From the IMG/VR virus record IMGVR_UViG_3300008267_013251, positions 1 through 64,000 of that record: DNA of 64,000 nt. One strand, given 5' to 3'. Both the position numbers and the translations under genes were made by a program. Positions 1 through 64,000 of this stretch are shown here, piece by piece. The notes under the pieces were generated by a model. The model was not told the DNA's origin, did not search any database, and saw only the letters and a program-made list of their open reading frames with translations. Source of the stretch: a virus. Each line of letters opens with the position of its first letter. Position 1 is the first letter of the stretch.

Positions 1-1379
1 ACTAGTCTTGCAACCCAACAAGGAGCGGGTGCTGGCGTTGGTGCTGGTCCGGGCGGTGGAGCAGGTATTGTACCTGCTGGGAAGTCTAAATAATTTAAAG
101 CACCACAGTAATATTTACCACCTGTTGATTTTCTCCATGCTGTTCCTCCCAAAACTGTTTGTACTGGGGAGCTTCTATTGGTTCTTGTGTTATCACCAAT
201 TTGACCGTAAGCGTTCACCCCCCAAACCCAGAGCGTACCATCTGTTTTTATCGCTGTTGTATTTTCATATCCACACCCTAAATAAACCCAAGTATTACCA
301 GCCGAAACTGTTTGTACAGGCGAATAGGTCAAAAAGGATGAATTATTTCCTAATTGTCCTAAATTGTTTTGCCCCCACATCCAGAGGCTGCCGTCTGTCT
401 TAATAGCGCCCATATGGCCACCGCCACCACTTGCGAATTTCCAGTTCGTGCCCCCTGTAACAGTTTGTGCAGGCGACGATCTAGAGGGTTCCCCGAAAAC
501 TCCGGTTGCTAATGCCCCGCCACTCCCCCATGTCCAGAGAGTGCCATCGGTTTTGATACATCCGGTAGAAAATCCTGTGCATGCAACTTGTTTCCAGTTA
601 GTGCCACCTGCTACTGTTTGTACTGGTGATGATCTATGAACCGTAGAATTATCTCCTAGTTGTCCATAGAGGTTCTGACCCATAGACCAAAGAGTTCCAT
701 CCGTTTTTACTGCTGCCATGTAAAACTTTCCACAGCTAGCCTGTTTCCATGTGCTGCCTCCAGTAACTGTTTGAATTGGGGAGCTTCTACTTGTGCGGGT
801 ATTATCACCTAGATTTCCAAAAAGATTGTATCCCCAAACCCAAAGCGTCCCGTCTGTCTTAATAGATGCTGTAAACCTATATCCGCACGATACACTTTGC
901 CAGTTTGTTCCTCCAGTTACCGTTTGTACAGGACTACTACGGGTTGTAGTTGTGTTATCACCTAACTGTCCGTAAGAATTTGTTCCCCACAACCAGAGCG
1001 TACCGTCTGATTTTATTCCCGCTGTGTGAAAACCACCCATCGATATGTCAATCCAATTGTTACCACCAGCACATGTTTGTATGGGAGAACTTCTATGAAC
1101 TAGATCATGTGATCCAAGCTGGGCAGATGAATTGTTTCCCCAATTCAGCAAATTGCCCTGTCTCCAAAAATCTGCTCTGACATAAATGTCATCTAGGTTG
1201 TAAGTGGTAGCTCCAGATTTAAAATAAAATTTCGATACTTGTGCATCTGGCAGAATATAGTTGGGAACCATATTCGCTTTGACGGCAGTTAGGTATGCAG
1301 TTTCGACCAACTGTAGACCAAGGTCTATTCCGTTTTCGTCTCTAAATTTTGTCGTGTATGTTCCTGTTACATTTGCCAT
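1..1379 (-). CDS. RCC1/BLIP-II repeat beta-propeller protein, 3' end runs off the window (probable virion/tail-associated protein)
   Basis: Missing from the ORF track because there is no stop in the window. ATG at 1379 (MANVTGTYTTKFRDENG...), followed by repeated 'IKTDGTLWxWGxNxxGQLGDNTxxxRSSPVQTVxGGTNWK' units, a Pro-rich linker PAPPPGPAPTPAPAP and then CWVARL at the window edge. TATAAATA lies upstream. Confidence 0.9.
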   Translation of the reverse strand, partial: MANVTGTYTTKFRDENGIDLGLQLVETAYLTAVKANMVPNYILPDAQVSKFYFKSGATTYNLDDIYVRADFWRQGNLLNWGNNSSAQLGSHDLVHRSSPIQTCAGGNNWIDISMGGFHTAGIKSDGTLWLWGTNSYGQLGDNTTTTRSSPVQTVTGGTNWQSVSCGYRFTASIKTDGTLWVWGYNLFGNLGDNTRTSRSSPIQTVTGGSTWKQASCGKFYMAAVKTDGTLWSMGQNLYGQLGDNSTVHRSSPVQTVAGGTNWKQVACTGFSTGCIKTDGTLWTWGSGGALATGVFGEPSRSSPAQTVTGGTNWKFASGGGGHMGAIKTDGSLWMWGQNNLGQLGNNSSFLTYSPVQTVSAGNTWVYLGCGYENTTAIKTDGTLWVWGVNAYGQIGDNTRTNRSSPVQTVLGGTAWRKSTGGKYYCGALNYLDFPAGTIPAPPPGPAPTPAPAPCWVARL

Positions 1380-1395
1380 AAATACCTTTTTAGTC

Positions 1396-1403
1396 TATTT
1401 ATA
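1396..1403 (-). promoter_or_regulatory. T4-like late promoter TATAAATA
   Basis: Exact TATAAATA on the minus strand, 16 nt upstream of the RCC1 gene start. Confidence 0.55.
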
Positions 1404-1431
1404 TTGAAATCTGATAAAGATATATTAATAA

Positions 1432-2241
1432 ATGGTAAAAATTTCATCTTTTTCTGAAAACCAAATTAGAAAATGGACCGTAGCAACGGTTCATTGGAAA
1501 TCCTATGAATACTTATATTGGCAAATAAAAACGCTCTATGATTACAACAATCCGAACGACTTTGAACTTTGTATATTTGATGGAATGTTTCCGCATAACG
1601 ATAACAATCTGCTAGAAAATCTTATAAATGAATATAAAAGATATAAAAATATTAAATTGTTTTTTTGGGAGTCTTTTGCGGAAAAGGGCCTACCACATGG
1701 AAGCGAATTGACTGAAATACTCAGGAGAGTGAATTCAAAATATGTTATCTTTAACGATCCAGATTGTTTTTGGTTAGTTCAAGGGCATCTTGATTTTCTA
1801 GAAAGTTTTTTAATGGCTGGCAATCGAAGTGTTGGGGTTCAACACAGAACCATGTCTGGACCTGCCATTTATGGTGCAGCTTATTATTTGCAAGATATAA
1901 AAAACTGTGACCTGTCGGCCACTTGGCAGTATTGCCAAGATTGTAAAAAAGGCACCTTGGTAAAAAATCAAGACACAGGTTGGCAATTGAATCTAAGGAC
2001 ATCACATCTGCCCATGCAGATATTTCGAGAAAGTATTGAAAAAACACCAAGATTTGGGAAATATTCGCATGGAAGACCTGATTGTTTTCAATCATATCAA
2101 TATAAAGATAATTTAGTAGCAACTCATTTGTTCAGAGGCATATACAAGCAAGAAACCGCCGAAGAAATTTATCCAGAATTTTGGTTAAAAAATAGAATGA
2201 AATATGGTCAATATTTTTACGAAAATTGTAAAAAACTATAA
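1432..2241 (+). CDS. putative GT-A fold glycosyltransferase
   Basis: N-terminal 'TVATVHW..YL' strand, 'IFDG', 'HGSEL', DxD motif in 'YVIFNDPDCF', 'DTGW'. Confidence 0.6.
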   Translation: MVKISSFSENQIRKWTVATVHWKSYEYLYWQIKTLYDYNNPNDFELCIFDGMFPHNDNNLLENLINEYKRYKNIKLFFWESFAEKGLPHGSELTEILRRVNSKYVIFNDPDCFWLVQGHLDFLESFLMAGNRSVGVQHRTMSGPAIYGAAYYLQDIKNCDLSATWQYCQDCKKGTLVKNQDTGWQLNLRTSHLPMQIFRESIEKTPRFGKYSHGRPDCFQSYQYKDNLVATHLFRGIYKQETAEEIYPEFWLKNRMKYGQYFYENCKKL

Positions 2242-2276
2242 AAATTACTTACTGATTTATACTAAGGACGGTCAAA

Positions 2277-2999
2277 ATGTTTGATTATTCACTTGGAGCA
2301 AGTTTACACGAAAAATTTGTGTACGCAAAACCATTCCCACATGTAGTTATTGACAACTTTATTTCTGATATCAGCCTATTAGACAAAATTTCTTATGAAT
2401 TCGAGCAACCTCAAGCTTGGGGTTATGACCCCGTAGCTGGCGACAATATGGCTAATAAATTATTCATCCCGTGGAAAGAACAGGACATTTCGAGCCTTCC
2501 TCAACACACCAAATCATTTTTGCAGTCTATGAATACAACCCAAACACTTATATTTTTAAGAGATTTAACAGGTATCAAAAATCTATTTGGAGACCCCTTT
2601 TTTGCTGGCGGTGGGATGCATAGAATTTTTAACGGTGGGAAATTATCTGTTCACGAAGATTTTGCGAAACATCCAAATAATAAAAAATGGTACAGAAGAC
2701 TCAATCTGTTGCTTTATTTAAATAGAGACTGGGATGAAAAATGGGGTGGTTCTTTGCAATTATTTGATAAACGAACCAAAAAAGTAGTTCATGATATAAT
2801 GCCAATTTTCAATAGAGCAGTAATTTTTGATACAACAAAAGACGCTTTGCATGGCCACCCGCATCCATTAAATACCCCACAAAATATTTGTAGAAATAGT
2901 TTAGCTCTGTATTATTTTACCGCAGAACCACCTAATGATGCGAGAAGCAGTTTAACTGCGGAGTGGCACCAGATTGACATCAATGGAAATTTGACTTGA
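2277..2999 (+). CDS. 2OG-Fe(II) oxygenase (prolyl-4-hydroxylase-like)
   Basis: PFPHVVIDNF, GGGMH, HxD (HED), RRLNLLLYLN, WGGSLQL, PIFNRAVIF, HGHP, RNSLALYY. Confidence 0.9.
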   Translation: MFDYSLGASLHEKFVYAKPFPHVVIDNFISDISLLDKISYEFEQPQAWGYDPVAGDNMANKLFIPWKEQDISSLPQHTKSFLQSMNTTQTLIFLRDLTGIKNLFGDPFFAGGGMHRIFNGGKLSVHEDFAKHPNNKKWYRRLNLLLYLNRDWDEKWGGSLQLFDKRTKKVVHDIMPIFNRAVIFDTTKDALHGHPHPLNTPQNICRNSLALYYFTAEPPNDARSSLTAEWHQIDINGNLT

Positions 3000-3985
3000 T
3001 GAATTTTGCTATTTGCTTAGCCCCAGACAAACCTACGGATAAAATATTTAATATATTTGATGTCTACAAATCCCATGGCGTAAGAATTTTATTTTTAGCA
3101 AAACCAAAAAGCGATCACGACTCATTTAAAAAACTACCAATTTTCTATGAAAATTTTGAATATATTTCACTAGACGATCAAAAAAATATTGATTTTAGAC
3201 TTTATACGAACATCGATGAAGATGACAAATTTCGACTCAATCTTGGGATGTTGTATGCATATCGCCAGAAGGCAAAGACGATATTTCTAGTTGATTTAGA
3301 TGAAGAGACAGAGCTTAATTATCTATTTGAAAAAGTTACGATAGGTAATTTTTTAAATTCGGAACATGACATAGATTTGTTTGTAACTGAAGATGCTGTT
3401 CTTGATCCTTTTCAAGCTACCACATCTACTCATATGTGGCACAGAGGGTTTCCATGGGAAAAACTTATCAGTAGAAATTCAATAGTAAAGAATTTAAATT
3501 GTCGAATAAAACCTTTTGTTCAAACATCTTTCATAAACGGGTCAACAGATGTAGACAATCTAGGAAAAATATTCTTTCAACCTGATGCTCAAATAAGTAT
3601 AAGCAAACCTTTCACATCAAATGCTTTGATGCCATTTAATTGTCTGAACACTTTAATAAAAAGAGAAGCCGTACCTTATTATTTTATTTTTCAAAATCTT
3701 GGAAATATATCCGACATTTTTGGATCATATGTCTTTCAATTATATTTCAAAAATTCTGTATTGTATTCTTGGCCAACCCTTACACGATTTGGAAAAAAAC
3801 AAAGCAATATAGACAGCTTAGAACAAGATATTCAGGATCAAAAACTGATTTCTGCCTTTTTTGAAAACCCCTCAGAATATAAACAGTTACTATCAAAACA
3901 AAACTTGCTATCACTTGAAATATACAGAACAAATTTTCCAGAAATAAATTTTGAATCCGGCGAAACTTCTTGGATGTCTGGTTAG
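2996..3985 (+). CDS. STELLO/DUF288-like glycosyltransferase-related protein
   Basis: 'NLGMLYAY', 'WHRGFPW', 'DVD', 'PFNxxNT', 'DIFGSY' resemble STELLO/reversibly glycosylated polypeptide motifs. Confidence 0.6.
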   Translation: MMNFAICLAPDKPTDKIFNIFDVYKSHGVRILFLAKPKSDHDSFKKLPIFYENFEYISLDDQKNIDFRLYTNIDEDDKFRLNLGMLYAYRQKAKTIFLVDLDEETELNYLFEKVTIGNFLNSEHDIDLFVTEDAVLDPFQATTSTHMWHRGFPWEKLISRNSIVKNLNCRIKPFVQTSFINGSTDVDNLGKIFFQPDAQISISKPFTSNALMPFNCLNTLIKREAVPYYFIFQNLGNISDIFGSYVFQLYFKNSVLYSWPTLTRFGKKQSNIDSLEQDIQDQKLISAFFENPSEYKQLLSKQNLLSLEIYRTNFPEINFESGETSWMSG

Positions 3986-3988
3986 GTG
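3959..3988 (+). promoter_or_regulatory. GGCGAAWC-type putative early promoter
   Basis: GGCGAAAC at 3959-3966. The same motif recurs about 55-70 nt upstream of four other genes. The -10 match here is weak. Confidence 0.45.
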
Positions 3989-4026
3989 CGTTCAGATACG
4001 AAACTTTAACCAAGGAGGATTTCACA

Positions 4027-5283
4027 ATGAGCACCACTACCAATACCGTCGAGCAAAATACGCCTAAAGTTTCAGCATCTCCTTCAGATTATGTCCCAGT
4101 AAAAAGGACTCCTGTTTGGACCAGCGTAGGTCTTCCAGACATTAATGCTACCGGCTTGAAGGGACGAGATAAGATTCTCGCCAAAATGGAGGCCATGAAA
4201 ACTGCAATTGTCGATAATCTCAAAAATGGCGTGATTCCATGGCGACATCAACTAGATGACGGTAAAGCAATTCAAAATGGCAGTCTTATCATTAACGCTA
4301 CTCCGAAGAAGGTGATTACTGGAGAGGCGTACCAAAAGATGAACTTCATTCGACTTCAGGTTGCTTGTGCTATCTTAAAATATAGCAGCAATTGGTTTGG
4401 GACTGTTGGTCAATGGAAGAAGGTAGTCCCCGGACTTCATTGTATTAAGGGCACTCATCCTATCACATTGTTTGCTCCACAAATGAGCAAATGCATCGAA
4501 CACGAAGCAAATGGTGATCCAAAAACAGATGCAAATGGAAAATATATCTATGCTAAAGATAGCGATGGTGAATTTATCTATGATCATACAGGATGGGCAC
4601 CATTCTATGTAATGAATTTGGATGATATGGACCCACAAACTCAAGAGCAACAAGATGCTCTCGATCAATTGCGTAAGAATGACTTGCATGAGTGTCGCAT
4701 TACTTATGATGACAAAATCAATATCATTCGTTGTCCTGAACTTGATGCGCTTCCGGGTCTTCTGGGTTGCAATTTGATTTTCCACGATGATCCCATGGAA
4801 AAGAGGTCTTTTTATCGCTTGTCAGAACATGCTATCTACATGCCGAAGCCCGAACGATTTAAGAGTGGCAAGGGATTTTATGCTGTGTTGCTGCATGAGC
4901 TTGTGCATAGCACCAAGAAGCAGCTAAACCGACCTCATGGGACTTATGATCCATTCTTTGGACCGGACGATGCTTATGCGAGGGAGGAATTGGTAGCTGA
5001 ATTCACTTGCATCAGTCTCATGTCAATCTTGGGCATGCATGATTGGGAAGGAGATGATTTGATTCAAAACTCCTCCGCTTATATGAAAAGCTGGTTGACT
5101 AAATTGCAATCAGAACCTGACTACCTTGATGAGGTGATGTATGCTGCTAAGGATGCCACAAGTTTGATTTTGGATAAACTTGGAAGCAAGTTTTCTCATC
5201 TCAAGTTGTCTTCTTTCAATCCTAAAACCGAAGCACCGGAGGAAAACTATGGAATTTTCGTCGCCAAAAACTGGGCCGTCTAA
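4027..5283 (+). CDS. ArdC-like antirestriction protein (ssDNA-binding domain + zincin metallopeptidase)
   Basis: 'GVIPWR', 'TGEAYQKMN', 'WFGTVGQW', 'FYRLSEHAIYMP', HExxH (HELVH), 'YAREELVAE', 'SAYMKSWL'. Start moved to ATG 4027, which follows AGGAGG. Confidence 0.85.
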   Translation: MSTTTNTVEQNTPKVSASPSDYVPVKRTPVWTSVGLPDINATGLKGRDKILAKMEAMKTAIVDNLKNGVIPWRHQLDDGKAIQNGSLIINATPKKVITGEAYQKMNFIRLQVACAILKYSSNWFGTVGQWKKVVPGLHCIKGTHPITLFAPQMSKCIEHEANGDPKTDANGKYIYAKDSDGEFIYDHTGWAPFYVMNLDDMDPQTQEQQDALDQLRKNDLHECRITYDDKINIIRCPELDALPGLLGCNLIFHDDPMEKRSFYRLSEHAIYMPKPERFKSGKGFYAVLLHELVHSTKKQLNRPHGTYDPFFGPDDAYAREELVAEFTCISLMSILGMHDWEGDDLIQNSSAYMKSWLTKLQSEPDYLDEVMYAAKDATSLILDKLGSKFSHLKLSSFNPKTEAPEENYGIFVAKNWAV

Positions 5284-5749
5284 TCAAGACACCTATATGA
5301 TAGGTGAAATTTTTGAGGACGCTTTTGTTCTCGATCTTCTGAATCAAGAAGATCGAGAACTATGGCACCAGAAGTTGCTTGAAAAAGGACAAGAGGAAGC
5401 CGACTTTCAATCATGTGATCCCAAACTAGATCGTGTTGATTTTGATGGCAACGGCACTCCTTGGGGCATGTGGATGATTGTGGATGAAAGCGCCACTCAT
5501 TACACTCTCATGCCTTGGACCTGCGATCCTGACGATCCAACTGTTCTCAACGATGAAGGAGGATTGGATTATCAACCTGTCAAAGTTCAATGTGAATTTT
5601 TCGGGTTGGCGAATTCAATTCACACGATGTATATTATTACTGGTTACCCGATACTTATAGAAAAGAATGAGTTGAAAAAGTATTTGCCAGAATTTGAGGT
5701 TATGCGTTTCTGTAAAGATTCAATAACTAGTATTTTGATTAACGAATAA
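5249..5749 (+). CDS. hypothetical acidic protein
   Basis: GGAGG RBS before ATG 5249; overlaps the end of the ArdC-like gene. Confidence 0.6.
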   Translation: MEFSSPKTGPSNQDTYMIGEIFEDAFVLDLLNQEDRELWHQKLLEKGQEEADFQSCDPKLDRVDFDGNGTPWGMWMIVDESATHYTLMPWTCDPDDPTVLNDEGGLDYQPVKVQCEFFGLANSIHTMYIITGYPILIEKNELKKYLPEFEVMRFCKDSITSILINE

Positions 5750-5774
5750 AGTTCTATATATTAAGGAGGATTTG

Positions 5775-6311
5775 ATGACTGGATTTAAGGAATGGCTGGA
5801 AGGTAAAGATACTGACAATATGGCTGGATTCAGTCATGTCAGAAGAATGTTACTTGGTGATATTGATAGTATAGACAAGCTTGCCATTCTTACAGCAGCA
5901 AATCCCCAAGCTCAAATGCTTTCAAATAGAGAAAATTGGCAGTTGATGAGCAGTTTGGAAGCTGATTTACGACAGAATAATTACGGTCCTATTAAAGTAT
6001 CTGGCCAATATGGGCACAAAGAACCATCTTTCATAGTTCCTCATATGTCAAGAGATGAGGTTATTAATCTTGGTAAAAAGTATAATCAAGAATCAGTAAT
6101 TTATGGTGAAAAATTTGTTAATGGAGAAGGCCAAACAGCCATGAGGTTTGATTTAATTGATTGTGAGCATAACGCTGTCATAAGCACTAGATGTAGAACT
6201 CTTGGAAATGATATACAGAATAATATTGACTGTTTTACAAAGGTTAAAGGCCGTAAATTCAATATACCATTTTTTGATAATCAATACGCAAGCGATTCCA
6301 ATTGTATTTAA
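5775..6311 (+). CDS. DUF3293 / SAM-lyase-like protein with N-terminal capsid-targeting-like motif
   Basis: 'ILTAANP...EN...LEADL...GxYGxxEPSFIV...LGKKYNQESVI'; N-terminus MTGFKEWLE; AGGAGG RBS. Confidence 0.6.
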   Translation: MTGFKEWLEGKDTDNMAGFSHVRRMLLGDIDSIDKLAILTAANPQAQMLSNRENWQLMSSLEADLRQNNYGPIKVSGQYGHKEPSFIVPHMSRDEVINLGKKYNQESVIYGEKFVNGEGQTAMRFDLIDCEHNAVISTRCRTLGNDIQNNIDCFTKVKGRKFNIPFFDNQYASDSNCI

Positions 6312-6374
6312 TATGATGTAATTTGCTATAACTTTTCCATAGATACATAAGTATTTTGTGGAAAGGTATAAATA

Positions 6375-8435
6375 ATGCTCATTAATACTTATCTTAAAAA
6401 CCTGAATGCTGCCCATCTTGGAATTACAAATTGTTTTAACGAAAAATTTTATTTTGCAGATGATGCTGATGCTAATACATCTTTGAGAGTTGGAATCGGC
6501 GCTGTTGCATATGTTCAGACAGACGGAAAAGTTTTATTGGGTGGCATTGATGCTACATCTGGTTTTAAAAATTTAAGAAGATTCAACCCTAATGGAACAG
6601 AGGATGCCTCTTTCGTTACAGAAGATTTCGGAGGGGCAAATGATGGATATGTTAGAGATGTTTATGAGCAATCCGATGGCAAGTTGGTTGTTGTTGGCCA
6701 TTTTTCAAATTTAAATGGCAATAATGTTGGTAGAATTTGTAGACTAAACTCTGATGGCACTATCGATGTCACATACGACCCTTCTACTACCTACAATTAT
6801 GGTTTTGATGGGCCAGCCTTTGCTGTTCATGTTTTGCCTAATTTAAGCGCATTAGTTTGCGGACAATTTTCACAACATAATACTGGAAACACAGTTGATC
6901 ATTTAATTAAACTTGACGAGCAAGGTCAGGAAGATACAGCTTTTACTACAAATTGGCTGACAAATGGGATCAATGATGTCATTCAAGATTTGCATGTGCA
7001 AAGCGATGGAAAAGTCATTTTAGGTGGCAACTTTCCAGAACATATCCATAGAATCAATGCCGATGGCACAGAAGATACAGATTTTTCAGATACTATAGGT
7101 ACTGGATTCAACGGTCGTGTTTATAGCGTAGATCAACAGGATGACGGCAAGATCATAGTTGGAGGTTGGTTCACAGAATTTAATGGAAGTCCATGCAATC
7201 CCGGAGTAGTAAGACTAAACTCTGATGGAAGTTTGGATGCGTCATTTGAGACTGAGGGCACAGGGCTCGTAAATACCAATGATACCTCTGTCAATGTACA
7301 ATATGTGAATGTACAGCCAGATCAAAAAATATTAGTTGGTGGATGGTTCAATGAGTATAACGGCCAAAGACAAGGTCACATAATTCGATTTAATTCAGAC
7401 GGAACTAAAGATGTCTCATTTGACACGGGTAGCGGTTTTAATGATGACACAGGATCAGGTGCTGGCGGTGTCTCCCCAGATGGAAGAGTGCAGAAAATAA
7501 CTTACGACATTCATGGCAATATTTATGTTGTTGGAAGATTCACATCATATAACAGAGCAACAAGGTATAATTATGCAAAATTGAGTAATTCAGGTGAATT
7601 GTTAGACTTCCATGTTCCACTTTCATACCAACAATGGGGAATAAATGATGGAAATAATGACATGTATGATGGTGGTAATTTTATAAATACTAATCTGACA
7701 CAGGATTATAATACAGCAAAAGAGGATGGTGTTGATCCAGTATTATCAGTTCCATCAACCCATACTCAGGCTTATGACACCGATATTGATCCGTTTGAAG
7801 ACCTTAGTTCTCCTTATGGTTACAATTATCAACCAAAGCCTTCTGATGGCAAAGTTTTAAACGGTACAAGTTACTTTGGTTCTGGGAGTTATTACTTTAC
7901 CAATATGTATCCCGGAATGTTTGTGATGGTTGCCACGAATGTGAATGTGAGCGAATTTTCAATAACTGGGAATCTTGGTTCTGATGGCTCGGCAACTGAC
8001 ACATCTTTAATTTATCCTATTAAATCTCATGGGAAATTATATTCTGTGTTTTTCAAAACAAATTACGATGGTGGTGATCCATCGGTTAATCACTTTATTA
8101 TTGTCCCCGGAAAAAGCGATGGTATCCTACATCTTTATGATACCACCGGGGAGTATGATGACCATTGCATTCAAAATATAGAAAATGTTAGGCAAATATT
8201 TTATATTTTAGTTTCTAAAGGTAGTGCAGAGAGACTATCTGATCTTGAAGTAAAAAACTTGACTCAAATATTTCTCGACACGGTAACTTTTCCAGCTGAA
8301 ACTTGTAATTACAGCGCTTGCGTCGATGCAAGCAAAGTAGGATTTATCTGTTCAAGACAAAATTGCAAGTGTGTTGAAATGCGTTTTATCAATAATGCGT
8401 ATGTACCTGCTGTGACCGTATGTTCTCAACTATAA
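6375..8435 (+). CDS. delta-60 (DUF5122) repeat beta-propeller protein
   Basis: Repeats of 'QxDGKxxVGGxF...RLNSDGxxDxSF'. Confidence 0.85.
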   Translation: MLINTYLKNLNAAHLGITNCFNEKFYFADDADANTSLRVGIGAVAYVQTDGKVLLGGIDATSGFKNLRRFNPNGTEDASFVTEDFGGANDGYVRDVYEQSDGKLVVVGHFSNLNGNNVGRICRLNSDGTIDVTYDPSTTYNYGFDGPAFAVHVLPNLSALVCGQFSQHNTGNTVDHLIKLDEQGQEDTAFTTNWLTNGINDVIQDLHVQSDGKVILGGNFPEHIHRINADGTEDTDFSDTIGTGFNGRVYSVDQQDDGKIIVGGWFTEFNGSPCNPGVVRLNSDGSLDASFETEGTGLVNTNDTSVNVQYVNVQPDQKILVGGWFNEYNGQRQGHIIRFNSDGTKDVSFDTGSGFNDDTGSGAGGVSPDGRVQKITYDIHGNIYVVGRFTSYNRATRYNYAKLSNSGELLDFHVPLSYQQWGINDGNNDMYDGGNFINTNLTQDYNTAKEDGVDPVLSVPSTHTQAYDTDIDPFEDLSSPYGYNYQPKPSDGKVLNGTSYFGSGSYYFTNMYPGMFVMVATNVNVSEFSITGNLGSDGSATDTSLIYPIKSHGKLYSVFFKTNYDGGDPSVNHFIIVPGKSDGILHLYDTTGEYDDHCIQNIENVRQIFYILVSKGSAERLSDLEVKNLTQIFLDTVTFPAETCNYSACVDASKVGFICSRQNCKCVEMRFINNAYVPAVTVCSQL

Positions 8436-8494
8436 TATTTTGAGAAAGTTGCTCTATTAAACTTAAGACATGTTTAATTATTTAATGGGGTAAA

Positions 8495-9403
8495 ATGAAA
8501 GTAATTGAATTTGATGACATGGCTTTTGCAGGTGGAGAGATACTTGAATTTGTCAAGAAAAAATTTGGCAAAAGCCGTGTCATAGTTAATAGCTCAATAA
8601 CAGAAACAGATATTTATGAAAACGATGTAACAATTAAAGGTTTGCAAAATCGTTTAATACAAGTTTTAGAAAAATTCGATGCCTTGAGTGGGGAATTGAT
8701 AGTAACTGAAAACGATGGCAATTTTTATTTTGATTTCAGTCCAGATGATGGTAAAGAAAAGTTTGTTGGTAAAAAAATTAGATTTGATATGGAAAAAGAT
8801 CATAGATTAGAAGATTTTCTTGAGGGAGGAGGCCCAAGAGAGCTTTACATAAAAAACAAAAAAGAATATTTGGAAAAAAATAGTCCTATAGAAGAACACA
8901 AGGATATCGAAGGTAAAAAGAAATGTCTTTTGTGCGAAAGTGTTTTTCTTGTGAAAGACTACAAAGTCATAGCTGGCCCTGAGATAGATTACATCAGTTG
9001 CCCACATTATCCTAACTGCGATGGTGATATTCTAGATTGGGCAAATACTGATGAACCTGTTCGTGAGGGTGAATTAGTATTTTTGAATAAAGTGGAAAGA
9101 GATACACAAGATGACCTCATGAAAGCTCAAGAACAATATCTTGATAGATATTATGGATTTCGAGAAGTAGATAGATATCATGTCAAAGCTAATGAAGGAA
9201 TAGTCGTTTATTTTTGCCCACGCAATAAAGCTTTGCTACAACTTGTAATTGTAAAAGCAAGCATGGACAAGAAATTTGGTAAAATTATTGAAAAAAGAAT
9301 CAAGGAAGAGCAAAGCATGGGATTTATGCCTGACGATGGTCTTACTCCATCTATACTACTTTTAAAAGCTGATAATATGGAGTACATGGGAGATTTTCTT
9401 TAA
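8495..9403 (+). CDS. hypothetical protein with Zn-ribbon
   Basis: CLLC ... CPHYPNC; long ORF with RBS. Confidence 0.6.
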   Translation: MKVIEFDDMAFAGGEILEFVKKKFGKSRVIVNSSITETDIYENDVTIKGLQNRLIQVLEKFDALSGELIVTENDGNFYFDFSPDDGKEKFVGKKIRFDMEKDHRLEDFLEGGGPRELYIKNKKEYLEKNSPIEEHKDIEGKKKCLLCESVFLVKDYKVIAGPEIDYISCPHYPNCDGDILDWANTDEPVREGELVFLNKVERDTQDDLMKAQEQYLDRYYGFREVDRYHVKANEGIVVYFCPRNKALLQLVIVKASMDKKFGKIIEKRIKEEQSMGFMPDDGLTPSILLLKADNMEYMGDFL

Positions 9404-9442
9404 TTCTAGTACACACTCAAAAATTAAATTGGTAGAACAACT

Positions 9443-9473
9443 GGCGAAACTAATTTCGTGATCACATTAAAGT
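9443..9473 (+). promoter_or_regulatory. GGCGAAWC-type putative early promoter
   Basis: GGCGAAAC at 9443-9450 and TAAAGT at 9468-9473, upstream of AGGAGG and ATG 9508. Confidence 0.5.
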
Positions 9474-9507
9474 ACCTTGTTTAATACTTCATACAGGAGG
9501 TTTTTTA

Positions 9508-11610
9508 ATGAGCATGAAGCAAGTAGTGCGTGGTGTTATTCCCAAGGGATTTACACATTCTGGCATTCGTCCCTCGAAGCGGGAATTTACCTATCGTGAT
9601 AATCTGAGTGCTGTCAAAGTTGCTGGAGCAAATGGTCGTGGCTATCAAAAAGACGGTGTAGCAAAACTCAAGGGACATCCCCTTACAATTTATGTTGCTC
9701 CTACCGGCAGCGGTAAGACGATTGTTCAAAACACTCTGGCCGGAATTGATCTGGTCACCAATAGCTTCAAGCGCAAACAGCTGTTCATTGCACCGCAGCG
9801 CAATATTGGCAACAATTTTTCCATGGAGTATATTGATTCACAAGGTATCAAGCAGTTTAGTAGAATCGATATCAATGGGTCTGCTTATGAGTGGCAGATT
9901 ACTGAAAATTATTGTGAACTAGTCAATAAGAAGTCTGAAGCCAACATTCGTGCCTTTCTTTTGGCAAAAACTCCATCAACTAAATTTTCCGACCGCATCA
10001 AGCAACTGAAGGTTCTTGATCATGGGCTTGCCGTCTGTTGCTATCCAACTCTAGTAGCGGTATGGAAAAATCTAACTAGTAGTGAAAAAGATTATGTTTC
10101 TCAAACTACAGCTATTAGAATTGATGAGGTACATCACCTGCGACTTGATGGGCTGGATGATGATGGTTGCAACCAGCTGGGCCGTGTTATTCGTGATTTT
10201 ATTGCTCGTAAAGGCCATCTTCATTGCACTACCGCCACTATGTTCCGTGGGGACCGTGCCAGCATTCTAAACAATCTTGATATAGGCCGATTTAAGAAAT
10301 ACAAAGTTGATTGGATGACATTTTGGAAAAGTACGGGAATTGACCGATTGAGCATGAATTTTTCCGCCTTTTCAGATTCTGATGATTTGCTAGGCATTCT
10401 TGAAAAGTCAATCAAAAAAGAAAAGTCACAAAAGCATATTATTATTGTCCCATCGGACAATACTGGTATGTTCAAATATATTGATAAATCAGTTTGGGTG
10501 AAAAAGCTTGTTCGTAAAATGAAAGCAATATATGGAAGCAACCGGGTTCTTGATTTGATTTATAATCAGGATACAGACAAACAAAGGTTGCTATCTGAAA
10601 ATAAGGACTTCGATTGTGTTGTTACATGCATGATTGGCCGGGAGGGAACTGATTGGCCTGCTTGCTCACGGGTGCATAATTTAGTTTTGGATAGAAATGT
10701 TCTGCAACCTATTCAAAAACTAGGTAGAGCAACTCGTCGTTACAAATCCAAGCACAATATTGTTATGACTTGCTATATTGAGCACTTTAATGACTGGGAG
10801 AGTGACGGTGATGAATTGCAAAATAAATTCACAGATTATTTTAATGCAATTCTGGCTATGTCTATCTACGATGATTTATTCTACCCAATTAAACTACCAG
10901 TCATTAAACCACCATTAGAAGCGACTGATAAGGATGATGATGATGATGATCACGGTGATCGTGAAAAAACCGTTGATCTTCAAGATGTTTTTGAGACAGA
11001 AAAATATCATCAGATCAAAACCGAAGTCTATCAACTTGTGACTATGCTTGCCTCAAACGACATCAAGGACGCTGATGAAGTAAAAGAAGAGATTGAGGCT
11101 ATCGTTAAGAAGTACGAGAAGCATATGATTGTTCCAGTACCAAGGGACGAGCTTGTTGCTGCATTGTATATTGATGTTGCAAGGCGTTGTGACACAAAAA
11201 GCAAGAAGATTCGTGCAGAAATCGATGGATACGCCAGCAGCTGGATTCGCAAGATGGGCTTTGAAACAATATTCAAAAAGAATATTGCTGGTAGAAGTTT
11301 CTTTGAGGGTACAGCTAGTACTAAATTGATGCAGCGTATGGGTCGATTTTTCAAGCAACAGCACGATAGGTTCAGCAAAGACAAATTTGTAGATTGGGTC
11401 AAACTGTATGTCAACATATTCCTAGACATGCATGAAAGAATTCCAACGAATGCTGAACTACGAATTATTGTTGATGGACTAAACGCTGCTGCTAAAAAGC
11501 ATGGAAAAATTCCGACTGATCGGAAAATTATTGATCCGATTATGAGAAATGTTGTTCAGAATCCCAAGACAAGGAGGAAAAGTCGTGGCAAAAAAGACAA
11601 AACAACCTGA
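9508..11610 (+). CDS. superfamily 2 helicase/ATPase (ResIII/DEAD-like)
   Basis: Walker A APTGSGKT, DEVH, TAT motif III, 'GREGTDWP', 'QKLGRATR'. Confidence 0.8.
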   Translation: MSMKQVVRGVIPKGFTHSGIRPSKREFTYRDNLSAVKVAGANGRGYQKDGVAKLKGHPLTIYVAPTGSGKTIVQNTLAGIDLVTNSFKRKQLFIAPQRNIGNNFSMEYIDSQGIKQFSRIDINGSAYEWQITENYCELVNKKSEANIRAFLLAKTPSTKFSDRIKQLKVLDHGLAVCCYPTLVAVWKNLTSSEKDYVSQTTAIRIDEVHHLRLDGLDDDGCNQLGRVIRDFIARKGHLHCTTATMFRGDRASILNNLDIGRFKKYKVDWMTFWKSTGIDRLSMNFSAFSDSDDLLGILEKSIKKEKSQKHIIIVPSDNTGMFKYIDKSVWVKKLVRKMKAIYGSNRVLDLIYNQDTDKQRLLSENKDFDCVVTCMIGREGTDWPACSRVHNLVLDRNVLQPIQKLGRATRRYKSKHNIVMTCYIEHFNDWESDGDELQNKFTDYFNAILAMSIYDDLFYPIKLPVIKPPLEATDKDDDDDDHGDREKTVDLQDVFETEKYHQIKTEVYQLVTMLASNDIKDADEVKEEIEAIVKKYEKHMIVPVPRDELVAALYIDVARRCDTKSKKIRAEIDGYASSWIRKMGFETIFKKNIAGRSFFEGTASTKLMQRMGRFFKQQHDRFSKDKFVDWVKLYVNIFLDMHERIPTNAELRIIVDGLNAAAKKHGKIPTDRKIIDPIMRNVVQNPKTRRKSRGKKDKTT

Positions 11611-12211
11611 TTATCACAAGAGCAAAAGAAAACATGATGCACGGAAAATCATGATTGATCTTTACCGTGCGTCTACAGGTTGTCAAACAATTCCTGAAGA
11701 CAAGCAATACTGGACCTTATGTAATCTCCAGCCTGATGGAGATTGTGTAGGGTTTGGGTCAGAAATCAGTCAGATTCTTTCTGCTGGTCTGATCACAAAA
11801 AAGAATCAATTCCACGGAATTGACAATAATTTAGACTATATTCTGGAAAATAGAAAGGTTCATCCAGATGCGAACTTTTATCATGGTGATTGGAAGAATG
11901 TTGTAAAGTATGAAATGGCCGAAGAATTCAACCCAGCCATAATCTATTTTGATACCATTTACAGTATCGATAATCGAGATTTCATTTCAGACTTGGCAAC
12001 TACCATGAATTATGCAGCACCGGGGACATTCATAGCTGCAAACGCTGTTGCGGAGAAACTCTTTTGCCAAAAGGTGTACTATGACTTGGTCTACAAAAAT
12101 TTGTACAACTTGGTTTGGGAAAAAGATAAATGGAAGCCGATTAAAGGTGAGTACTACTACAGGTCAAACAGACTCATGATGTGTACCCTGTTTTTTATTC
12201 ATTCGGGATGA
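11549..12211 (+). CDS. putative SAM-dependent methyltransferase-fold protein
   Basis: 'FHGIDNN', 'FYHGDW', 'IIYFDT' and 'APGTFI' follow the Rossmann MTase strand order; overlaps the helicase gene. Confidence 0.45.
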   Translation: MLFRIPRQGGKVVAKKTKQPDYHKSKRKHDARKIMIDLYRASTGCQTIPEDKQYWTLCNLQPDGDCVGFGSEISQILSAGLITKKNQFHGIDNNLDYILENRKVHPDANFYHGDWKNVVKYEMAEEFNPAIIYFDTIYSIDNRDFISDLATTMNYAAPGTFIAANAVAEKLFCQKVYYDLVYKNLYNLVWEKDKWKPIKGEYYYRSNRLMMCTLFFIHSG

Positions 12212-12219
12212 TTTATATA

Positions 12220-12227
12220 TATAAATA
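12220..12227 (+). promoter_or_regulatory. T4-like late promoter TATAAATA
   Basis: Exact match upstream of the GAGG RBS and ATG 12241. Confidence 0.55.
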
Positions 12228-12240
12228 AAAAGAGGACTAT

Positions 12241-12897
12241 ATGAATTACTCATTTTCAAATTGGTTCAATAAAAGAATCACAGAGGATTTTGAAAAAAGT
12301 TTTGGTGTAAAAAACAAATGGGTGACCATAGATTCTACTAACATAGAAAAAGACCCTGATTTGGCTTATGAAATATTTGATCTCATAAATTCTGCCTATA
12401 AAAGCATAGGTGGCCATGCTGATTTTAAATCAGCTAAGGATGTAATCAATGCCTTTAAAAACGGTGAAGTGTCAGTCGCAAAAGCCATAGATGTTGATGC
12501 CGTTCCAGACATGGATGCCGTGACTATTTACAAGCAGCGTTCTGGTGGAAGCAAATCTGTTGCATCTGCTGCAAAATCATCAAGCGATATTGCAAAAAAT
12601 AATTTAATTGCCCATAAAGCTTATGAATTGAAACAACCCGGACACTATGCCGAAGTATCGGACAAACTTGCCAAGATACTTTTAAGCATGGGAGTTCCCG
12701 TAGTAGAGAATCCTGATGTAGTAAACAGCATAATAAACAAAGAAGTTAAATGGTATGGCAATCATCCAGATTTGAGCAAATTGCCACCAAAAGTGGCAGA
12801 AGTATTTGACAAATACAAAGGGTGGTATGGCCGAGTTTTGGGTGATGGACAGCTACATGCAAAAATTATGGTTGGACTGCCAAAGGTAAAACAATAA
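12241..12897 (+). CDS. hypothetical protein, possible internal head protein
   Basis: Late promoter; N-terminal SFSNWFNKRITE motif. Confidence 0.65.
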   Translation: MNYSFSNWFNKRITEDFEKSFGVKNKWVTIDSTNIEKDPDLAYEIFDLINSAYKSIGGHADFKSAKDVINAFKNGEVSVAKAIDVDAVPDMDAVTIYKQRSGGSKSVASAAKSSSDIAKNNLIAHKAYELKQPGHYAEVSDKLAKILLSMGVPVVENPDVVNSIINKEVKWYGNHPDLSKLPPKVAEVFDKYKGWYGRVLGDGQLHAKIMVGLPKVKQ

Positions 12898-12939
12898 ATA
12901 TTTTTGAAGCCGGGGAAAAACAAATAAGAGAAGAATTCA

Positions 12940-13956
12940 ATGAATAATAAAAAAAATAATTTACCCAAATATAAAAATGTGAATATGACCAATGAAAAAG
13001 CATATCCAAATTTCAAATCGCTGATACCAATAAATACAAATACAAAAAATTCGAGCAGTCAAAAAAGTCGTGACAACCTAATTAAAAAGCAAAAAAATAA
13101 AATCAGGCCTACTGTGCCATCTGATTACAATTCATTTATTAAACAACAATCTAGGTCTGCAATACCGTTGCAAAATTTATCAAAAACAGAAAATCTTAGT
13201 GTGCCATTTCAAGTAGAAACAAAAATAACGAATATAAAACTGCATGACAGGCCATACGCTTCAAAAAATACAATTAAAAATAAAGTGACCATCGTAATTC
13301 CAACTCTACAAGTAGTTTTTAACGAAATAACTTTAAAAATGGTCGAGCAAATTTGCCTTAAAACAAAATTTGTTCATGAGGTGATAATAATTAACAATGC
13401 AAACTCAGACATGATGACTGAAAGTTTCAAAAATTATCCCATGGTCAGCGTTGTGAATGATTTGCCAAATTTATATGTCAACTCCGCATGGAACTATGGA
13501 TTATCCAGATGTAATACAGAGTATTATTGTTTGCTGAACGATGATGTTGTTTTCTTTCCAGAGCTACTTGATAGTTTAGTGAAGTTTTTGACTTATAGCC
13601 CACATTTGAATGTTACTACGGTTTCAACTCATGTTTTTAGCCATAGAGAAAAGGCTTTTCACAGACTCGAACACATGACGAAATTTAACGCTAATTTAAC
13701 TCATGAAATCAGACAATATCCAACAAACATCAAACAAGGATGGTTTTTGTTCGGCAGAACCGCTAGCTGGGTTCCAATCGAAATTTCATTTACAGGTGAA
13801 ATTATGAATGGAGATGATTGGATTTTGCAAAGAAATATGGAGCAATATGGCTCGGTGGTTCTGATAAAGAACAATTTATTGATACATGCAGAATCAAGTA
13901 CAGTTCTTACTGTGCAAGATAATATTCAATACATAAAAAAAATAAGCAAACCATAA
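12940..13956 (+). CDS. glycosyltransferase family 2 with basic low-complexity N-terminus
   Basis: 'VTIVIPT', 'EVIIINN', 'NLYVNSAWNYG', 'LLNDD', 'GDDW'. Confidence 0.8.
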   Translation: MNNKKNNLPKYKNVNMTNEKAYPNFKSLIPINTNTKNSSSQKSRDNLIKKQKNKIRPTVPSDYNSFIKQQSRSAIPLQNLSKTENLSVPFQVETKITNIKLHDRPYASKNTIKNKVTIVIPTLQVVFNEITLKMVEQICLKTKFVHEVIIINNANSDMMTESFKNYPMVSVVNDLPNLYVNSAWNYGLSRCNTEYYCLLNDDVVFFPELLDSLVKFLTYSPHLNVTTVSTHVFSHREKAFHRLEHMTKFNANLTHEIRQYPTNIKQGWFLFGRTASWVPIEISFTGEIMNGDDWILQRNMEQYGSVVLIKNNLLIHAESSTVLTVQDNIQYIKKISKP

Positions 13957-13960
13957 TTGT

Positions 13961-14620
13961 TCAAATTTTTATAGTCCACTCATTTTTGCTGAACCAATTT
14001 GACTTTATTTTATATAAATCAAGCTCTCTGTAGTATTCTGTTTTTCTATTAATTCCGGTGTTGTAAAAATCTTTTTCACCGCAATCTTTCGGCGGTTGGC
14101 AATAGCCAGACATTGGGTATCTTTGAAATAAAAAATCTTCTTTTTCAACAGCTAGGCTTTTTGATCTCTGCAAACCTTGTACTGTGTAGTCCGTATTCTT
14201 AAGGTCAATTAATTCCTGTTTCGACTCCACAATAAATTCTTTACTATAAAGACCCATAGACATACTTCGTTGACAACTTGTAACAGGCTTGGTTTTAGTT
14301 CCGTGTTCAAATTTCAAATAGTTTGGAAAGAAGTGCCCCCCTACATAACAAGTATCGTGCATCAAGAAAAAGTAATCTGCTTGGTAGTCCAACTCGACCA
14401 TGGCAATCAAGGCAGTAAAATCGAATTCATTGTGTGGAGCAGTAATTATTTCTTCTGGACAGGTTTTGTCTATTTTGTAGTCATCATAACCGCCAGCTTT
14501 TACTATGAGAATGTCTTGTGGTTTTATTAACGGGCAATTTTGATAAATCGAATTCAATAAAAACTTACACGAAATATCAAAGTAATCAACATGGCTTGTG
14601 ATTAATATTTTTGTTAACAT
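13961..14620 (-). CDS. hypothetical GT-A-like protein
   Basis: 'NEFDFTALI', 'YFFLMHDTC'; lies among sugar-modification genes. Confidence 0.5.
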   Translation of the reverse strand: MLTKILITSHVDYFDISCKFLLNSIYQNCPLIKPQDILIVKAGGYDDYKIDKTCPEEIITAPHNEFDFTALIAMVELDYQADYFFLMHDTCYVGGHFFPNYLKFEHGTKTKPVTSCQRSMSMGLYSKEFIVESKQELIDLKNTDYTVQGLQRSKSLAVEKEDFLFQRYPMSGYCQPPKDCGEKDFYNTGINRKTEYYRELDLYKIKSNWFSKNEWTIKI

Positions 14621-14883
14621 TAAAGCTCAATTTTTTTCAACTTTTTGTAATAGTTTTTATCTTCTTCCAGATGCGCTAACGCAATTTTCAAAATCTTGGA
14701 TTCATCACCCTGAATTACATCCAATTTTTTTGATTGCATATGCTCTTGTTCTACAGACATACCATCTTTGATTGCTTGGATATCAAATTTGCTTATATCC
14801 ACTTTGATTTTATCCGCTAAATCTTTTATTTCTGATGTTGAAAATGCTTTTGCCTCATTCAGCAGCCATTCCTTAAATTTCAT
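14620..14883 (-). CDS. DUF5661-like protein with capsid-targeting-like N-terminus
   Basis: 'GMxVExEH...KIALAHLxEDxNYYxKL'; begins MKFKEWLLNE. Confidence 0.7.
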   Translation of the reverse strand: MKFKEWLLNEAKAFSTSEIKDLADKIKVDISKFDIQAIKDGMSVEQEHMQSKKLDVIQGDESKILKIALAHLEEDKNYYKKLKKIEL

Positions 14884-15329
14884 TTCTTCTCCCAGCTGAT
14901 TGGCTTGCTGCTTTTTTTCTTTTTCTTAGCCGTGTTACACATGCTTAGTGTTGGTCTGCAAGCAGGATATTTTCTCTCTGTACCGGGACCAGTCTTTTGT
15001 CTACCACAGGGAACTAGTTTTCCTTTTTTGCTTGCTTTGCAGTCAATCCAACCTTTACCTTGGTTTCTATCAAACCATCCCTTCAGACCTCGTTCCTTCT
15101 CAAGACCGAATTTTGTTTCATTCAAATATTGCTCAAGTGTTGGAAATTTATTCTCTTTTAGTTTTTTCTTCTTTTTATTTCCCCAATTCTTGGCTCCAAC
15201 TTTACGGCATTTTACTAACGCCCCGCTGGCGTAGGCACTAGGCCAAACACGATACCTTGCTTTTACCTTGTGATAGCAAGCATCTTTTTTACTTTCATCC
15301 AATAGCAGCCATTCTTGTAGTGTTATCAT
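14880..15329 (-). CDS. basic Cys-containing phage protein (DUF5872-like)
   Basis: 'DACYHKVKARYRVWPSAYASGALVKCRK' and 'GLKGWF..W.DC..CGR..YPACRP', familiar from T4-like aquatic phages. Confidence 0.7.
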   Translation of the reverse strand: MITLQEWLLLDESKKDACYHKVKARYRVWPSAYASGALVKCRKVGAKNWGNKKKKKLKENKFPTLEQYLNETKFGLEKERGLKGWFDRNQGKGWIDCKASKKGKLVPCGRQKTGPGTERKYPACRPTLSMCNTAKKKKKSSKPISWEKK

Positions 15330-15359
15330 AGTAATATATTTATTAACAAGACAAACAAT

Positions 15360-16109
15360 TTAGTTATTTTTGATCATTTTAAATATTGGCAAATTTAAAT
15401 GTTCAACTCTTGGGTCAACACTACAAATATGATCATATGGCCAATCATTTTGGATTTTGTAAATTTGGTAGCCAAAACTTGAAATCAACTCGTATATTTC
15501 GTCTGTTGTAACACCAAACTTTTGCAGATGATGCTCTTCGATTTCTATGAAAATGGTTGGCATGTATTTCTTAATAGTGTTTTCTGCGCCTTGCATAATA
15601 AACTTTTCATAACCCTGAGCATCTAATTTTATGAAATCTATTCTGCCAATTTCTAAATCATCTAACTTCGTAGTCTTAATAGTTTCTCCACCAGAACCAA
15701 TGCTCAAAGCGCCCAAATTTACGCATGCTTGCTGATAATCAATTGGCTCCATTGTGAGAACTTGGCCAGATTCATTTCCTAAAGCCAAATTGTAAGTGTA
15801 AGCATTTTGGATATCATTCAGCACTAAATTTGCATTTAATTGTTGGAATAGTAATCGCTGTGGTTCGAAGGCAAATAGCTTGCCATTTAAACCCGTCTTT
15901 TTTGCCATTAAAACGCTGTTGTAACCAAAGTTGGCCCCGATATCAACTAAACATGAGCCAGCGCCTATAAGCTTAATTACCTCGTCAAAATGGGGTTCCC
16001 AAACTCCATCTCTAAGAATGTGCTGGCCAATATAATCAAATTCATAAAAAACAAACTGATTCTGTCTACTTCTAGCTATTATTTGTTTAATCAAGAGTTT
16101 GAGTTCCAA
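15360..16109 (-). CDS. FkbM family methyltransferase
   Basis: DIGANFG, FAFEP, NLALG, FIKLDAQG, PTIFIE. The start may be TTG 16094. Confidence 0.9.
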   Translation of the reverse strand: MELKLLIKQIIARSRQNQFVFYEFDYIGQHILRDGVWEPHFDEVIKLIGAGSCLVDIGANFGYNSVLMAKKTGLNGKLFAFEPQRLLFQQLNANLVLNDIQNAYTYNLALGNESGQVLTMEPIDYQQACVNLGALSIGSGGETIKTTKLDDLEIGRIDFIKLDAQGYEKFIMQGAENTIKKYMPTIFIEIEEHHLQKFGVTTDEIYELISSFGYQIYKIQNDWPYDHICSVDPRVEHLNLPIFKMIKNN

Positions 16110-16315
16110 TTTCGGGAAACCTGAATGTTTCCACTAAAATAATATCGTCTGATGAACTCGCATTCAGTCAAAAATATTGAATTCTTTGAAAAGCTGTGAT
16201 TCATGCGAAAGCATCGGCCTTTGCTTTTATTGTAGAAGTGATTGATCGAATGATGAAAACCTGTCGATCCAGTCCAGCAACTCGTAGATGAACAAGACCA
16301 TATTTTATGAATCAT
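16091..16315 (-). CDS. Ser/aromatic/Cys-rich microprotein (dispersed member)
   Basis: MIHKIWSCSSTSCWTGS...RCF...WNSNS; fills the gap between two co-oriented genes, starting 2 nt after the upstream stop. Confidence 0.6.
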   Translation of the reverse strand: MIHKIWSCSSTSCWTGSTGFHHSINHFYNKSKGRCFRMNHSFSKNSIFLTECEFIRRYYFSGNIQVSRNWNSNS

Positions 16316-16317
16316 AT

Positions 16318-16962
16318 TTATCCAAAGTAAGAAAGATAGTTTTTCAATTCTGCAATGTCGTAGAATTTATCATACTTATCACAAGTGTAGCATTTTTTCT
16401 TCCAAAAATAATTGTAGTTTTCATGAAACGGCAAATCTTCTGAACCAAAGTCAATCAGGAAAAACTGATATGTATTGAAGGCTATCCCAAGTAATAACGA
16501 CTTGTTTTTTACTAAATGTGAGTGTTTATCCATTCTTAAATCAATTTTTTTCTGTTTAATCCAATAATCAGTAAAATTGACATAAAGTTCCAAATATCGA
16601 TCATTTAACATAAAATCAGAATCATATTTGATTTGTTTGCTTTTTAGAAAATTTCGTTGTGAATCCGCTCCATTATTTTTCAAATTAAGGTATTTTTTTA
16701 TTACATCTTCTACAAGCCAAGAAACGACTAAATCTCTTGCATATTCAGTAGGTGTTCGACTATCTCTGTTATTAAGGTTGCAGACACTATCTATAAAATC
16801 TTTTTGTTCTTGATTCAAATTTCTATCAATAATATTTTTGAATAAGCAGTATTTTTCTATTTTTGTTTCAGGAAAAAATTCATTGTCATAAACCTGTAAA
16901 AAGTCTCCGAGACTCAGATTGATTTTCTCGCAAAATACTTTTAGTTTTTCTATTTTATCCAC
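16318..16962 (-). CDS. hypothetical protein, possible PD-(D/E)xK-like nuclease
   Basis: 'WLVED...NGAD..R.FL...SDF...LEL' pattern; weak. Confidence 0.5.
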   Translation of the reverse strand: MDKIEKLKVFCEKINLSLGDFLQVYDNEFFPETKIEKYCLFKNIIDRNLNQEQKDFIDSVCNLNNRDSRTPTEYARDLVVSWLVEDVIKKYLNLKNNGADSQRNFLKSKQIKYDSDFMLNDRYLELYVNFTDYWIKQKKIDLRMDKHSHLVKNKSLLLGIAFNTYQFFLIDFGSEDLPFHENYNYFWKKKCYTCDKYDKFYDIAELKNYLSYFG

Positions 16963-16963
16963 A

Positions 16964-16993
16964 AATACCTACCAGCTTTTGCTAGTAGGTATT
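16964..16993 (-). terminator. stem-loop, possible terminator; overlaps the RBS of the 16962 gene
   Basis: AATACCTACCAGC-TTTT-GCTAGTAGGTATT. Confidence 0.45.
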
Positions 16994-17027
16994 GTGTTTT
17001 AATTTGTTTTTTTAATAAAAAATGACA

Positions 17028-17234
17028 TTAAACCCAAAAAGCCCTGAACTGAATACGGCTGTAAACATAAGGTGCGTATGAACTGCCTAATATATGTAAA
17101 GTATAATCTTGATGATTATGCCCATAATGTGAAAGTGTAAAACATTTGCTTTTATGTTGATTGGCATTATTAACAGAAATAGCTCTTTTGCCAAACACGG
17201 AAGAGCAGATGACTGCTGCATTGTGAATTGTCAT
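17028..17234 (-). CDS. Ser/aromatic/Cys-rich microprotein
   Basis: Starts at the TAATG overlap with the leader-bearing ORF: MTIHNAAVICSS...SKCF...RAFWV. Confidence 0.6.
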   Translation of the reverse strand: MTIHNAAVICSSVFGKRAISVNNANQHKSKCFTLSHYGHNHQDYTLHILGSSYAPYVYSRIQFRAFWV

Positions 17235-17506
17235 TATATTCTCCATTCTCCAAAACAAATTGATTCAGAAACCACGGGATTTTTGGAAAAGCAGCCACTT
17301 CTCTGGAAGCGCATTATACCGAAGAAAACTTTTTTACTGCCCCACGATGATACAGCATGTTTGCTCTGTTTAGCTCCTTTATCAAAAAAACTAAAAGCAT
17401 ATGACCTATGAGATAGATCAACTGTTCTTTTGGTTTCTTGCCAACTTACTTTCAAAGGTGGTTTGATATCAGTTGCCAAACCATAAAAACTAAAATCATA
17501 TTCCAT
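17234..17506 (-). CDS. leader-bearing Ser/aromatic-rich microprotein (paralog of 60474-60800)
   Basis: AGGAGG RBS and TAGACA-N17-TACAAT promoter; N-terminal FSxYG..KPP..SWxExKRTVDLSHxSYxF shared with the 60474 ORF. Confidence 0.8.
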   Translation of the reverse strand: MEYDFSFYGLATDIKPPLKVSWQETKRTVDLSHRSYAFSFFDKGAKQSKHAVSSWGSKKVFFGIMRFQRSGCFSKNPVVSESICFGEWRI

Positions 17507-17577
17507 ATTATTGCCTCCTGTATACGAACCTGAGACACATTGTACGCAAAAATTTTGAATTGTGTCTACATTAAATT

Positions 17578-18045
17578 ATGCTTGTCGATAAAACATATTG
17601 GGCTACACAATTGCAGCCTCCCTATAGCCCATCAGACGATGATATCAATATTTACATAAAATATAAAATTCAAGGCTCCAGCTTGCTTCTTGGCTGTACA
17701 CATAAACTTTTAATACATACTGATTATCAACTGGATATCGATCCGTGGTTTTTATCTAAAAATGTTATAGTTGGAGATTGGAGAAATAATAAAATATTTT
17801 ATAATAACATCATGGGTGATGGGGTTTTAAACTTTACGGAAGAGCTTACTAATGATGTACTAAAAATGGCATCTACTCATTGTAACCGTTTCGTTGTAAG
17901 ATATTTTAATGAGCGTTTGCCGAACATGAAAATTGCAAATTATTTTACACATCCACATGAGCTTTACATAAAGCCTGATACAATAGAAGACCAATCAGTT
18001 TATTCCTTTTTAATATGGAACTTCCATGCAAAGAATTTCAATTGA
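17578..18045 (+). CDS. small methyltransferase-fold protein
   Basis: 'LLLGCT', 'LDID', 'IVGDW', 'IMGDGVLNF'. Confidence 0.55.
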   Translation: MLVDKTYWATQLQPPYSPSDDDINIYIKYKIQGSSLLLGCTHKLLIHTDYQLDIDPWFLSKNVIVGDWRNNKIFYNNIMGDGVLNFTEELTNDVLKMASTHCNRFVVRYFNERLPNMKIANYFTHPHELYIKPDTIEDQSVYSFLIWNFHAKNFN

Positions 18046-19075
18046 TCAACACATAAAGCATCTTCTAGATTCTTTTGATGTCATGCAGTACAATTATAAA
18101 CCAAATTTCGATTTTGTCAAAAATTTACCAATCATAAGCAGAGAAGAATTGCAAAAAACCAAAATGGAAAAAGGTGTATTCAGTTGCAAAAGTTCTGGAT
18201 CAACTGGCATACCCGTAACCGTTGAAAAAACTATTCTCGATCACATCTGGTACATGGCAACAAACATTCGTGAGATGAAATGGAGAAACTGGAATTTTGG
18301 ATTGACTAAAGCAACGGTAAAACCCAGTATAGAAAAAGAAGATAAAGAATTTGATTCTTGGGGTATTCCAAAAATTATTGCACCGAAGCAGGGAAAATCT
18401 TATAAATCCCATTTAGGCACAGTAAGAGAAATACAAGAATGGCTTGAAAAGAAAAATCCACATTATCTTCATTGCAATCCTACTGTAGCCAAACAACTTG
18501 ATCTCAAAAAAATCACCAACTTAATAGATGTAAAAGGTACTGGTGAACTGGGTGGCAGTATGTATTCATCTGAAGAATGTGGCACAATTGCAATTCAATG
18601 TCCGACAAATCAAGAAAATTATCATGTCATGGAAAACCAAATTGTTGAAACTAATGAAAACAAAGAATTAATAATAACAACTCTAACAAATCCTTACATT
18701 AGAAGATATAAGCACGGTGATTTGATAGAATTGGGAACTTGTAGTTGTGGTAGGTCTTTGCAAACAATAACAAAAATTTACGGCAGAGTAAGAAATATGT
18801 TTGTTTATCCTAATGGAGATAAAAAATGGCCATTATTTGGCAGCAGAACATACTATGATGATTTCGGAATAAAAAGATATAAGCTAATACAGCACTCTTT
18901 GCATCAATTAGAACTCCAAGTCGTATGTGAAAAAATGTCAGAACAAAATGAAACACGGCTCAAGGAGCAAATCCGCTCCATGTTGGAAACAGAATCTCAA
19001 GTTGCAATAACCTATGTTGATAATTTTACAAACTACAAGCACGAAGAATTTGTTTCCTTGGTCAAGTCAGTCTGA
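18026..19075 (+). CDS. phenylacetate-CoA ligase (PaaK/CapK)-like adenylate-forming enzyme
   Basis: SSGSTG loop, 'YSSEECG', 'IRRYKHGD', 'CSCGR', 'GR'. Confidence 0.85.
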   Translation: MQRISIDQHIKHLLDSFDVMQYNYKPNFDFVKNLPIISREELQKTKMEKGVFSCKSSGSTGIPVTVEKTILDHIWYMATNIREMKWRNWNFGLTKATVKPSIEKEDKEFDSWGIPKIIAPKQGKSYKSHLGTVREIQEWLEKKNPHYLHCNPTVAKQLDLKKITNLIDVKGTGELGGSMYSSEECGTIAIQCPTNQENYHVMENQIVETNENKELIITTLTNPYIRRYKHGDLIELGTCSCGRSLQTITKIYGRVRNMFVYPNGDKKWPLFGSRTYYDDFGIKRYKLIQHSLHQLELQVVCEKMSEQNETRLKEQIRSMLETESQVAITYVDNFTNYKHEEFVSLVKSV

Positions 19076-19440
19076 CTATTTGTAGTTTCACTAATTATTT
19101 TTCTAATTGTTTGAGCCATTTCTTCAAGCATAGTAGCCGTGCTTTCATCTATCTTGCCAAGATAAACTTGAATTCTATTATGTGTACTTGCTCGTCTAGG
19201 CTTAAACTCACCACCAACTCCATAAACTTGAGCAATTAATTCATCTCCATACTTATGTTGGCCCTGTGCTATAGTAAGACTGACCTTGCCATCAAGGTGT
19301 AATTTTTTTGTATTGTATGCTGCTTCTCCTCTACAGTCCTCCATGTACCTTTCCCACATATGGAAAGTAATGCCATGGGCCATGTCATTTGTACGAGTAT
19401 CAACTCTTTTTTCCCAAGCAGCCATGTTTGCTCCAGTCAT
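19033..19440 (-). CDS. hypothetical protein
   Basis: ATGA-coupled to the upstream gene. Confidence 0.6.
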   Translation of the reverse strand: MTGANMAAWEKRVDTRTNDMAHGITFHMWERYMEDCRGEAAYNTKKLHLDGKVSLTIAQGQHKYGDELIAQVYGVGGEFKPRRASTHNRIQVYLGKIDESTATMLEEMAQTIRKIISETTNSQTDLTKETNSSCL

Positions 19441-21002
19441 TTTTTTTGGAAATGAATCTCCAAGTACCTGATACCTTGAAGATACAGATATTTGGAAAAA
19501 TTTTCAAGATGTAACGGGGCCATGTTTAATAAAATTAAATAAGACAATAATTCTACTTTATCAAGCGAGAAATTGTTTTTTACCAGCCAGTTTCTGAAAT
19601 GGTGAATAAATATTTGTTCATCAGCAGTCGAAAACCAATTGACATCATATTCTTTGCTTTGTTTTTTATAAAAATATCTTTTATCGTAACAACATTTATA
19701 AAAGTTAATCAAACATCCAGCATAAAGTTTTGCAAAATCATAATACAAATCTCCATAAGGTAATCCAGCAAAATCTGATCTCCAGTCAATTAGTTTGAAA
19801 TCTCCGTTAGTCTGAAGAATTATATTTCCAAAATTTAAATCACCATGAAAAATATAGGCCTTTGATTCTTCACAGATAAAATTCCAATCAATCTTATTGA
19901 AATAATCGAATGCGTTTCCACATGTGGTGCTCGCAATAATCAATTCAGAATTGAACTCTGGAAATCTTTTGTAAAATGCAGCTATTCTTTCATAAGTTTT
20001 CTGTTTATAAAATTTTTCACAAGCTTCTTTGAATCCTTTGTTACATTCAATTGTTTTACAGAATAAATTATCATCAGCCCATTTTAAAAACTTATGATAA
20101 ACTTCTGCATCTCCAATTTGGTATAAGTTTTTCCCACAGATAAAGTTATGAACTAATAAGTTGTGAAGATTGTCATGAATGGGCTCAGGTGTAAAGTCAT
20201 GTAAAATTCTTTGTCTTAATTTTTTTTGAGTAATAATTTTTGGCATGGAAAGTTTTGCTACTTTGCCATCGTAAATGTATGTCAATTCATCGTGATCAAC
20301 TTTTTTTAAATCATAATCATCAACACCATCTAAAGATTCGTAAACACTCATGTACAAGGTTCTTCTTCCAACATCTTTCCAAGCTATTTTCTTGTTCTTA
20401 ATTGGTGCAAAGAAAGGTCTGTAAAATGCCCCAACAAATTCAATTTCTTTATCCGGTTTTTCATTTAAATATTGTTCGTACCTTTTCCAAAATAAATCAT
20501 AATCCTTTACTGCGATTACACCTGTGAAAGCCAAAGGCAAACTGTTTTCATTTTTGTTTTGAAAATCAACCACGATGTCATTTTCATCTACTTTCAAGGT
20601 TGAATAGTGTCTCATGTCATCTACATCTCCTGATCCAATCCAGTTGCAATCTATTGCTGGTAGTTTTTGCGTCAGTAAAGAATCGACTGTCACCAGATAG
20701 AAAGGACAATTTAACTCTGCCTTGCAACAAAACATGCTGTATCCGGGGCCTGCACCGGGGCCGTCATAATTGTCTACCTCAATAAATGTAATATTGTTTT
20801 TTTGATGAAATATTGAACAATAATCCTTAATTTGTTGCCCTCTATATCCAATAGCAATTATTATATGATCAACAGGAGCATTTTCTATTATATGTGAGAT
20901 TACAGCCTTCCCCTGTATAGGCAACAAAGCCTTGTTAAACGAATCTCCTAATAAGCCCATTCTTGAACCGAATCCAGCTGCAAGTATTACTAGTTTTGTC
21001 AT
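19437..21002 (-). CDS. NTP transferase fused to APH/choline-kinase-like phosphotransferase
   Basis: ILAAGFGSRM...KALL, 'WKDVG'; C-terminal HGDLNFGNI and LIDWR. Confidence 0.85.
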   Translation of the reverse strand: MTKLVILAAGFGSRMGLLGDSFNKALLPIQGKAVISHIIENAPVDHIIIAIGYRGQQIKDYCSIFHQKNNITFIEVDNYDGPGAGPGYSMFCCKAELNCPFYLVTVDSLLTQKLPAIDCNWIGSGDVDDMRHYSTLKVDENDIVVDFQNKNENSLPLAFTGVIAVKDYDLFWKRYEQYLNEKPDKEIEFVGAFYRPFFAPIKNKKIAWKDVGRRTLYMSVYESLDGVDDYDLKKVDHDELTYIYDGKVAKLSMPKIITQKKLRQRILHDFTPEPIHDNLHNLLVHNFICGKNLYQIGDAEVYHKFLKWADDNLFCKTIECNKGFKEACEKFYKQKTYERIAAFYKRFPEFNSELIIASTTCGNAFDYFNKIDWNFICEESKAYIFHGDLNFGNIILQTNGDFKLIDWRSDFAGLPYGDLYYDFAKLYAGCLINFYKCCYDKRYFYKKQSKEYDVNWFSTADEQIFIHHFRNWLVKNNFSLDKVELLSYLILLNMAPLHLENFSKYLYLQGIRYLEIHFQKK

Positions 21003-21014
21003 GAACTATATATT

Positions 21015-22091
21015 TTAATCAAGATGTTTTAAAATCCACTCTTCAGGTGGGTGATAGGTAGTATCGAAACGGGTAAAATGACAATCCACTCTCTCTTTAA
21101 GGCTTTGTATATAACGATTTTTGTAACATGATTTGAATTTATAATCATTTTCAAGATTTGAGTTTATTTTTGAAATTCTGTTTTTCCAGAATAACGGCAA
21201 GCGATCAAGAATAGTCCACATGTCATGGCCTGACTCTAAATTTGTTGTCTTGAATGAAATTGCTCTTGGATTTATGTTGGTCACATTTCTGTCAATCTCT
21301 TCAAAACCATAGTTGACTATCATTTGAGATTCAAAAAAACCTCTTGGTATTTCTAGTGGGGGGAAAAAATCGTATAAACCACCGACATGACTATATCCAT
21401 CAAAATGCCTGCACATCTCTCTGGTTGGCACGAATGTTTTGATGGGAAATTTACCCTCATCGGAAAAGTTAAATGCATCTGTTCTATAAAAATCTACACA
21501 TGCCGTATCGGCTTTTGTGCCAAACCAATAATAATTAAATAGTTTTTTAGTCACAATCCGAATTGAATCGTGATTCTCCCAATTAAAAAAAACAAAATTT
21601 TTGTTTTGATGAATTTTACCATGATAGTGAAATGCCATGCGAATTGCTTCTGGCCAATGCGAAAAATATACAGCAGCAAAATTATTACTTTCTTCTTCAA
21701 GCAACTTAGTTGCTGTTTCGACTAACTCTAAGTTGTAATCAAAAAATATATGATCATCGTTACCTGCAAACCATATTATTTCATCATCTAAATTATTCCA
21801 TAGGGCACTATGATTTTTCCAGTCTGTAATTGTGTTATTTCGGTGCCACATTAGGTCCGTCTTCGATACATCGATATTCTGCTGAATGAATTGTTTGATT
21901 TCATCTTTTTTATTTTCTAAATCATTATCTAATTGAATGAAAAATATGTATCTTGATACATGCTTGTTTAAAATTGCATGACTAGCTATAGAATACTTGA
22001 ATATATCTGCTCTACAAAAATCAGATAAGTTAGGCCTTTGATGAACGAAAAATCTAAGGTTGCTAACTTTAACATTAAATATCACGATCAT
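21015..22091 (-). CDS. hypothetical protein, putative glycosyltransferase-like
   Basis: 'WFAGNDDHIF', 'CRHFDGYSHV'; sugar-gene context. Confidence 0.5.
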   Translation of the reverse strand: MIVIFNVKVSNLRFFVHQRPNLSDFCRADIFKYSIASHAILNKHVSRYIFFIQLDNDLENKKDEIKQFIQQNIDVSKTDLMWHRNNTITDWKNHSALWNNLDDEIIWFAGNDDHIFFDYNLELVETATKLLEEESNNFAAVYFSHWPEAIRMAFHYHGKIHQNKNFVFFNWENHDSIRIVTKKLFNYYWFGTKADTACVDFYRTDAFNFSDEGKFPIKTFVPTREMCRHFDGYSHVGGLYDFFPPLEIPRGFFESQMIVNYGFEEIDRNVTNINPRAISFKTTNLESGHDMWTILDRLPLFWKNRISKINSNLENDYKFKSCYKNRYIQSLKERVDCHFTRFDTTYHPPEEWILKHLD

Positions 22092-22312
22092 ACATCACTT
22101 CTCATTCCTGATTGTAATAAATTTATTATTAGCAAAAAAACCAATGAAATCAAAAATACACCCATATAATGTGGAACTTGTAGATGATATTGATCATAGT
22201 ATATCAAAATTTTACCTATATTTAAAGCAGACAAAATAAAGAAGAAACAAAACGCTCTTTTCATCATTTCTAAACAAAACATTAAGATGTTGAAAGTTTT
22301 TTCTGTTTTCAT
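22088..22312 (-). CDS. small membrane protein
   Basis: Two hydrophobic segments; GAGG RBS. Confidence 0.55.
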   Translation of the reverse strand: MKTEKTFNILMFCLEMMKRAFCFFFILSALNIGKILIYYDQYHLQVPHYMGVFLISLVFLLIINLLQSGMRSDV

Positions 22313-22338
22313 ATACGCCTCATTTTCATAGGATTATA

Positions 22339-23133
22339 ATGGAAAGAGTAAATTTATACAAGCCCATGAAAAAATCCTGTTGTTTATTGACATATGTCCA
22401 TGACGAGCATTTTTTCTTTCCAATATTTTTAAAATATTACACTAAAATATTTAATCCCGAAGATATTTTCGTTGTCGAAAATAATTGCGAAAATAGCTTC
22501 ATATACAACTACAGAAAAAAATTTCTTTTCAATAATTTTGTTTTCAATACAAAATTTAACCACGACTTCACAGCAATTAATCAAGAGCTTACGAGGCTGA
22601 TGAGAATTTTACTCGATCAATATTACTCTGTGTATCTGGCCGAATGTGATGAAATTTTATATCACCCAAACGGCTTAATTCAGGCAGCAAAAAAATACTT
22701 TAAGTGGCCACAAAAAGTAATTCGTTGTTTGGGTTATGAACCAATACATGATATTCAAAATAATGAGAGCGCATTGAATCCTGACTTGCCATTATTAAAA
22801 CAAAGAAAACTGTGGTGGGATAACAATTACTTCAGGAAACCAGTTTTTATAAAAGAGCCAATAGATTATTGGAATAGTATGCATAATTTTGATGAAACAT
22901 ATCCTACGATTGACACTCAACTTATGTTGATTCATCTCAAAATGATCGATTACGATGTTCTTTATGCACGAAATCAAAAAACATTACTTGAAGGCAATTT
23001 CCATCCAGAAACACTTACATTAAAAAAAGGATGGCAAAATAGAATAGAAAAAAAAGAACAATTTGTTTCATTTTTTACTGAAAATATTTGCAAGTGTGTA
23101 CAAATACCAGAAAAATATAAAATTATTTGCTGA
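22339..23133 (+). CDS. glycosyltransferase family 2-like (Glyco_tranf_2_4 type)
   Basis: 'TYVHDE..FPIFLKYY', 'AECDEIL', 'KP', 'LIHLK..D'. Confidence 0.7.
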   Translation: MERVNLYKPMKKSCCLLTYVHDEHFFFPIFLKYYTKIFNPEDIFVVENNCENSFIYNYRKKFLFNNFVFNTKFNHDFTAINQELTRLMRILLDQYYSVYLAECDEILYHPNGLIQAAKKYFKWPQKVIRCLGYEPIHDIQNNESALNPDLPLLKQRKLWWDNNYFRKPVFIKEPIDYWNSMHNFDETYPTIDTQLMLIHLKMIDYDVLYARNQKTLLEGNFHPETLTLKKGWQNRIEKKEQFVSFFTENICKCVQIPEKYKIIC

Positions 23134-24496
23134 TCGAAAAACTACTCTTATTTTCCTGCATAAGCTTTTTCATCTTACGCATCTGCGATAATTTTTCAGC
23201 AATTGTTTTTGCTGCTATAGCGTGGTGAAACAAATAAGTGCTTTTATATTCTTCGTTAAATCGACCCGCAAAAGCACAATATTTTTCATGGAGTAACACA
23301 AATTTTGTTTTATGCTGAAGGTTTTTGATAACAGATTGATCCGCAAACTCTAATTGCTCTTGGGGTGTGTTTTTAAGATTTTCTAATACTAAATTCAAAA
23401 AATAGATAGCTTTTTGTATTCTGCTTTTTTTTATTATATAAAACCCAGCACACAACTCATAATTTTCATACACAATTTCTGGTTGGAAATAAAAATCATA
23501 ATTAGTGGAGTCCACATATTCAAAAAGCTCTTCCCAAACAGATAGCCTTTCAGGAAAAAATTGAACATCACAATCATGACAAATAAAATAATCGTATCTC
23601 TCGTTTGTAGAGTTTTTCTTTAATATTTCGATTATTAATTCAATTTTGTTTTTTATGGAATGATGCCATATATCACTCCCAAATCTAATTTCACCTTTCA
23701 TGTAGTCTGGCAAAGGTATATTTTTATGAGTTATATTTTCATTACTTACACCAAGTTTTATCAAATCATCGATGCATCCTTTACTTAAAATTTTATAGTT
23801 CTCAGATGCCAAAGAAATCCAATTCACACAGTCTAAGGAAAATGGTTTTTTATTTGGTATTTTATAAATTTTTAAATCTTTTCTATTAGAAAAATATAAC
23901 ATACTAATCCGCTCATAAACATACGCAGCAGTCCTTGACGGATCATCAACTTTCATTTGATAACTGTATTCATACTTCTGATGCATGTAAGAAAAAACTT
24001 TTTGGAAAAATTCCAAAAATTTGAAGAAGATACTTTTGTGACAAATAAAATTATTTGCCCATAAAGTGGGATTTTCCTCTAAAGATAAATGGAATTGTTT
24101 TGCCATATCCTCAATATATTTTTGTATAGTGAGATGATACTTGTAAGTATATTTTAACCACTTCCCCTCATAGAATGTTTCTGTTGGGCTGGCTGCATAA
24201 ACAGTATCATGCTTTAATTTCTCTCTTATTTGATCAAAATTTTCAAGACTTAGTAAATTTGGATACTTCGTATCAAAATTTGATGTCAAAACGCCTATGT
24301 AATCTTTGCAATTATTAAACTGTTCTTTTTTAAGTAAAAAGAATCTATTTTCTGCTAGATCATTTGTATTTTTTATCGGTAGTTCTAATTGATTTAAATT
24401 TATTTTATGTAAAAATGGTTTACTAGGAATTTTGTCTATCTGACATTTCTCATGGCCCAACACAAAAATGTCTATTTCTGGTAACAATCTTAACAT
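23123..24496 (-). CDS. two-domain sugar transferase (DUF4422-like + nucleotide-diphospho-sugar transferase)
   Basis: N-half 'NNFICHK...ERI'; C-half 'DCDVQF', 'CAGFY', 'ADQS', 'FHHA'. Confidence 0.6.
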   Translation of the reverse strand: MLRLLPEIDIFVLGHEKCQIDKIPSKPFLHKINLNQLELPIKNTNDLAENRFFLLKKEQFNNCKDYIGVLTSNFDTKYPNLLSLENFDQIREKLKHDTVYAASPTETFYEGKWLKYTYKYHLTIQKYIEDMAKQFHLSLEENPTLWANNFICHKSIFFKFLEFFQKVFSYMHQKYEYSYQMKVDDPSRTAAYVYERISMLYFSNRKDLKIYKIPNKKPFSLDCVNWISLASENYKILSKGCIDDLIKLGVSNENITHKNIPLPDYMKGEIRFGSDIWHHSIKNKIELIIEILKKNSTNERYDYFICHDCDVQFFPERLSVWEELFEYVDSTNYDFYFQPEIVYENYELCAGFYIIKKSRIQKAIYFLNLVLENLKNTPQEQLEFADQSVIKNLQHKTKFVLLHEKYCAFAGRFNEEYKSTYLFHHAIAAKTIAEKLSQMRKMKKLMQENKSSFSISK

Positions 24497-24497
24497 A

Positions 24498-24605
24498 TCA
24501 ACGATTGTCTTTAATCAAATGGATTATAAAAATAGTTATCCAACATAAACAAAACCCTAACATAGCAACAGAGGGTTGAGACAAAAAATTTTTTATTACT
24601 TCCAT
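24498..24605 (-). CDS. small single-TM peptide
   Basis: MEVIKNFLSQPSVAMLGFCLCWITIFIIHLIKDNR; fills an intergenic gap. Confidence 0.4.
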   Translation of the reverse strand: MEVIKNFLSQPSVAMLGFCLCWITIFIIHLIKDNR

Positions 24606-24614
24606 AAATCCCCA

Positions 24615-24719
24615 TCAGAAAGCCACCACTACTGTAGCTATTGTCAATCCTAAAATTATGCCGAAAATTATTGATAAAATCAAACATTTTGCCTCAAAAC
24701 TGAGATTAATGTTGATCAT
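24615..24719 (-). CDS. small single-TM peptide
   Basis: MININLSFEAKCLILSIIFGIILGLTIATVVVAF; ATGA-coupled to the RNA ligase stop. Confidence 0.45.
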   Translation of the reverse strand: MININLSFEAKCLILSIIFGIILGLTIATVVVAF

Positions 24720-25801
24720 GTTTCAGAATTTAACAGTTTATTGGGGTACAAAGATTTATATTTTTCATATAATTTTTTACTCACGAAACTTTTTGTATCT
24801 TTATTTTGATACAACATCATCATAGCCGGAAAATTTGGGCTTGCTTGACATGCTGATGCAACTTGTTTTTTACAGGATGCAGTATCGTTCATTTCCAGAT
24901 TTCTTGTCAAATAACTATACTCTTCAATTAATGCAGCATGAAACTCTACTACATCATTTTTTACAACAGAATCAATATCCATCAAAACCTGCTTATGCAT
25001 ATCAGGAGCATTTGAAATTACATCATCCAGACAACCCTGTAATGCTAAGTCCATAACCTTGTACTTAGGGCTCATCATTATGTCAACAGCACGATGCCTA
25101 GTTAAATACCATGGTGTTTTTACCTTCAGTATAGTCCCACAGCTTAAATGACAAACATAACCTTCCATTTCAGTTCCGTTTATGTGATTCAGAATATCCG
25201 AAAATTCTATGTCATACCGCACAGCTTTGTCTGCATACTTCTCCTCAAAAAAATAATCTCCGGTTGATCTATTCCTAGAATTGAGGTAAACAAGTCTCGG
25301 ATTTTTATAATGGCACACTATTTGATTATGCGGGGCTACCCATTCAAAAATTGGAGTAAACCCATAATCTATGCTTTGCACAATCTTATTCAATAGATAA
25401 GCATTGTTGAATGCAAATTCTTTTGCTTGTTTTGCCTGAATAGAGTTTGTTGACCGACATGTTGAGCATGTGACGCTACCGTCAGGCATCCTGAAAAAAT
25501 GAATCATGCTCCCATCAAGTTTTTCAAAAACATACGCTTTTTTGTGTTTGTGCAAATGGAATTGAGTTTCTACTGTCTGATTGAGATTAAAAAACTTGTG
25601 AAACGGAAGACTGATTATTTCTCCTGTCTTCTTGTTGAAAACAACTCCTCGAAAGTTTCTTCGAATACGACCAAACTCATCATCGGAGAATGTATCATCT
25701 GATATTACAATATAATCAATAGTTATAGTGTTATAAGTTTCAACGATGGCAAATTCTTTTCTGCCTTCTAATGCTTGCCATGCTTTTTCAAGAGTAAAAA
25801 T
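24716..25801 (-). CDS. T4 Rnl1-type RNA ligase, apparent ATT start
   Basis: EKLDGS motif I, FEW, EGYV, KVKTxWY. The frame stays open 82 codons upstream of the track's TTG and encodes 'RRNFRGVVF...SLPFHKFFNLNQ'. The only plausible start is ATT at 25801, 8 nt after GGAG. Confidence 0.85.
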   Translation of the reverse strand: MFTLEKAWQALEGRKEFAIVETYNTITIDYIVISDDTFSDDEFGRIRRNFRGVVFNKKTGEIISLPFHKFFNLNQTVETQFHLHKHKKAYVFEKLDGSMIHFFRMPDGSVTCSTCRSTNSIQAKQAKEFAFNNAYLLNKIVQSIDYGFTPIFEWVAPHNQIVCHYKNPRLVYLNSRNRSTGDYFFEEKYADKAVRYDIEFSDILNHINGTEMEGYVCHLSCGTILKVKTPWYLTRHRAVDIMMSPKYKVMDLALQGCLDDVISNAPDMHKQVLMDIDSVVKNDVVEFHAALIEEYSYLTRNLEMNDTASCKKQVASACQASPNFPAMMMLYQNKDTKSFVSKKLYEKYKSLYPNKLLNSET

Positions 25802-25829
25802 GACTTGATCTCCAAAAGCCTAAGTCAAA

Positions 25830-26057
25830 TCATTTTTCTGAATCAGAAACTACTAGCTTATTTGCCAAAACACTCTTGCTTACTTGAAAAACTTTTGATT
25901 GCAGATCAGCCAAAGTATCGGCTTCTAACTTAACAGGTTCTTGACAATAAGTCAACGGTTCATCAAATGCCGAAGTTATTGCATGCACGGCATAAAAGTC
26001 TCCAGTATTATTTTTATGTTTAACTACAACATAATTATTAATTTTTATGTATGGCAT
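25830..26057 (-). CDS. hypothetical protein
   Basis: GAGGAG RBS; 75 aa. Confidence 0.6.
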   Translation of the reverse strand: MPYIKINNYVVVKHKNNTGDFYAVHAITSAFDEPLTYCQEPVKLEADTLADLQSKVFQVSKSVLANKLVVSDSEK

Positions 26058-27006
26058 TTTCCTCCTCTTGATGAGTTGAAAATATTAATATAGTATCTCT
26101 GAACCAGTCACAATGATCTTCGATAAGAAGCCTTGCTTTTGTAGTAAGCTCTTTACAAAAAATAAACCCTTGAGAGGAGAACATTTCAAGAACTTCGTCA
26201 TTGTTTCTGCAATTTACATGGCAAGTTCCACCTTGGCCCCTTACTGCCCAACTAAATATAAGATATCCATGACATGCATTAGTTATATTTGAAATAAGAA
26301 TGTTTTCATATTCCCTTGGAATATGCTCCGCTACTTCAAGACAGATTACATGACCTTTTTCTGGCACACTAAACAATTCAGCTAGGTCTTGCTTGTGGAT
26401 GTTGCTGAATTTAGGACTGGTTGATGGGCTCCCCTCAAAGCCTGTGAGTTTATCAAATCCAGACTCTTGTAAAGTTGATAAATAAAATCCATCACCGCAA
26501 CCAAAGTCATATATATTTCTGTCTTTAGTCAACAATGAAGAAATGAATCTAGCAAGGTTGGGACTATGAATATGGTTTTCATGAGTTGACCAAAAGCCAT
26601 GATTCGACCCTAAGTGCTCTATTTCATCCTTGATCCGTTTTAAGTTTGCCTTGGCAATCAATTGGTTTTCTACATCGAAGCACATATCTAAATACTTTTG
26701 TGCTTTTTCAATTTGTAACAAATTAGCGTAGCAAATGCTAAGTTGTCTGTATGCTTGATCCTTAGAGTGCAAGTACTCAACACAACTTTCAAAAACATCA
26801 ATAGCTTTTTGAAACTCTGCTATCTCTTGATAACACGAACCCAAAATAAATCCTTGATGTGGGTCTATCAGAATTTCTGATAACTCGTCTAATAATTTGA
26901 TTGCAAATTTTGTTTTGCCTTTTTTGCAAAACAACTGACACAATTCTAGGATTGGATTCACTTTAAATTTTCCTTGACCAGTTGTGAGAACATAACATGC
27001 CATCAA
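26038..27006 (-). CDS. TPR + class I SAM methyltransferase
   Basis: TPR-like helices, then DFGCGDG, 'CLEVAEHIP', 'SWA..GQGG..HVNC'. Confidence 0.85.
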   Translation of the reverse strand: MMACYVLTTGQGKFKVNPILELCQLFCKKGKTKFAIKLLDELSEILIDPHQGFILGSCYQEIAEFQKAIDVFESCVEYLHSKDQAYRQLSICYANLLQIEKAQKYLDMCFDVENQLIAKANLKRIKDEIEHLGSNHGFWSTHENHIHSPNLARFISSLLTKDRNIYDFGCGDGFYLSTLQESGFDKLTGFEGSPSTSPKFSNIHKQDLAELFSVPEKGHVICLEVAEHIPREYENILISNITNACHGYLIFSWAVRGQGGTCHVNCRNNDEVLEMFSSQGFIFCKELTTKARLLIEDHCDWFRDTILIFSTHQEEENAIHKN

Positions 27007-27187
27007 ACAAAAAACTAAAAGCGCCTCTTTTAAAAAGATTTCCAGATAGGTTCCACAGAAATGAATTGACTACATTTGTGACAAAAAAACTGGAAGGAGA
27101 AATAGTGCTGTACAATTTTGATCCATTTGAATTATTGGCCCAACATCGCACCACACTTATGGAATTCGTTCGATGACATAGTTTCAT
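26963..27187 (-). CDS. Ser/aromatic/Cys-rich microprotein (dispersed member)
   Basis: MKLCHRTNSISVVRCWANNS...HNWSRKI; starts 3 nt after the upstream stop. Confidence 0.55.
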   Translation of the reverse strand: MKLCHRTNSISVVRCWANNSNGSKLYSTISPSSFFVTNVVNSFLWNLSGNLFKRGAFSFLFDGMLCSHNWSRKI

Positions 27188-27190
27188 GAA

Positions 27191-27424
27191 TTAATTTCCA
27201 GTCCTTTTTTTCTTCAGTTCAAAAATTTCATTTCTTAACATTTGGTTTTCATTCATGATCATTTGATTTTCGTCATTCATTTTGTTTATTAAATCGTCTA
27301 AGTATTCTGTCTTTTTCACTTCTGCAAAGTAAAAAGAAATTATGACAGTCAAAAACAAACCACAAATCACCAACATGATCATACTAAATGTTTTATCTTC
27401 GTCAATAACAGTTTTCTTAGCCAT
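27191..27424 (-). CDS. single-TM coiled-coil protein
   Basis: Hydrophobic helix followed by heptad NENQM repeats. Confidence 0.6.
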   Translation of the reverse strand: MAKKTVIDEDKTFSMIMLVICGLFLTVIISFYFAEVKKTEYLDDLINKMNDENQMIMNENQMLRNEIFELKKKRTGN

Positions 27425-27491
27425 TTTTCAATCCTTTTATTAAACCGCAAAATTATTGCAAACTGAATAATTATAACACATAAAAAAATAA

Positions 27492-27519
27492 AGACCTTGT
27501 CAAAGTTTTGACAAGGTCT
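27492..27519 (-). terminator. intrinsic terminator
   Basis: AGACCTTGTCAAA/TTTGACAAGGTCT hairpin followed by a T-rich tract on the minus strand. Confidence 0.65.
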
Positions 27520-27541
27520 CATGTAATTATAAAATTTTGAA

Positions 27542-28231
27542 TTACTGAGTTAAAGCAATCCATCCTCTTGCTGATTTTACTTGGAAGCTTTTCACGCTAT
27601 GCACATTGTTAACTGAACCACACCATCCAGAAATTCCGATGTAGTTGCCACCGGGAGTCCAACTGCCTACATCGATTCGTGATACATATCTTTTATTCAA
27701 CAAAACATGTAGAATCCTTGAATCGGCATCTTTGTACTCATAAACGATTTCCCAAAAATTATAGGTGTTATCATCAAGAGTTTTGAGAGTGGAAACAGAT
27801 GGGCCTACAGTTGCAAGGTCTTTCTGAACTAAAACCACATCAGAATTGAACTCATCAACATATATTGATAAAGAATCATGGCCTTCTCCATCCTGTGAAA
27901 CAACATCTGATCCACCTAGGAAGAAAGTAATTCCATCACCACCATCACCACCACCAGAGCGAGTTGTTGCGGAAATGATTATATTTTTAGTGTAATCGAA
28001 ATCTTTTTGCCAATAAAGATATCCGGTTGTTCCATCGGTGGCTGGTGTCAACCAAACCCCTTCGTTAGTACTATTAAAGCTGGCATCACCTGAAATAGTT
28101 GCATCAGCTACTGAGGATGGGTCTCCGTCTGTGGAAACCCAGTTGATGTCTGTGTCTCCGATACTTTGATATTGCAAATAATTCGGATGTATTAAATTGC
28201 CCTGAGCAACTAAATCGTTTTCTGCGTCCAT
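27542..28231 (-). CDS. L-type lectin/ConA-like domain protein
   Basis: 'LTPA..G..G', 'GGDGGDGITF', 'YIGISG..G...HSV'; TATAAATA upstream at 28276-28283. Confidence 0.7.
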   Translation of the reverse strand: MDAENDLVAQGNLIHPNYLQYQSIGDTDINWVSTDGDPSSVADATISGDASFNSTNEGVWLTPATDGTTGYLYWQKDFDYTKNIIISATTRSGGGDGGDGITFFLGGSDVVSQDGEGHDSLSIYVDEFNSDVVLVQKDLATVGPSVSTLKTLDDNTYNFWEIVYEYKDADSRILHVLLNKRYVSRIDVGSWTPGGNYIGISGWCGSVNNVHSVKSFQVKSARGWIALTQ

Positions 28232-28354
28232 ATTGTCTCCTTGTAAGGTATATGTTATTTATTATTATATAAACATATTTATAATTTAGCCTCTTAATAA
28301 AAACAACAAATTAACAATAAATAAAAAAGTATAGATTTATAAAAAGGGAAAATT

Positions 28355-29854
28355 ATGTATACCAGCAACCTAGAAACAAAACCAAGTTGGCTTGATTATT
28401 ACCCAAATACTGAAAAAACAACCGTTGATGTAAACTTCGGTTTCGATTCTTCAGGAATGTGGTTTTCAGGTACTTCAGATGATGTTTCTTACCCTATTAG
28501 AACAACTTTTGATATCCCAAGTGATAATAAAACTGAGATTATAGCTACTTTTGTACAAGTAAATAATTGCGCCGATCATTCAATTTGTATTTTCAATCCA
28601 AATATTGAGCCAGAATGGTCTTGGGGCACAAGTACAACCAGAATTGCTTTTCAGGTAGACTGCGGGAGCCCGATGATATCTGGAATAACTCAGGATGGTG
28701 AAGGTGCTGGCTCAGATTTGAGTATTGGAAATACATACACTTGTAAGATTGTTTACGATCCATCAGCGGGTACATTTTCTTACGAAGTATATGATGGAGC
28801 AAGTGCAACAGGCGTTGCAATCAATTCATTAGTTTTGAATGAAGTTCTTCCGGCTGGTCCATATAGAATTGGATTCGATGCTGACCAAGATGAAGATCCA
28901 ACTAGAAGCTATTTTACATATTTGAGTATAAGCGGGCAAAAATCAAATCAATATCCATATCCAGAAGTTATATTCAGAGTGAAAACCTACGATCCATTAC
29001 AATTTGTAGGGCAAAATTTTCCAGACTCAAATGTGAACAACATTATTCGAAATCTAGAAAACCAGACTGTTTGGATTGAAAATTGGCCTTATGAATTAAA
29101 ACATGGTGATGAATTCACATTGTATGGAGAACAAGCTCTTCAAACATTAAATGCTTACAGTCAAATCAATCCGGGTGGAACACAGCTTGAAATGTTATAT
29201 TACGGCATTCGAGGCGGTTACTCTCCAGTAGGTCTTGGTGGTAGCTTGCATTTCAATAATAGTTATTTGACAGTTCCTGCAAGTAGTGACTGGGCTGTAG
29301 GTACTGGAGATTTCACAGTCGAATGGTTCCAATATCAATTCCCGACTGGTGGAAATGAAAGAGTATTTTCGGTGAATGCTTGGCCATCAGCAAGTATCGC
29401 TTGTAGCATGGAGTCAAGTGAAAATACATTTTATTTTTGGACAAATGGAAATTTGATAGATTGCGGTAATATTTCAGGCATTTATACCTCTTGGACTCAC
29501 ATAGCTGTTTGTAGAGCTTCAGGAACTCTTACTGCTTATGTGAACGGTACCCAAGTTTACAGCGGGGCTAACAGCGATGATATAACAGACAGCAGTAATT
29601 TGTTGTACATAGGTACGGAATCAACCCGTGGTGGTTCTGATTTCCTAGGGTACATAACAAATTTCCAATTCGTCAAGGGAACCGCATTGTACAATGCACC
29701 CTTCACTCCTCCAAGTGCTCCTATAACACCAGATGCAAATGCCAAATTGCTGTTACTTGCTTCAAGTGATTCTGAAAAATTAAAAGACAGCAGCAGTCAA
29801 AATAAAACTGTCACAAATAATGGCGTAGACTGGAATGAAACAACACCATTCTAA
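28355..29854 (+). CDS. LamG/ConA-like domain virion protein
   Basis: 'GTGDFTVEWF', 'WTHIAVCRASG..TAYVNG', 'GYITNFQFVKGTALY..FTPP'. Confidence 0.8.
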   Translation: MYTSNLETKPSWLDYYPNTEKTTVDVNFGFDSSGMWFSGTSDDVSYPIRTTFDIPSDNKTEIIATFVQVNNCADHSICIFNPNIEPEWSWGTSTTRIAFQVDCGSPMISGITQDGEGAGSDLSIGNTYTCKIVYDPSAGTFSYEVYDGASATGVAINSLVLNEVLPAGPYRIGFDADQDEDPTRSYFTYLSISGQKSNQYPYPEVIFRVKTYDPLQFVGQNFPDSNVNNIIRNLENQTVWIENWPYELKHGDEFTLYGEQALQTLNAYSQINPGGTQLEMLYYGIRGGYSPVGLGGSLHFNNSYLTVPASSDWAVGTGDFTVEWFQYQFPTGGNERVFSVNAWPSASIACSMESSENTFYFWTNGNLIDCGNISGIYTSWTHIAVCRASGTLTAYVNGTQVYSGANSDDITDSSNLLYIGTESTRGGSDFLGYITNFQFVKGTALYNAPFTPPSAPITPDANAKLLLLASSDSEKLKDSSSQNKTVTNNGVDWNETTPF

Positions 29855-30051
29855 AAGTTATTTCTTTTAAATGTAGATGATTCACTAAATTGACCGAAGA
29901 CAAAAGATTTCAACATGTCGTTATTGTAAACATCGGACGATTTGAAAGATCGTCCGAATGTTCCGCAATTGCAAACCCTGTTACATAACTCTGTGCAATA
30001 GTAATTGCTTCCCCAGCAGCGAGATATATAATCAGCTAATTTTTGTTGCAT
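29851..30051 (-). CDS. Ser/aromatic/Cys-rich microprotein (dispersed member)
   Basis: MQQKLADYISRCWGSNYYCTELCNRVCNCGTFGRSF...; the start may instead be TTG 30063. Confidence 0.5.
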   Translation of the reverse strand: MQQKLADYISRCWGSNYYCTELCNRVCNCGTFGRSFKSSDVYNNDMLKSFVFGQFSESSTFKRNNF

Positions 30052-30066
30052 ATTTTTTACCAAATA

Positions 30067-30106
30067 AAAAAGCCAAGCAAGAATATTTACTCTTGCTTGG
30101 CTTTTT
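30067..30106. terminator. bidirectional intrinsic terminator
   Basis: AAAAAGCCAAGCAAGA...TCTTGCTTGGCTTTTT. Confidence 0.75.
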
Positions 30107-30125
30107 CTATGAAACTTAAGATTTC

Positions 30126-30452
30126 TTAATCAGCAACTCTGCGCTCTTTTTCAGCAGCAGCCGGATCATATTCCCTCTGACGGCTTACACAAATCCAAGT
30201 ATTAGGAGGACAAGTGATTACATTGTGCTCATCGTGTCCAACTTGCATCTCTTTATCGGAGAGAATGTAGATATCTCCGTTTTCATCTACATAGGATTCA
30301 CAGTCAGAGATGTTAGTTGTCAGCCGGTGAGCATGACCCGTGACTTCACCATAGGCAAATATGCCATCGGTTTTCTTTTTCATTTTGGTGATATCTGGCT
30401 TATTGCAAGCCTTGAAATAGATATCACCTTGTCTTGCTTGGAAACTTTTCAT
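30126..30452 (-). CDS. 'RQGD..GEVTGHAH..HDEH..QREY' conserved protein (usual partner of DUF6745)
   Basis: Characteristic motifs; start moved to MKSFQ after AGGAG. Confidence 0.7.
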   Translation of the reverse strand: MKSFQARQGDIYFKACNKPDITKMKKKTDGIFAYGEVTGHAHRLTTNISDCESYVDENGDIYILSDKEMQVGHDEHNVITCPPNTWICVSRQREYDPAAAEKERRVAD

Positions 30453-30515
30453 GATCTTTCTCCTTTTGAAAGCACAAAATGCCACACACAATCATACCAT
30501 ATGTACGCCAGCCAA

Positions 30516-31124
30516 TCAAGTTTCTTGCATTGGAGCGTAATCATCCGCAGTCATTCTGAAAGTCCATGCAACCGCCTCCTTGCATTTTTTCATGTTAGGA
30601 GGGACCGTCAAATAGTAGTTTTTAAAAGTACCATCTGGCTCTGCGGTACTATTAATCACTTTCAAAACACAAACCGGATCATCAAAAATACCCTTGATAC
30701 TAAAAAGCTCCATGCCTGTTTTTTTGCAGGTATCAACGAGCTTACAGTTTTTGTGAGTACGAATTCTATCGTACCCGATGATTTTAATTCCTACATATCG
30801 TATTTCAGCATTTTGATGCTTCAATACCTCTTCAACTGTCAAAATCTCTGGCTCACCCACAGCTTGGTGATAGCGTGGAGGAATCCTAATGTTTTCGTAA
30901 TAGTAAGTAATGCTGCCATGAATATCGGCATCAATCCCATGCTTTCTGCCGTCACGATACCAAATGATTCTCGTAGGCGATCTCCATGCCGGTTCATTAT
31001 CGGCATGCAGTCTACCTTCTTCGTTTTTAATTGTAACAATTCCCTCTTCCGGTTTGGTAAACGGGAACTCTTGGCCCATGAATTCAAGTCGAGCTTTCCA
31101 AGAATTGAATCCGGTATTTTTCAT
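30516..31124 (-). CDS. DUF6745-like protein with 'GRLH..EPA..WY.DG..H' domain
   Basis: 'NAEIR..I..IG', 'V.NST.EPDG..K.YYL.VPP.....EAVAWTF....DY.P..ET'; start moved to MKNTG after GGAGG. Confidence 0.7.
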   Translation of the reverse strand: MKNTGFNSWKARLEFMGQEFPFTKPEEGIVTIKNEEGRLHADNEPAWRSPTRIIWYRDGRKHGIDADIHGSITYYYENIRIPPRYHQAVGEPEILTVEEVLKHQNAEIRYVGIKIIGYDRIRTHKNCKLVDTCKKTGMELFSIKGIFDDPVCVLKVINSTAEPDGTFKNYYLTVPPNMKKCKEAVAWTFRMTADDYAPMQET

Positions 31125-31161
31125 TTGATTCCCTCCACTACAATAAATCAAAATTACAACA

Positions 31162-31196
31162 AAACTCTTCCTGTTTTTTGGAAACAGGAAGAGTTT
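31162..31196 (-). terminator. perfect 15-bp hairpin, probable terminator
   Basis: AAACTCTTCCTGTTT/AAACAGGAAGAGTTT just downstream of the 31208 stop. Confidence 0.65.
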
Positions 31197-31207
31197 ACAT
31201 TGACATA

Positions 31208-31525
31208 TCAATCATTTAAATCGGCAAAACACCAAGCTGGTTGGTAAATCAGTTCGACAGCGTTGATACTGATGATAACAGATGATCCAATTGGGTCTTC
31301 ATTGCTAGGCCTTTCTTGGCTGCTAGCACCGGAGCTTTCAACAGCACGGGCTTGGGCAATGATGCAGTAGTCCTTGCCAACCTTGCTCAAAATACCCCTA
31401 TAATTGAATCTGGCGCACAAAATGGCCACAGGCTGGCCAATGTATGCCTTCATCGCATCACCGATAGTTTCAGCATGCGTCTTATCAATTTCAACACGAT
31501 CAAAAGCGGGCTTCGACTTAGCCAT
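31208..31525 (-). CDS. putative Sm/LSm-fold protein
   Basis: 'YIGQPVAILC..FNYRGIL..V..DYCII..A..V' and 'VIISINAVELI' fit Sm1/Sm2 strand patterns; GGGAGG RBS. Confidence 0.55.
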   Translation of the reverse strand: MAKSKPAFDRVEIDKTHAETIGDAMKAYIGQPVAILCARFNYRGILSKVGKDYCIIAQARAVESSGASSQERPSNEDPIGSSVIISINAVELIYQPAWCFADLND

Positions 31526-31666
31526 TTTAATTTTCCTCCCTGTTGAACAGAATTATTCATCAAAACCGAAGTCTTTATACCAATCGGCTGAAACAAAAAC
31601 AACCAAAATTGTTGAAAAAACTTGGGAACTCATATAAACTGAAAAATCCTCTCAGGAGCCTCTCTC

Positions 31667-31906
31667 ATGCGTGGAATCAACTACAGGTCGTTGAATGAAA
31701 AATGGATTTCAATCATCGACAAGCTTTGTGACGAAAAAACACCTCATGATGTTTTAGGTGTCGTGGTAGACCACTTGAAAGCAACAAAAGTAATCACAGA
31801 AAAAATGGGCTACAAATCTGAAAATTTAGCTCATGGAATAAGGGAATTGGAAAGAGGAATCATGCATATTAAATTAGGGATGAAGCACATTGATCCAGAA
31901 GGTTGA
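31667..31906 (+). CDS. hypothetical protein coupled to dnaE
   Basis: AGGAG RBS; overlaps the start of dnaE. Confidence 0.6.
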   Translation: MRGINYRSLNEKWISIIDKLCDEKTPHDVLGVVVDHLKATKVITEKMGYKSENLAHGIRELERGIMHIKLGMKHIDPEG

Positions 31907-33605
31907 AAAATATTTCAGAAGAAAGCTACCTCAAGAAGAAGCCTATCTGGCCAGATATGCCAGAGAAATGGCTTTGATTGAGAAATTTGGTTTTGCTGAA
32001 TCATTCATTCAAGTCAGAGAAATTCTGGACTTGGTTCCTGAATATCGTTTTATCACTAGAGGCTCTGCCGGATGTAGCTTAATTTGTTATTTAATGGGCA
32101 TCCACAATATGGACCCTGTTAAAAACAATTTTGTCTTGAGCCGTTTCATGCATGAAAACCGCTCAGACCTTCCAGATATTGACATAGACTTTGCATATAA
32201 CCAAAGAGATAGTGTAATAGAATTAGTCAAAGAAAAATACCCAAATAGAGTTGCAAGAATAAGCAATCATGTTTTATACCGTCCTAACTCTGCTGTTCGA
32301 CAAGCCATAAGGGAACATGGCAATAGAAAATTTATGCCCAAGTATTTTGATTTTGAAAATATTGCTGGTTCTAGAATTGAATCTATTCTGGATAGAGCCA
32401 AAGAATTAGAAGGAACTTTTAAAAATTACTCCCTGCATTGTGGAGGAATTGTTGTTTTCCCAGATTGTGTTCCCGAAGAATTAAAGCTTACAAATGATCA
32501 AATTAAATTGAATAAGGATGAAGTTGAACAAAAAGGATTGTTCAAGATTGATATTTTGTGCAACAGGGGTTTGGCACAACTAAACGAACTATCTTCTAGA
32601 AGTTTAGAAGATTATCCAGAATACGATGAATCAACTGCAAATCTGTTTCGTTCAGGCAATACATGGGGAGTAACTTTTGGAGAAAGCCCTGCTCAGAGAC
32701 GATTGCATGTTGATGTCCAGCCAAAATGCAGAAAAGATGTGATATTTTCGCTTGCCTTGATAAGACCATTGCCTTCGGCTGATGGAAGAAAAATTCGTGT
32801 ATTAGATCAATTCCATAAGGAAAGAAACCATCGTGGTCAATTAATATATGACGATGATGGAATTCTTTTTATTCAGAAGCTTTTAAACTGTTCTGAATCA
32901 GATGCAGAACTATATCGTAAAGGATTTGGTAAAAAAAACAAAATCAAAATGGATGAATTTGCTGAAAAGATAAAATATCATCCAGAAAAAGAATTCATTC
33001 TAAAAGAGCTTGGTTATTTTTCTCTTTACAGTTTTTGTCATGCTCATGCGACTAGTTATGGCAATTTAGTCTGGGCTTTGGCATACGAAAAAGTTCGTCA
33101 ACCAAAGAAATTTTGGTGGTCTGCTTTGAATCATGCTCAATCTTTGTATAGACCTTGGGTCCATATACAGGAGGCTAAGAAAGCCGGTTTGAAATTTGCT
33201 GCCTTTGGCAAAGGGCCTTGGAAACTAATAGGAGATGAACTGCATCCTAAATTTCCAGAATCTTCTGGTGATGGTTGGCACCAATATCAACAAAGAGGAT
33301 ATTGGATAAGCAATAGATTTATGCCGGGAATGTTTTCCAAAGAAAATAATAATTATGTTAATTTTAAAGGATTGATTGCCACAGGCAGACACCATACAGT
33401 TCATGGTAGGAAGATAACATTTATAACAATTGGAACATCCATGAACAAATATTATGATTTAGTTTTAGATGGAGCACACGAATTTGACAGATATGACACA
33501 ATTGAAGGAGAAGGAATATTTTCTAACAGATCAATTCAATGTAGTAAATATATATTTTCAAAATTAAATAAAGTCCCAAATCAAAAAATGCTTTTTGAAA
33601 TTTAA
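31890..33605 (+). CDS. dnaE: DNA polymerase III alpha subunit-like (family C), lacking the PHP domain
   Basis: RGSAGCSLICYLMGI, SRF, PDIDIDF, HCGG, KIDIL, ALIRP, YSFCHAHATSY. Confidence 0.85.
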   Translation: MIQKVEKYFRRKLPQEEAYLARYAREMALIEKFGFAESFIQVREILDLVPEYRFITRGSAGCSLICYLMGIHNMDPVKNNFVLSRFMHENRSDLPDIDIDFAYNQRDSVIELVKEKYPNRVARISNHVLYRPNSAVRQAIREHGNRKFMPKYFDFENIAGSRIESILDRAKELEGTFKNYSLHCGGIVVFPDCVPEELKLTNDQIKLNKDEVEQKGLFKIDILCNRGLAQLNELSSRSLEDYPEYDESTANLFRSGNTWGVTFGESPAQRRLHVDVQPKCRKDVIFSLALIRPLPSADGRKIRVLDQFHKERNHRGQLIYDDDGILFIQKLLNCSESDAELYRKGFGKKNKIKMDEFAEKIKYHPEKEFILKELGYFSLYSFCHAHATSYGNLVWALAYEKVRQPKKFWWSALNHAQSLYRPWVHIQEAKKAGLKFAAFGKGPWKLIGDELHPKFPESSGDGWHQYQQRGYWISNRFMPGMFSKENNNYVNFKGLIATGRHHTVHGRKITFITIGTSMNKYYDLVLDGAHEFDRYDTIEGEGIFSNRSIQCSKYIFSKLNKVPNQKMLFEI

Positions 33606-35176
33606 TTCAAGTTATTCTTGAAATATAAATCTTCGCAAACAAAACCATTCAGTTTTGTTTGTTTCAAAACTTCAAACGCATCTTTTAATGTTGTAAGAAT
33701 TGGCTTGCCTTTTATGTTGAAAGAAGTATTCAGTAAGATGGGCTCACCACCTAATTTTTCAATTTCATCGAGTATTTTATACAGCTTGTAATTTTGCTCC
33801 TTTGTAACTGTTTGAATTCTACAAGTATTATCGACATGCGTAATGGATGGCCATCGATACTCTTCTTTCAAAGTAGGACAAAATGTCATGTGTCTTGATT
33901 CACAGGCATTATAGAAATATTTATCGAGAGCATCCAGTTTCGTGACTGCTCCAAAAGGTCTGAACCATTCTCTAAATTTTATTTCACTATTCAACTTATT
34001 TTTCAGGTCTGGAATATCAGGATAACAAAGAATACTGCGATTGCCCAAAGCTCTCGGGCCACATTCACTTTTGCCTTGCATGAGCCCTATTATTTGTTTT
34101 TCAAAAAATAATAAATTAGCAATACTAGATTCTCTGATGTATTCGCAGTTAAATTCATGATCTCGATAGTCTTCATCTAAAATATCAAAACCAGCATAGG
34201 TGAGGTCAATATTTTTATCTTTATAAATATCGGCTAAAACTCCAAAAGTTAACCCGCAGTCACCAACATTCGGTGGCACATAAATATTGTATCCCATTTC
34301 AAATAACTTTTGATTCACAACAATATTCATGGCACAACCTCCAACCATGCATATGTTTGAACCTTTAGGTATCTTCATAAGATTGAATAATCTAAAAAAC
34401 TTATCTTCAAAAGCCCATTGGATGGTAGCAGCAAAATCTAACTCATCCTGTCCAGACAAGGTGTGCCAATGCTGGACATATAAACCTATTTGATTTGCCA
34501 AAGCATTCAAACTTAAATATCCGGGATTATCGAAATATTTGGCTATTGGAATTTTCCACTCTTCCCGTGGTTTTCCATGGGCGCAAAGACCCATCAGTTT
34601 GCCTGCTCTCGGCAATCCAAAGAATTCTGATCCGTTTATTGAAGACAAACAAATAGAAAGATCAATATAACAATCACCCAAGCTAAATGCTGTGTGAGGG
34701 GTGAATTCTCTTAACTTAATTATTTCATTGTGTTTGGCATGCCAGAATACGAAAGAACTCATGGTATGATTTGTATTCTTGCCAGAACCATCGTAGCTTA
34801 TTATGTAGCATTCATCAAATGGAGATTGATAATATGCACTACAGGCATGAGAATAGTGGTGATCATAGCTTCTGAAGTTTTTAATATCAAAAATTGAATT
34901 CAAGACAGCCAAATCTTGAGCATACATGTCATGATAATAAAAATTTTCTATTCGATTGTCTTTATGTTTGTTTTTTATGTGAACAAAAAAATTGTTGAAC
35001 TCATCTTCTGTAGGAGTTAAAAAAGATACATTTTCTTCTAATTCAAATTCTCTGGTGATAAGAGAATACCTTCTCCCGAAGAATCTCTCAGCTTCATAAA
35101 TATGATATTTACCATCATCATCTCTGATACAAACAGAACCATCATGGTAGCCATAAACTGCCATGTCCACAATCAC
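33602..35176 (-). CDS. carbamoyltransferase (NodU/CmcH/TobZ family)
   Basis: HDGS, EAER, HHxSHA, DGxG, AGKLMGL, GGCAMN, GDCG, ECGPRALGNRSIL, KFREWFRPF, HVDNTCRIQTV, LNTSFN. Confidence 0.93.
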   Translation of the reverse strand: MIVDMAVYGYHDGSVCIRDDDGKYHIYEAERFFGRRYSLITREFELEENVSFLTPTEDEFNNFFVHIKNKHKDNRIENFYYHDMYAQDLAVLNSIFDIKNFRSYDHHYSHACSAYYQSPFDECYIISYDGSGKNTNHTMSSFVFWHAKHNEIIKLREFTPHTAFSLGDCYIDLSICLSSINGSEFFGLPRAGKLMGLCAHGKPREEWKIPIAKYFDNPGYLSLNALANQIGLYVQHWHTLSGQDELDFAATIQWAFEDKFFRLFNLMKIPKGSNICMVGGCAMNIVVNQKLFEMGYNIYVPPNVGDCGLTFGVLADIYKDKNIDLTYAGFDILDEDYRDHEFNCEYIRESSIANLLFFEKQIIGLMQGKSECGPRALGNRSILCYPDIPDLKNKLNSEIKFREWFRPFGAVTKLDALDKYFYNACESRHMTFCPTLKEEYRWPSITHVDNTCRIQTVTKEQNYKLYKILDEIEKLGGEPILLNTSFNIKGKPILTTLKDAFEVLKQTKLNGFVCEDLYFKNNLN

Positions 35177-36738
35177 ACCTCTCTCGTATAATATAAATTA
35201 TTGTGTACAAAGCCATTAAGCTTAGTTTGTTCTAAAACCTCAAATGCATCTCGCATAGTAGTTAAAATTGGCTTACCCTTTATATTAAATGATGTATTCA
35301 GAAGGATTCCCTCTCCTCCTAGATTCTCTATTTGAGTAAGAATGTCATACAAATCGGGATGCTGAAGTCGAGTAACCGTTTGTATTCTGCAAGTGTTATC
35401 AACATGTGTAATTGATGGCCACCTGTATTGTTCTTTCAAAATTGGACAAAAATTCATAAATGGTGATTCGCAAGCCTTGTAAAAATATTTTTCCAAGTTT
35501 TCCAACTTTGTTACTGCTCCAAATGGTCTATACCATTCTCTAAATTTGATTTCACTATTTAACTTATTTTTTAAATTTGCAATATCTGGGTAGCAAAGAA
35601 TACTACGGTTACCCAAAGCTCTAGGACCACACTCACTATTGCCATGAATGTAACCAATAATTTTCTTTTGCTCAAAAAGAATTTTTGCTATTTCTTGATT
35701 GGTGACATCGTGTCTGTAAAAACTACTATCGTAATACCCATAATCTAAAATCTCATAACCACAATATGTTGCATCTATTTTTCTATCTTGGTTTTCATGG
35801 GCTACAACCCCAAGTGTAATGCCACAGTCCCCACTATTAGGTGGAACATAGACATTATATCCCATCTCAAATAGCTTTTGATTTACAATTATATTAAGGG
35901 CGCAACCTCCAGCAAGACATAAATTTGAATTCGGAGGAATATTTAAATCGTTGAAAATTCCAAAAAACTTATCTTCAAAAGCCCATTGAATAGTTGCTGC
36001 AAAATCTAACTCATCCCTGCCAGATATCGTGTCATATTCTCTTGGATCAAATCCAACAACATTAGCAACACCTTGGGCTGCATCTTTGGAACCGCTATCA
36101 AAGAACTCTCTTATAACTTGCTTCCATGCTTCTCTTGGTTGACCATAAGAACAAAGACCCATCAGCTTACCAGCGCTGGGCAAACCAAAATTTTTCTTCT
36201 TTTTGATCGAAGCCAGACAATTTGTAAGTGCGATGTAACAATTACCAAGGCTGTATGAACCCCATGGCTGGAAGTCGTTTAATTTTTTTACTTCTGTTGG
36301 CGTTGCGTACCACAGCACAAAACTACTTTCTGGACCAACTAAGTTTTTTCCATTTCCATCATATGTGATGATATATGTTTCATCAAAAGGACATTGGCAA
36401 TATGCGCTCCAAGCATGTGCATCATGATGATTGAAGCTTCTGAAATTTTGGACATGAAAAAATTGCTTGATTTTATTGATATCTGGAGGATACATGTCGT
36501 GATAGTAAAGATTTTCAATAGTTTCAAATTTATGTTTGTTTTTGATGTGATCAAAGAATGCATGAAATTGCGAATCTGAAGGAACTAAATGCCCAACAAT
36601 AGGATGATTTTTGAACTCTTGAGTCAGTATCGAGTATCTTTTTCCGAAAAATCTTTCCGCTTCATAAATGTAATAACGACCGTTATCTTTCAAACATAAA
36701 GATGCGTCATGGTATCCATAAATAGCTACATTTTTCAT
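35173..36738 (-). CDS. carbamoyltransferase (NodU/CmcH/TobZ family), tandem paralog
   Basis: Same motif set; start MKNVAIYG at the TAATG overlap. Confidence 0.93.
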   Translation of the reverse strand: MKNVAIYGYHDASLCLKDNGRYYIYEAERFFGKRYSILTQEFKNHPIVGHLVPSDSQFHAFFDHIKNKHKFETIENLYYHDMYPPDINKIKQFFHVQNFRSFNHHDAHAWSAYCQCPFDETYIITYDGNGKNLVGPESSFVLWYATPTEVKKLNDFQPWGSYSLGNCYIALTNCLASIKKKKNFGLPSAGKLMGLCSYGQPREAWKQVIREFFDSGSKDAAQGVANVVGFDPREYDTISGRDELDFAATIQWAFEDKFFGIFNDLNIPPNSNLCLAGGCALNIIVNQKLFEMGYNVYVPPNSGDCGITLGVVAHENQDRKIDATYCGYEILDYGYYDSSFYRHDVTNQEIAKILFEQKKIIGYIHGNSECGPRALGNRSILCYPDIANLKNKLNSEIKFREWYRPFGAVTKLENLEKYFYKACESPFMNFCPILKEQYRWPSITHVDNTCRIQTVTRLQHPDLYDILTQIENLGGEGILLNTSFNIKGKPILTTMRDAFEVLEQTKLNGFVHNNLYYTREV

Positions 36739-37868
36739 TAGTGCATTTGGTTGCATTCAAGAGCTAAGCGATGTAAGTCTTGTACCAATGTTCCTGTATT
36801 GTGGTAAGCATCGTCTTCAAGAACAACACAAAGACTCGGATAAGGGTTAGTTCTTTGAGGGTCCATCATTCGAGTTGTGACTTGTAGCATCTCTGCAAAT
36901 CTTTTATTGCGATGGTAAAGCCAAGCCAATCTCTTAAGATGTTCATTCCTTCTTGGGCAAGTCATTTCAGCAGTTTTAAGAGCCCAAATCTCTTTTTCTA
37001 AATCTCCCATCACGGAGTATAAATGTGCCATACACAGAAATCCTGTGTATGCCATTTCATCAACATATTTAATTGTTCCAGCTGACATAAACTGGTGTCT
37101 TACTTCAAGGAATCTCTCAAAATAAAACAATCCTCGCCTAGCTAGTTCATGATTATGCAATTCACCAAATGGGAGATGACCAGATGGCACATTATCATGA
37201 TAACTTTTACCCAAGTACCACAAGTGATACTGGTCGGTCAGCATCTCCTTCTTCACGATCATGTCTTTTTCTAATTCAAGAGCATCGATGTAATACTTGA
37301 ATGGATTTGAGTAGGTCTGCCCATCTGCAATCACTTTGTGACGAAAACTAGGTGGCAGTTGAACTCTTTGGAAATTTTCTCCTACATTATCCCTGTCCAA
37401 CATGATACATTCATGGCGCTTATCATGCTTGAACTTCCATGGCAATTTGGCATTCCAAAGCCAACAGCGGTAGTAATTTACGACACCAGATTTAGCTGGT
37501 ACATCAAAACTTTGAATGCTGGTTTCATCAAAAATTGACCAGTCGAAGTCATCATCAACCTCTAACACTTCATCTGCATCAACCCGCAAAATCCAATCAC
37601 AACCATGATCTGCTTTCAAACATGTTTGAACTGTGTGATCTCGATTCTGACCCATGCAGCCAGACCAAGGAATTTCGTAAAGAAATCCCGGAATGCCTTT
37701 CTCTGCGAAGAAGTTTTTGATCAAATCTTGAGTTCCATCCGTAGAACCGTTGTCTTGAATTACCCAATAATCTACATATTTGTAGACCGATTCAAGCATT
37801 CTAAGGATGCAATGGCTCTCATTTGAAACCATTGTGTTAAAAACAAATTTTGCTTTACACTTTTTCAT
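36738..37868 (-). CDS. glycosyltransferase family 2 with C-terminal TPR-like helices
   Basis: 'VSNESHCILRMLES', 'DNGSTDGT', 'DADE', 'YLGKSY'. Confidence 0.85.
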   Translation of the reverse strand: MKKCKAKFVFNTMVSNESHCILRMLESVYKYVDYWVIQDNGSTDGTQDLIKNFFAEKGIPGFLYEIPWSGCMGQNRDHTVQTCLKADHGCDWILRVDADEVLEVDDDFDWSIFDETSIQSFDVPAKSGVVNYYRCWLWNAKLPWKFKHDKRHECIMLDRDNVGENFQRVQLPPSFRHKVIADGQTYSNPFKYYIDALELEKDMIVKKEMLTDQYHLWYLGKSYHDNVPSGHLPFGELHNHELARRGLFYFERFLEVRHQFMSAGTIKYVDEMAYTGFLCMAHLYSVMGDLEKEIWALKTAEMTCPRRNEHLKRLAWLYHRNKRFAEMLQVTTRMMDPQRTNPYPSLCVVLEDDAYHNTGTLVQDLHRLALECNQMH

Positions 37869-37899
37869 AAAATTATTTTAGTTAATCATTTTGAAATTA

Positions 37900-38514
37900 T
37901 TAAGCAAAAATGTCTTTTTTCATTTTTTGCCAAAGTTCAAATGCAAGAACGACATCAACATCTGATCGATGTATACCTTGAGAATTAATTTCGTACATAT
38001 TGTACATCGATTGACTGTTTATATACTTTAAATCAGATTTGAGCTTACCGCTATCAAGAGCAGCAGACGCAATAATTAACGGATCAATTTGTTTTCTGGG
38101 CAACAAACTATCAATCTTCATATTGAATGTATTGCAAGCTTTCTTTATGAATGACAAATCAAATTGAACATTCATTCCTAACAAAAAATCACAATCAGTT
38201 GCGTTTTCAAGCAACCAGCTGACGAAGAAACGCACAAATGTGCTATAATTTTCTATGAGATAATAACCTTTTTCTGTTGTTCCCTCTATTATGTCTTTTG
38301 TAAGAACAGAAAAATACTCTGTCTGAAACAGACTAATTCCATTAACCTTGAGGGCAGAAGCATCTATTGTAAACTGCTGCCAGTCTTTGTTAGCTCCATG
38401 CCATTGGGAAACTTTCTTTTTTCCATCGTATACGACTGCACTTAAAGTAATTAATCCATGTATTTCTGGATCGAGACCAGTTGTTTCACAATCAACTACA
38501 AGATACTTTGACAT
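37900..38514 (-). CDS. DnaQ/DEDDh 3'-5' exonuclease
   Basis: DCETTG, NVQFD, HRSDVD. Confidence 0.9.
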   Translation of the reverse strand: MSKYLVVDCETTGLDPEIHGLITLSAVVYDGKKKVSQWHGANKDWQQFTIDASALKVNGISLFQTEYFSVLTKDIIEGTTEKGYYLIENYSTFVRFFVSWLLENATDCDFLLGMNVQFDLSFIKKACNTFNMKIDSLLPRKQIDPLIIASAALDSGKLKSDLKYINSQSMYNMYEINSQGIHRSDVDVVLAFELWQKMKKDIFA

Positions 38515-38615
38515 GGGAATCCTCCAAGTAATAGTTTTATTTTACTGATACAAAATCGAATGACAACTAAAATAAAAATAAAAATAATAAATAGTCTAGA
38601 TAAAATGGAGAGACC

Positions 38616-39548
38616 ATGGACCTAAGCTACTTAAAAAAAGTGGACCCAGACTTCTTGTATGATGAACGCAAACATGATACCGAATACCCCTGCATAACAT
38701 TTTTTTATAATAAATCCTTTCATCATGTAGACTGTCCCGAAGCACATGATGACTTAGCAAATAATAAAACTACATTTTATGATATTTTCCCAAAAGCCAA
38801 AGGCGTTGTGACATCTTTTCAAATAGAAGATTTATTAAACTATAAAACTAAAGAAAATTTTCCATTTTTAGATGCCAAGCTCAAAGAAATGGGAATCAAT
38901 CCATCAGATTGGAAGTCTACTTTTGGCATACGAGGGAAATGCCTAAATTTTGGAGATGCTCTGGCGGGGAGAATTGCAGTACTAGACAAAGAACTTGTCA
39001 TAGCGTTTTGGCAAGGCAAAGAACATCCAAAGTTTGAAACCTTTTTGCATGATCCCGCAGTCACTTCTGAAATTTTTAAAAGATACGGAAAAGGCATGGC
39101 AAAAGAATGGGCAATCGTCCCCTTCAAAGGAGAACCATATCTTTTTTCACCAATTGCTGACAAGTCAGCACCTGAAGAAGCGCCAAGAAAAATTGCTAAA
39201 CTACCTCTCAAACCTGAATATGTTATAAATGGGATTAAAGTAAAATCCGAAGATATGGTTAAACTAAGAGGATTAATTCACAGCAGCCCAGCAGAATCTA
39301 AAATGTATCAAGCTGCACTTTCAATACTTTGCCACCCTGACATGCAAAAACACCCAGAATTGACTGGATTTATTCCAAACCAATGTTTGCCCAAGAGCAA
39401 TATCAAAGTGGACCCTTACCTAGCATCTGGGAAAGAACTCTACATGTTATCCAAGAAGCCTGCGCCAACTAGTCTGCTTTATCCAGCTTGGAGATCACAA
39501 TCCGAAGGCCATTTGAATTTTGCAGAGTGGTTTAGACAAGAATCATAA
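38616..39548 (+). CDS. hypothetical protein ending in an F-x-E-W motif
   Basis: Long ORF with GGAG RBS; C-terminus LNFAEWFRQES. Confidence 0.65.
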   Translation: MDLSYLKKVDPDFLYDERKHDTEYPCITFFYNKSFHHVDCPEAHDDLANNKTTFYDIFPKAKGVVTSFQIEDLLNYKTKENFPFLDAKLKEMGINPSDWKSTFGIRGKCLNFGDALAGRIAVLDKELVIAFWQGKEHPKFETFLHDPAVTSEIFKRYGKGMAKEWAIVPFKGEPYLFSPIADKSAPEEAPRKIAKLPLKPEYVINGIKVKSEDMVKLRGLIHSSPAESKMYQAALSILCHPDMQKHPELTGFIPNQCLPKSNIKVDPYLASGKELYMLSKKPAPTSLLYPAWRSQSEGHLNFAEWFRQES

Positions 39549-39549
39549 A

Positions 39550-41454
39550 TTAGGCAACCCTTTTTAAGAAGGTTGCCAATTTATTTCTTAATAATGGCAA
39601 GGTACCCTTTATACCCTGAATAACTGCGAAATTGCCTGCTCCAAACAACGCCTTGCCCGTTTGCTCTGAAAAAGCGTTGTGAACTCCGATACCATAAACC
39701 TTAACCCCAGCTTTTCTTGCCTTTTCAACTGCATAAGCGGTTAATTCAACGGGATTTTTACCAACCGATCCATGTGTTGGCTCACCATCCGTAATCATAA
39801 ACAATATCTTGTTTTCAACAAACGGATTTTGTGTAATAATCTTATCTGCAATTGCACACAAGTGATACCCCATAGCTGTATTGCCAGATGCCAATATTTC
39901 TGACAAAGCCTCTGTCTTGTTATAGTTATGATCTTTATACACATGGGTTTCTACATCTGTACCCGTGTTAAAACCATAAATTGAATAATCTACATCTTTT
40001 ATTTTCTTCAAAGCTTCAGCCATAATTATTGCCAAAGTTGCTGCTTCTCTCATGCTGCCAGCCATCGAGCCAGTTTGATCTAGAGCAATACTTACATGAT
40101 ATTTTTTTCTAGATACTAAATCCTTTTGATAATAAATTTTGTCATGCTCTCCAAGAAAAGTTTTGTAAAAACTATTATCGTCAAGGTCTCCAGAGTTAGT
40201 GCCGTAAGTAAAAGTTTGGTTAACATTGTTTCTAAACATAAAAGAAGTTTCTAAATCTTTAATAGATTTCTTATGTGCATGAACAATCTTCTTGTATGCT
40301 TCAATAGTTTCTGTATTTACAGCTGGAACAACAAGCTTATAGCTCAAATGTGTCAAATAGTTATCTTTGTTGTAGACTGGTGATTTCAAATGATCATCAA
40401 AAGACTTTGTCCTATCTCTAAGATTCTTGTTGTGATCGAGAGAGCTACTAATAATATTTCCGGGAATTGAAATATTGTTGTTATAAGCATCCCCACCAGT
40501 CAAAGGCCTATCTTTGGCAGAATTGTTTGTTTCTATCGTAATATCATTCAATGTGATAGTCGATTTTTGAGTTTCACTAGGCTCTAACATTTCGAGCATG
40601 TCTTGATACAAGTTGACCGCACGATCAAACTTATATTGGTCTGTAACAAATGAATTTAATCTGTCATTAAAATGTGTATCAACTTCATCGATCTTGTCTC
40701 TAAATTCTTGTGGAAAAATATAATAATCAATTTTTTCTGGACTTAATCTATTGAAACAAAGTAACTCTACAATGTCATCGAACTCAACTGATCCTTTAGC
40801 AATATTTGATACTAAATTCTCCTCTATCTTTTTCTTTTGTTGTCCAAACACCACCATTTGTTGAGTTACATAACTCAAAAAACCGGGCCATTTTGAAAAG
40901 ACTTCATTGCTTGCACCAGACTGCAAATCTGTCATAAAAATATTACGCACAGCCCAAGAATCGGAATTCTTGAACTGCAATGCTGAATCAACATGAATAC
41001 TCTTCTTAATAAAAGAACAAAGCAAGGCCTGACCATTCAACCCGTCTAGGACATCAAAATACTTCTGATCCTTGTCAATTAACTTCATATCCTCGTCCAG
41101 CAAACTATCTGGAGAGACATAAAGAACATCTGACAACAAATCATTTGTAACTTTGCCGTTACTATATTTAACGCATAGACATTTCTCGTATCCGTCTGAA
41201 CTATTTGCAGTCAAATTGATTGTTTTGTTTAGTTCCTTCAAAGTCTTATGCAAATCTTCTTCGGTCTGATGAAGGCTGTCTTTGAAATACCTATCATCAT
41301 ACCCAGAGCTTTGCCTTAAATATTCACTAGTTGATTTAATTGGGTTATAAACAGACCATGGTGTATGGCTTACTTCCGTGTTCTTTCCGTAGAAGTAAGC
41401 ATCATCATCTTCATACTCCCAACTGTCATCAAACAGATTAGTTTTGCTGCTCAT
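39550..41454 (-). CDS. VWA domain protein (CobT/NorD-like MoxR partner)
   Basis: SGDLD, DQTGSM (MIDAS-like), GNT, ITDGEP. Confidence 0.85.
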   Translation of the reverse strand: MSSKTNLFDDSWEYEDDDAYFYGKNTEVSHTPWSVYNPIKSTSEYLRQSSGYDDRYFKDSLHQTEEDLHKTLKELNKTINLTANSSDGYEKCLCVKYSNGKVTNDLLSDVLYVSPDSLLDEDMKLIDKDQKYFDVLDGLNGQALLCSFIKKSIHVDSALQFKNSDSWAVRNIFMTDLQSGASNEVFSKWPGFLSYVTQQMVVFGQQKKKIEENLVSNIAKGSVEFDDIVELLCFNRLSPEKIDYYIFPQEFRDKIDEVDTHFNDRLNSFVTDQYKFDRAVNLYQDMLEMLEPSETQKSTITLNDITIETNNSAKDRPLTGGDAYNNNISIPGNIISSSLDHNKNLRDRTKSFDDHLKSPVYNKDNYLTHLSYKLVVPAVNTETIEAYKKIVHAHKKSIKDLETSFMFRNNVNQTFTYGTNSGDLDDNSFYKTFLGEHDKIYYQKDLVSRKKYHVSIALDQTGSMAGSMREAATLAIIMAEALKKIKDVDYSIYGFNTGTDVETHVYKDHNYNKTEALSEILASGNTAMGYHLCAIADKIITQNPFVENKILFMITDGEPTHGSVGKNPVELTAYAVEKARKAGVKVYGIGVHNAFSEQTGKALFGAGNFAVIQGIKGTLPLLRNKLATFLKRVA

Positions 41455-41466
41455 AAATTCTCCTTA

Positions 41467-42558
41467 TTATGAAAGTAGTCCGAATTTGCCAACAAGCAGG
41501 GTTCTCAAATTATTCCTCTCACTCGCAGCACCACCAGCCGAACTGAAGTGGTTCAAAAGAGTAAATTGCAAAGACTTCACCCCCTGCTTTTTGAAAGCTC
41601 TTGCAGCATTCTCAAGCATTCGTGTAGAAATAGGCTTGCTGTAACTATCAACTGAATCCATCTGTGATTTGATTCTTACTTGATTTGCAATATCAACAAG
41701 TTTTTCACAAACTGATTCCTCCAAACCAGTCTTTTTATGCAAAACCAGCTTTTCTTCAATTGATGGCAAAAATTTACACTCCATAACAAGACCAAATCTA
41801 TCAGAGATTGCTTCATCAAGAGCAATCGTTCCGGTAAACTGACTGCCTTCGTTGATTGGAGCCCAGAATGTAACACCTTCAGCACAACTGATGTTCTTGC
41901 CAGCTTCCTCAAGATAAGTAGAGCGACGATGGTCAAGCAAAGGAATCAGCGTATTGATCACCAACGGAGACACACGGTTAAGCTCATCGAGAACAATAAC
42001 ACTATGTGCAGTTTCAACCATCTTAACAAAGAGACTCTCATGCCAGACAATTTCTTTAGTAACTGGATCAAATGTTCGATATCCGAACCAATCTCTAGGC
42101 TCTCGAACATTAGCACAGTCCATAATCAAACAAGGATAGTTATTTTTTGCAGCGTATTGTGTTGCAAAGCTGGTTTTGCCACAACCTGCTGGACCAACCA
42201 GTCTAATATTTAAATTGTTGACCCTGCTCATTGACTGCACAAGCCCAATAAAATTATTGCCCTCTTCTGTGATTGCAAAATACGGGTCAAGAGATGGAAT
42301 CAACTTGGATGCCTGCTCATCATACTCTGGCTCAAAGTCACTTACATCCTCTGAGTCAAATTCTGCAACTTGTGGCACCACAGCAAAAGCTTTTTCAGCC
42401 GTCACCTTTCTAAAACGACTTTTGACAGTATTGAAATATGCATTTTCGATATCATAAGCGTAGTCTGGCATTTTTACCAGATCGGCATATCGTAGATTGT
42501 GATCATTTTTAAGCTTGGATTCGATGTACAAAGCTTCTGGTGACTTCCTTCTAGACAT
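41467..42558 (-). CDS. MoxR/CobS-type AAA+ ATPase
   Basis: GPAGCGKT, LDELNR, 'LDEAISDRF', ISTR. Confidence 0.9.
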   Translation of the reverse strand: MSRRKSPEALYIESKLKNDHNLRYADLVKMPDYAYDIENAYFNTVKSRFRKVTAEKAFAVVPQVAEFDSEDVSDFEPEYDEQASKLIPSLDPYFAITEEGNNFIGLVQSMSRVNNLNIRLVGPAGCGKTSFATQYAAKNNYPCLIMDCANVREPRDWFGYRTFDPVTKEIVWHESLFVKMVETAHSVIVLDELNRVSPLVINTLIPLLDHRRSTYLEEAGKNISCAEGVTFWAPINEGSQFTGTIALDEAISDRFGLVMECKFLPSIEEKLVLHKKTGLEESVCEKLVDIANQVRIKSQMDSVDSYSKPISTRMLENAARAFKKQGVKSLQFTLLNHFSSAGGAASERNNLRTLLVGKFGLLS

Positions 42559-42589
42559 ATTATCTCCTTTATAAAATGGACCTAAGATG

Positions 42590-42619
42590 ATTGTAATATT
42601 GAGAAAAAATAGATTCGCC
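42590..42619 (-). promoter_or_regulatory. GGCGAAWC-type putative early promoter
   Basis: GGCGAA-N18-TACAAT upstream of the AAA gene. Confidence 0.55.
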
Positions 42620-42623
42620 GGTT

Positions 42624-44075
42624 TTACTTGGGGTCGGTAGACTTCGCAAGTTCAACAGACATGCGGATCAGGAAGTTGGCAAAATCACGACTACCATCTG
42701 TTGCCTTGGTAATGTGATGCGCTACTTCCTCAACCATGGTATCCATCAAAGAGTTATTACTATTCTGCGAAATATCCTCATTGATGTAAATCGTTCCGTC
42801 GAGCCAGTAACCAAATGTCATGGAAGATGCTTCCGTCAGCTGACGAAAGCAACGAAGTTCAGGTTTTGGCCGATTGTAGGTCATATCAATGCTCTCCAGC
42901 TTTTCCCAGACCCAATTAAGGGCTTGGGTAACAGCCAAGGAAGGAGCAAAAATCTTGCGACCATTCAAATCATTAGCAGTCAAAACATCCACATCAGAAA
43001 GAATATTCATTTCTTTCAAAAACTTCTGAAATCCACTCTGTGCGTTTGATAGCACGATAGGTGTGTAGCCTTTTTCCTTGCAACGATCAGCAAGAGCACT
43101 AGTGGTGATGACTGCATTCTTACCACAAACTGCAAAGAAAGCATTTTGCCATATCTGCTGTTTCTTTTGTTTATCAGAAATGCAGTAAGTCAGCGCAAAT
43201 CCATCTTGCTCCAGTTCCCAACAACTCTCATTCTTCACAAGCTTTTGAAACATCAAAGTAGGAACAGTTGGGTCTTCCGTTTGCGCCAAAGCTTGACCAC
43301 ACTCAAACTTAGCCTTCCAGTCATCGATAGTTCTGGATTCATCGATTGGCAAATCAGGGATGTTATAATCAAAAAGACTGGGAATATCAGAAGAAGTGAA
43401 CTCCCGCACCCTCACACCACGGCGGTAGATTACGGCAGTAGACTTTTTGTTACCTGAACTATCAACGCAATTTCGATTCTTTTTGAAAAGCAACTTATTT
43501 TCCATGCTTTGTGGTTCACTAAAGTGAAGAAACCACTTGCCAATTTCTTGATGAAAACGCATGACATCCATGGTAGCTGGAACAAAAATGCGAGTTGTAC
43601 CACCCTTGGCACGAACTTGATTTTCTTCCACCAACTCAACACTCATGGAGTCTGGGGACAATCCCTGCTCGTAGCAAGCATCGATTGCATTTGAAACAAA
43701 CTCACGCAGAGCCAAAGAAAGCTCATTCCAATCTTTATTGCCATAAGAAAGAGTATGATCCAATTCACGATCTTGATTGATCGTCTTGTTATCTTCAGTT
43801 TGACCAGAAATCTTAACGCACAGTTGCTGGTGAACCGCTTCTCCAGAAACACCTTTAATCTTGAGAGGCTTAGTGTAAAAGGCCAGACGAACTTTACCGC
43901 AATATACAACAGGCATCAAACCCTGACGCAAGGCAAGAGAAATGCCATGCTTTGCACCAGAGCCAAATGTGCCAATAATATTCGGATCGGTATTTTCAGA
44001 TTTAGAAGACGCACCAAAAATGGTGAAACCTTCAGTAGGACAAACGCCAACATTTTCAATCTTCAGATACTGCAT
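42624..44075 (-). CDS. GHKL-like ATP-binding protein with C-terminal zincin-like 'EEVAHH' motif
   Basis: 'IENxG...GASSK..IGTFGSGAK', 'REFVSNAID', 'G.W....IYIN...EEVAHH..ATD.SRDF'. Confidence 0.65.
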   Translation of the reverse strand: MQYLKIENVGVCPTEGFTIFGASSKSENTDPNIIGTFGSGAKHGISLALRQGLMPVVYCGKVRLAFYTKPLKIKGVSGEAVHQQLCVKISGQTEDNKTINQDRELDHTLSYGNKDWNELSLALREFVSNAIDACYEQGLSPDSMSVELVEENQVRAKGGTTRIFVPATMDVMRFHQEIGKWFLHFSEPQSMENKLLFKKNRNCVDSSGNKKSTAVIYRRGVRVREFTSSDIPSLFDYNIPDLPIDESRTIDDWKAKFECGQALAQTEDPTVPTLMFQKLVKNESCWELEQDGFALTYCISDKQKKQQIWQNAFFAVCGKNAVITTSALADRCKEKGYTPIVLSNAQSGFQKFLKEMNILSDVDVLTANDLNGRKIFAPSLAVTQALNWVWEKLESIDMTYNRPKPELRCFRQLTEASSMTFGYWLDGTIYINEDISQNSNNSLMDTMVEEVAHHITKATDGSRDFANFLIRMSVELAKSTDPK

Positions 44076-44110
44076 TATATACTCCTTTAGTGATTACTGG
44101 TTAAGGAACA

Positions 44111-44140
44111 ATACTAATCATTAGTTAAAAAAGATTCGCC
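44111..44140 (-). promoter_or_regulatory. GGCGAAWC-type putative early promoter
   Basis: GGCGAA-N18-TAGTAT upstream of AAGGAG and ATG 44075. Confidence 0.55.
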
Positions 44141-44145
44141 AGAAA

Positions 44146-44414
44146 TACCCTCAACAGGACTCGAACCTGTAACCTACAGCTTAGCATACCACTACGGTTT
44201 TCACCGCCCCATGTGGGTTCGTGGTCTGGACTGTGTCTTGACCTTCAGCATTATCTGTTCAGGTCCGTGCCGTTCAGTCTCTACACCTTCCCGTTTCCGG
44301 GCTTGGCTCGGCGTTACCAGTTAAGGATTCACCGAATTTGACACGATCCATTATAAGATTTCTCTTATAACGCTCCTTTTGAAGGCTGTTGCTCTTCCAT
44401 TGAGCTATGAGGGC
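44146..44414 (-). tRNA. trnR: tRNA-Arg(UCU), intron-containing (exons 44382-44414 and 44146-44184)
   Basis: Spliced: GCCCTCA TA GCTC AATGGAA GAGC A ACAGC CT-TCT-AA GCTGT AGGTT ACAGG TTCGAGT CCTGT TGAGGGT A. The A20 Arg determinant is present; CCA is not encoded. Confidence 0.92.
44185..44381 (-). ncRNA. group I self-splicing intron, subgroup IC3, 197 nt
   Basis: Follows exon U and ends in G. IGS GAG pairs with exon CUU. Core GTGTCAAATTCGGTGAA, AACGCCGAGCCAAG, GAAGGTGTAGAGACT, ACAGTCC closely resembles the Azoarcus tRNA intron core. Confidence 0.92.
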
Positions 44415-44433
44415 CTATCTCTTCTATTCTAGG

Positions 44434-44480
44434 TTTTCAATGTCCCTAGTCAACTTACAAATTGACTAGGGACTTGAAAA
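44434..44480 (-). terminator. hairpin overlapping the sigma70 promoter of the tRNA
   Basis: GTCCCTAGTCAA/TTGACTAGGGAC inverted repeat; on the minus strand TTGACT-N16-TAGAAT lies just before the tRNA. Confidence 0.55.
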
Positions 44481-44495
44481 CAGCATGCATATTGA

Positions 44496-44641
44496 TTACT
44501 CAATATCGGACTTAATATCAGGATGGTTGGTCTTGATGTAGTCCTTGAACGCACGGGACATGATGGTAGTCAAAGTGCGCTCTTCACGCTTGGAAATAGT
44601 CCGAAGAGCATCGTTGCGGTAGCTTGCTTCTTATCAGACAT
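44496..44641 (-). pseudogene. frameshifted ribbon-helix-helix-like regulator
   Basis: AAGGAGG-ATG gives MSDKKQATA..., which stops after 23 codons. The -1 frame encodes DALRTISKREERTLTTIMSRAFKDYIKTNHPDIKSDIE*. Confidence 0.5.
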
Positions 44642-44752
44642 CGCATCCTCCTTAAAAAAGTAAAAGAAACCGGGAGAATCGAAGTGATTCATTCCCTATG
44701 TGAACATGATACCAAACGCACGAAAAAAACACAACTCAAAATAAAAATATGC

Positions 44753-45700
44753 TTACTGATCCACAGGTTGATCAAGAGAATTCTTGCCCTTTCTCTTTAC
44801 CCTTTCTTGACTTGCGACATTGAGTAAATCTCCCACTTGTACAGAATTGATGCAAGCCATAGCTTTATCGAGACGAGGTTTACACGGGAGAAGTAGCTTC
44901 ACCATTTCAATATCATTTCGTTTGACTGCTTCCGTGAATACGCTCGTCACACCTCTGAATCCTGTTTTGACAATCGAACTTGCCAAATCTAATTTCTGCT
45001 TACTGGGCTTTCCCCATTTGTAGACACTATTGAAGTAATATTTCAAAACATCTTGTCTGAAAATATCTTTCAGATTATAATACTTAGATATAAAAACCAA
45101 ATCTTCTTCTTTGAAGTTTGTATGCACACCTATGTTGGCATGCAGAAAATTCTTTAACCAATTGTCAGTTTCTTGAATTTTCTTTGCATCCTCAAATAGT
45201 TTCACAAAATAATGAAGCAAGTACTTTCTTTTAACAATTGCCAACAAAATAGCCTCACCGTGTGCGTTGAGACGCATTTTATGAATATCCAATTTGCTGA
45301 TTACAAAACTTCGAAAATAGTCTGGTGTATCTGCAAATCCATCAAGAATTTTATTGAAAAAATCTTTGCAAAAATAAATCTCATCAGGCAAAATTTCTTG
45401 CATTTGCTTGTAATCATAACACTCAAATAAAATTGAAAAAATTTGTTCTTGCTCTCCCGTTGTCAAAAGGGAAAAGTCCTCTGCAAGAAATGTAGAAATG
45501 ATATCTTTATCACCTAAAGTACAAAGAAATTGACTTTCATCTATTCTGTCCATACTGTTAAAAGCTTGAATTCTTTTGAGATACTTGTAAATATCTTTTC
45601 TATCTTTCATATCATATTCTTTATTTCTCATGATTGAGAAAATGAGTTGTCGATAATCCCCAGTATCGAGCAAATTTGATATTTCAGTATTAGTAAACAT
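44753..45700 (-). CDS. helical repeat protein with degenerate C-terminal ankyrin repeat
   Basis: 'AVKRNDIEMVKLLL'; AGGAGG RBS. Confidence 0.6.
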   Translation of the reverse strand: MFTNTEISNLLDTGDYRQLIFSIMRNKEYDMKDRKDIYKYLKRIQAFNSMDRIDESQFLCTLGDKDIISTFLAEDFSLLTTGEQEQIFSILFECYDYKQMQEILPDEIYFCKDFFNKILDGFADTPDYFRSFVISKLDIHKMRLNAHGEAILLAIVKRKYLLHYFVKLFEDAKKIQETDNWLKNFLHANIGVHTNFKEEDLVFISKYYNLKDIFRQDVLKYYFNSVYKWGKPSKQKLDLASSIVKTGFRGVTSVFTEAVKRNDIEMVKLLLPCKPRLDKAMACINSVQVGDLLNVASQERVKRKGKNSLDQPVDQ

Positions 45701-45715
45701 ATTTCAGCCCTCCTG

Positions 45716-46093
45716 TCACTTTTTGCGTTGCAAATATTCAGCTAATTCATAGTTTTGCATTTGAACTGCTTTGAATATTGCAAAGTCTATGTTTTTTGCT
45801 CCCCTCCTGATAGCAAAATTAATTCCATCAGGCCAATTCAATTCTACTGACCGAATGAGCAAAGTGTCCACATTAGCAAATTCCATAAATGGTTCAATCT
45901 TCTTGTATTCACCAGTTTTCAGATATTCGGATATCGTCTTTTCAATACATTTTGTATCCGCACCTCTTGATGTGCAATACCGAATGAGTTTTTTTTGTCC
46001 AATGATGTCAAATTCATCATTTTCGTTTTTGATAGCGTACTCTAAAATTTTATCAAATTCGTTATTATCTAACAATTTATTGAGATTTGTCAT
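45716..46093 (-). CDS. degenerate ankyrin-repeat protein
   Basis: 'GADT', 'AIRRGAKNIDFAIFKAVQMQNYELAEYL'. Confidence 0.6.
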   Translation of the reverse strand: MTNLNKLLDNNEFDKILEYAIKNENDEFDIIGQKKLIRYCTSRGADTKCIEKTISEYLKTGEYKKIEPFMEFANVDTLLIRSVELNWPDGINFAIRRGAKNIDFAIFKAVQMQNYELAEYLQRKK

Positions 46094-46102
46094 ATTGCCT
46101 CC

Positions 46103-46306
46103 TTACCATTGAAACATTTCTACCAAATACAAGTATTCATCCTGTCCAACGACAACTTTGTAACATTCTGTATAAGGGTTATAGCCTTCTATATGGCACA
46201 CATGTTCAGTCTTTTCAGCAAACGAAAGGACTGCTTCCCAGTCTTCCACTTGATTAGAAAGAGGTTGATAAGAACCATTTTCAATCTTAACTCGAATGCA
46301 GTCCAT
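46103..46306 (-). CDS. hypothetical protein
   Basis: Start moved to MDCIRV after AAGGAG; GGCGAAAC at 46361-46368 upstream. Confidence 0.6.
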   Translation of the reverse strand: MDCIRVKIENGSYQPLSNQVEDWEAVLSFAEKTEHVCHIEGYNPYTECYKVVVGQDEYLYLVEMFQW

Positions 46307-46387
46307 TGCTCTTCTCCTTGTTGAATGAAAAGACTCTTTAAACAAGTCTTATCATAACAAGTTTCGCCATATTAATCAAATAAAAAA

Positions 46388-47575
46388 CTAACCATTTTTT
46401 ACCGCAGCAGTTCTGTTGTATCCAACAGAAACCTGTTTCCAAGTTGTTCCAGCAGCAACTGTTTGAATTGGAGATGAATAAAATTGCAGGGCAGCATTGG
46501 TTCCTATTTGGCCGGTTATGGTGGATGTGCCAAAAATAACATTTCTTCCCCAACACCAAAGACTTCCATCACTTTTTATGGCTCCTGTTGATTGTCCAAA
46601 CCCTCCACAATCAACCTGTTTCCAACTTGTTCCGGCAGATACAGTTTGAACGGGAGATGAGCGGTTAGTAATAGTATTATCCCCTAATGATCCTGTAAGG
46701 TTATACCCCCACATCCAGAGGCTTCCGTCATTCTTGATTGCCCCCGTGTGGTTGCCACCACCCATCGAAACTTGTTTCCAGCTTGTCCCTCCTGTTATTG
46801 TTTGGATCGGAGATGACTTATCAACAATTGTGTTATCTCCTAAACCACCGAAGCTGTTGCCTCCCCAAGTCCAGAGAGTTCCATCCGTCTTAATTGCTGC
46901 CGTTGAAAATCCTCCGCAAGAAACATTTAGCCAATTAGTTCCACCAGCTACTGTTTGGACAGGAGAACTACGATGAGTTCTAGTATTATCTCCAAGCTGC
47001 CCTTGGTTGTTATACCCCCATAGCCAAAGCGTACCGTCTGTTTTTATGCAAGCAGTATGATATCCACCGCAAGATATTTTGTTCCAGTTTGTACCAGCTG
47101 CTACTGTTTGTACACCAGAGCTTCTTTTTGTTACTGTATTATCTCCAAGCTCTCCATCTGCATTATATCCCCACATCCAGAGCGTTCCATCTGTCTTTAT
47201 AGCAGCACTATGGTAGTATCCAGCAGCACATGTTTTCCAAAATGTTCCAGATATAGCTGTAGTCACGGGAGAGGAATAATTAGTTACATTGTTAGTACCT
47301 AGTTGGCCGTGATTGTTATAGCCCCATACCCAGAGTGCATTGTCAGTTTTTATAGACAATGAATGATATGAGCCAAGATGAATTTCTTTCCAGTTTGTGC
47401 CAGCAGACACAGTCTGAACAGGAGAGCTTCTGCTGGTTACGGAGTTGTCCCCCAGTCCTCCTTGATAATTTCTTCCCCAAGACCAAAGAGTGCTTCCTAC
47501 AAACTGGTCGAGAAGCCAAGCGTCAGTAATAAAAACTTTTTTAACATCACCGTCAGGTCTTGAAATAAATGGCAT
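46388..47575 (-). CDS. RCC1/BLIP-II repeat beta-propeller protein
   Basis: About seven 'KTDGTLWxWGxNxxGxLGDNT...SSPVQTV.GT.WK' repeats; paralog of 1-1379. Confidence 0.92.
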   Translation of the reverse strand: MPFISRPDGDVKKVFITDAWLLDQFVGSTLWSWGRNYQGGLGDNSVTSRSSPVQTVSAGTNWKEIHLGSYHSLSIKTDNALWVWGYNNHGQLGTNNVTNYSSPVTTAISGTFWKTCAAGYYHSAAIKTDGTLWMWGYNADGELGDNTVTKRSSGVQTVAAGTNWNKISCGGYHTACIKTDGTLWLWGYNNQGQLGDNTRTHRSSPVQTVAGGTNWLNVSCGGFSTAAIKTDGTLWTWGGNSFGGLGDNTIVDKSSPIQTITGGTSWKQVSMGGGNHTGAIKNDGSLWMWGYNLTGSLGDNTITNRSSPVQTVSAGTSWKQVDCGGFGQSTGAIKSDGSLWCWGRNVIFGTSTITGQIGTNAALQFYSSPIQTVAAGTTWKQVSVGYNRTAAVKNG

Positions 47576-47616
47576 AGTGTATTTTCCTTGTATTATTATT
47601 TATTAGTATAATTACG

Positions 47617-47676
47617 AAAAAACGAGCAGCAACCTCCCACACTATGTGGCCCGCCTTCGTGAGGTTACTGCTCGTT
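47617..47676 (-). terminator. long GC-rich stem with internal hairpin and U-tract
   Basis: AACGAGCAGTAACCTC...GAGGTTGCTGCTCGTT-TTTT, enclosing CCAC-ATAGT-GTGG. Confidence 0.55.
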
Positions 47677-47696
47677 ATGTCAAATTTTAAAATAAA

Positions 47697-48068
47697 TTAG
47701 TTGTAACGGCAGCATGCATACCACATGCCGTTAGCACCTTGTGCCACACCACTATCACGGAGAGGCCTTCTGCCATAATAACAGCAATTTTGGATTGCTG
47801 CTTGGGGTGAACCGCCCATTCCCACTCCCTCATAACCACCAGTTGGGTTGCCTAGGTGGGCCATACGAAGCAGTCGTGCCATTCGGTTAGCAACACCTTG
47901 CGCTGAATACAATTCACCGTTGTCATAATAGACTGTTCCTCCTGAATTGTTAGTGTTTTGGTTGCTGTAGTTGTTACTGCTGCCTCTCTTGAAAAGCCCG
48001 AAAGGGCCTGCAAAAGACTCGGTGGCCAGAGACATGATTGCCAGAGCAGCAAAAGCAAAACGCAACAT
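47697..48068 (-). CDS. secreted Cys-rich minimal CAP-like protein of planctomycete type
   Basis: Signal peptide MLRFAFAALAIMSLATESFA; 'H.G....EGVG...A..NCCYYG......GVA.G..G.WYAC.RY'; GGAGG RBS. Confidence 0.7.
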   Translation of the reverse strand: MLRFAFAALAIMSLATESFAGPFGLFKRGSSNNYSNQNTNNSGGTVYYDNGELYSAQGVANRMARLLRMAHLGNPTGGYEGVGMGGSPQAAIQNCCYYGRRPLRDSGVAQGANGMWYACCRYN

Positions 48069-48172
48069 TATTGTACTTCCTCCGTGATTCGAATCAGATG
48101 GCGCACTCTGACTCGCTTGATTAACCCTGCGCCGGGACAACTGCATGCTACCAACAGATTTTAAAAATGCAA

Positions 48173-48634
48173 CTAAAATTCTTCTTCAATATTTTGTGGT
48201 TTGGTAAGCCATTTAATATAAGCTGAGTTGGCAATCTTTTTACCCATAGAGTTCCACCATATGTCTGCTTTGTTGCAGAATTCTATTATTTCCTCAAGAT
48301 AGAGTATTGGCAGAGAACAACTTTCAAATTCCTGTAATTCATTGTCAACACGACATCCTTCTACCAAAACATCACCGAAAACAGCTATATCACGAAAAAA
48401 CTGATTGGTCACTCTGCAAAAACTATTTGCAATACAAGTTCCACGAATATTCAAAGGAAGTTTATTAGACTTTGCGTCTTTATTTACAACAATCAAAAAA
48501 GGATTGTCTTCGGCAACAGACACATGGCTTATTGGCCCGCCTACCATTTTTTGCTTTTCTTCTATATCATCATTTATCTCTATTAATTTTATTTCTCCTT
48601 CACATGGAATAAGCAAGGCACATATTTTTTTCAT
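48173..48634 (-). CDS. DUF3846-like protein
   Basis: 'LLIP..GE...Q.MVGG.I..V....IVVN.DAK...LPLN.R....GDVLV'. Confidence 0.6.
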   Translation of the reverse strand: MKKICALLIPCEGEIKLIEINDDIEEKQKMVGGPISHVSVAEDNPFLIVVNKDAKSNKLPLNIRGTCIANSFCRVTNQFFRDIAVFGDVLVEGCRVDNELQEFESCSLPILYLEEIIEFCNKADIWWNSMGKKIANSAYIKWLTKPQNIEEEF

Positions 48635-48672
48635 TTTTGCTTCCTTGAGTAAAGTTTCTATATTAACAAATT

Positions 48673-48777
48673 CTAGTCTTCGAGTAATTTCTTACAAACC
48701 CAAAAATATAGTAGAGGAAACACCACTACAGATAAAATAAGTAAAATGCTGAAAATCATTTCCTCAAAACGAGTCAC
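48673..48777 (-). CDS. small single-TM peptide
   Basis: GGAG + GTG; hydrophobic core IFSILLILSVVVFPLLYFWV; TATAAATA at 48814-48821. Confidence 0.4.
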   Translation of the reverse strand: MTRFEEMIFSILLILSVVVFPLLYFWVCKKLLED

Positions 48778-48842
48778 AAGCTTCTCCGCAGTAATCCAAA
48801 CCCTCTACTCTTATATTTATAATACGAAAAATAGGATTCATC

Positions 48843-49517
48843 ATGTTCAAGCCGGGACCATTATACGAGAGACGAAAACAAATAGTACAACAACTAAAAC
48901 AAATTCCCCTTGAGACTGGTGATATAGTTTATAATGCATCTGATGTCACAGGTCCATTAGGAATACCTTTTGGCAAACTGATCCAAACTTTTACCAAATC
49001 ATTATACTCTCACGCCACTCTCATCCTTGTAGAGAATGGTGAAACATACGCAATAGATGTGTCAGATTGGGGAACAAGAAAACTCAGAGTAATAGACTGG
49101 TTTGACAACTGGTATATGACAGATTTTTGTGTCTACAGATTGCAGAATAAAACTAAAGATATTGAAAATTGCATCGAAAATCAAATCAAAGGTTTTTTAG
49201 AACTTGATCCAAGCTATGATTTCAACTTCAACGATCCCATGTCATTCTACTGCACCGAAGCCGTTAAAATGATGTACGGTAACTGTGGTTTGGATTTGGG
49301 TGGAGCTTACTTAGTAAAAGATATTGTTCCGAAATGGTTCTATCCATTCATATTAATTGGCAACTATTTCACTAAATTTTTGACAAATTCTTCCCTGCCA
49401 ACAAACATTCCCATCAGCGTGGTGGGCAACGAGAAAAAAGGTATGATGGCTAGCGAGTTGACATACAGAATATTTGAGTATGATAAAGCAACTGATACAA
49501 CCTTAAGATTCCTTTAA
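48843..49517 (+). CDS. permuted papain-like amidase (YiiX/YebB, C92-like)
   Basis: LETGDIV, YSHA, VYRL, YDFxF...FYCTE. Confidence 0.8.
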   Translation: MFKPGPLYERRKQIVQQLKQIPLETGDIVYNASDVTGPLGIPFGKLIQTFTKSLYSHATLILVENGETYAIDVSDWGTRKLRVIDWFDNWYMTDFCVYRLQNKTKDIENCIENQIKGFLELDPSYDFNFNDPMSFYCTEAVKMMYGNCGLDLGGAYLVKDIVPKWFYPFILIGNYFTKFLTNSSLPTNIPISVVGNEKKGMMASELTYRIFEYDKATDTTLRFL

Positions 49518-49558
49518 TAAAACATACATATATTAACTATCTTTTAGAAGGTGTTAAT

Positions 49559-49762
49559 ATGAAATCGTTTCATGAGTACTGCGAAGAAAAAGGTTATGTA
49601 TTAGAAGAAAAACAATGGATTGCTGGTGCAATTAAGCATCCCGGTCGTTGTGCAGACATGGGCAGCAAAAAGTGCCCAGAGGGTAGCCCACAGTACAAAC
49701 TTGCCAAAAGACTAAAGCCCGGAGGCGATCTTTATAAAGGCAAAAAGAAAAAGAATAAATAA
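49559..49762 (+). CDS. small basic protein with capsid-targeting-like N-terminus
   Basis: MKSFHEYCEE...LEE|KQWIAGAIKHPG. Confidence 0.65.
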   Translation: MKSFHEYCEEKGYVLEEKQWIAGAIKHPGRCADMGSKKCPEGSPQYKLAKRLKPGGDLYKGKKKKNK

Positions 49763-49785
49763 ACCTTAAAAAGTATATAATTATT

Positions 49786-50934
49786 ATGGAAAATATTATT
49801 AAATCAGCTAATTCTGTTAAACAAAATCCATTCATTCTTGAAAATGGGGAATATTTTCCATATTTAACTTTCAAAGAATTTATAAAGACTTGCGAACAGG
49901 ATCGTTTAGATGAAATCCAATTCCTGAAAAACGCTTGGGACAAGCTCAAAGGTGGATTCAAATCAGCTTTCGGTTCTTGGGATCAAAAACAAGAACCTGA
50001 ACAGCAACAACCGGCTCAAGGAGCACAAAAACCAACCGACCCTTTCGCTGCTCAAAGTATTTCTACTACCGATATATCAAAAATAAATTTAGAAGCACCA
50101 CCCAAAGATGCAAACCCTGACGCAGTCACAGAAAAATATCAAGGACTTTGGGATAAGGTAAAATCTTTTGCCGTCAAGATGAAGGATGTGATACTTGCAG
50201 CTTCACGCATGACAGGCATAAGCGCACCATTAGCCATAGCAATTATATTTGCTGGCTGGTACGGAGGCATGGCTGCAATTCCGGCAGCTGTGATTCTTTA
50301 TTTCACCAGAAAAATATTGATGACACCAATCTTGGGTTTTGCCGGGAAAGTGTATGATACGGCTGTTGATACGGCAAGAAATGTTATCAGAGGGCCTAAA
50401 GTTCAAAAAGAAAGCTTTTCACTCATCAATGAGTGGACATTCACCAACGACTTCAGAAACTATAGCTTATATAAATTTCTTAAAAATGAAGGTGATATTG
50501 ATGTGAGCTACAAGGAGTGGCTTGCAAATCCAAATTATGAACTACTAACTGAAGGAAGAGTTAGCGATTACTTGCTGAACCTTATCGGCAGAGGCGCTGG
50601 TCATGTTGCCGGATTCGTGTCATCAGCTGTGAAAAAGACTGCAAAATTCCTTTACAACGGTATTGCATCGGCTCTTCAATGGGTTTGGAAATGGAAAGTG
50701 CCTATCGGCAAATTCCTCTTTTTAATGGCAATCGGTGTGCTTGTTGGTGGGACTATTACCAAACTGACCGCACCTATCGTAAACGATGCTGTTTCTTCAG
50801 TAAAAACAGCTATAGGCATGGGCGCTAAAGTACCTCCAGCTGAAGTAGCAGAACTAAATCAAATTGCTAAGCTGATCCCAATGCTGGAATGCCACCTGAA
50901 AATTGGGCTAATCCTGATTCTACAGATGCAGTAG
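49786..50934 (+). CDS. putative internal virion/ejection protein, N-terminal part (frame-disrupted at about 50870)
   Basis: Paralogous to 51887-53407 (CEQDRLDEIQF, GxSAPLA, LYFTRKI, KEWxxNPNYELLxEG, FLMAxGV). Confidence 0.7.
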   Translation: MENIIKSANSVKQNPFILENGEYFPYLTFKEFIKTCEQDRLDEIQFLKNAWDKLKGGFKSAFGSWDQKQEPEQQQPAQGAQKPTDPFAAQSISTTDISKINLEAPPKDANPDAVTEKYQGLWDKVKSFAVKMKDVILAASRMTGISAPLAIAIIFAGWYGGMAAIPAAVILYFTRKILMTPILGFAGKVYDTAVDTARNVIRGPKVQKESFSLINEWTFTNDFRNYSLYKFLKNEGDIDVSYKEWLANPNYELLTEGRVSDYLLNLIGRGAGHVAGFVSSAVKKTAKFLYNGIASALQWVWKWKVPIGKFLFLMAIGVLVGGTITKLTAPIVNDAVSSVKTAIGMGAKVPPAEVAELNQIAKLIPMLECHLKIGLILILQMQ

Positions 50935-51887
50935 GCGTTGCTCAAAGAGCCGTTGATGCGAAGCAGGCCCTAGCGCAAGGCAAAGACATTGTAGACAGTC
51001 TTGTAACAAAGTGGGGAATTATAAAACAGAGATTAGTCGATGTCATGAGAGATATGCAAAATCCAGATAAAGATGCTGTTGCTGTCATGAATGCTGCTCA
51101 AACTAAGGCAGAATTCAGCGCAGCCTATGAAAAAGCATCCTCACTAGGATCGAGTTACTTCAAAAGGTTTACGGATGCCTTAGAGCGCTTTTCACAAAAG
51201 ACGGGCAAGCCAATACCAGACATTGATGTATCTTCAATGGCACCAGACGATTCTGCTGTTGACCAATTTGGCAACATAGTTCAAAGCAAGGCCGATGCTG
51301 GGCAAGCAGCAAGCGATGCGGTAGCATCTGATATTGATCCAAGTATGATGGCTCCAGATGACTCCGCTGTTGATCAATTTGGAAATGTGATACAGAGCAA
51401 AGCAGAAGTAAAATCTATAATAGACACAGTTAAAAATAGTGCTTTATACAAAAATGCCGAGTCCTTACTCAGGCAAAAACTCGGCTCTGCCAGTATGAAA
51501 GATATTGATGCTTCTATGGCAAATATTGATAATTACAACAACATAATACTTAACAAACACAACATGTTTTCTTATATTGAAAAAACCCTCAATAAAACAG
51601 GCCTTAATTTGAGAAGTTGGTTGCCAGATGTCATCAAAAACAAAGGTGTCGATGAATCTTTTGCAGACTTTTTGAAGGACACAGGAACAGAAGTCAAATT
51701 TGATTCCCCTGAATATCAAACTTTGAAAACTTATTGGAATGAAGTATTAGAAAAAGTTGGAAGAGAAGGGATTGCTGGCCCCAAATCTAATTTAGAAAAG
51801 ATTGGAGAACTGTTTTCGAAACAAGCTGACAGACTCAGAGACAGAAAATTTGAATTAGAACAGTTTATGCGAGGCGGTAAACGATAA
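50889..51887 (+). CDS. probable C-terminal continuation of the 49786 gene
   Basis: Frame opens at 50871, immediately after a TAA; contains a duplicated 'MAPDDSAVDQFGNxxQSKA'. Confidence 0.65.
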   Translation: MPPENWANPDSTDAVGVAQRAVDAKQALAQGKDIVDSLVTKWGIIKQRLVDVMRDMQNPDKDAVAVMNAAQTKAEFSAAYEKASSLGSSYFKRFTDALERFSQKTGKPIPDIDVSSMAPDDSAVDQFGNIVQSKADAGQAASDAVASDIDPSMMAPDDSAVDQFGNVIQSKAEVKSIIDTVKNSALYKNAESLLRQKLGSASMKDIDASMANIDNYNNIILNKHNMFSYIEKTLNKTGLNLRSWLPDVIKNKGVDESFADFLKDTGTEVKFDSPEYQTLKTYWNEVLEKVGREGIAGPKSNLEKIGELFSKQADRLRDRKFELEQFMRGGKR

Positions 51888-53407
51888 TGAATGACATAAC
51901 TTTTGCAAAATTCGTTGATTTATGTGAGCAAGATAGGCTTGATGAAATTCAATTTATTAAGGACATGTGGAAACACGCCAAGCGTGGTTATCAATCTGGC
52001 TACACATACTGGAATCCAACCGAGACTGAAGAAGATAAAGCATTAAGAGCGGACGGTAAAAACCCAACATGGGAAAAATTTAAAAACGCAGTCATGCCAG
52101 CCATAGAAAAAACAAAACAATTCGTCAACAAGGCCCAAGAGGTTACTGGCGTTTCTGCACCTTTAGCTGCTGCTCTGTTGGCAGCTGGTGTGACTGGCGG
52201 GGCGGGAGCCATCCCGATGGCAGCTTTTTTGTACTTTACCAGAAAAATCTTTGTTACCCCTGTCTTGGGTGTAGCTGGAAAAGGCTTTGATAAAGTATTT
52301 GGCACAGATGAGGACAGACGCAAAAAAGAAGCAGAGGCACAAGCAGCAGCACAAGCAGCAAAAGATGCTATTAAGCCCGCAGAGGACATTCCTATAATCC
52401 GAAGAAAAAAAAAGAAAAAGAAAAAAAAATTGGTCACGGCTACAGAATGGGTTTTCTGTTCTGATTACAATAATTACTTGCTCTACAAAGAAATCAAAAC
52501 TCTTGGCTACATCAACAATATTTCTTTCAAAGAATGGATTTCAAATCCAAATTATGAATTACTAAATGAAGGCAAAATTCTAAATTGGATCGGTAGAAAA
52601 ATTGGCCAAGGGGTTGGTTTCGTAAGTGGATTCTTTGATAATATTCAGAATAAGATCGAAGCCGTTGTCGAAGGAAGTCTCCAAGCTTTAGGAAACTTTG
52701 CCAAAAATAATCGTATAGGAATTATGAAGGCAGCTTTCCTCATGGCTCTTGGTGTTGCAATCGGCCACGGAGTAACAAAACTTACTAATCATGTTATTCA
52801 GCAAGTACAAGATTCAGCACACCATGCTGTTACTGGACAAGCCCAATCAACCGAAACGCCTGCAAGTACAACCACAGCACCAACCTCACTTACAGCAAAC
52901 GCCGATCAGGAATTCCTGAGAATGAAGCAAGAAATATTAAGTAATAAAAACTTGTCACCCTATGAAATGAAGCTTCAAATACAAAAGGCATTTATGGACA
53001 CGCACAAGGATGTTGGAATTTATAAAAACTATGATATTTTAAGAGCTAAGGCAGAGAATGAAGCAATCTTATCCAATAACGCAGCAAGCACACCTGCCAA
53101 CATGGGTACTAATCATCTAGATTTGTTGAAACAAGCTGATAAAGAATTTATCAATATGAAACAACAGATACTATCTGATCCCAACTTGTCAGCACACGAA
53201 ACCCATGCAGCCCTCAAACAAGCTTACATAGATACACATAAGGATGTGTATAACAGTCCAGTAAGTAAAAAAATAAATTTTGTGTCAAACCATGCTGATC
53301 GTTTAGCAAATGATGCCGTGCTCAAAAAATTTGGAAGCCTTCCACCAGTAAGTAAAGCAGCAGCGGAACTTGGTCTTATTAGATCAAAACCGTTGCTGCC
53401 AGATTAA
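51887..53407 (+). CDS. putative internal virion/ejection protein
   Basis: ITFAKFVDLCEQDRLDE N-terminus, Gly/Ala-rich hydrophobic helices, duplicated 'ADxEFxxMKQxILSxxNLS...DTHKDV'. Confidence 0.7.
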   Translation: MNDITFAKFVDLCEQDRLDEIQFIKDMWKHAKRGYQSGYTYWNPTETEEDKALRADGKNPTWEKFKNAVMPAIEKTKQFVNKAQEVTGVSAPLAAALLAAGVTGGAGAIPMAAFLYFTRKIFVTPVLGVAGKGFDKVFGTDEDRRKKEAEAQAAAQAAKDAIKPAEDIPIIRRKKKKKKKKLVTATEWVFCSDYNNYLLYKEIKTLGYINNISFKEWISNPNYELLNEGKILNWIGRKIGQGVGFVSGFFDNIQNKIEAVVEGSLQALGNFAKNNRIGIMKAAFLMALGVAIGHGVTKLTNHVIQQVQDSAHHAVTGQAQSTETPASTTTAPTSLTANADQEFLRMKQEILSNKNLSPYEMKLQIQKAFMDTHKDVGIYKNYDILRAKAENEAILSNNAASTPANMGTNHLDLLKQADKEFINMKQQILSDPNLSAHETHAALKQAYIDTHKDVYNSPVSKKINFVSNHADRLANDAVLKKFGSLPPVSKAAAELGLIRSKPLLPD

Positions 53408-53409
53408 TT

Positions 53410-54801
53410 TTATCTTAGTTCTTGCCAGCTGATAACGGCTCCAACGCTAGCTGCTCTTGGAGGGTCTTGAGTATCGCAGCTTGTAACAACAACTGAAATT
53501 ACATCTGCATCTGTCCCAGCGTAATTGACGGTTAAGGGAACTTTGACAACCCTCTGGGTTATGCCACCAGTCGCATTAGCGCCCGGACCACCAGCAACCG
53601 CATAACCAGCTGCGATAACGATGCCTCCAGTAATAGCATTTGCAGCTGTATCATAACTCATTCCACTATATGTCGTATTAACATTGTTAAAAGAAGCATT
53701 AGTCAAAGTTCCATTATAAACAATTTCATAGTAAGAAGTATATGTTCCACTTGTAACTTCTACACCAGTAATATCAAATTCCATCCTATTTGTAATGCTA
53801 TTAAATGTGGTTCTGGGTTTAATGCTTAAAACAGGCCTTCTTGTTTGTACAGATGTAAAAGTCGAACCTTTTCCAACTGCAAATGGATAGCCGACTTTAT
53901 CATATCCCCCTTCAGAAACAACAGCACCGCAAATGCATTTCATAGTTGCAGCAGCACCGTTCGCTGTATTTTCTATCTCGTATCTTAGAGGCAGATTGGC
54001 AGTTGTCGTGTAAGCAGCAGTAACAACATTTGCATTATTGACTTCATGGCAATAATAGATTAAGCCGTTGACTACAAAACCGTACCTAACCCTACCAACA
54101 CCAAGCCATTCTAAATCAATTAAAAATATTTGTGCTTTGGTAAAATCTAAATCGATCCCACTCGCACCAGAACCATCCATCTTATCGATGTTCCATGCAG
54201 ATTGATCAACTCCTTGATCGCTTGAATTAGTTCTGATTACAACTTTAACTCCAGTATTTCCTCCAGATGCTGGGATTTGCTCAAAAAACATACCACCAGC
54301 ATCATCGAAATAGCCGATCCTTCTACGAACTCCTGAAGCAGATGCCCCTAATACACCTGTGACTAGTATGAGATGTGACTTTCCGGGCTGATATCTAAAA
54401 TATTGTTTTGTTTGTCTAATTGCTTTATCGTTGAGCGTACCCCCTACCGATAACTGCACAGTTGATTCTAATGCTATATGAGATGACCCACCACCTCCTG
54501 TAGTTACAGTATTATAAACTAATGGCTGTGCATCATATTGGTTCTGGTTCTCAAAAACATATGAAGGATTACTAACTCTAAGCCTGCCGAATGCATCTAT
54601 TGCGGGAGAGTCTCCAAGGGTGATTGCAAGATTATTACCTCCGGTTGTACCGACTGGCAGGGGGTTACTTTCACTCACATCAACAGCAGTATTTTCACCA
54701 CCATACTGAAGTTTGACCTTAAGATGTTTTACATTGCCTATTTCATCAGCAGCTAAAACTTTGTCATGATCTGTGAGACGGACATTATCAGACATTGGCA
54801 T
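53410..54801 (-). CDS. phage structural protein ('DAFGRLRVSNP' type)
   Basis: DAFGRLRVS, RQTK.YF.YQPGKS, WLGVGRVR.GF, TANLPLRYE. Confidence 0.7.
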   Translation of the reverse strand: MPMSDNVRLTDHDKVLAADEIGNVKHLKVKLQYGGENTAVDVSESNPLPVGTTGGNNLAITLGDSPAIDAFGRLRVSNPSYVFENQNQYDAQPLVYNTVTTGGGGSSHIALESTVQLSVGGTLNDKAIRQTKQYFRYQPGKSHLILVTGVLGASASGVRRRIGYFDDAGGMFFEQIPASGGNTGVKVVIRTNSSDQGVDQSAWNIDKMDGSGASGIDLDFTKAQIFLIDLEWLGVGRVRYGFVVNGLIYYCHEVNNANVVTAAYTTTANLPLRYEIENTANGAAATMKCICGAVVSEGGYDKVGYPFAVGKGSTFTSVQTRRPVLSIKPRTTFNSITNRMEFDITGVEVTSGTYTSYYEIVYNGTLTNASFNNVNTTYSGMSYDTAANAITGGIVIAAGYAVAGGPGANATGGITQRVVKVPLTVNYAGTDADVISVVVTSCDTQDPPRAASVGAVISWQELR

Positions 54802-54833
54802 ACCTCATATTAATTATTGATATATAGTGTCTA

Positions 54834-55124
54834 TTAGTTCTGTATTTTCAATCTATGATACTTCTCTTTAGGGTCTTGTAGAATGTTTATTAAGGAATAC
54901 TCGGAAAGCCCAGTAGCTTCTGAAATACATTTTAAATCAGCTGACGGATCGATTACAAAACCGCCTCTATCTGTTTCCATCCAAAAAACTCGCTCCTTAG
55001 TCTTGAAAATAGGCCCGTAATAAAAAGCTACACTTTTATTGATATTGTGGTTGTCGTATAATTTCCAAGCAGAACCTAAATCAACATCAACTGTAATATC
55101 CCCTCTTTTCAAGGTGCGTGTCAT
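54834..55124 (-). CDS. hypothetical protein
   Basis: GGAGG RBS before MTRTL. Confidence 0.6.
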   Translation of the reverse strand: MTRTLKRGDITVDVDLGSAWKLYDNHNINKSVAFYYGPIFKTKERVFWMETDRGGFVIDPSADLKCISEATGLSEYSLINILQDPKEKYHRLKIQN

Positions 55125-55140
55125 TTGTCCTCCATAAAAA

Positions 55141-55171
55141 AATAAAGCCGAAGTCATCCTTCGGCTTTATT
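55141..55171 (-). terminator. intrinsic terminator
   Basis: AATAAAGCCGAAG/CTTCGGCTTTATT with a T-tract on the minus strand. Confidence 0.65.
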
Positions 55172-55192
55172 GTACAAATAATTGCTTTTCGG

Positions 55193-55438
55193 TCAATCAA
55201 ATATATCACGGAAGAGAGATGCCTTGGGGCAGTCTTCCGGGTTTTTCTTGGCACGGTCCACAGCCCTTTTTACCTCTGAATCAGTAAACAGCAAGTGGAC
55301 CTCCTTTCCATCTTCAAGTTGAATACGAACATGATTATATTTTGCAGCTGCTGCTGGATGCTTCAATTGATTTACAACTGATTGCATGTCAGCAATTCTC
55401 TTAGCCTTGATTGTCGTACCTTTCAATCCCTTCGCCAT
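55193..55438 (-). CDS. hypothetical protein
   Basis: 81-aa ORF with RBS and downstream terminator. Confidence 0.65.
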   Translation of the reverse strand: MAKGLKGTTIKAKRIADMQSVVNQLKHPAAAAKYNHVRIQLEDGKEVHLLFTDSEVKRAVDRAKKNPEDCPKASLFRDIFD

Positions 55439-55502
55439 TTTGTGCCCCTTTCTTGAATTTTGAGCCTGCTAGAAATAAAATAGTAAATCGTCTGGAGAAT
55501 TA

Positions 55503-56102
55503 ATGGTGACAACATATTTTAGGAATGGAATCATCTCAGGCAAATTCAATCGTGAAAGAAACGATGTTTTTGATGAAAAAGGCAAAAGATTTGCAACACT
55601 TTATTTTTCCAGCCAAGGGGCTAAAGTAGAGTGCAATGATTTAGATGAGTTGGGGAGAAGATTATTTCAGCAACCAGACTTGCGAGTATATTTTTCTGAT
55701 AGAGATATGACTGTATTTGTTGAAGCAGAAATAAAAAGCGATAAACATTGGCACTACATTTATGAAGGAATAGATGTACCAGCTAGAAAATATAAGTATG
55801 CGAAGATAACTAGCGGTAAAGGCTTTTACTTCATGGGGAAAGAAGACTTATCCGAATTCTTATTGATTCCTATGAAATACGCTTCAATGGCCATGGAATC
55901 TTGTGGTGAGGAATACATGGGCCATCGTAGCGTACCAGCAAGTGCTAACTTCGTGATGCCAGAGCATGGTTGTCACAGAGTAAGAAAATTCTGCTGCTCT
56001 GGTATCAACAAAGGTAGTGCAATCGAAGATTTTGTTAGAATTCCCTACGAAAATGTGTTGCACTATGTCAGGGACAACAACAAATTTGTAAGAAAAATCT
56101 AA
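55503..56102 (+). CDS. putative PD-(D/E)xK nuclease-like protein
   Basis: 'PDL...VEAEIK'. Confidence 0.5.
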   Translation: MVTTYFRNGIISGKFNRERNDVFDEKGKRFATLYFSSQGAKVECNDLDELGRRLFQQPDLRVYFSDRDMTVFVEAEIKSDKHWHYIYEGIDVPARKYKYAKITSGKGFYFMGKEDLSEFLLIPMKYASMAMESCGEEYMGHRSVPASANFVMPEHGCHRVRKFCCSGINKGSAIEDFVRIPYENVLHYVRDNNKFVRKI

Positions 56103-56434
56103 AAATCATTAAGTTTCAAATTCTTCAAAGATTCATCGTCCCAAAAATCTGGAATTCTATCTTCCACTCCGAAAGCAAAATTCATAGCATCCCAATCATT
56201 GACGCTATAGACCAGACATACGCCATAAAATGTTACTCCACTTTTTTTATACTTTCTGATGACAAATTTTGTGTTTTCAACTTGACCAAAAGTTCTTATC
56301 AATTGCTGCTTAAAAGCTTTAACCTCCAGCTTTGCCTTTTCTAGATAGTCACATTTTTTTATGTCAAGAGACATCTCTTTGTAGGGTTTCGAACCAAATT
56401 CCAACTCATCAAAAATTGCGCTGCTTGCACTCAT
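56099..56434 (-). CDS. hypothetical protein
   Basis: AGGAGG RBS before MSASS. Confidence 0.6.
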   Translation of the reverse strand: MSASSAIFDELEFGSKPYKEMSLDIKKCDYLEKAKLEVKAFKQQLIRTFGQVENTKFVIRKYKKSGVTFYGVCLVYSVNDWDAMNFAFGVEDRIPDFWDDESLKNLKLNDF

Positions 56435-56529
56435 ATTGTTCCTCCTAGTTTTTAATGTTCTCTGAGACAATATACCGGGAAAAAATATTTGCGACTACAG
56501 AGGACTAAATAAAAAATTAGGGGGCAAAA

Positions 56530-57000
56530 ATGATAGAAAAAATTAAAATGTTAATACTTAACTTTTTAAATGCTATAAAAAAATCTATCAGTCCATCTAA
56601 AGAAATAATACCAAATCCAGATAACAAATCAAGCAGCATTTACATCGAGAAATCTCTAAACATATTCAGAAATAAGAATAGTTTAATACCATTTATACAC
56701 AACAGCAGCCTTGAAAAAATTGCTACTGAATATTCTTTTGAGATGGCCAAGTCTAATCGTATCATGTATGATATGAAAGGATTGCAGTTGAGTTATAGAC
56801 TGCATAAAAACAACATTTTTTGCAAGAATATGTACCTAATTCCAGCACATTCTTATCATGAATGTAATACTGAAAACTTAATACGAAACATTCTTTCTGA
56901 TACGATTGGAAGGAATACGCTACTAAGTGATAACTTTTATTATATTGGTGTTGCGGTTTTTAACAATTACTGTACTGTTATTTTAACTAGTAAGTTTTGA
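56530..57000 (+). CDS. CAP/SCP domain-like protein
   Basis: 'LNIFR....L...L..IA..YS.EMA', 'R..LLS..F..IGVAV'. Confidence 0.6.
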   Translation: MIEKIKMLILNFLNAIKKSISPSKEIIPNPDNKSSSIYIEKSLNIFRNKNSLIPFIHNSSLEKIATEYSFEMAKSNRIMYDMKGLQLSYRLHKNNIFCKNMYLIPAHSYHECNTENLIRNILSDTIGRNTLLSDNFYYIGVAVFNNYCTVILTSKF

Positions 57001-57069
57001 AAAATGATTGTTTTCTGCATAAATAATGTTGCCTAATGGCATGCATGTCTTTATACAAGGAGATATTTA

Positions 57070-57315
57070 ATGGCTAATTATTTACTAAAATTGACCCCTA
57101 GCCTAGTCAACCTAGGAACAGAGGGCTCACTAGACACAAGCGTCAGCAACGGTGTTTCCGCTCAGCGCACAGGTTATATCGAAGTTGTAAATACTTCTGA
57201 CCTACAACAACGCATGGTTTGGGAACTCAATGACGGCGCAACTTTCAACGATGGTTTCCAAACACTCACCGACATTTCAAATGGTGCAGGTGGTGTATTC
57301 ATCGTAACCCCCTGA
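57070..57315 (+). CDS. small putative virion protein
   Basis: CATAAATA upstream, AAGGAG RBS, strong terminator downstream. Confidence 0.65.
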   Translation: MANYLLKLTPSLVNLGTEGSLDTSVSNGVSAQRTGYIEVVNTSDLQQRMVWELNDGATFNDGFQTLTDISNGAGGVFIVTP

Positions 57316-57333
57316 TTGCTAAGGGCACAATCT

Positions 57334-57370
57334 AAAAAAGGGGAAGGACTACTGTCCTTCCCCTTTTTTT
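57334..57370. terminator. bidirectional intrinsic terminator
   Basis: AAAAAAGGGGAAGGAC-TACT-GTCCTTCCCCTTTTTT. Confidence 0.8.
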
Positions 57371-57371
57371 A

Positions 57372-57584
57372 TTAATACGACTCAATCTTTTTGCGTATTT
57401 TACTCAAAAGCTTATTTATGAATTTGACATATCTGACATCATCTGATTTTTTTGTGACTTTAGATATTCTGTCACTTAACGCAAAGTTCAACTCTTCGAG
57501 TTCTTGATAATTAAACTTTGAAATTACTTTTCTATTCATGATAACTTTGAAAAGTTTTTCATGACCATTTTTGGAATTATTCAT
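57372..57584 (-). CDS. hypothetical basic protein
   Basis: GGAGG RBS. Confidence 0.55.
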   Translation of the reverse strand: MNNSKNGHEKLFKVIMNRKVISKFNYQELEELNFALSDRISKVTKKSDDVRYVKFINKLLSKIRKKIESY

Positions 57585-57644
57585 GTATTGCCTCCAGTTG
57601 GGAAAGCAATCATAAAAGAAAAATCAATATTTACAACAAAAAAA

Positions 57645-58853
57645 TTAATTTAATTTGTCGTAAATCATATTTTCGTTATCGAAATAATTACGAATTCTGA
57701 ACGGGTTGGTTTCTTTTACTGATTTCTCAACGAATACTTGTTGAATTCCATTATTGTGGAAAAACTGAAAAGCATCAACATAATCATCAGATGTAATATC
57801 AACCTCTGAAAAATAGAGGTGCCTAAACCTGTCTTTTTCCTTCATGTTTTTGATGCCCGGAGACGAATACATGTAAGATTCAGGAGTGGGGTGATATCCC
57901 GGCAATAATGCTGTGATGATGGTTGCAATATTATCTTTGAAGTCCATGGGTGAAGAGAAGCATTTCACATACACATCTCGTTTTTCGGTATTAGGAATAA
58001 CATTGCCATGAATCGACTTCAACTCAGGCTCTTTCTCTACAATATTTTTCACAACTGGTAAAAGTTTGCTAAATACTGGGAAATAAAATTGAATGAATCT
58101 CCGACCTCCAGCATGAAATGCTAGATTGTATTTCAAATTATTAAAGAATTCATAAAGTAAGATGAAACTACAATATGAACTTTTACCCCTATTCGAAAAT
58201 CTTTGAATAATCCGGCTCATGGCATGATGAGTGAAAACCATATCGTACTCTTTACTGTGCCATTTGATTTTATTGGGTATCATATACTGATAGCATGTAC
58301 TACCATCAGACTCTATTTTATTAATCCTTTGAAATACAAAACAAATTTTATTGTCAACAAAGCACAGTCTGAAACCTTGATTTGGCCAATACTTGAAAAG
58401 ACCATCCTTGCCTTTAGAAAAAAGTATATTATCTCCAATAGCAAGTAGCAACTTTTCATGCTGGCTTGCGAAATTGGATGCCCTTTTATTGAATTCAACA
58501 ACTTCAGGCTCCTCACTCATTAAGAATTGAGTGCCCTTTTTTACATCCATTCGGGAAATTTTATGAGCAAATTCCTCTATCCCAGCTGCCATGAAAAAAG
58601 CTGGCTTGAACCCAAACTTGACAATATTCTTCAAGAATTCGTGATATATGTCATCATGTGCATCATGGAATTTGAAGGTCTGAAAGTTGATATCTTTTAC
58701 AGCTTTTTTAACAATATCTACATAGTCTCTATCACAGATATGTTCGTTTACAAATGAAAATTGAGGATATAAACCTCTAACTGATTCAAAGTGCTTTTGT
58801 TTACGAAGCCTTTCTTCTCTTTCTTTCTTTTTTTGAATTTTGTTGCGATTCAT
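57645..58853 (-). CDS. hypothetical protein
   Basis: 402-aa ORF, AAGGAGG RBS; 'FTHHAMSR' motif. Confidence 0.7.
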   Translation of the reverse strand: MNRNKIQKKKEREERLRKQKHFESVRGLYPQFSFVNEHICDRDYVDIVKKAVKDINFQTFKFHDAHDDIYHEFLKNIVKFGFKPAFFMAAGIEEFAHKISRMDVKKGTQFLMSEEPEVVEFNKRASNFASQHEKLLLAIGDNILFSKGKDGLFKYWPNQGFRLCFVDNKICFVFQRINKIESDGSTCYQYMIPNKIKWHSKEYDMVFTHHAMSRIIQRFSNRGKSSYCSFILLYEFFNNLKYNLAFHAGGRRFIQFYFPVFSKLLPVVKNIVEKEPELKSIHGNVIPNTEKRDVYVKCFSSPMDFKDNIATIITALLPGYHPTPESYMYSSPGIKNMKEKDRFRHLYFSEVDITSDDYVDAFQFFHNNGIQQVFVEKSVKETNPFRIRNYFDNENMIYDKLN

Positions 58854-58976
58854 GGTGATTCCTCCTTGTACAATCCTCCATTTACATCCTTATCTTATAC
58901 GGGACACAATAAAAAACGACAACCATAAATTTGCTACAAATGGTTTTACCGTTAAAATGTAACAAAGAGGAAAAAT

Positions 58977-59504
58977 ATGATAAATATTAAGCTTACCAAG
59001 GATATGGTTCTTCGTGCCTACAAGGATTCCATATCTTTGGGAGAATGCAAAAACTCTATCCTAAGAGGTAAAGGCAACTTTACAGGCTTTGTTGGAGAAG
59101 AGGCAGTAAAATCGTATCTCAAAATCGAATCTCAAAGAAATAACACATACAACTATGACATAACATACAATAGTATATCTTTAGATGTAAAAGCCAAGAA
59201 AACATCTGTCATTCCACAGTCATACCATGAAGCAAGTATTGCCAATTTCAATACTAAACAAAATTGTAAATATTATGTTTTTACAAGAGTACTTTGGCCA
59301 CAAGATATGTTGCTTCCTATTTCTGTTTATATTATGGGATACTACGACAAAAAAGAATATATGAAAGAAGCGAGATTCTTGAAAAAGGGACAAGTTGATG
59401 GCAGCAATAATTTCGTAGTAAAAGCAGATTGCTGGAATATGCTTTATAGTGATCTCCTCGATTTTTCTCAATTTAAAGAAAAATATCAACCTTTACTCAT
59501 TTAA
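58977..59504 (+). CDS. PD-(D/E)xK endonuclease-like protein
   Basis: 'GFVGEEAV...YD......DVKAK'. Confidence 0.6.
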   Translation: MINIKLTKDMVLRAYKDSISLGECKNSILRGKGNFTGFVGEEAVKSYLKIESQRNNTYNYDITYNSISLDVKAKKTSVIPQSYHEASIANFNTKQNCKYYVFTRVLWPQDMLLPISVYIMGYYDKKEYMKEARFLKKGQVDGSNNFVVKADCWNMLYSDLLDFSQFKEKYQPLLI

Positions 59505-59508
59505 AATT

Positions 59509-59715
59509 ATGAACCCAGAACTTTTACTATCTGACAAGTTTGTTGAATTTTCCCAAAAAATTTCACAACTTCATGAGGCTAAGAAAAAAGCCAGCGCAGA
59601 ACTCAAAAAACTTTTGGAGGATCACAAACTCCAGATGAAAAAAATTGATGACGAAGCCCTTGCTCTTTCTGCTGCCTTTGAAGCTTGGCAAAAAGAAAAT
59701 TCAAAACCCAAATAA
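59509..59715 (+). CDS. coiled-coil hypothetical protein
   Basis: MNPELLLSDKFVEF...; heptad pattern. Confidence 0.6.
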   Translation: MNPELLLSDKFVEFSQKISQLHEAKKKASAELKKLLEDHKLQMKKIDDEALALSAAFEAWQKENSKPK

Positions 59716-59792
59716 AGTCATGTAATTATTTGACTTTCGTAAACACATTTCCTAATGTGTCTTGAAATATTTTGGGCAGCAGAGATTGGGTG

Positions 59793-60059
59793 ATGGTAGT
59801 TAAATGTTTAGAATGCAACTCATACTCTGTATTTCATGCATGGATTGGTGTAAAAAGTAGAGTGACCAAAGGCTGCTGCTGTCCAAATCAAGTCTGGATT
59901 GACAGCAAAGAAAATATCCGAGCAGAAAACTTCGACAAAATTGAAATTTGGCATGGCGTTGAACAGAAGTTTATTCCATACCAGAGGTTCATGAGCCTAT
60001 GTTCTTCCCAGAAAGCAAATCATTCAGATTTGAAAGAAGATATTCTGGCACACGGTTAG
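59793..60059 (+). CDS. Zn-ribbon hypothetical protein
   Basis: CLEC...CCC.N.VWID. Confidence 0.6.
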   Translation: MVVKCLECNSYSVFHAWIGVKSRVTKGCCCPNQVWIDSKENIRAENFDKIEIWHGVEQKFIPYQRFMSLCSSQKANHSDLKEDILAHG

Positions 60060-60181
60060 CAAGATATAAATACTCATATGGTTTTAAATTCCATAGTAGT
60101 TTTTCAATAGCTTTTTTTGAAAGAACTGGCAGCGTCCTATTCTCACAGTTTAATTCTCGTTCTTTTGCTTTTGGAAATTGA
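59999..60181 (+). CDS. Ser/Phe-rich microprotein (array B)
   Basis: MFFPESKSFRF...SRSFAFGN; overlaps the upstream gene by about 60 nt. Confidence 0.45.
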   Translation: MFFPESKSFRFERRYSGTRLARYKYSYGFKFHSSFSIAFFERTGSVLFSQFNSRSFAFGN

Positions 60182-60183
60182 AA

Positions 60184-60381
60184 ATGTTGTTTAAAGTTGG
60201 CCAACGAAGTGATGTTTGCCAATTCCAAAATAATTGGAATCGGTCTGATTGTTGGACAGAAAGAGATTTTATATTAGAATCAGAGTGTTTTTCTAACAAA
60301 TACTTTTTCAGCAGACATTTTACTTGGGGAGATGAGTTCAATTTAAATAGCAGCTGGGGACATTGGTCTGGCAACATTTAG
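60184..60381 (+). CDS. Ser/aromatic/Cys-rich microprotein (array B)
   Basis: MLFKVGQRSDVC...SDCWT...SECFS...WSGNI; starts 2 nt after the previous stop. Confidence 0.6.
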   Translation: MLFKVGQRSDVCQFQNNWNRSDCWTERDFILESECFSNKYFFSRHFTWGDEFNLNSSWGHWSGNI

Positions 60382-60390
60382 GAGATCACC

Positions 60391-60474
60391 ATGATTAATA
60401 CTCTTTCTTTTCTCGTCGCTGTATCTGTACTAGTGGGTATGATATATATAGTTGCAGAGAAAGTGAGAGAGTGA
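60391..60474 (+). CDS. 27-aa single-TM peptide
   Basis: AGGAG RBS; MINTLSFLVAVSVLVGMIYIVAEKVRE; TGATG-coupled to the next gene. Confidence 0.55.
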   Translation: MINTLSFLVAVSVLVGMIYIVAEKVRE

Positions 60475-60800
60475 TGTCAGAAATTCCATTTTCAGTATAT
60501 GGTTTTACAACTAACAAGCCTCCAGTATTAAATACAAGTTGGAATGAACAAAAAAGAACTGTTGATCTAAGTCACAAAAGTTATGTTTTTATTACTTCTC
60601 TGTATTCATCACCATGGAGACAAAGAGAAAGGTTTCCAAACGCTGATCGATCCACTATACTTTACTATTGGTCAAAGTATGGTGATAAAAGAGTCAAAAG
60701 AAGTTTGAACTGGACAACCGAACCGAGATCATGGTGGCCTTCAGGCATAACTGAATCAAAGGTTTTCAACGAAAGTCATGTTAAAGGTTTTAAATTTTAA
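60474..60800 (+). CDS. leader-bearing Ser/aromatic-rich microprotein (paralog of 17234-17506)
   Basis: MSEIPFSVYGFTTNKPPVLNTSWNEQKRTVDLSHKSYVF followed by an unrelated W/S-rich tail. Confidence 0.8.
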   Translation: MSEIPFSVYGFTTNKPPVLNTSWNEQKRTVDLSHKSYVFITSLYSSPWRQRERFPNADRSTILYYWSKYGDKRVKRSLNWTTEPRSWWPSGITESKVFNESHVKGFKF

Positions 60801-60963
60801 TTGTGATGTTTTTTCAGCAGGTAACGCTTGCTCATTCAAAGACATAAATAATAGTGAACTTTATAGAGCACTTAGCTTTGACGGCAGAACTCAAAGCCAA
60901 TTATTCAGTCATCCGTTTATTTATGACAGTCATTGCTTCAATATGTTGTGGAGAAGCCCGTGA
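60778..60963 (+). CDS. Ser/aromatic/Cys-rich microprotein (array B)
   Basis: ...SHCFNMLWRSP; overlaps both neighbours. Confidence 0.55.
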   Translation: MLKVLNFNCDVFSAGNACSFKDINNSELYRALSFDGRTQSQLFSHPFIYDSHCFNMLWRSP

Positions 60964-61190
60964 TTTTCAATTACACATGCAGACACACTTATTCTGTATT
61001 CGCCCGAAATCAAAGATTCGGTGTGACATTCAGACCTAATGAATATTGTTGTTTGGCTTTTGGAAGTAGATTCAATAGAGTTAGTAGAAATACAGGGCAA
61101 GCTTGGAGTGAAGTGTTTGGTGCTTGCGAATCTACAGTATGGAAAGAATTTTCATTTGAAGAACAGCACAGTTGGAGCGATTGGGTATGA
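60960..61190 (+). CDS. Ser/aromatic/Cys-rich microprotein (array B)
   Basis: GTGA overlap with GGAG RBS; MIFNYTCRH...WSDWV. Confidence 0.6.
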   Translation: MIFNYTCRHTYSVFARNQRFGVTFRPNEYCCLAFGSRFNRVSRNTGQAWSEVFGACESTVWKEFSFEEQHSWSDWV

Positions 61191-61372
61191 GGTTGTTACA
61201 TGCAGAATCATGCTGCTGGATATTGCATCAAAAAGCAAGTTCCAATATAGCTTGTTTCTTCCATCATTTTATGCCGTATTCATATCTTTGGAAAAGTTTT
61301 TCAGCCAGAAATACTAATCTACGACTTCAACAATCTAAAAATTTTGGATTTTATTCCAGCGATTGGGTTTGA
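61187..61372 (+). CDS. Ser/aromatic/Cys-rich microprotein (array B)
   Basis: ATGA overlap; MRLLHAESCCW...SSDWV. Confidence 0.6.
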   Translation: MRLLHAESCCWILHQKASSNIACFFHHFMPYSYLWKSFSARNTNLRLQQSKNFGFYSSDWV

Positions 61373-61424
61373 TTCAGTAATTTTTTATAGTATTATGCCT
61401 AAGTGTTTTTTAAAAGGAGTTTCT

Positions 61425-61616
61425 ATGCCGTATCCAACGAAATGTGACCGTTGTCGTCAATCTATGTCTGACTGCTGTATGAGCAAATTTAATTCAGACT
61501 ATATTTGTGGCACCTGCCAAACAAAAGAACAATCTCATCCCCAATATGCAATTGCTACGGAAGTTGCAAAAAGAATGAGCAACTTTTCTGGAATTGGCAA
61601 GCCTTCCGACCTTTAA
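61425..61616 (+). CDS. small Zn-finger protein
   Basis: CDRC...MSKFN...CGTC...E..HP.Y; AAGGAG RBS. Confidence 0.65.
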   Translation: MPYPTKCDRCRQSMSDCCMSKFNSDYICGTCQTKEQSHPQYAIATEVAKRMSNFSGIGKPSDL

Positions 61617-61658
61617 TTCGAATTGGATTCATAGTTTTTTTCGCATTTGGAGTAGAAC

Positions 61659-61817
61659 ATGGACAAGTCATTAGAAGAAAAAATTATGGAAGACATTATA
61701 AAACACCTGCATTCAAACCGGCATCTATCTAATTTAGGGTATGATTCTATGACAACAGAAATGAAAAATATATTTAATAGTATTGCATGCAATCCTGTGA
61801 GTGACCGTAATGTCTAG
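61659..61817 (+). CDS. small hypothetical protein
   Basis: GGAG RBS; MDKSLEEKIMEDIIKHL... Confidence 0.45.
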   Translation: MDKSLEEKIMEDIIKHLHSNRHLSNLGYDSMTTEMKNIFNSIACNPVSDRNV

Positions 61818-61926
61818 TTATTGGGATGGATTTTGGACAGGTGTAGCTGTGACATTTGTTATGTCACAGCTTTATTTCTTGTGTTGTGACATTAGTTGTG
61901 GAAAAATTAAAAGAAGGGAGAAGTAA
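61810..61926 (+). CDS. small TM peptide
   Basis: MSSYWDGFWTGVAVTFVMSQLYFLCC...; overlaps both neighbours. Confidence 0.45.
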   Translation: MSSYWDGFWTGVAVTFVMSQLYFLCCDISCGKIKRREK

Positions 61927-62090
61927 TGCCATATAAAAGTAGAATCAGAAGAGAAGAAGCAAGGTTAGCATGGCGAATTAAGAATAAAGAAAAACTTCGT
62001 GAACAAAGAAAAATATGGGAAGCAAATAATCAAGACAAAATTAGACAGTATAGAGAGAAAAGGAAACATAAAAATGCTCTCCAGAAATAA
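61926..62090 (+). CDS. small basic helical protein
   Basis: TAATG coupling; MPYKSRIRREEARLAWRIKNKEK..., similar to N-termini seen on phage HNH proteins. Confidence 0.5.
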   Translation: MPYKSRIRREEARLAWRIKNKEKLREQRKIWEANNQDKIRQYREKRKHKNALQK

Positions 62091-62127
62091 CCACGATAAG
62101 TCTACAAATTTTTAGATCATAAAAAAA

Positions 62128-62772
62128 TTATTTTTTTTGTGGATATTTCAACTTTTTTATAAACCAAAAAGCTGCTTTAGATTCAAGCCTTAGTCTGTTC
62201 TCATTTGCAAATCTGTCTACGGCACTTTTTACACCTGCACACCAATCATAATCATGACCAAAAACAATTCCTTTTTCTACCATATCAAATGAGTACTTCA
62301 AGTCTGCGTAAACATCTTCCTCTTCATGAGATGCATCTATGTAAACAAGCTCTGGCTTTATCGCATGGTGTTTCAATATTTTTAAGCCTGTAATTGATGT
62401 ATTTGTTATTGGAATAATCGTATCTTGTAAATTATTGTGAACAACATTACTCAAGAACTGATAATATATTTGAGGATAACCATTTTTAAGATGGAGATTT
62501 CTTTCTGGAGTATCCTTGTGTGTTGTCCAAAATTCTGTCGCTCCTAACCATGTGTCAATGGCATATATCTTGGTATGTTTCAATCCTAGTTTTTTTAAAA
62601 TTTTGCCCATGTTAATAGTTGATTGGCCTTTCCAAGAACCTATTTCTACTACAACTGAAGGCAAAGACATAGATATCATTTCTTCAAAAATAGAATCATT
62701 TCCTCCCCAGCCATCTGTATCTTCAGGCCACAACTCTAAATTTTCATATATTTTTTGGTTTATTTCATTCAT
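62128..62772 (-). CDS. class I SAM methyltransferase (Methyltransf_24-like)
   Basis: VEIGSWKGQST, IDTW, VYIDASH, GHDY, GVKSAV. Confidence 0.9.
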   Translation of the reverse strand: MNEINQKIYENLELWPEDTDGWGGNDSIFEEMISMSLPSVVVEIGSWKGQSTINMGKILKKLGLKHTKIYAIDTWLGATEFWTTHKDTPERNLHLKNGYPQIYYQFLSNVVHNNLQDTIIPITNTSITGLKILKHHAIKPELVYIDASHEEEDVYADLKYSFDMVEKGIVFGHDYDWCAGVKSAVDRFANENRLRLESKAAFWFIKKLKYPQKK

Positions 62773-62877
62773 ATTATTCCTTACGACATACCAACTACTA
62801 TGGCAAAATTTTATTGTATTTTCGAACTTTGATTATATAATGAAAATTTATCATAAAAAATAAAAAAAGAAGGCAAG

Positions 62878-63072
62878 ATGCTTTTCATCAACGGGCATGA
62901 CTGCGCCATCTTCAGCCAAATATATTCTGGCAGTCACAATTGGAGAAATAATTGGTGTCTATGTGACACTAGAGCTATGACAGCCAGAGCAGCATTGTCA
63001 TTTTCCCATTGTTGGTCTAAAAATATAACTTGCTCCCAAAAGAATGATTCTTTTTTGTGGGGGATAGACTAA
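62878..63072 (+). CDS. Ser/aromatic/Cys-rich microprotein (array A, 1)
   Basis: MLFINGHDC...SHCWS...WGID; AAGG RBS. Confidence 0.6.
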   Translation: MLFINGHDCAIFSQIYSGSHNWRNNWCLCDTRAMTARAALSFSHCWSKNITCSQKNDSFLWGID

Positions 63073-63260
63073 TGTTCTATAAGTTCGGCAGTTCCAGATC
63101 ATTTCATTGGCAAATCTGGTCGCATCATGGCACCAGAGGCGTAATATGGGGAGATAATTTTGTGGGCAAAAGGGATCGGTATTCCATATTGTTGAGTAAG
63201 ACCTCCCAATTAACAAGCAGATGGTCGTACTACAGTAAGTGCTGGGGGTGGAGAGATTAG
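63072..63260 (+). CDS. Ser/aromatic/Cys-rich microprotein (array A, 2)
   Basis: TAATG overlap; MFYKFGSSRSFHW...SKCWGWRD. Confidence 0.6.
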   Translation: MFYKFGSSRSFHWQIWSHHGTRGVIWGDNFVGKRDRYSILLSKTSQLTSRWSYYSKCWGWRD

Positions 63261-63261
63261 C

Positions 63262-63468
63262 ATGATATTCACTAGAAACTGTAATGGCATGAATACATTA
63301 CATCTACGAAGATTTTCTTATCTGTTTGATTCTTTTGGAACTTCAGTTTCTTTTCATGGAAAATATGGGTCAGCACTTTGTTTTGAAGGAAATTCATTTA
63401 TGTCTAATGCATTTCACGATGGACAGATGACATGCGGAAGACCATTTGCTTTAAGGACACAAATTTAG
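63262..63468 (+). CDS. Ser/aromatic/Cys-rich microprotein (array A, 3)
   Basis: 1-nt gap, GGAG RBS; MIFTRNCN...LCFEG... Confidence 0.6.
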   Translation: MIFTRNCNGMNTLHLRRFSYLFDSFGTSVSFHGKYGSALCFEGNSFMSNAFHDGQMTCGRPFALRTQI

Positions 63469-63479
63469 GAGACTTTCCA

Positions 63480-63620
63480 ATGATGTTCTGCCGTATGAGA
63501 AGCAGCAAATGTTGGTCAGAAGGCAATTATCAATTCATTTTTTATGATGTTGTAAGCAGTCGTTTAAACGGTGGATATTATAGTTATATGTTCAGCAGAG
63601 AGCGAGTGAGGAGCCTTTGA
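63480..63620 (+). CDS. Ser/aromatic/Cys-rich microprotein (array A, 4)
   Basis: AGGAG RBS; MMFCRMRSSKCWSEG... Confidence 0.6.
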   Translation: MMFCRMRSSKCWSEGNYQFIFYDVVSSRLNGGYYSYMFSRERVRSL

Positions 63621-63823
63621 TTATCCGAATTAACACTATTTCAAACAATGGATGCTGGAGTGGCGATAACAGCATTAGCCATTGCTTTCCACGCTTCCAA
63701 TATTGCACTCTGAGGAATACAGTAGGCAGAAGCATGGGTTTTTGGAGTGTGATATTTGAAAGGCAATGCAGATCGAAATTGCGCTATGGATTTTGGTCGA
63801 GTTGCTGGGGGAGCGGGATATGA
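63617..63823 (+). CDS. Ser/aromatic/Cys-rich microprotein (array A, 5)
   Basis: TTGA overlap, GAGGAG RBS; GCWS, SHCF, SSCWGSGI. Confidence 0.6.
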   Translation: MIIRINTISNNGCWSGDNSISHCFPRFQYCTLRNTVGRSMGFWSVIFERQCRSKLRYGFWSSCWGSGI

Positions 63824-63999
63824 TCCATCTGATTAACTCCTACAAAGAATGTTGGTGCTGGAATGATGCCAGCGATACAAGCTATTGCTTTATTGGCACA
63901 AAATATAGTACATTGTCAAAGCGCAGGGCATTTGGTGTCAAGGCAATATGGAGTTATGGGTATTCACAAGGCTATTCACAAAACTATTGGATTTTTTGA
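63820..63999 (+). CDS. Ser/aromatic/Cys-rich microprotein (array A, 6)
   Basis: ATGA overlap; MIHLINSYKECWCWN...SYCF...YWIF. Confidence 0.6.
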   Translation: MIHLINSYKECWCWNDASDTSYCFIGTKYSTLSKRRAFGVKAIWSYGYSQGYSQNYWIF

Positions 64000-64000
64000 A

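Follow-up and report, generated by a model that had tools for sequence, protein, structure and literature searches.

The closest described counterparts of the locus presented here are the hyperplastic regions of T4-type phages, in which cassettes of small ORFan genes are bounded by PeSL elements (PMC2839356, PMC4122927), and the comparable small-gene areas described as "ORFanage" regions in cyanophages (PMC4503421). The window that we analyzed, 64,000 nucleotides of a 145 kb contig from an uncultured large phage (estimated to be 33% complete), resembles both: small genes without functional annotation are clustered between conserved genes, gene presence differs among close phages by insertion, deletion or replacement, divergent alleles occur within otherwise near-identical genomes, and a short direct repeat (64685–64765 and 65336–65416) flanks an inserted gene. 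In contrast to PeSL cassettes, no promoter plus stem-loop motif lies between the genes, which overlap or abut and appear to be coupled, and the sole recombination breakpoint that was placed lies inside a gene and not at a junction. Compared with both PeSL cassettes and ORFanage regions, the products are basic and rich in aromatic residues, Ser and Cys, and one of the two arrays shows conserved synteny instead of a variable gene content.

Two further systems are comparable at the level of the products. RiPP precursor genes of the prochlorosin type occur in arrays, and the genes described here are likewise many, short, arranged in tandem and rich in Ser and Cys codons. Unlike such precursors, they share no conserved leader followed by a hypervariable core, their orthologues are conserved over the full length and no conserved modifying enzyme accompanies them. 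Cold-shock domain proteins are small basic nucleic-acid binders with an aromatic surface. With 60–75 aa, aromatic residues spaced by polar ones and a net positive charge, the microproteins may be likened to them as a functional analogy and not as members of that family; in contrast to cold-shock proteins they have neither a match in Pfam, PDB sequences or the ESM Atlas nor a confident fold.

The original prediction placed six ORFs at 62878–63999, linked by overlaps or short gaps. All six were recovered at these coordinates on the same strand, with TAATG, a 1-nt gap, TTGA and ATGA as junctions. It also suspected that the array continues past the window. Four more units follow, so that array 1 comprises ten genes and terminates at 64765 (contig coordinates), where an ATGA overlap joins it to a gene of 190 aa. 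A second array (array 2, 59999–61372) and similar genes dispersed over the window (m1, m2, m2b, m3 and m4) were likewise found as described (Table 1). Several start codons had to be corrected: internal ATG or GTG codons lying on overlaps, at 63072, 63480, 63820, 60184, 60960 and 61187, are better starts than those given earlier. For u2, 63072 is favoured over a GTG at 63057, and its orthologues start at the matching Met; for u6, 63820 is favoured over 63766, and the orthologue P0005 from the related contig L036 begins at the same Met.

Table 1 Position and main characteristics of the array genes, the dispersed genes and a candidate promoter
Feature	Coordinates	Strand	Characteristics
Candidate promoter	62814–62841	+	sigma-70-like by resemblance to the consensus; TTGTAT, 16-nt spacer, TATAAT; ~37 nt 5' of the first gene of array 1
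u1	62878–63072	+	64 aa; stop overlaps next start (TAATG); SD AAGAAGG
u2	63072–63260	+	62 aa; C-terminus ...SKCWGWRD
u3	63262–63468	+	68 aa; SD GGTGGAGAG upstream
u4	63480–63620	+	46 aa; alternative start 63432; SD TAGGAGA upstream
u5	63617–63823	+	68 aa; TTG start on TTGA overlap; ends ...SSCWGSGI; SD GTGAGGAGCC upstream
u6	63820–63999	+	59 aa; start on ATGA overlap
a1	59999–60181	+	60-aa microprotein, array 2; orthologue in L046
a2	60184–60381	+	65-aa microprotein, array 2; orthologue in L046
a3	60471–60800	+	109 aa, conserved protein; paralogue of m2b
a4	60778–60963	+	61 aa; orthologue in L046
a5	60960–61190	+	76 aa; GTG start on GTGA overlap
a6	61187–61372	+	61 aa; ATGA overlap with a5; ends ...SSDWV
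m1	16091–16315	-	74-aa ORF of the same kind; fills the gap between two co-directional genes
m2	17028–17234	-	68-aa ORF coupled by TAATG to the upstream m2b
m2b	17234–17506	-	90-aa paralogue of a3
m3	26963–27187	-	74-aa ORF of the same kind, dispersed
m4	29851–30051	-	66-aa ORF of the same kind, dispersed

Most genes are joined to the next one by an ATGA, TAATG, GTGA or TTGA overlap. A Shine-Dalgarno (SD) match of at least 4 nt precedes 14 of 21 microprotein starts, which are thus equipped as often as long genes (58% of 104), while random ATGs reach 25%. ORFs of at least 55 aa tile the plus strand completely, which none of 2000 Markov simulations reproduced (p < 0.0005). Each gene has an SD motif of its own and, given the stop/start overlaps, ribosomes probably pass from gene to gene. 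The earlier reading of the locus, as genes that are coupled in translation and encode microproteins with an unusual make-up, is upheld.

The candidate promoter in Table 1 was missing from the systematic promoter scan (its −35 hexamer matches in three of six positions), and the region holds 17 promoter-like and 2 terminator-like sites compared with 17.8 and 2.6 in shuffled sequences. As a marker of late promoters TATAAATA was uninformative: its 20 sites are below a rough chance estimate, several are so near to a start codon that they can hardly act as promoters, and array 1 has none upstream. The junction motif TGCTGGGG-N5-GGATATGA gave 27 single matches in viral contigs, none of them with ORFs of the family, and was taken as chance. 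Neither a tRNA nor an Rfam family was detected in the arrays at the gathering or a relaxed threshold. Stop-codon reassignment was rejected because all three stop codons are present in each frame of both arrays. A repeat array at the DNA level was also rejected: apart from short repeats expected by chance, the sole repeated motif is a duplicate of 64–81 nt, and the arrays contain neither tandem nor hexamer repeats.

Pairwise comparison with relatives, in which single diversifying positions could go unnoticed, showed that the genes tested are under purifying selection. They were compared with related metagenomic contigs (among them L033, L034, L035, L036 and L037) and with the distant relatives L045 and L046. 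Over 11 units, substitutions relative to L033 numbered 57, 52 and 170 at the first, second and third codon positions (170 of 279 at the third; chi-square ~96). In the called frame, the five informative units of array 1 (u2, u4, u7, u8 and u9) had pN values of 0.02–0.12 and pS values of 0.31–0.82, whereas in the two shifted frames of the same units pN was roughly equal to or above pS (ratio 0.5–2.4). The 15 informative units overall ranged from 0.02 to 0.32 in pN and from 0.3 to 0.9 in pS.

Within array 1, the substitutions at the three codon positions of u1 were 7/5/23 relative to L033 and 3/2/17 relative to L035; its orthologue in the distant L045 retains 89% amino acid identity (pN 0.06, pS 0.60), and P0002 is a u1 orthologue from another metagenome. 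For u2 (pN 0.10, pS 0.82) the counts were 7/9/28, 5/7/28 and 12/13/28 relative to L033, L034 and L036, with in-frame 3-nt indels in the last comparison. For u4 they were 1/1/7 relative to L033 (pN 0.017, pS 0.31) and 7/9/14 relative to L036, again with an in-frame indel; all indels in u2 and u4 relative to L036 are multiples of 3. The pattern of u6 relative to L036 (7/4/8) is equivocal, and u3 gives no selection signal because it is intact at 99% identity in L033. For u5, likeness to the family, namely to its paralogue u6 (BLASTP E = 1e-4), suggests that it is coding; a word-based homologue search of a 5.8-billion-protein database returned no match for it, u5 itself included.

The units of array 2 together with u1 retain 58–89% amino acid identity to L046 or L045, at pN 0.06–0.32 and pS 0.60–0.88. 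Relative to L046, identities were 58% for a1 (13/14/32; pN 0.22, pS 0.77), 71% for a2 (16/12/31; pN 0.19, pS 0.88) and 75% for a4 (12/6/21; pN 0.12, pS 0.66). For a5, pN was 0.17 and pS 0.66; this gene has 17 database homologues, and the alignment A4 of 15 orthologues, with its 76-aa member, contains 22 invariant columns. The a6 orthologue is 60% identical (pN 0.32, pS 0.70), and the C-terminus ...SDWV/GDWV is retained in the orthologues from L046 and L040. Among the dispersed genes, m4 has a near-identical protein (P0003, two amino acid differences) that was called in another sequencing run. Cysteine residues are not fixed among orthologues, with C/S and C/H swaps.

These results contradict the part of the original prediction that regarded the microproteins as a hypervariable, diversified library, held to a certain composition and not to certain positions. 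With pN well below pS and a conserved orthologue for most units, their near-unchanged retention in related phages speaks against a hypervariable library, and the syntenic comparison in related contigs that had been suggested as a check yielded mainly synonymous changes, contrary to diversification. The invariant columns of a5 and identities of 58–89% despite pS values of ~0.6–0.9 imply that position is constrained.

The unusual composition itself was reproduced. Ser, Phe, Arg, Cys and Trp make up 12.6, 9.0, 8.6, 4.6 and 4.4% of the residues, compared with 6.7, 5.2, 3.7, 1.7 and 1.6% in long genes, and Ala, Val, Leu, Lys, Asp, Glu and Pro are depleted. The products (46–76 aa) are mostly basic (mean pI 9.1), ~20% aromatic and ~13% Ser. 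The counts of a Cys-[Trp/Phe] dipeptide in 14 of 17 peptides and of Trp within the last five residues in 12 of 17 were replicated exactly; shuffles of the same peptides gave means of 5.5 and 3.1, and none of 5000 reached the observed values. In generic six-frame ORFs of 45–110 aa the frequencies are 23% and 8.6%. About half of the terminal Trp residues arise because the ribosome binding site of the next gene (TGGGGG, TGGAG) reads in frame as Trp-Gly or Trp-Arg; the last codons of a4, TGG AGA AGC CCG TGA, for instance, hold the SD motif and the overlapping GTG start of a5. Similarly, a bias towards Ile, Lys or Asn as second residue results from the A of the ATGA overlap. Terminal motifs that recur in coupled genes (Trp-Gly, Trp-Arg, Met-Ile) can thus be a footprint of the ribosome binding site and the overlap and not a protein signature, which calls for caution wherever protein motifs are read from sequence only.

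The notion of a family of about 17 members that do not align was borne out in part. The paralogues are highly divergent (mean column identity 18–27%), but the subsets A2 and A3 align, u5 and u6 are recognizable paralogues and the trimmed cores resemble one another more than shuffled sequences do (Z ~7). Leave-one-out profiles ranked 8 of 14 members within the top 5 of 2223 six-frame ORFs (m3 third, m1 fourth). A profile-profile comparison (hhalign) of the a5 orthologue group with the remaining units gave a probability of 6%, and an alignment of m2 with a4 revealed no significant likeness. The N-termini share a likeness over ~7 residues only, part of which the ATGA overlap dictates. The genes form a heterogeneous set, in which a few clusters of true paralogues that are tandem duplicates, such as u5/u6, stand beside small genes without demonstrable common origin that are similar in make-up only.

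No named family had been recognized from the sequence, and the searches agree, with no credible match and no cultured-phage homologue, known family or fold in Pfam, PHROGs, PDB sequences, the ESM Atlas or GenBank phages. All that a profile search of 1.84 billion proteins returned were near-orthologues of individual units. The AlphaFold2 models of u9, based on the family alignment (pLDDT 47.6), and of a5, based on its orthologues (pLDDT 38), were not confident, and the score of 0.03 for a complex of two a5 copies has no bearing either way. P0007, which could be taken for a fusion protein, is a gene call on a deletion variant that reads through TAG as Gln, and was rejected.

The two arrays differ in their distribution. 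Array 2 is syntenic over a wider clade, with a1, a2, a4, a5, a6 and the a3 block in the same arrangement in L046. Array 1 is an accessory region, in which gene content and alleles differ among close strains. A deletion of 63262–63970 removes u3 from L034 and L035, L033 carries extra units, and the distant L044/45 have only u1. Between strains gene presence varies and some alleles are swapped: the tract 64180–64472 is only 84% identical in contigs that are ~99% identical overall, with 25 of 30 differences in u7 at third positions, and the divergent tract of L037 has its right end within u8, at ~64472. The arrays lie amid accessory enzymes (methyltransferase, NUDIX, glycosyltransferase); the other array neighbours had no Pfam match, and neither array has a consistently linked neighbour of known function. 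When relatives were sought through flanking genes, the methyltransferase led only to loci of 40% identity that lack arrays, and no relative was reached through the 402-aa or the 190-aa gene.

We consider it very likely that the arrays and the dispersed copies are real, conserved and coupled small protein genes. In a coding-potential model trained on long genes, which themselves score +0.067 (shadow ORFs: −0.044), the microprotein ORFs lie between −0.06 and +0.035, and their codon-position bases are atypical, G-rich at the second and T-rich at the first position, like the +2 frame of ordinary genes. Such low scores, the lack of a homologue for u5 and of a predicted fold would be compatible with chance ORFs, a frameshifted decaying pseudogene or an open non-coding RNA or regulatory region. 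This reading is already contradicted by the third-position bias in exactly the called frames, the in-frame indels, the SD motifs at the starts, the ORF tiling and the lack of Rfam or tRNA matches, and it is extremely improbable. The low scores and the +2-like base composition would also suit a young, lineage-specific expansion of array 1, in which new small ORFs arise continually by tandem duplication and changes of frame, as would the u5/u6 pair, the restriction of array 1 beyond u1 to closer relatives with varying content, and the direct repeat of 81 nt, which is made of the 3' end of u9 and flanks the 190-aa gene. We regard this origin as quite unlikely, and find equally little reason to expect that most ORFs are weakly or transiently functional, with a composition taken from alternative frames of older coding DNA. 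The units shared with L033 and L036 are under strong purifying selection with saturated synonymous sites and are therefore old and constrained, array 2 members of the same composition are conserved over the wider clade, and an origin from alternative frames of other contig genes was rejected, as the alternative-frame translations of both arrays match no gene of the contig. A diversified peptide library constrained in composition only, or RiPP-type precursors with a variable core modified on Ser, Cys or Trp, could account for the divergence of the paralogues and the abundance of these residues, and a TylF-like methyltransferase adjoins array 1, with carbamoyl- and glycosyltransferases elsewhere in the contig. 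The substitution pattern already contradicts this reading: orthologues are conserved over the full length with pN far below pS, including the invariant columns of a5. Furthermore, no common leader extends beyond the ~7 N-terminal residues, Cys is exchanged among orthologues, L033 keeps the array without the methyltransferase, and Pfam scans of neighbouring genes revealed no radical-SAM, LanM or cyclodehydratase-type enzyme. The suggested RiPP-like role was thus not sustained, and we judge this explanation most improbable.

Two other alternatives accept the genes as real and concern what their products do. Small beta-rich modules for assembly or structure, amyloid-like or internal to the virion, might fold only on co-assembly, which would account for the failure of single-chain structure prediction. 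Adjacent aromatic residues are avoided (35 compared with 54.5 expected) and aromatic residues are often followed by Ser (58 compared with 40), which suits amphipathic strands; the low-confidence AlphaFold2 model of a5 contains two short strands, and translational coupling fits a fixed stoichiometry. However, structural genes are absent from the neighbourhood, which consists of accessory enzymes, a strain-variable gene content is unusual for structural parts and no capsid-targeting or signal sequence was found, so that such a role appears very unlikely. Somewhat less improbable, although still unlikely, is a module for handling nucleic acids, in which the microproteins act together with the conserved 105-aa a3-type protein and bind RNA or ssDNA by stacking and charge. 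The a3 protein has 29 full-length homologues (59–98% identity), and the alignment A5, which includes m2b, has 15 invariant columns; a3 and m2b are 35% identical over 98 aa (tblastn E = 4e-10), with the likeness reaching the C-terminus. The window holds two a3-type genes, both with coupled microprotein genes immediately after them (a3 followed by a4–a6, m2b followed by m2), the conserved arrangement in L046 includes the a3 block and, in L048, a 63-aa ORF rich in Trp, Ser, Arg and Cys overlaps the a3 start. The basic products with ~20% aromatic residues, followed by polar ones, would fit as well. Against such a module, array 1 lacks an a3-type gene, a3 is not followed by any ORF of this kind in L048, and Ser shows no period-2 pattern in the microproteins (27 S.S occurrences compared with 26.3 in shuffles). 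Neither a3 nor its 22 relatives have a Pfam or PDB sequence match, and the LSM (PF01423) and Hfq (PF17209) profiles match nothing in the contig, while both ring in control genomes.

On balance, co-directional coupled small genes of an uncultured large phage are probably the best explanation of the locus as a whole. According to this explanation, the arrays at 59999–61372 and 62878–64765 and the dispersed copies would be separately translated small genes in co-directional operons, and their proteins would be made before or apart from the virion genes. The products may bind directly to nucleic acid, or to proteins of the host or the phage, and serve as accessories in host takeover or counter-defence. 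This functional class is a tentative assignment drawn from composition and context, which we regard as possible and less than likely.

For annotation, the locus shows that the usual measures of coding give values near zero for genes of such small size and odd composition, while the comparative test identifies most of these microprotein genes as real, constrained proteins. A clade of uncultured large aquatic phages keeps more than 20 small, basic, aromatic-rich proteins without known fold or relative, some of them syntenic clade-wide and others coming and going between strains. With due reserve, for we think it rather unlikely, we speculate that they could represent a class of phage microproteins, basic and studded with aromatic residues, that is widespread but has not been described before. 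Coupling would keep them in fixed ratios, and they would have RNA or DNA as their target, possibly together with an a3-type partner, or else assemble into condensates by way of aromatic and Arg contacts. If true, this would amount to a phage effector of a new type, without known fold. New functions in host interaction or in nucleic-acid binding may be sought among these microproteins.

The ORFs of array 1 lie and overlap as originally predicted, and the suspected continuation beyond the window was borne out, the run extending to 64765 with four additional units. A recount of the 17 peptides named in the prediction again found Cys-[Trp/Phe] in 14 and Trp within the last five residues in 12, values that 5000 same-peptide shuffles never reached (means 5.5 and 3.1); generic six-frame ORFs of similar length have these features in 23% and 8.6% of cases. 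The composition claimed for the microproteins, rich in Ser, aromatic residues and Cys, was likewise found.

An artefact was suspected at first because no long ORF exists in any frame of either array. Reassigning any one of the stop codons does not open a frame there, and neither a tRNA array, an Rfam family nor a DNA-level repeat structure was found in the arrays. With 80 long ORFs as the training set, a three-periodic Markov model gave the microprotein ORFs scores near zero or negative, and their codon-position base composition is odd, with a G-rich position 2 and a T-rich position 1. Against these low scores, coding is argued for by the full tiling of one strand with ORFs of at least 55 aa, which occurred in 0/2000 simulations, and by Shine-Dalgarno matches at 14 of 21 microprotein starts, compared with 58% of long genes and 25% of random ATGs.

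The comparison with relatives is decisive for coding status. A profile built from 14 units and searched against 1.84 billion proteins gave seven matches from other metagenomes, each a near-orthologue of a single unit, and their contigs were retrieved. Of these, L033 (13.5 kb) belongs to a mosaic relative with 71-93% identity; L035 and L037-39 are closely related, L036 less closely. Substitutions relative to L033 in the called frames of 11 units fall 57/52/170 on codon positions 1/2/3 (chi-square ~96 by our own arithmetic). For the informative array-1 units u2, u4, u7, u8 and u9, the Nei-Gojobori method puts pN at 0.02-0.12 and pS at 0.31-0.82 when the called frame is used; in the two shifted frames pN is about as high as pS or higher (ratio 0.5-2.4). 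Indels in u2 and u4 relative to L036 are multiples of three. One tract has only 84% identity to L037-39, contigs that are ~99% identical elsewhere; its differences are almost all synonymous (25/30 at third positions in u7) and its right breakpoint lies inside u8. The tract is a swapped-in allele whose source was a diverged relative.

The same pattern is seen in array 2. All of a1-a6, together with u1, have orthologues in L044-46, contigs of a more distant relative, with 58-89% amino-acid identity, pN 0.06-0.32 and pS 0.60-0.88. For a5, 17 homologues were found, with 22 invariant columns in an alignment of 15 sequences, and a3 has 29 full-length database homologues. The a3 family (~105 aa) has 15 invariant columns and no Pfam or PDB match; the window contains two genes of this family, both with coupled microprotein genes immediately downstream, and the a3-type protein is a candidate partner protein for the microproteins. 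Reading the two as a common leader with unrelated tails was rejected, as they are paralogues up to the C-terminus; the "tail" of a3 is kept in 22 relatives. A second class of tiny coupled genes, with largely hydrophobic products, was observed in L046, and one ORF of this class lies in the window.

Positions of the features (above 64,000, beyond the window; contig named where it is a relative)
Feature	Position	Strand	Remarks
Array 1, u1-u6	62878-63999	+	
Array 2, a1-a6	59999-61372	+	
a3	60471-60800	+	109 aa
a3 paralogue	17234-17506	-	
m1, dispersed microprotein ORF	16091-16315	-	
m2, dispersed microprotein ORF	17028-17234	-	
m3, dispersed microprotein ORF	26963-27187	-	
m4, dispersed microprotein ORF	29851-30051	-	
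Hydrophobic-class ORF	60391-60474		27 aa; between a2 and a3
Hydrophobic-class genes	L046 2648-3084		four ORFs, 36-41 aa
Zinc-ribbon-like protein	61344-61616	+	start probably at internal Met-Pro-Tyr-Pro
Region related to L033	61485-75520		
Deletion in L034/L035	63262-63970		u3-u6
Diverged tract	64180-64472		
81-nt direct repeat	64685-64765; 65336-65416		
ORF with repeats	73000-74319		439 aa
Degenerate tandem repeats	73012-73955		~150 nt, 74-80% identity
tRNA call (Ser-GCT)	44146-44218	-	ARAGORN
Group I intron match	44208-44392	-	Rfam, 51.4 bits, E=3.9e-10
DUF1559 genes	L040/L044 ~1614-2690 and 3634-4710	-	358 aa

While the translationally coupled genes are thus real, the proposed hypervariable library did not hold: each orthologue group shows positional constraint, and it is gene content that varies. 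Units u3-u6 are missing from L034/L035, L033 lacks the methyltransferase and carries several extra units, and u1 is all that L044/45 retain of array 1. The deletion is clean in both independent metagenomic contigs, joining u2 to the next unit; a 143-aa "fusion" protein in the database (P0007) proved false, arising from TAG=Q gene calling across such a junction. At its end, array 1 meets, via an ATGA overlap, a 190-aa gene whose coding statistics are normal. This gene is bounded on both sides by the 81-nt repeat (95% identity over 64 nt in this contig), which consists of the 3' end of u9, its Shine-Dalgarno sequence and the ATGA junction; the arrangement recurs in L033 and L037-39 and resembles a scar left when a cassette was inserted by short-homology recombination.

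The proposed 17-member family is a mixed set. In favour of relatedness, leave-one-out profiles ranked 8/14 members in the top five among 2223 ORFs, unit cores trimmed at both ends are more alike than shuffles (Z ~7), and u5/u6 are clear tandem paralogues. Against it, the a5 group does not match the remaining units (hhalign probability 6%), and m2 and a4 have nothing detectable in common. Some of the recurring terminal motifs have a simple origin. In u1, u2, u5, a4, a5 and the a3 paralogue, and weakly in m2, the Trp codon lies within TGGGGG or TGGAG 5-17 nt ahead of the next start, so Trp there results from in-frame reading of the ribosome-binding site that serves the following gene. The ATGA overlap makes the second codon start with A, favouring Ile, Lys, Asn, Thr or Met. 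The Trp codons of u6, a2, a6, m1 and m3 are not followed by a coupled start within this distance, and since orthologues of a2 and a6 retain the Trp, it is a protein feature in these two.

The window is the first 64 kb of an IMG/VR viral contig (145,015 bp, CheckV completeness estimate 33%). Matches between the large genes and phage families (baseplate wedge, virion structural protein, DNA polymerase, ArdC-like anti-restriction protein, carbamoyltransferases) show it to be part of a large tailed phage. The array neighbours are accessory enzymes rather than virion genes, and TTGTAT-16-TATAAT upstream of u1 resembles the sigma-70 consensus, a resemblance only. Nearby, a small Cys-rich protein, whose paired Cys residues follow the spacing of a zinc ribbon (CxxC ... 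CxxC), is 83% identical in L046 (pN 0.12, pS 0.78). Elsewhere, the overlapping tRNA call and group I intron match look like an intron-split phage tRNA gene, and a 439-aa ORF contains degenerate tandem repeats. Proteins with prepilin N-methylation and SBP_bac_10 (DUF1559) domains are encoded in L040/L044; this prepilin-type family is greatly expanded in Planctomycetes, which may hint at a host from that group.

The microproteins are small, mostly basic (mean pI 9.1) and ~20% aromatic; adjacent aromatic residues are avoided (35, 54.5 expected), Ser follows an aromatic residue more often than by chance (58 versus 40), and Ser has no period of two. Pfam, PHROGs, PDB-sequence, Atlas and GenBank-phage searches gave no match, LSM and Hfq profiles detected no Sm-like gene in the contig, and AlphaFold2 returned pLDDT 47.6 and 38 for u9 and a5. 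Given the composition, the lack of a family match and the accessory-enzyme neighbours, we tentatively favour small proteins with a binding function that are made separately from the structural genes; they may be accessories in host takeover or counter-defence, or may bind nucleic acids. Among described phenomena, the ORFan cassettes of T4-type hyperplastic regions (PMC2839356, PMC4122927) come closest, sharing variable content and mosaic alleles; however, their defining promoter-stem-loop junctions are absent here. In conclusion, the small protein genes described here are real, conserved and coupled, have an unusual make-up, and represent an unusual variant among the accessory small-gene clusters of phages.
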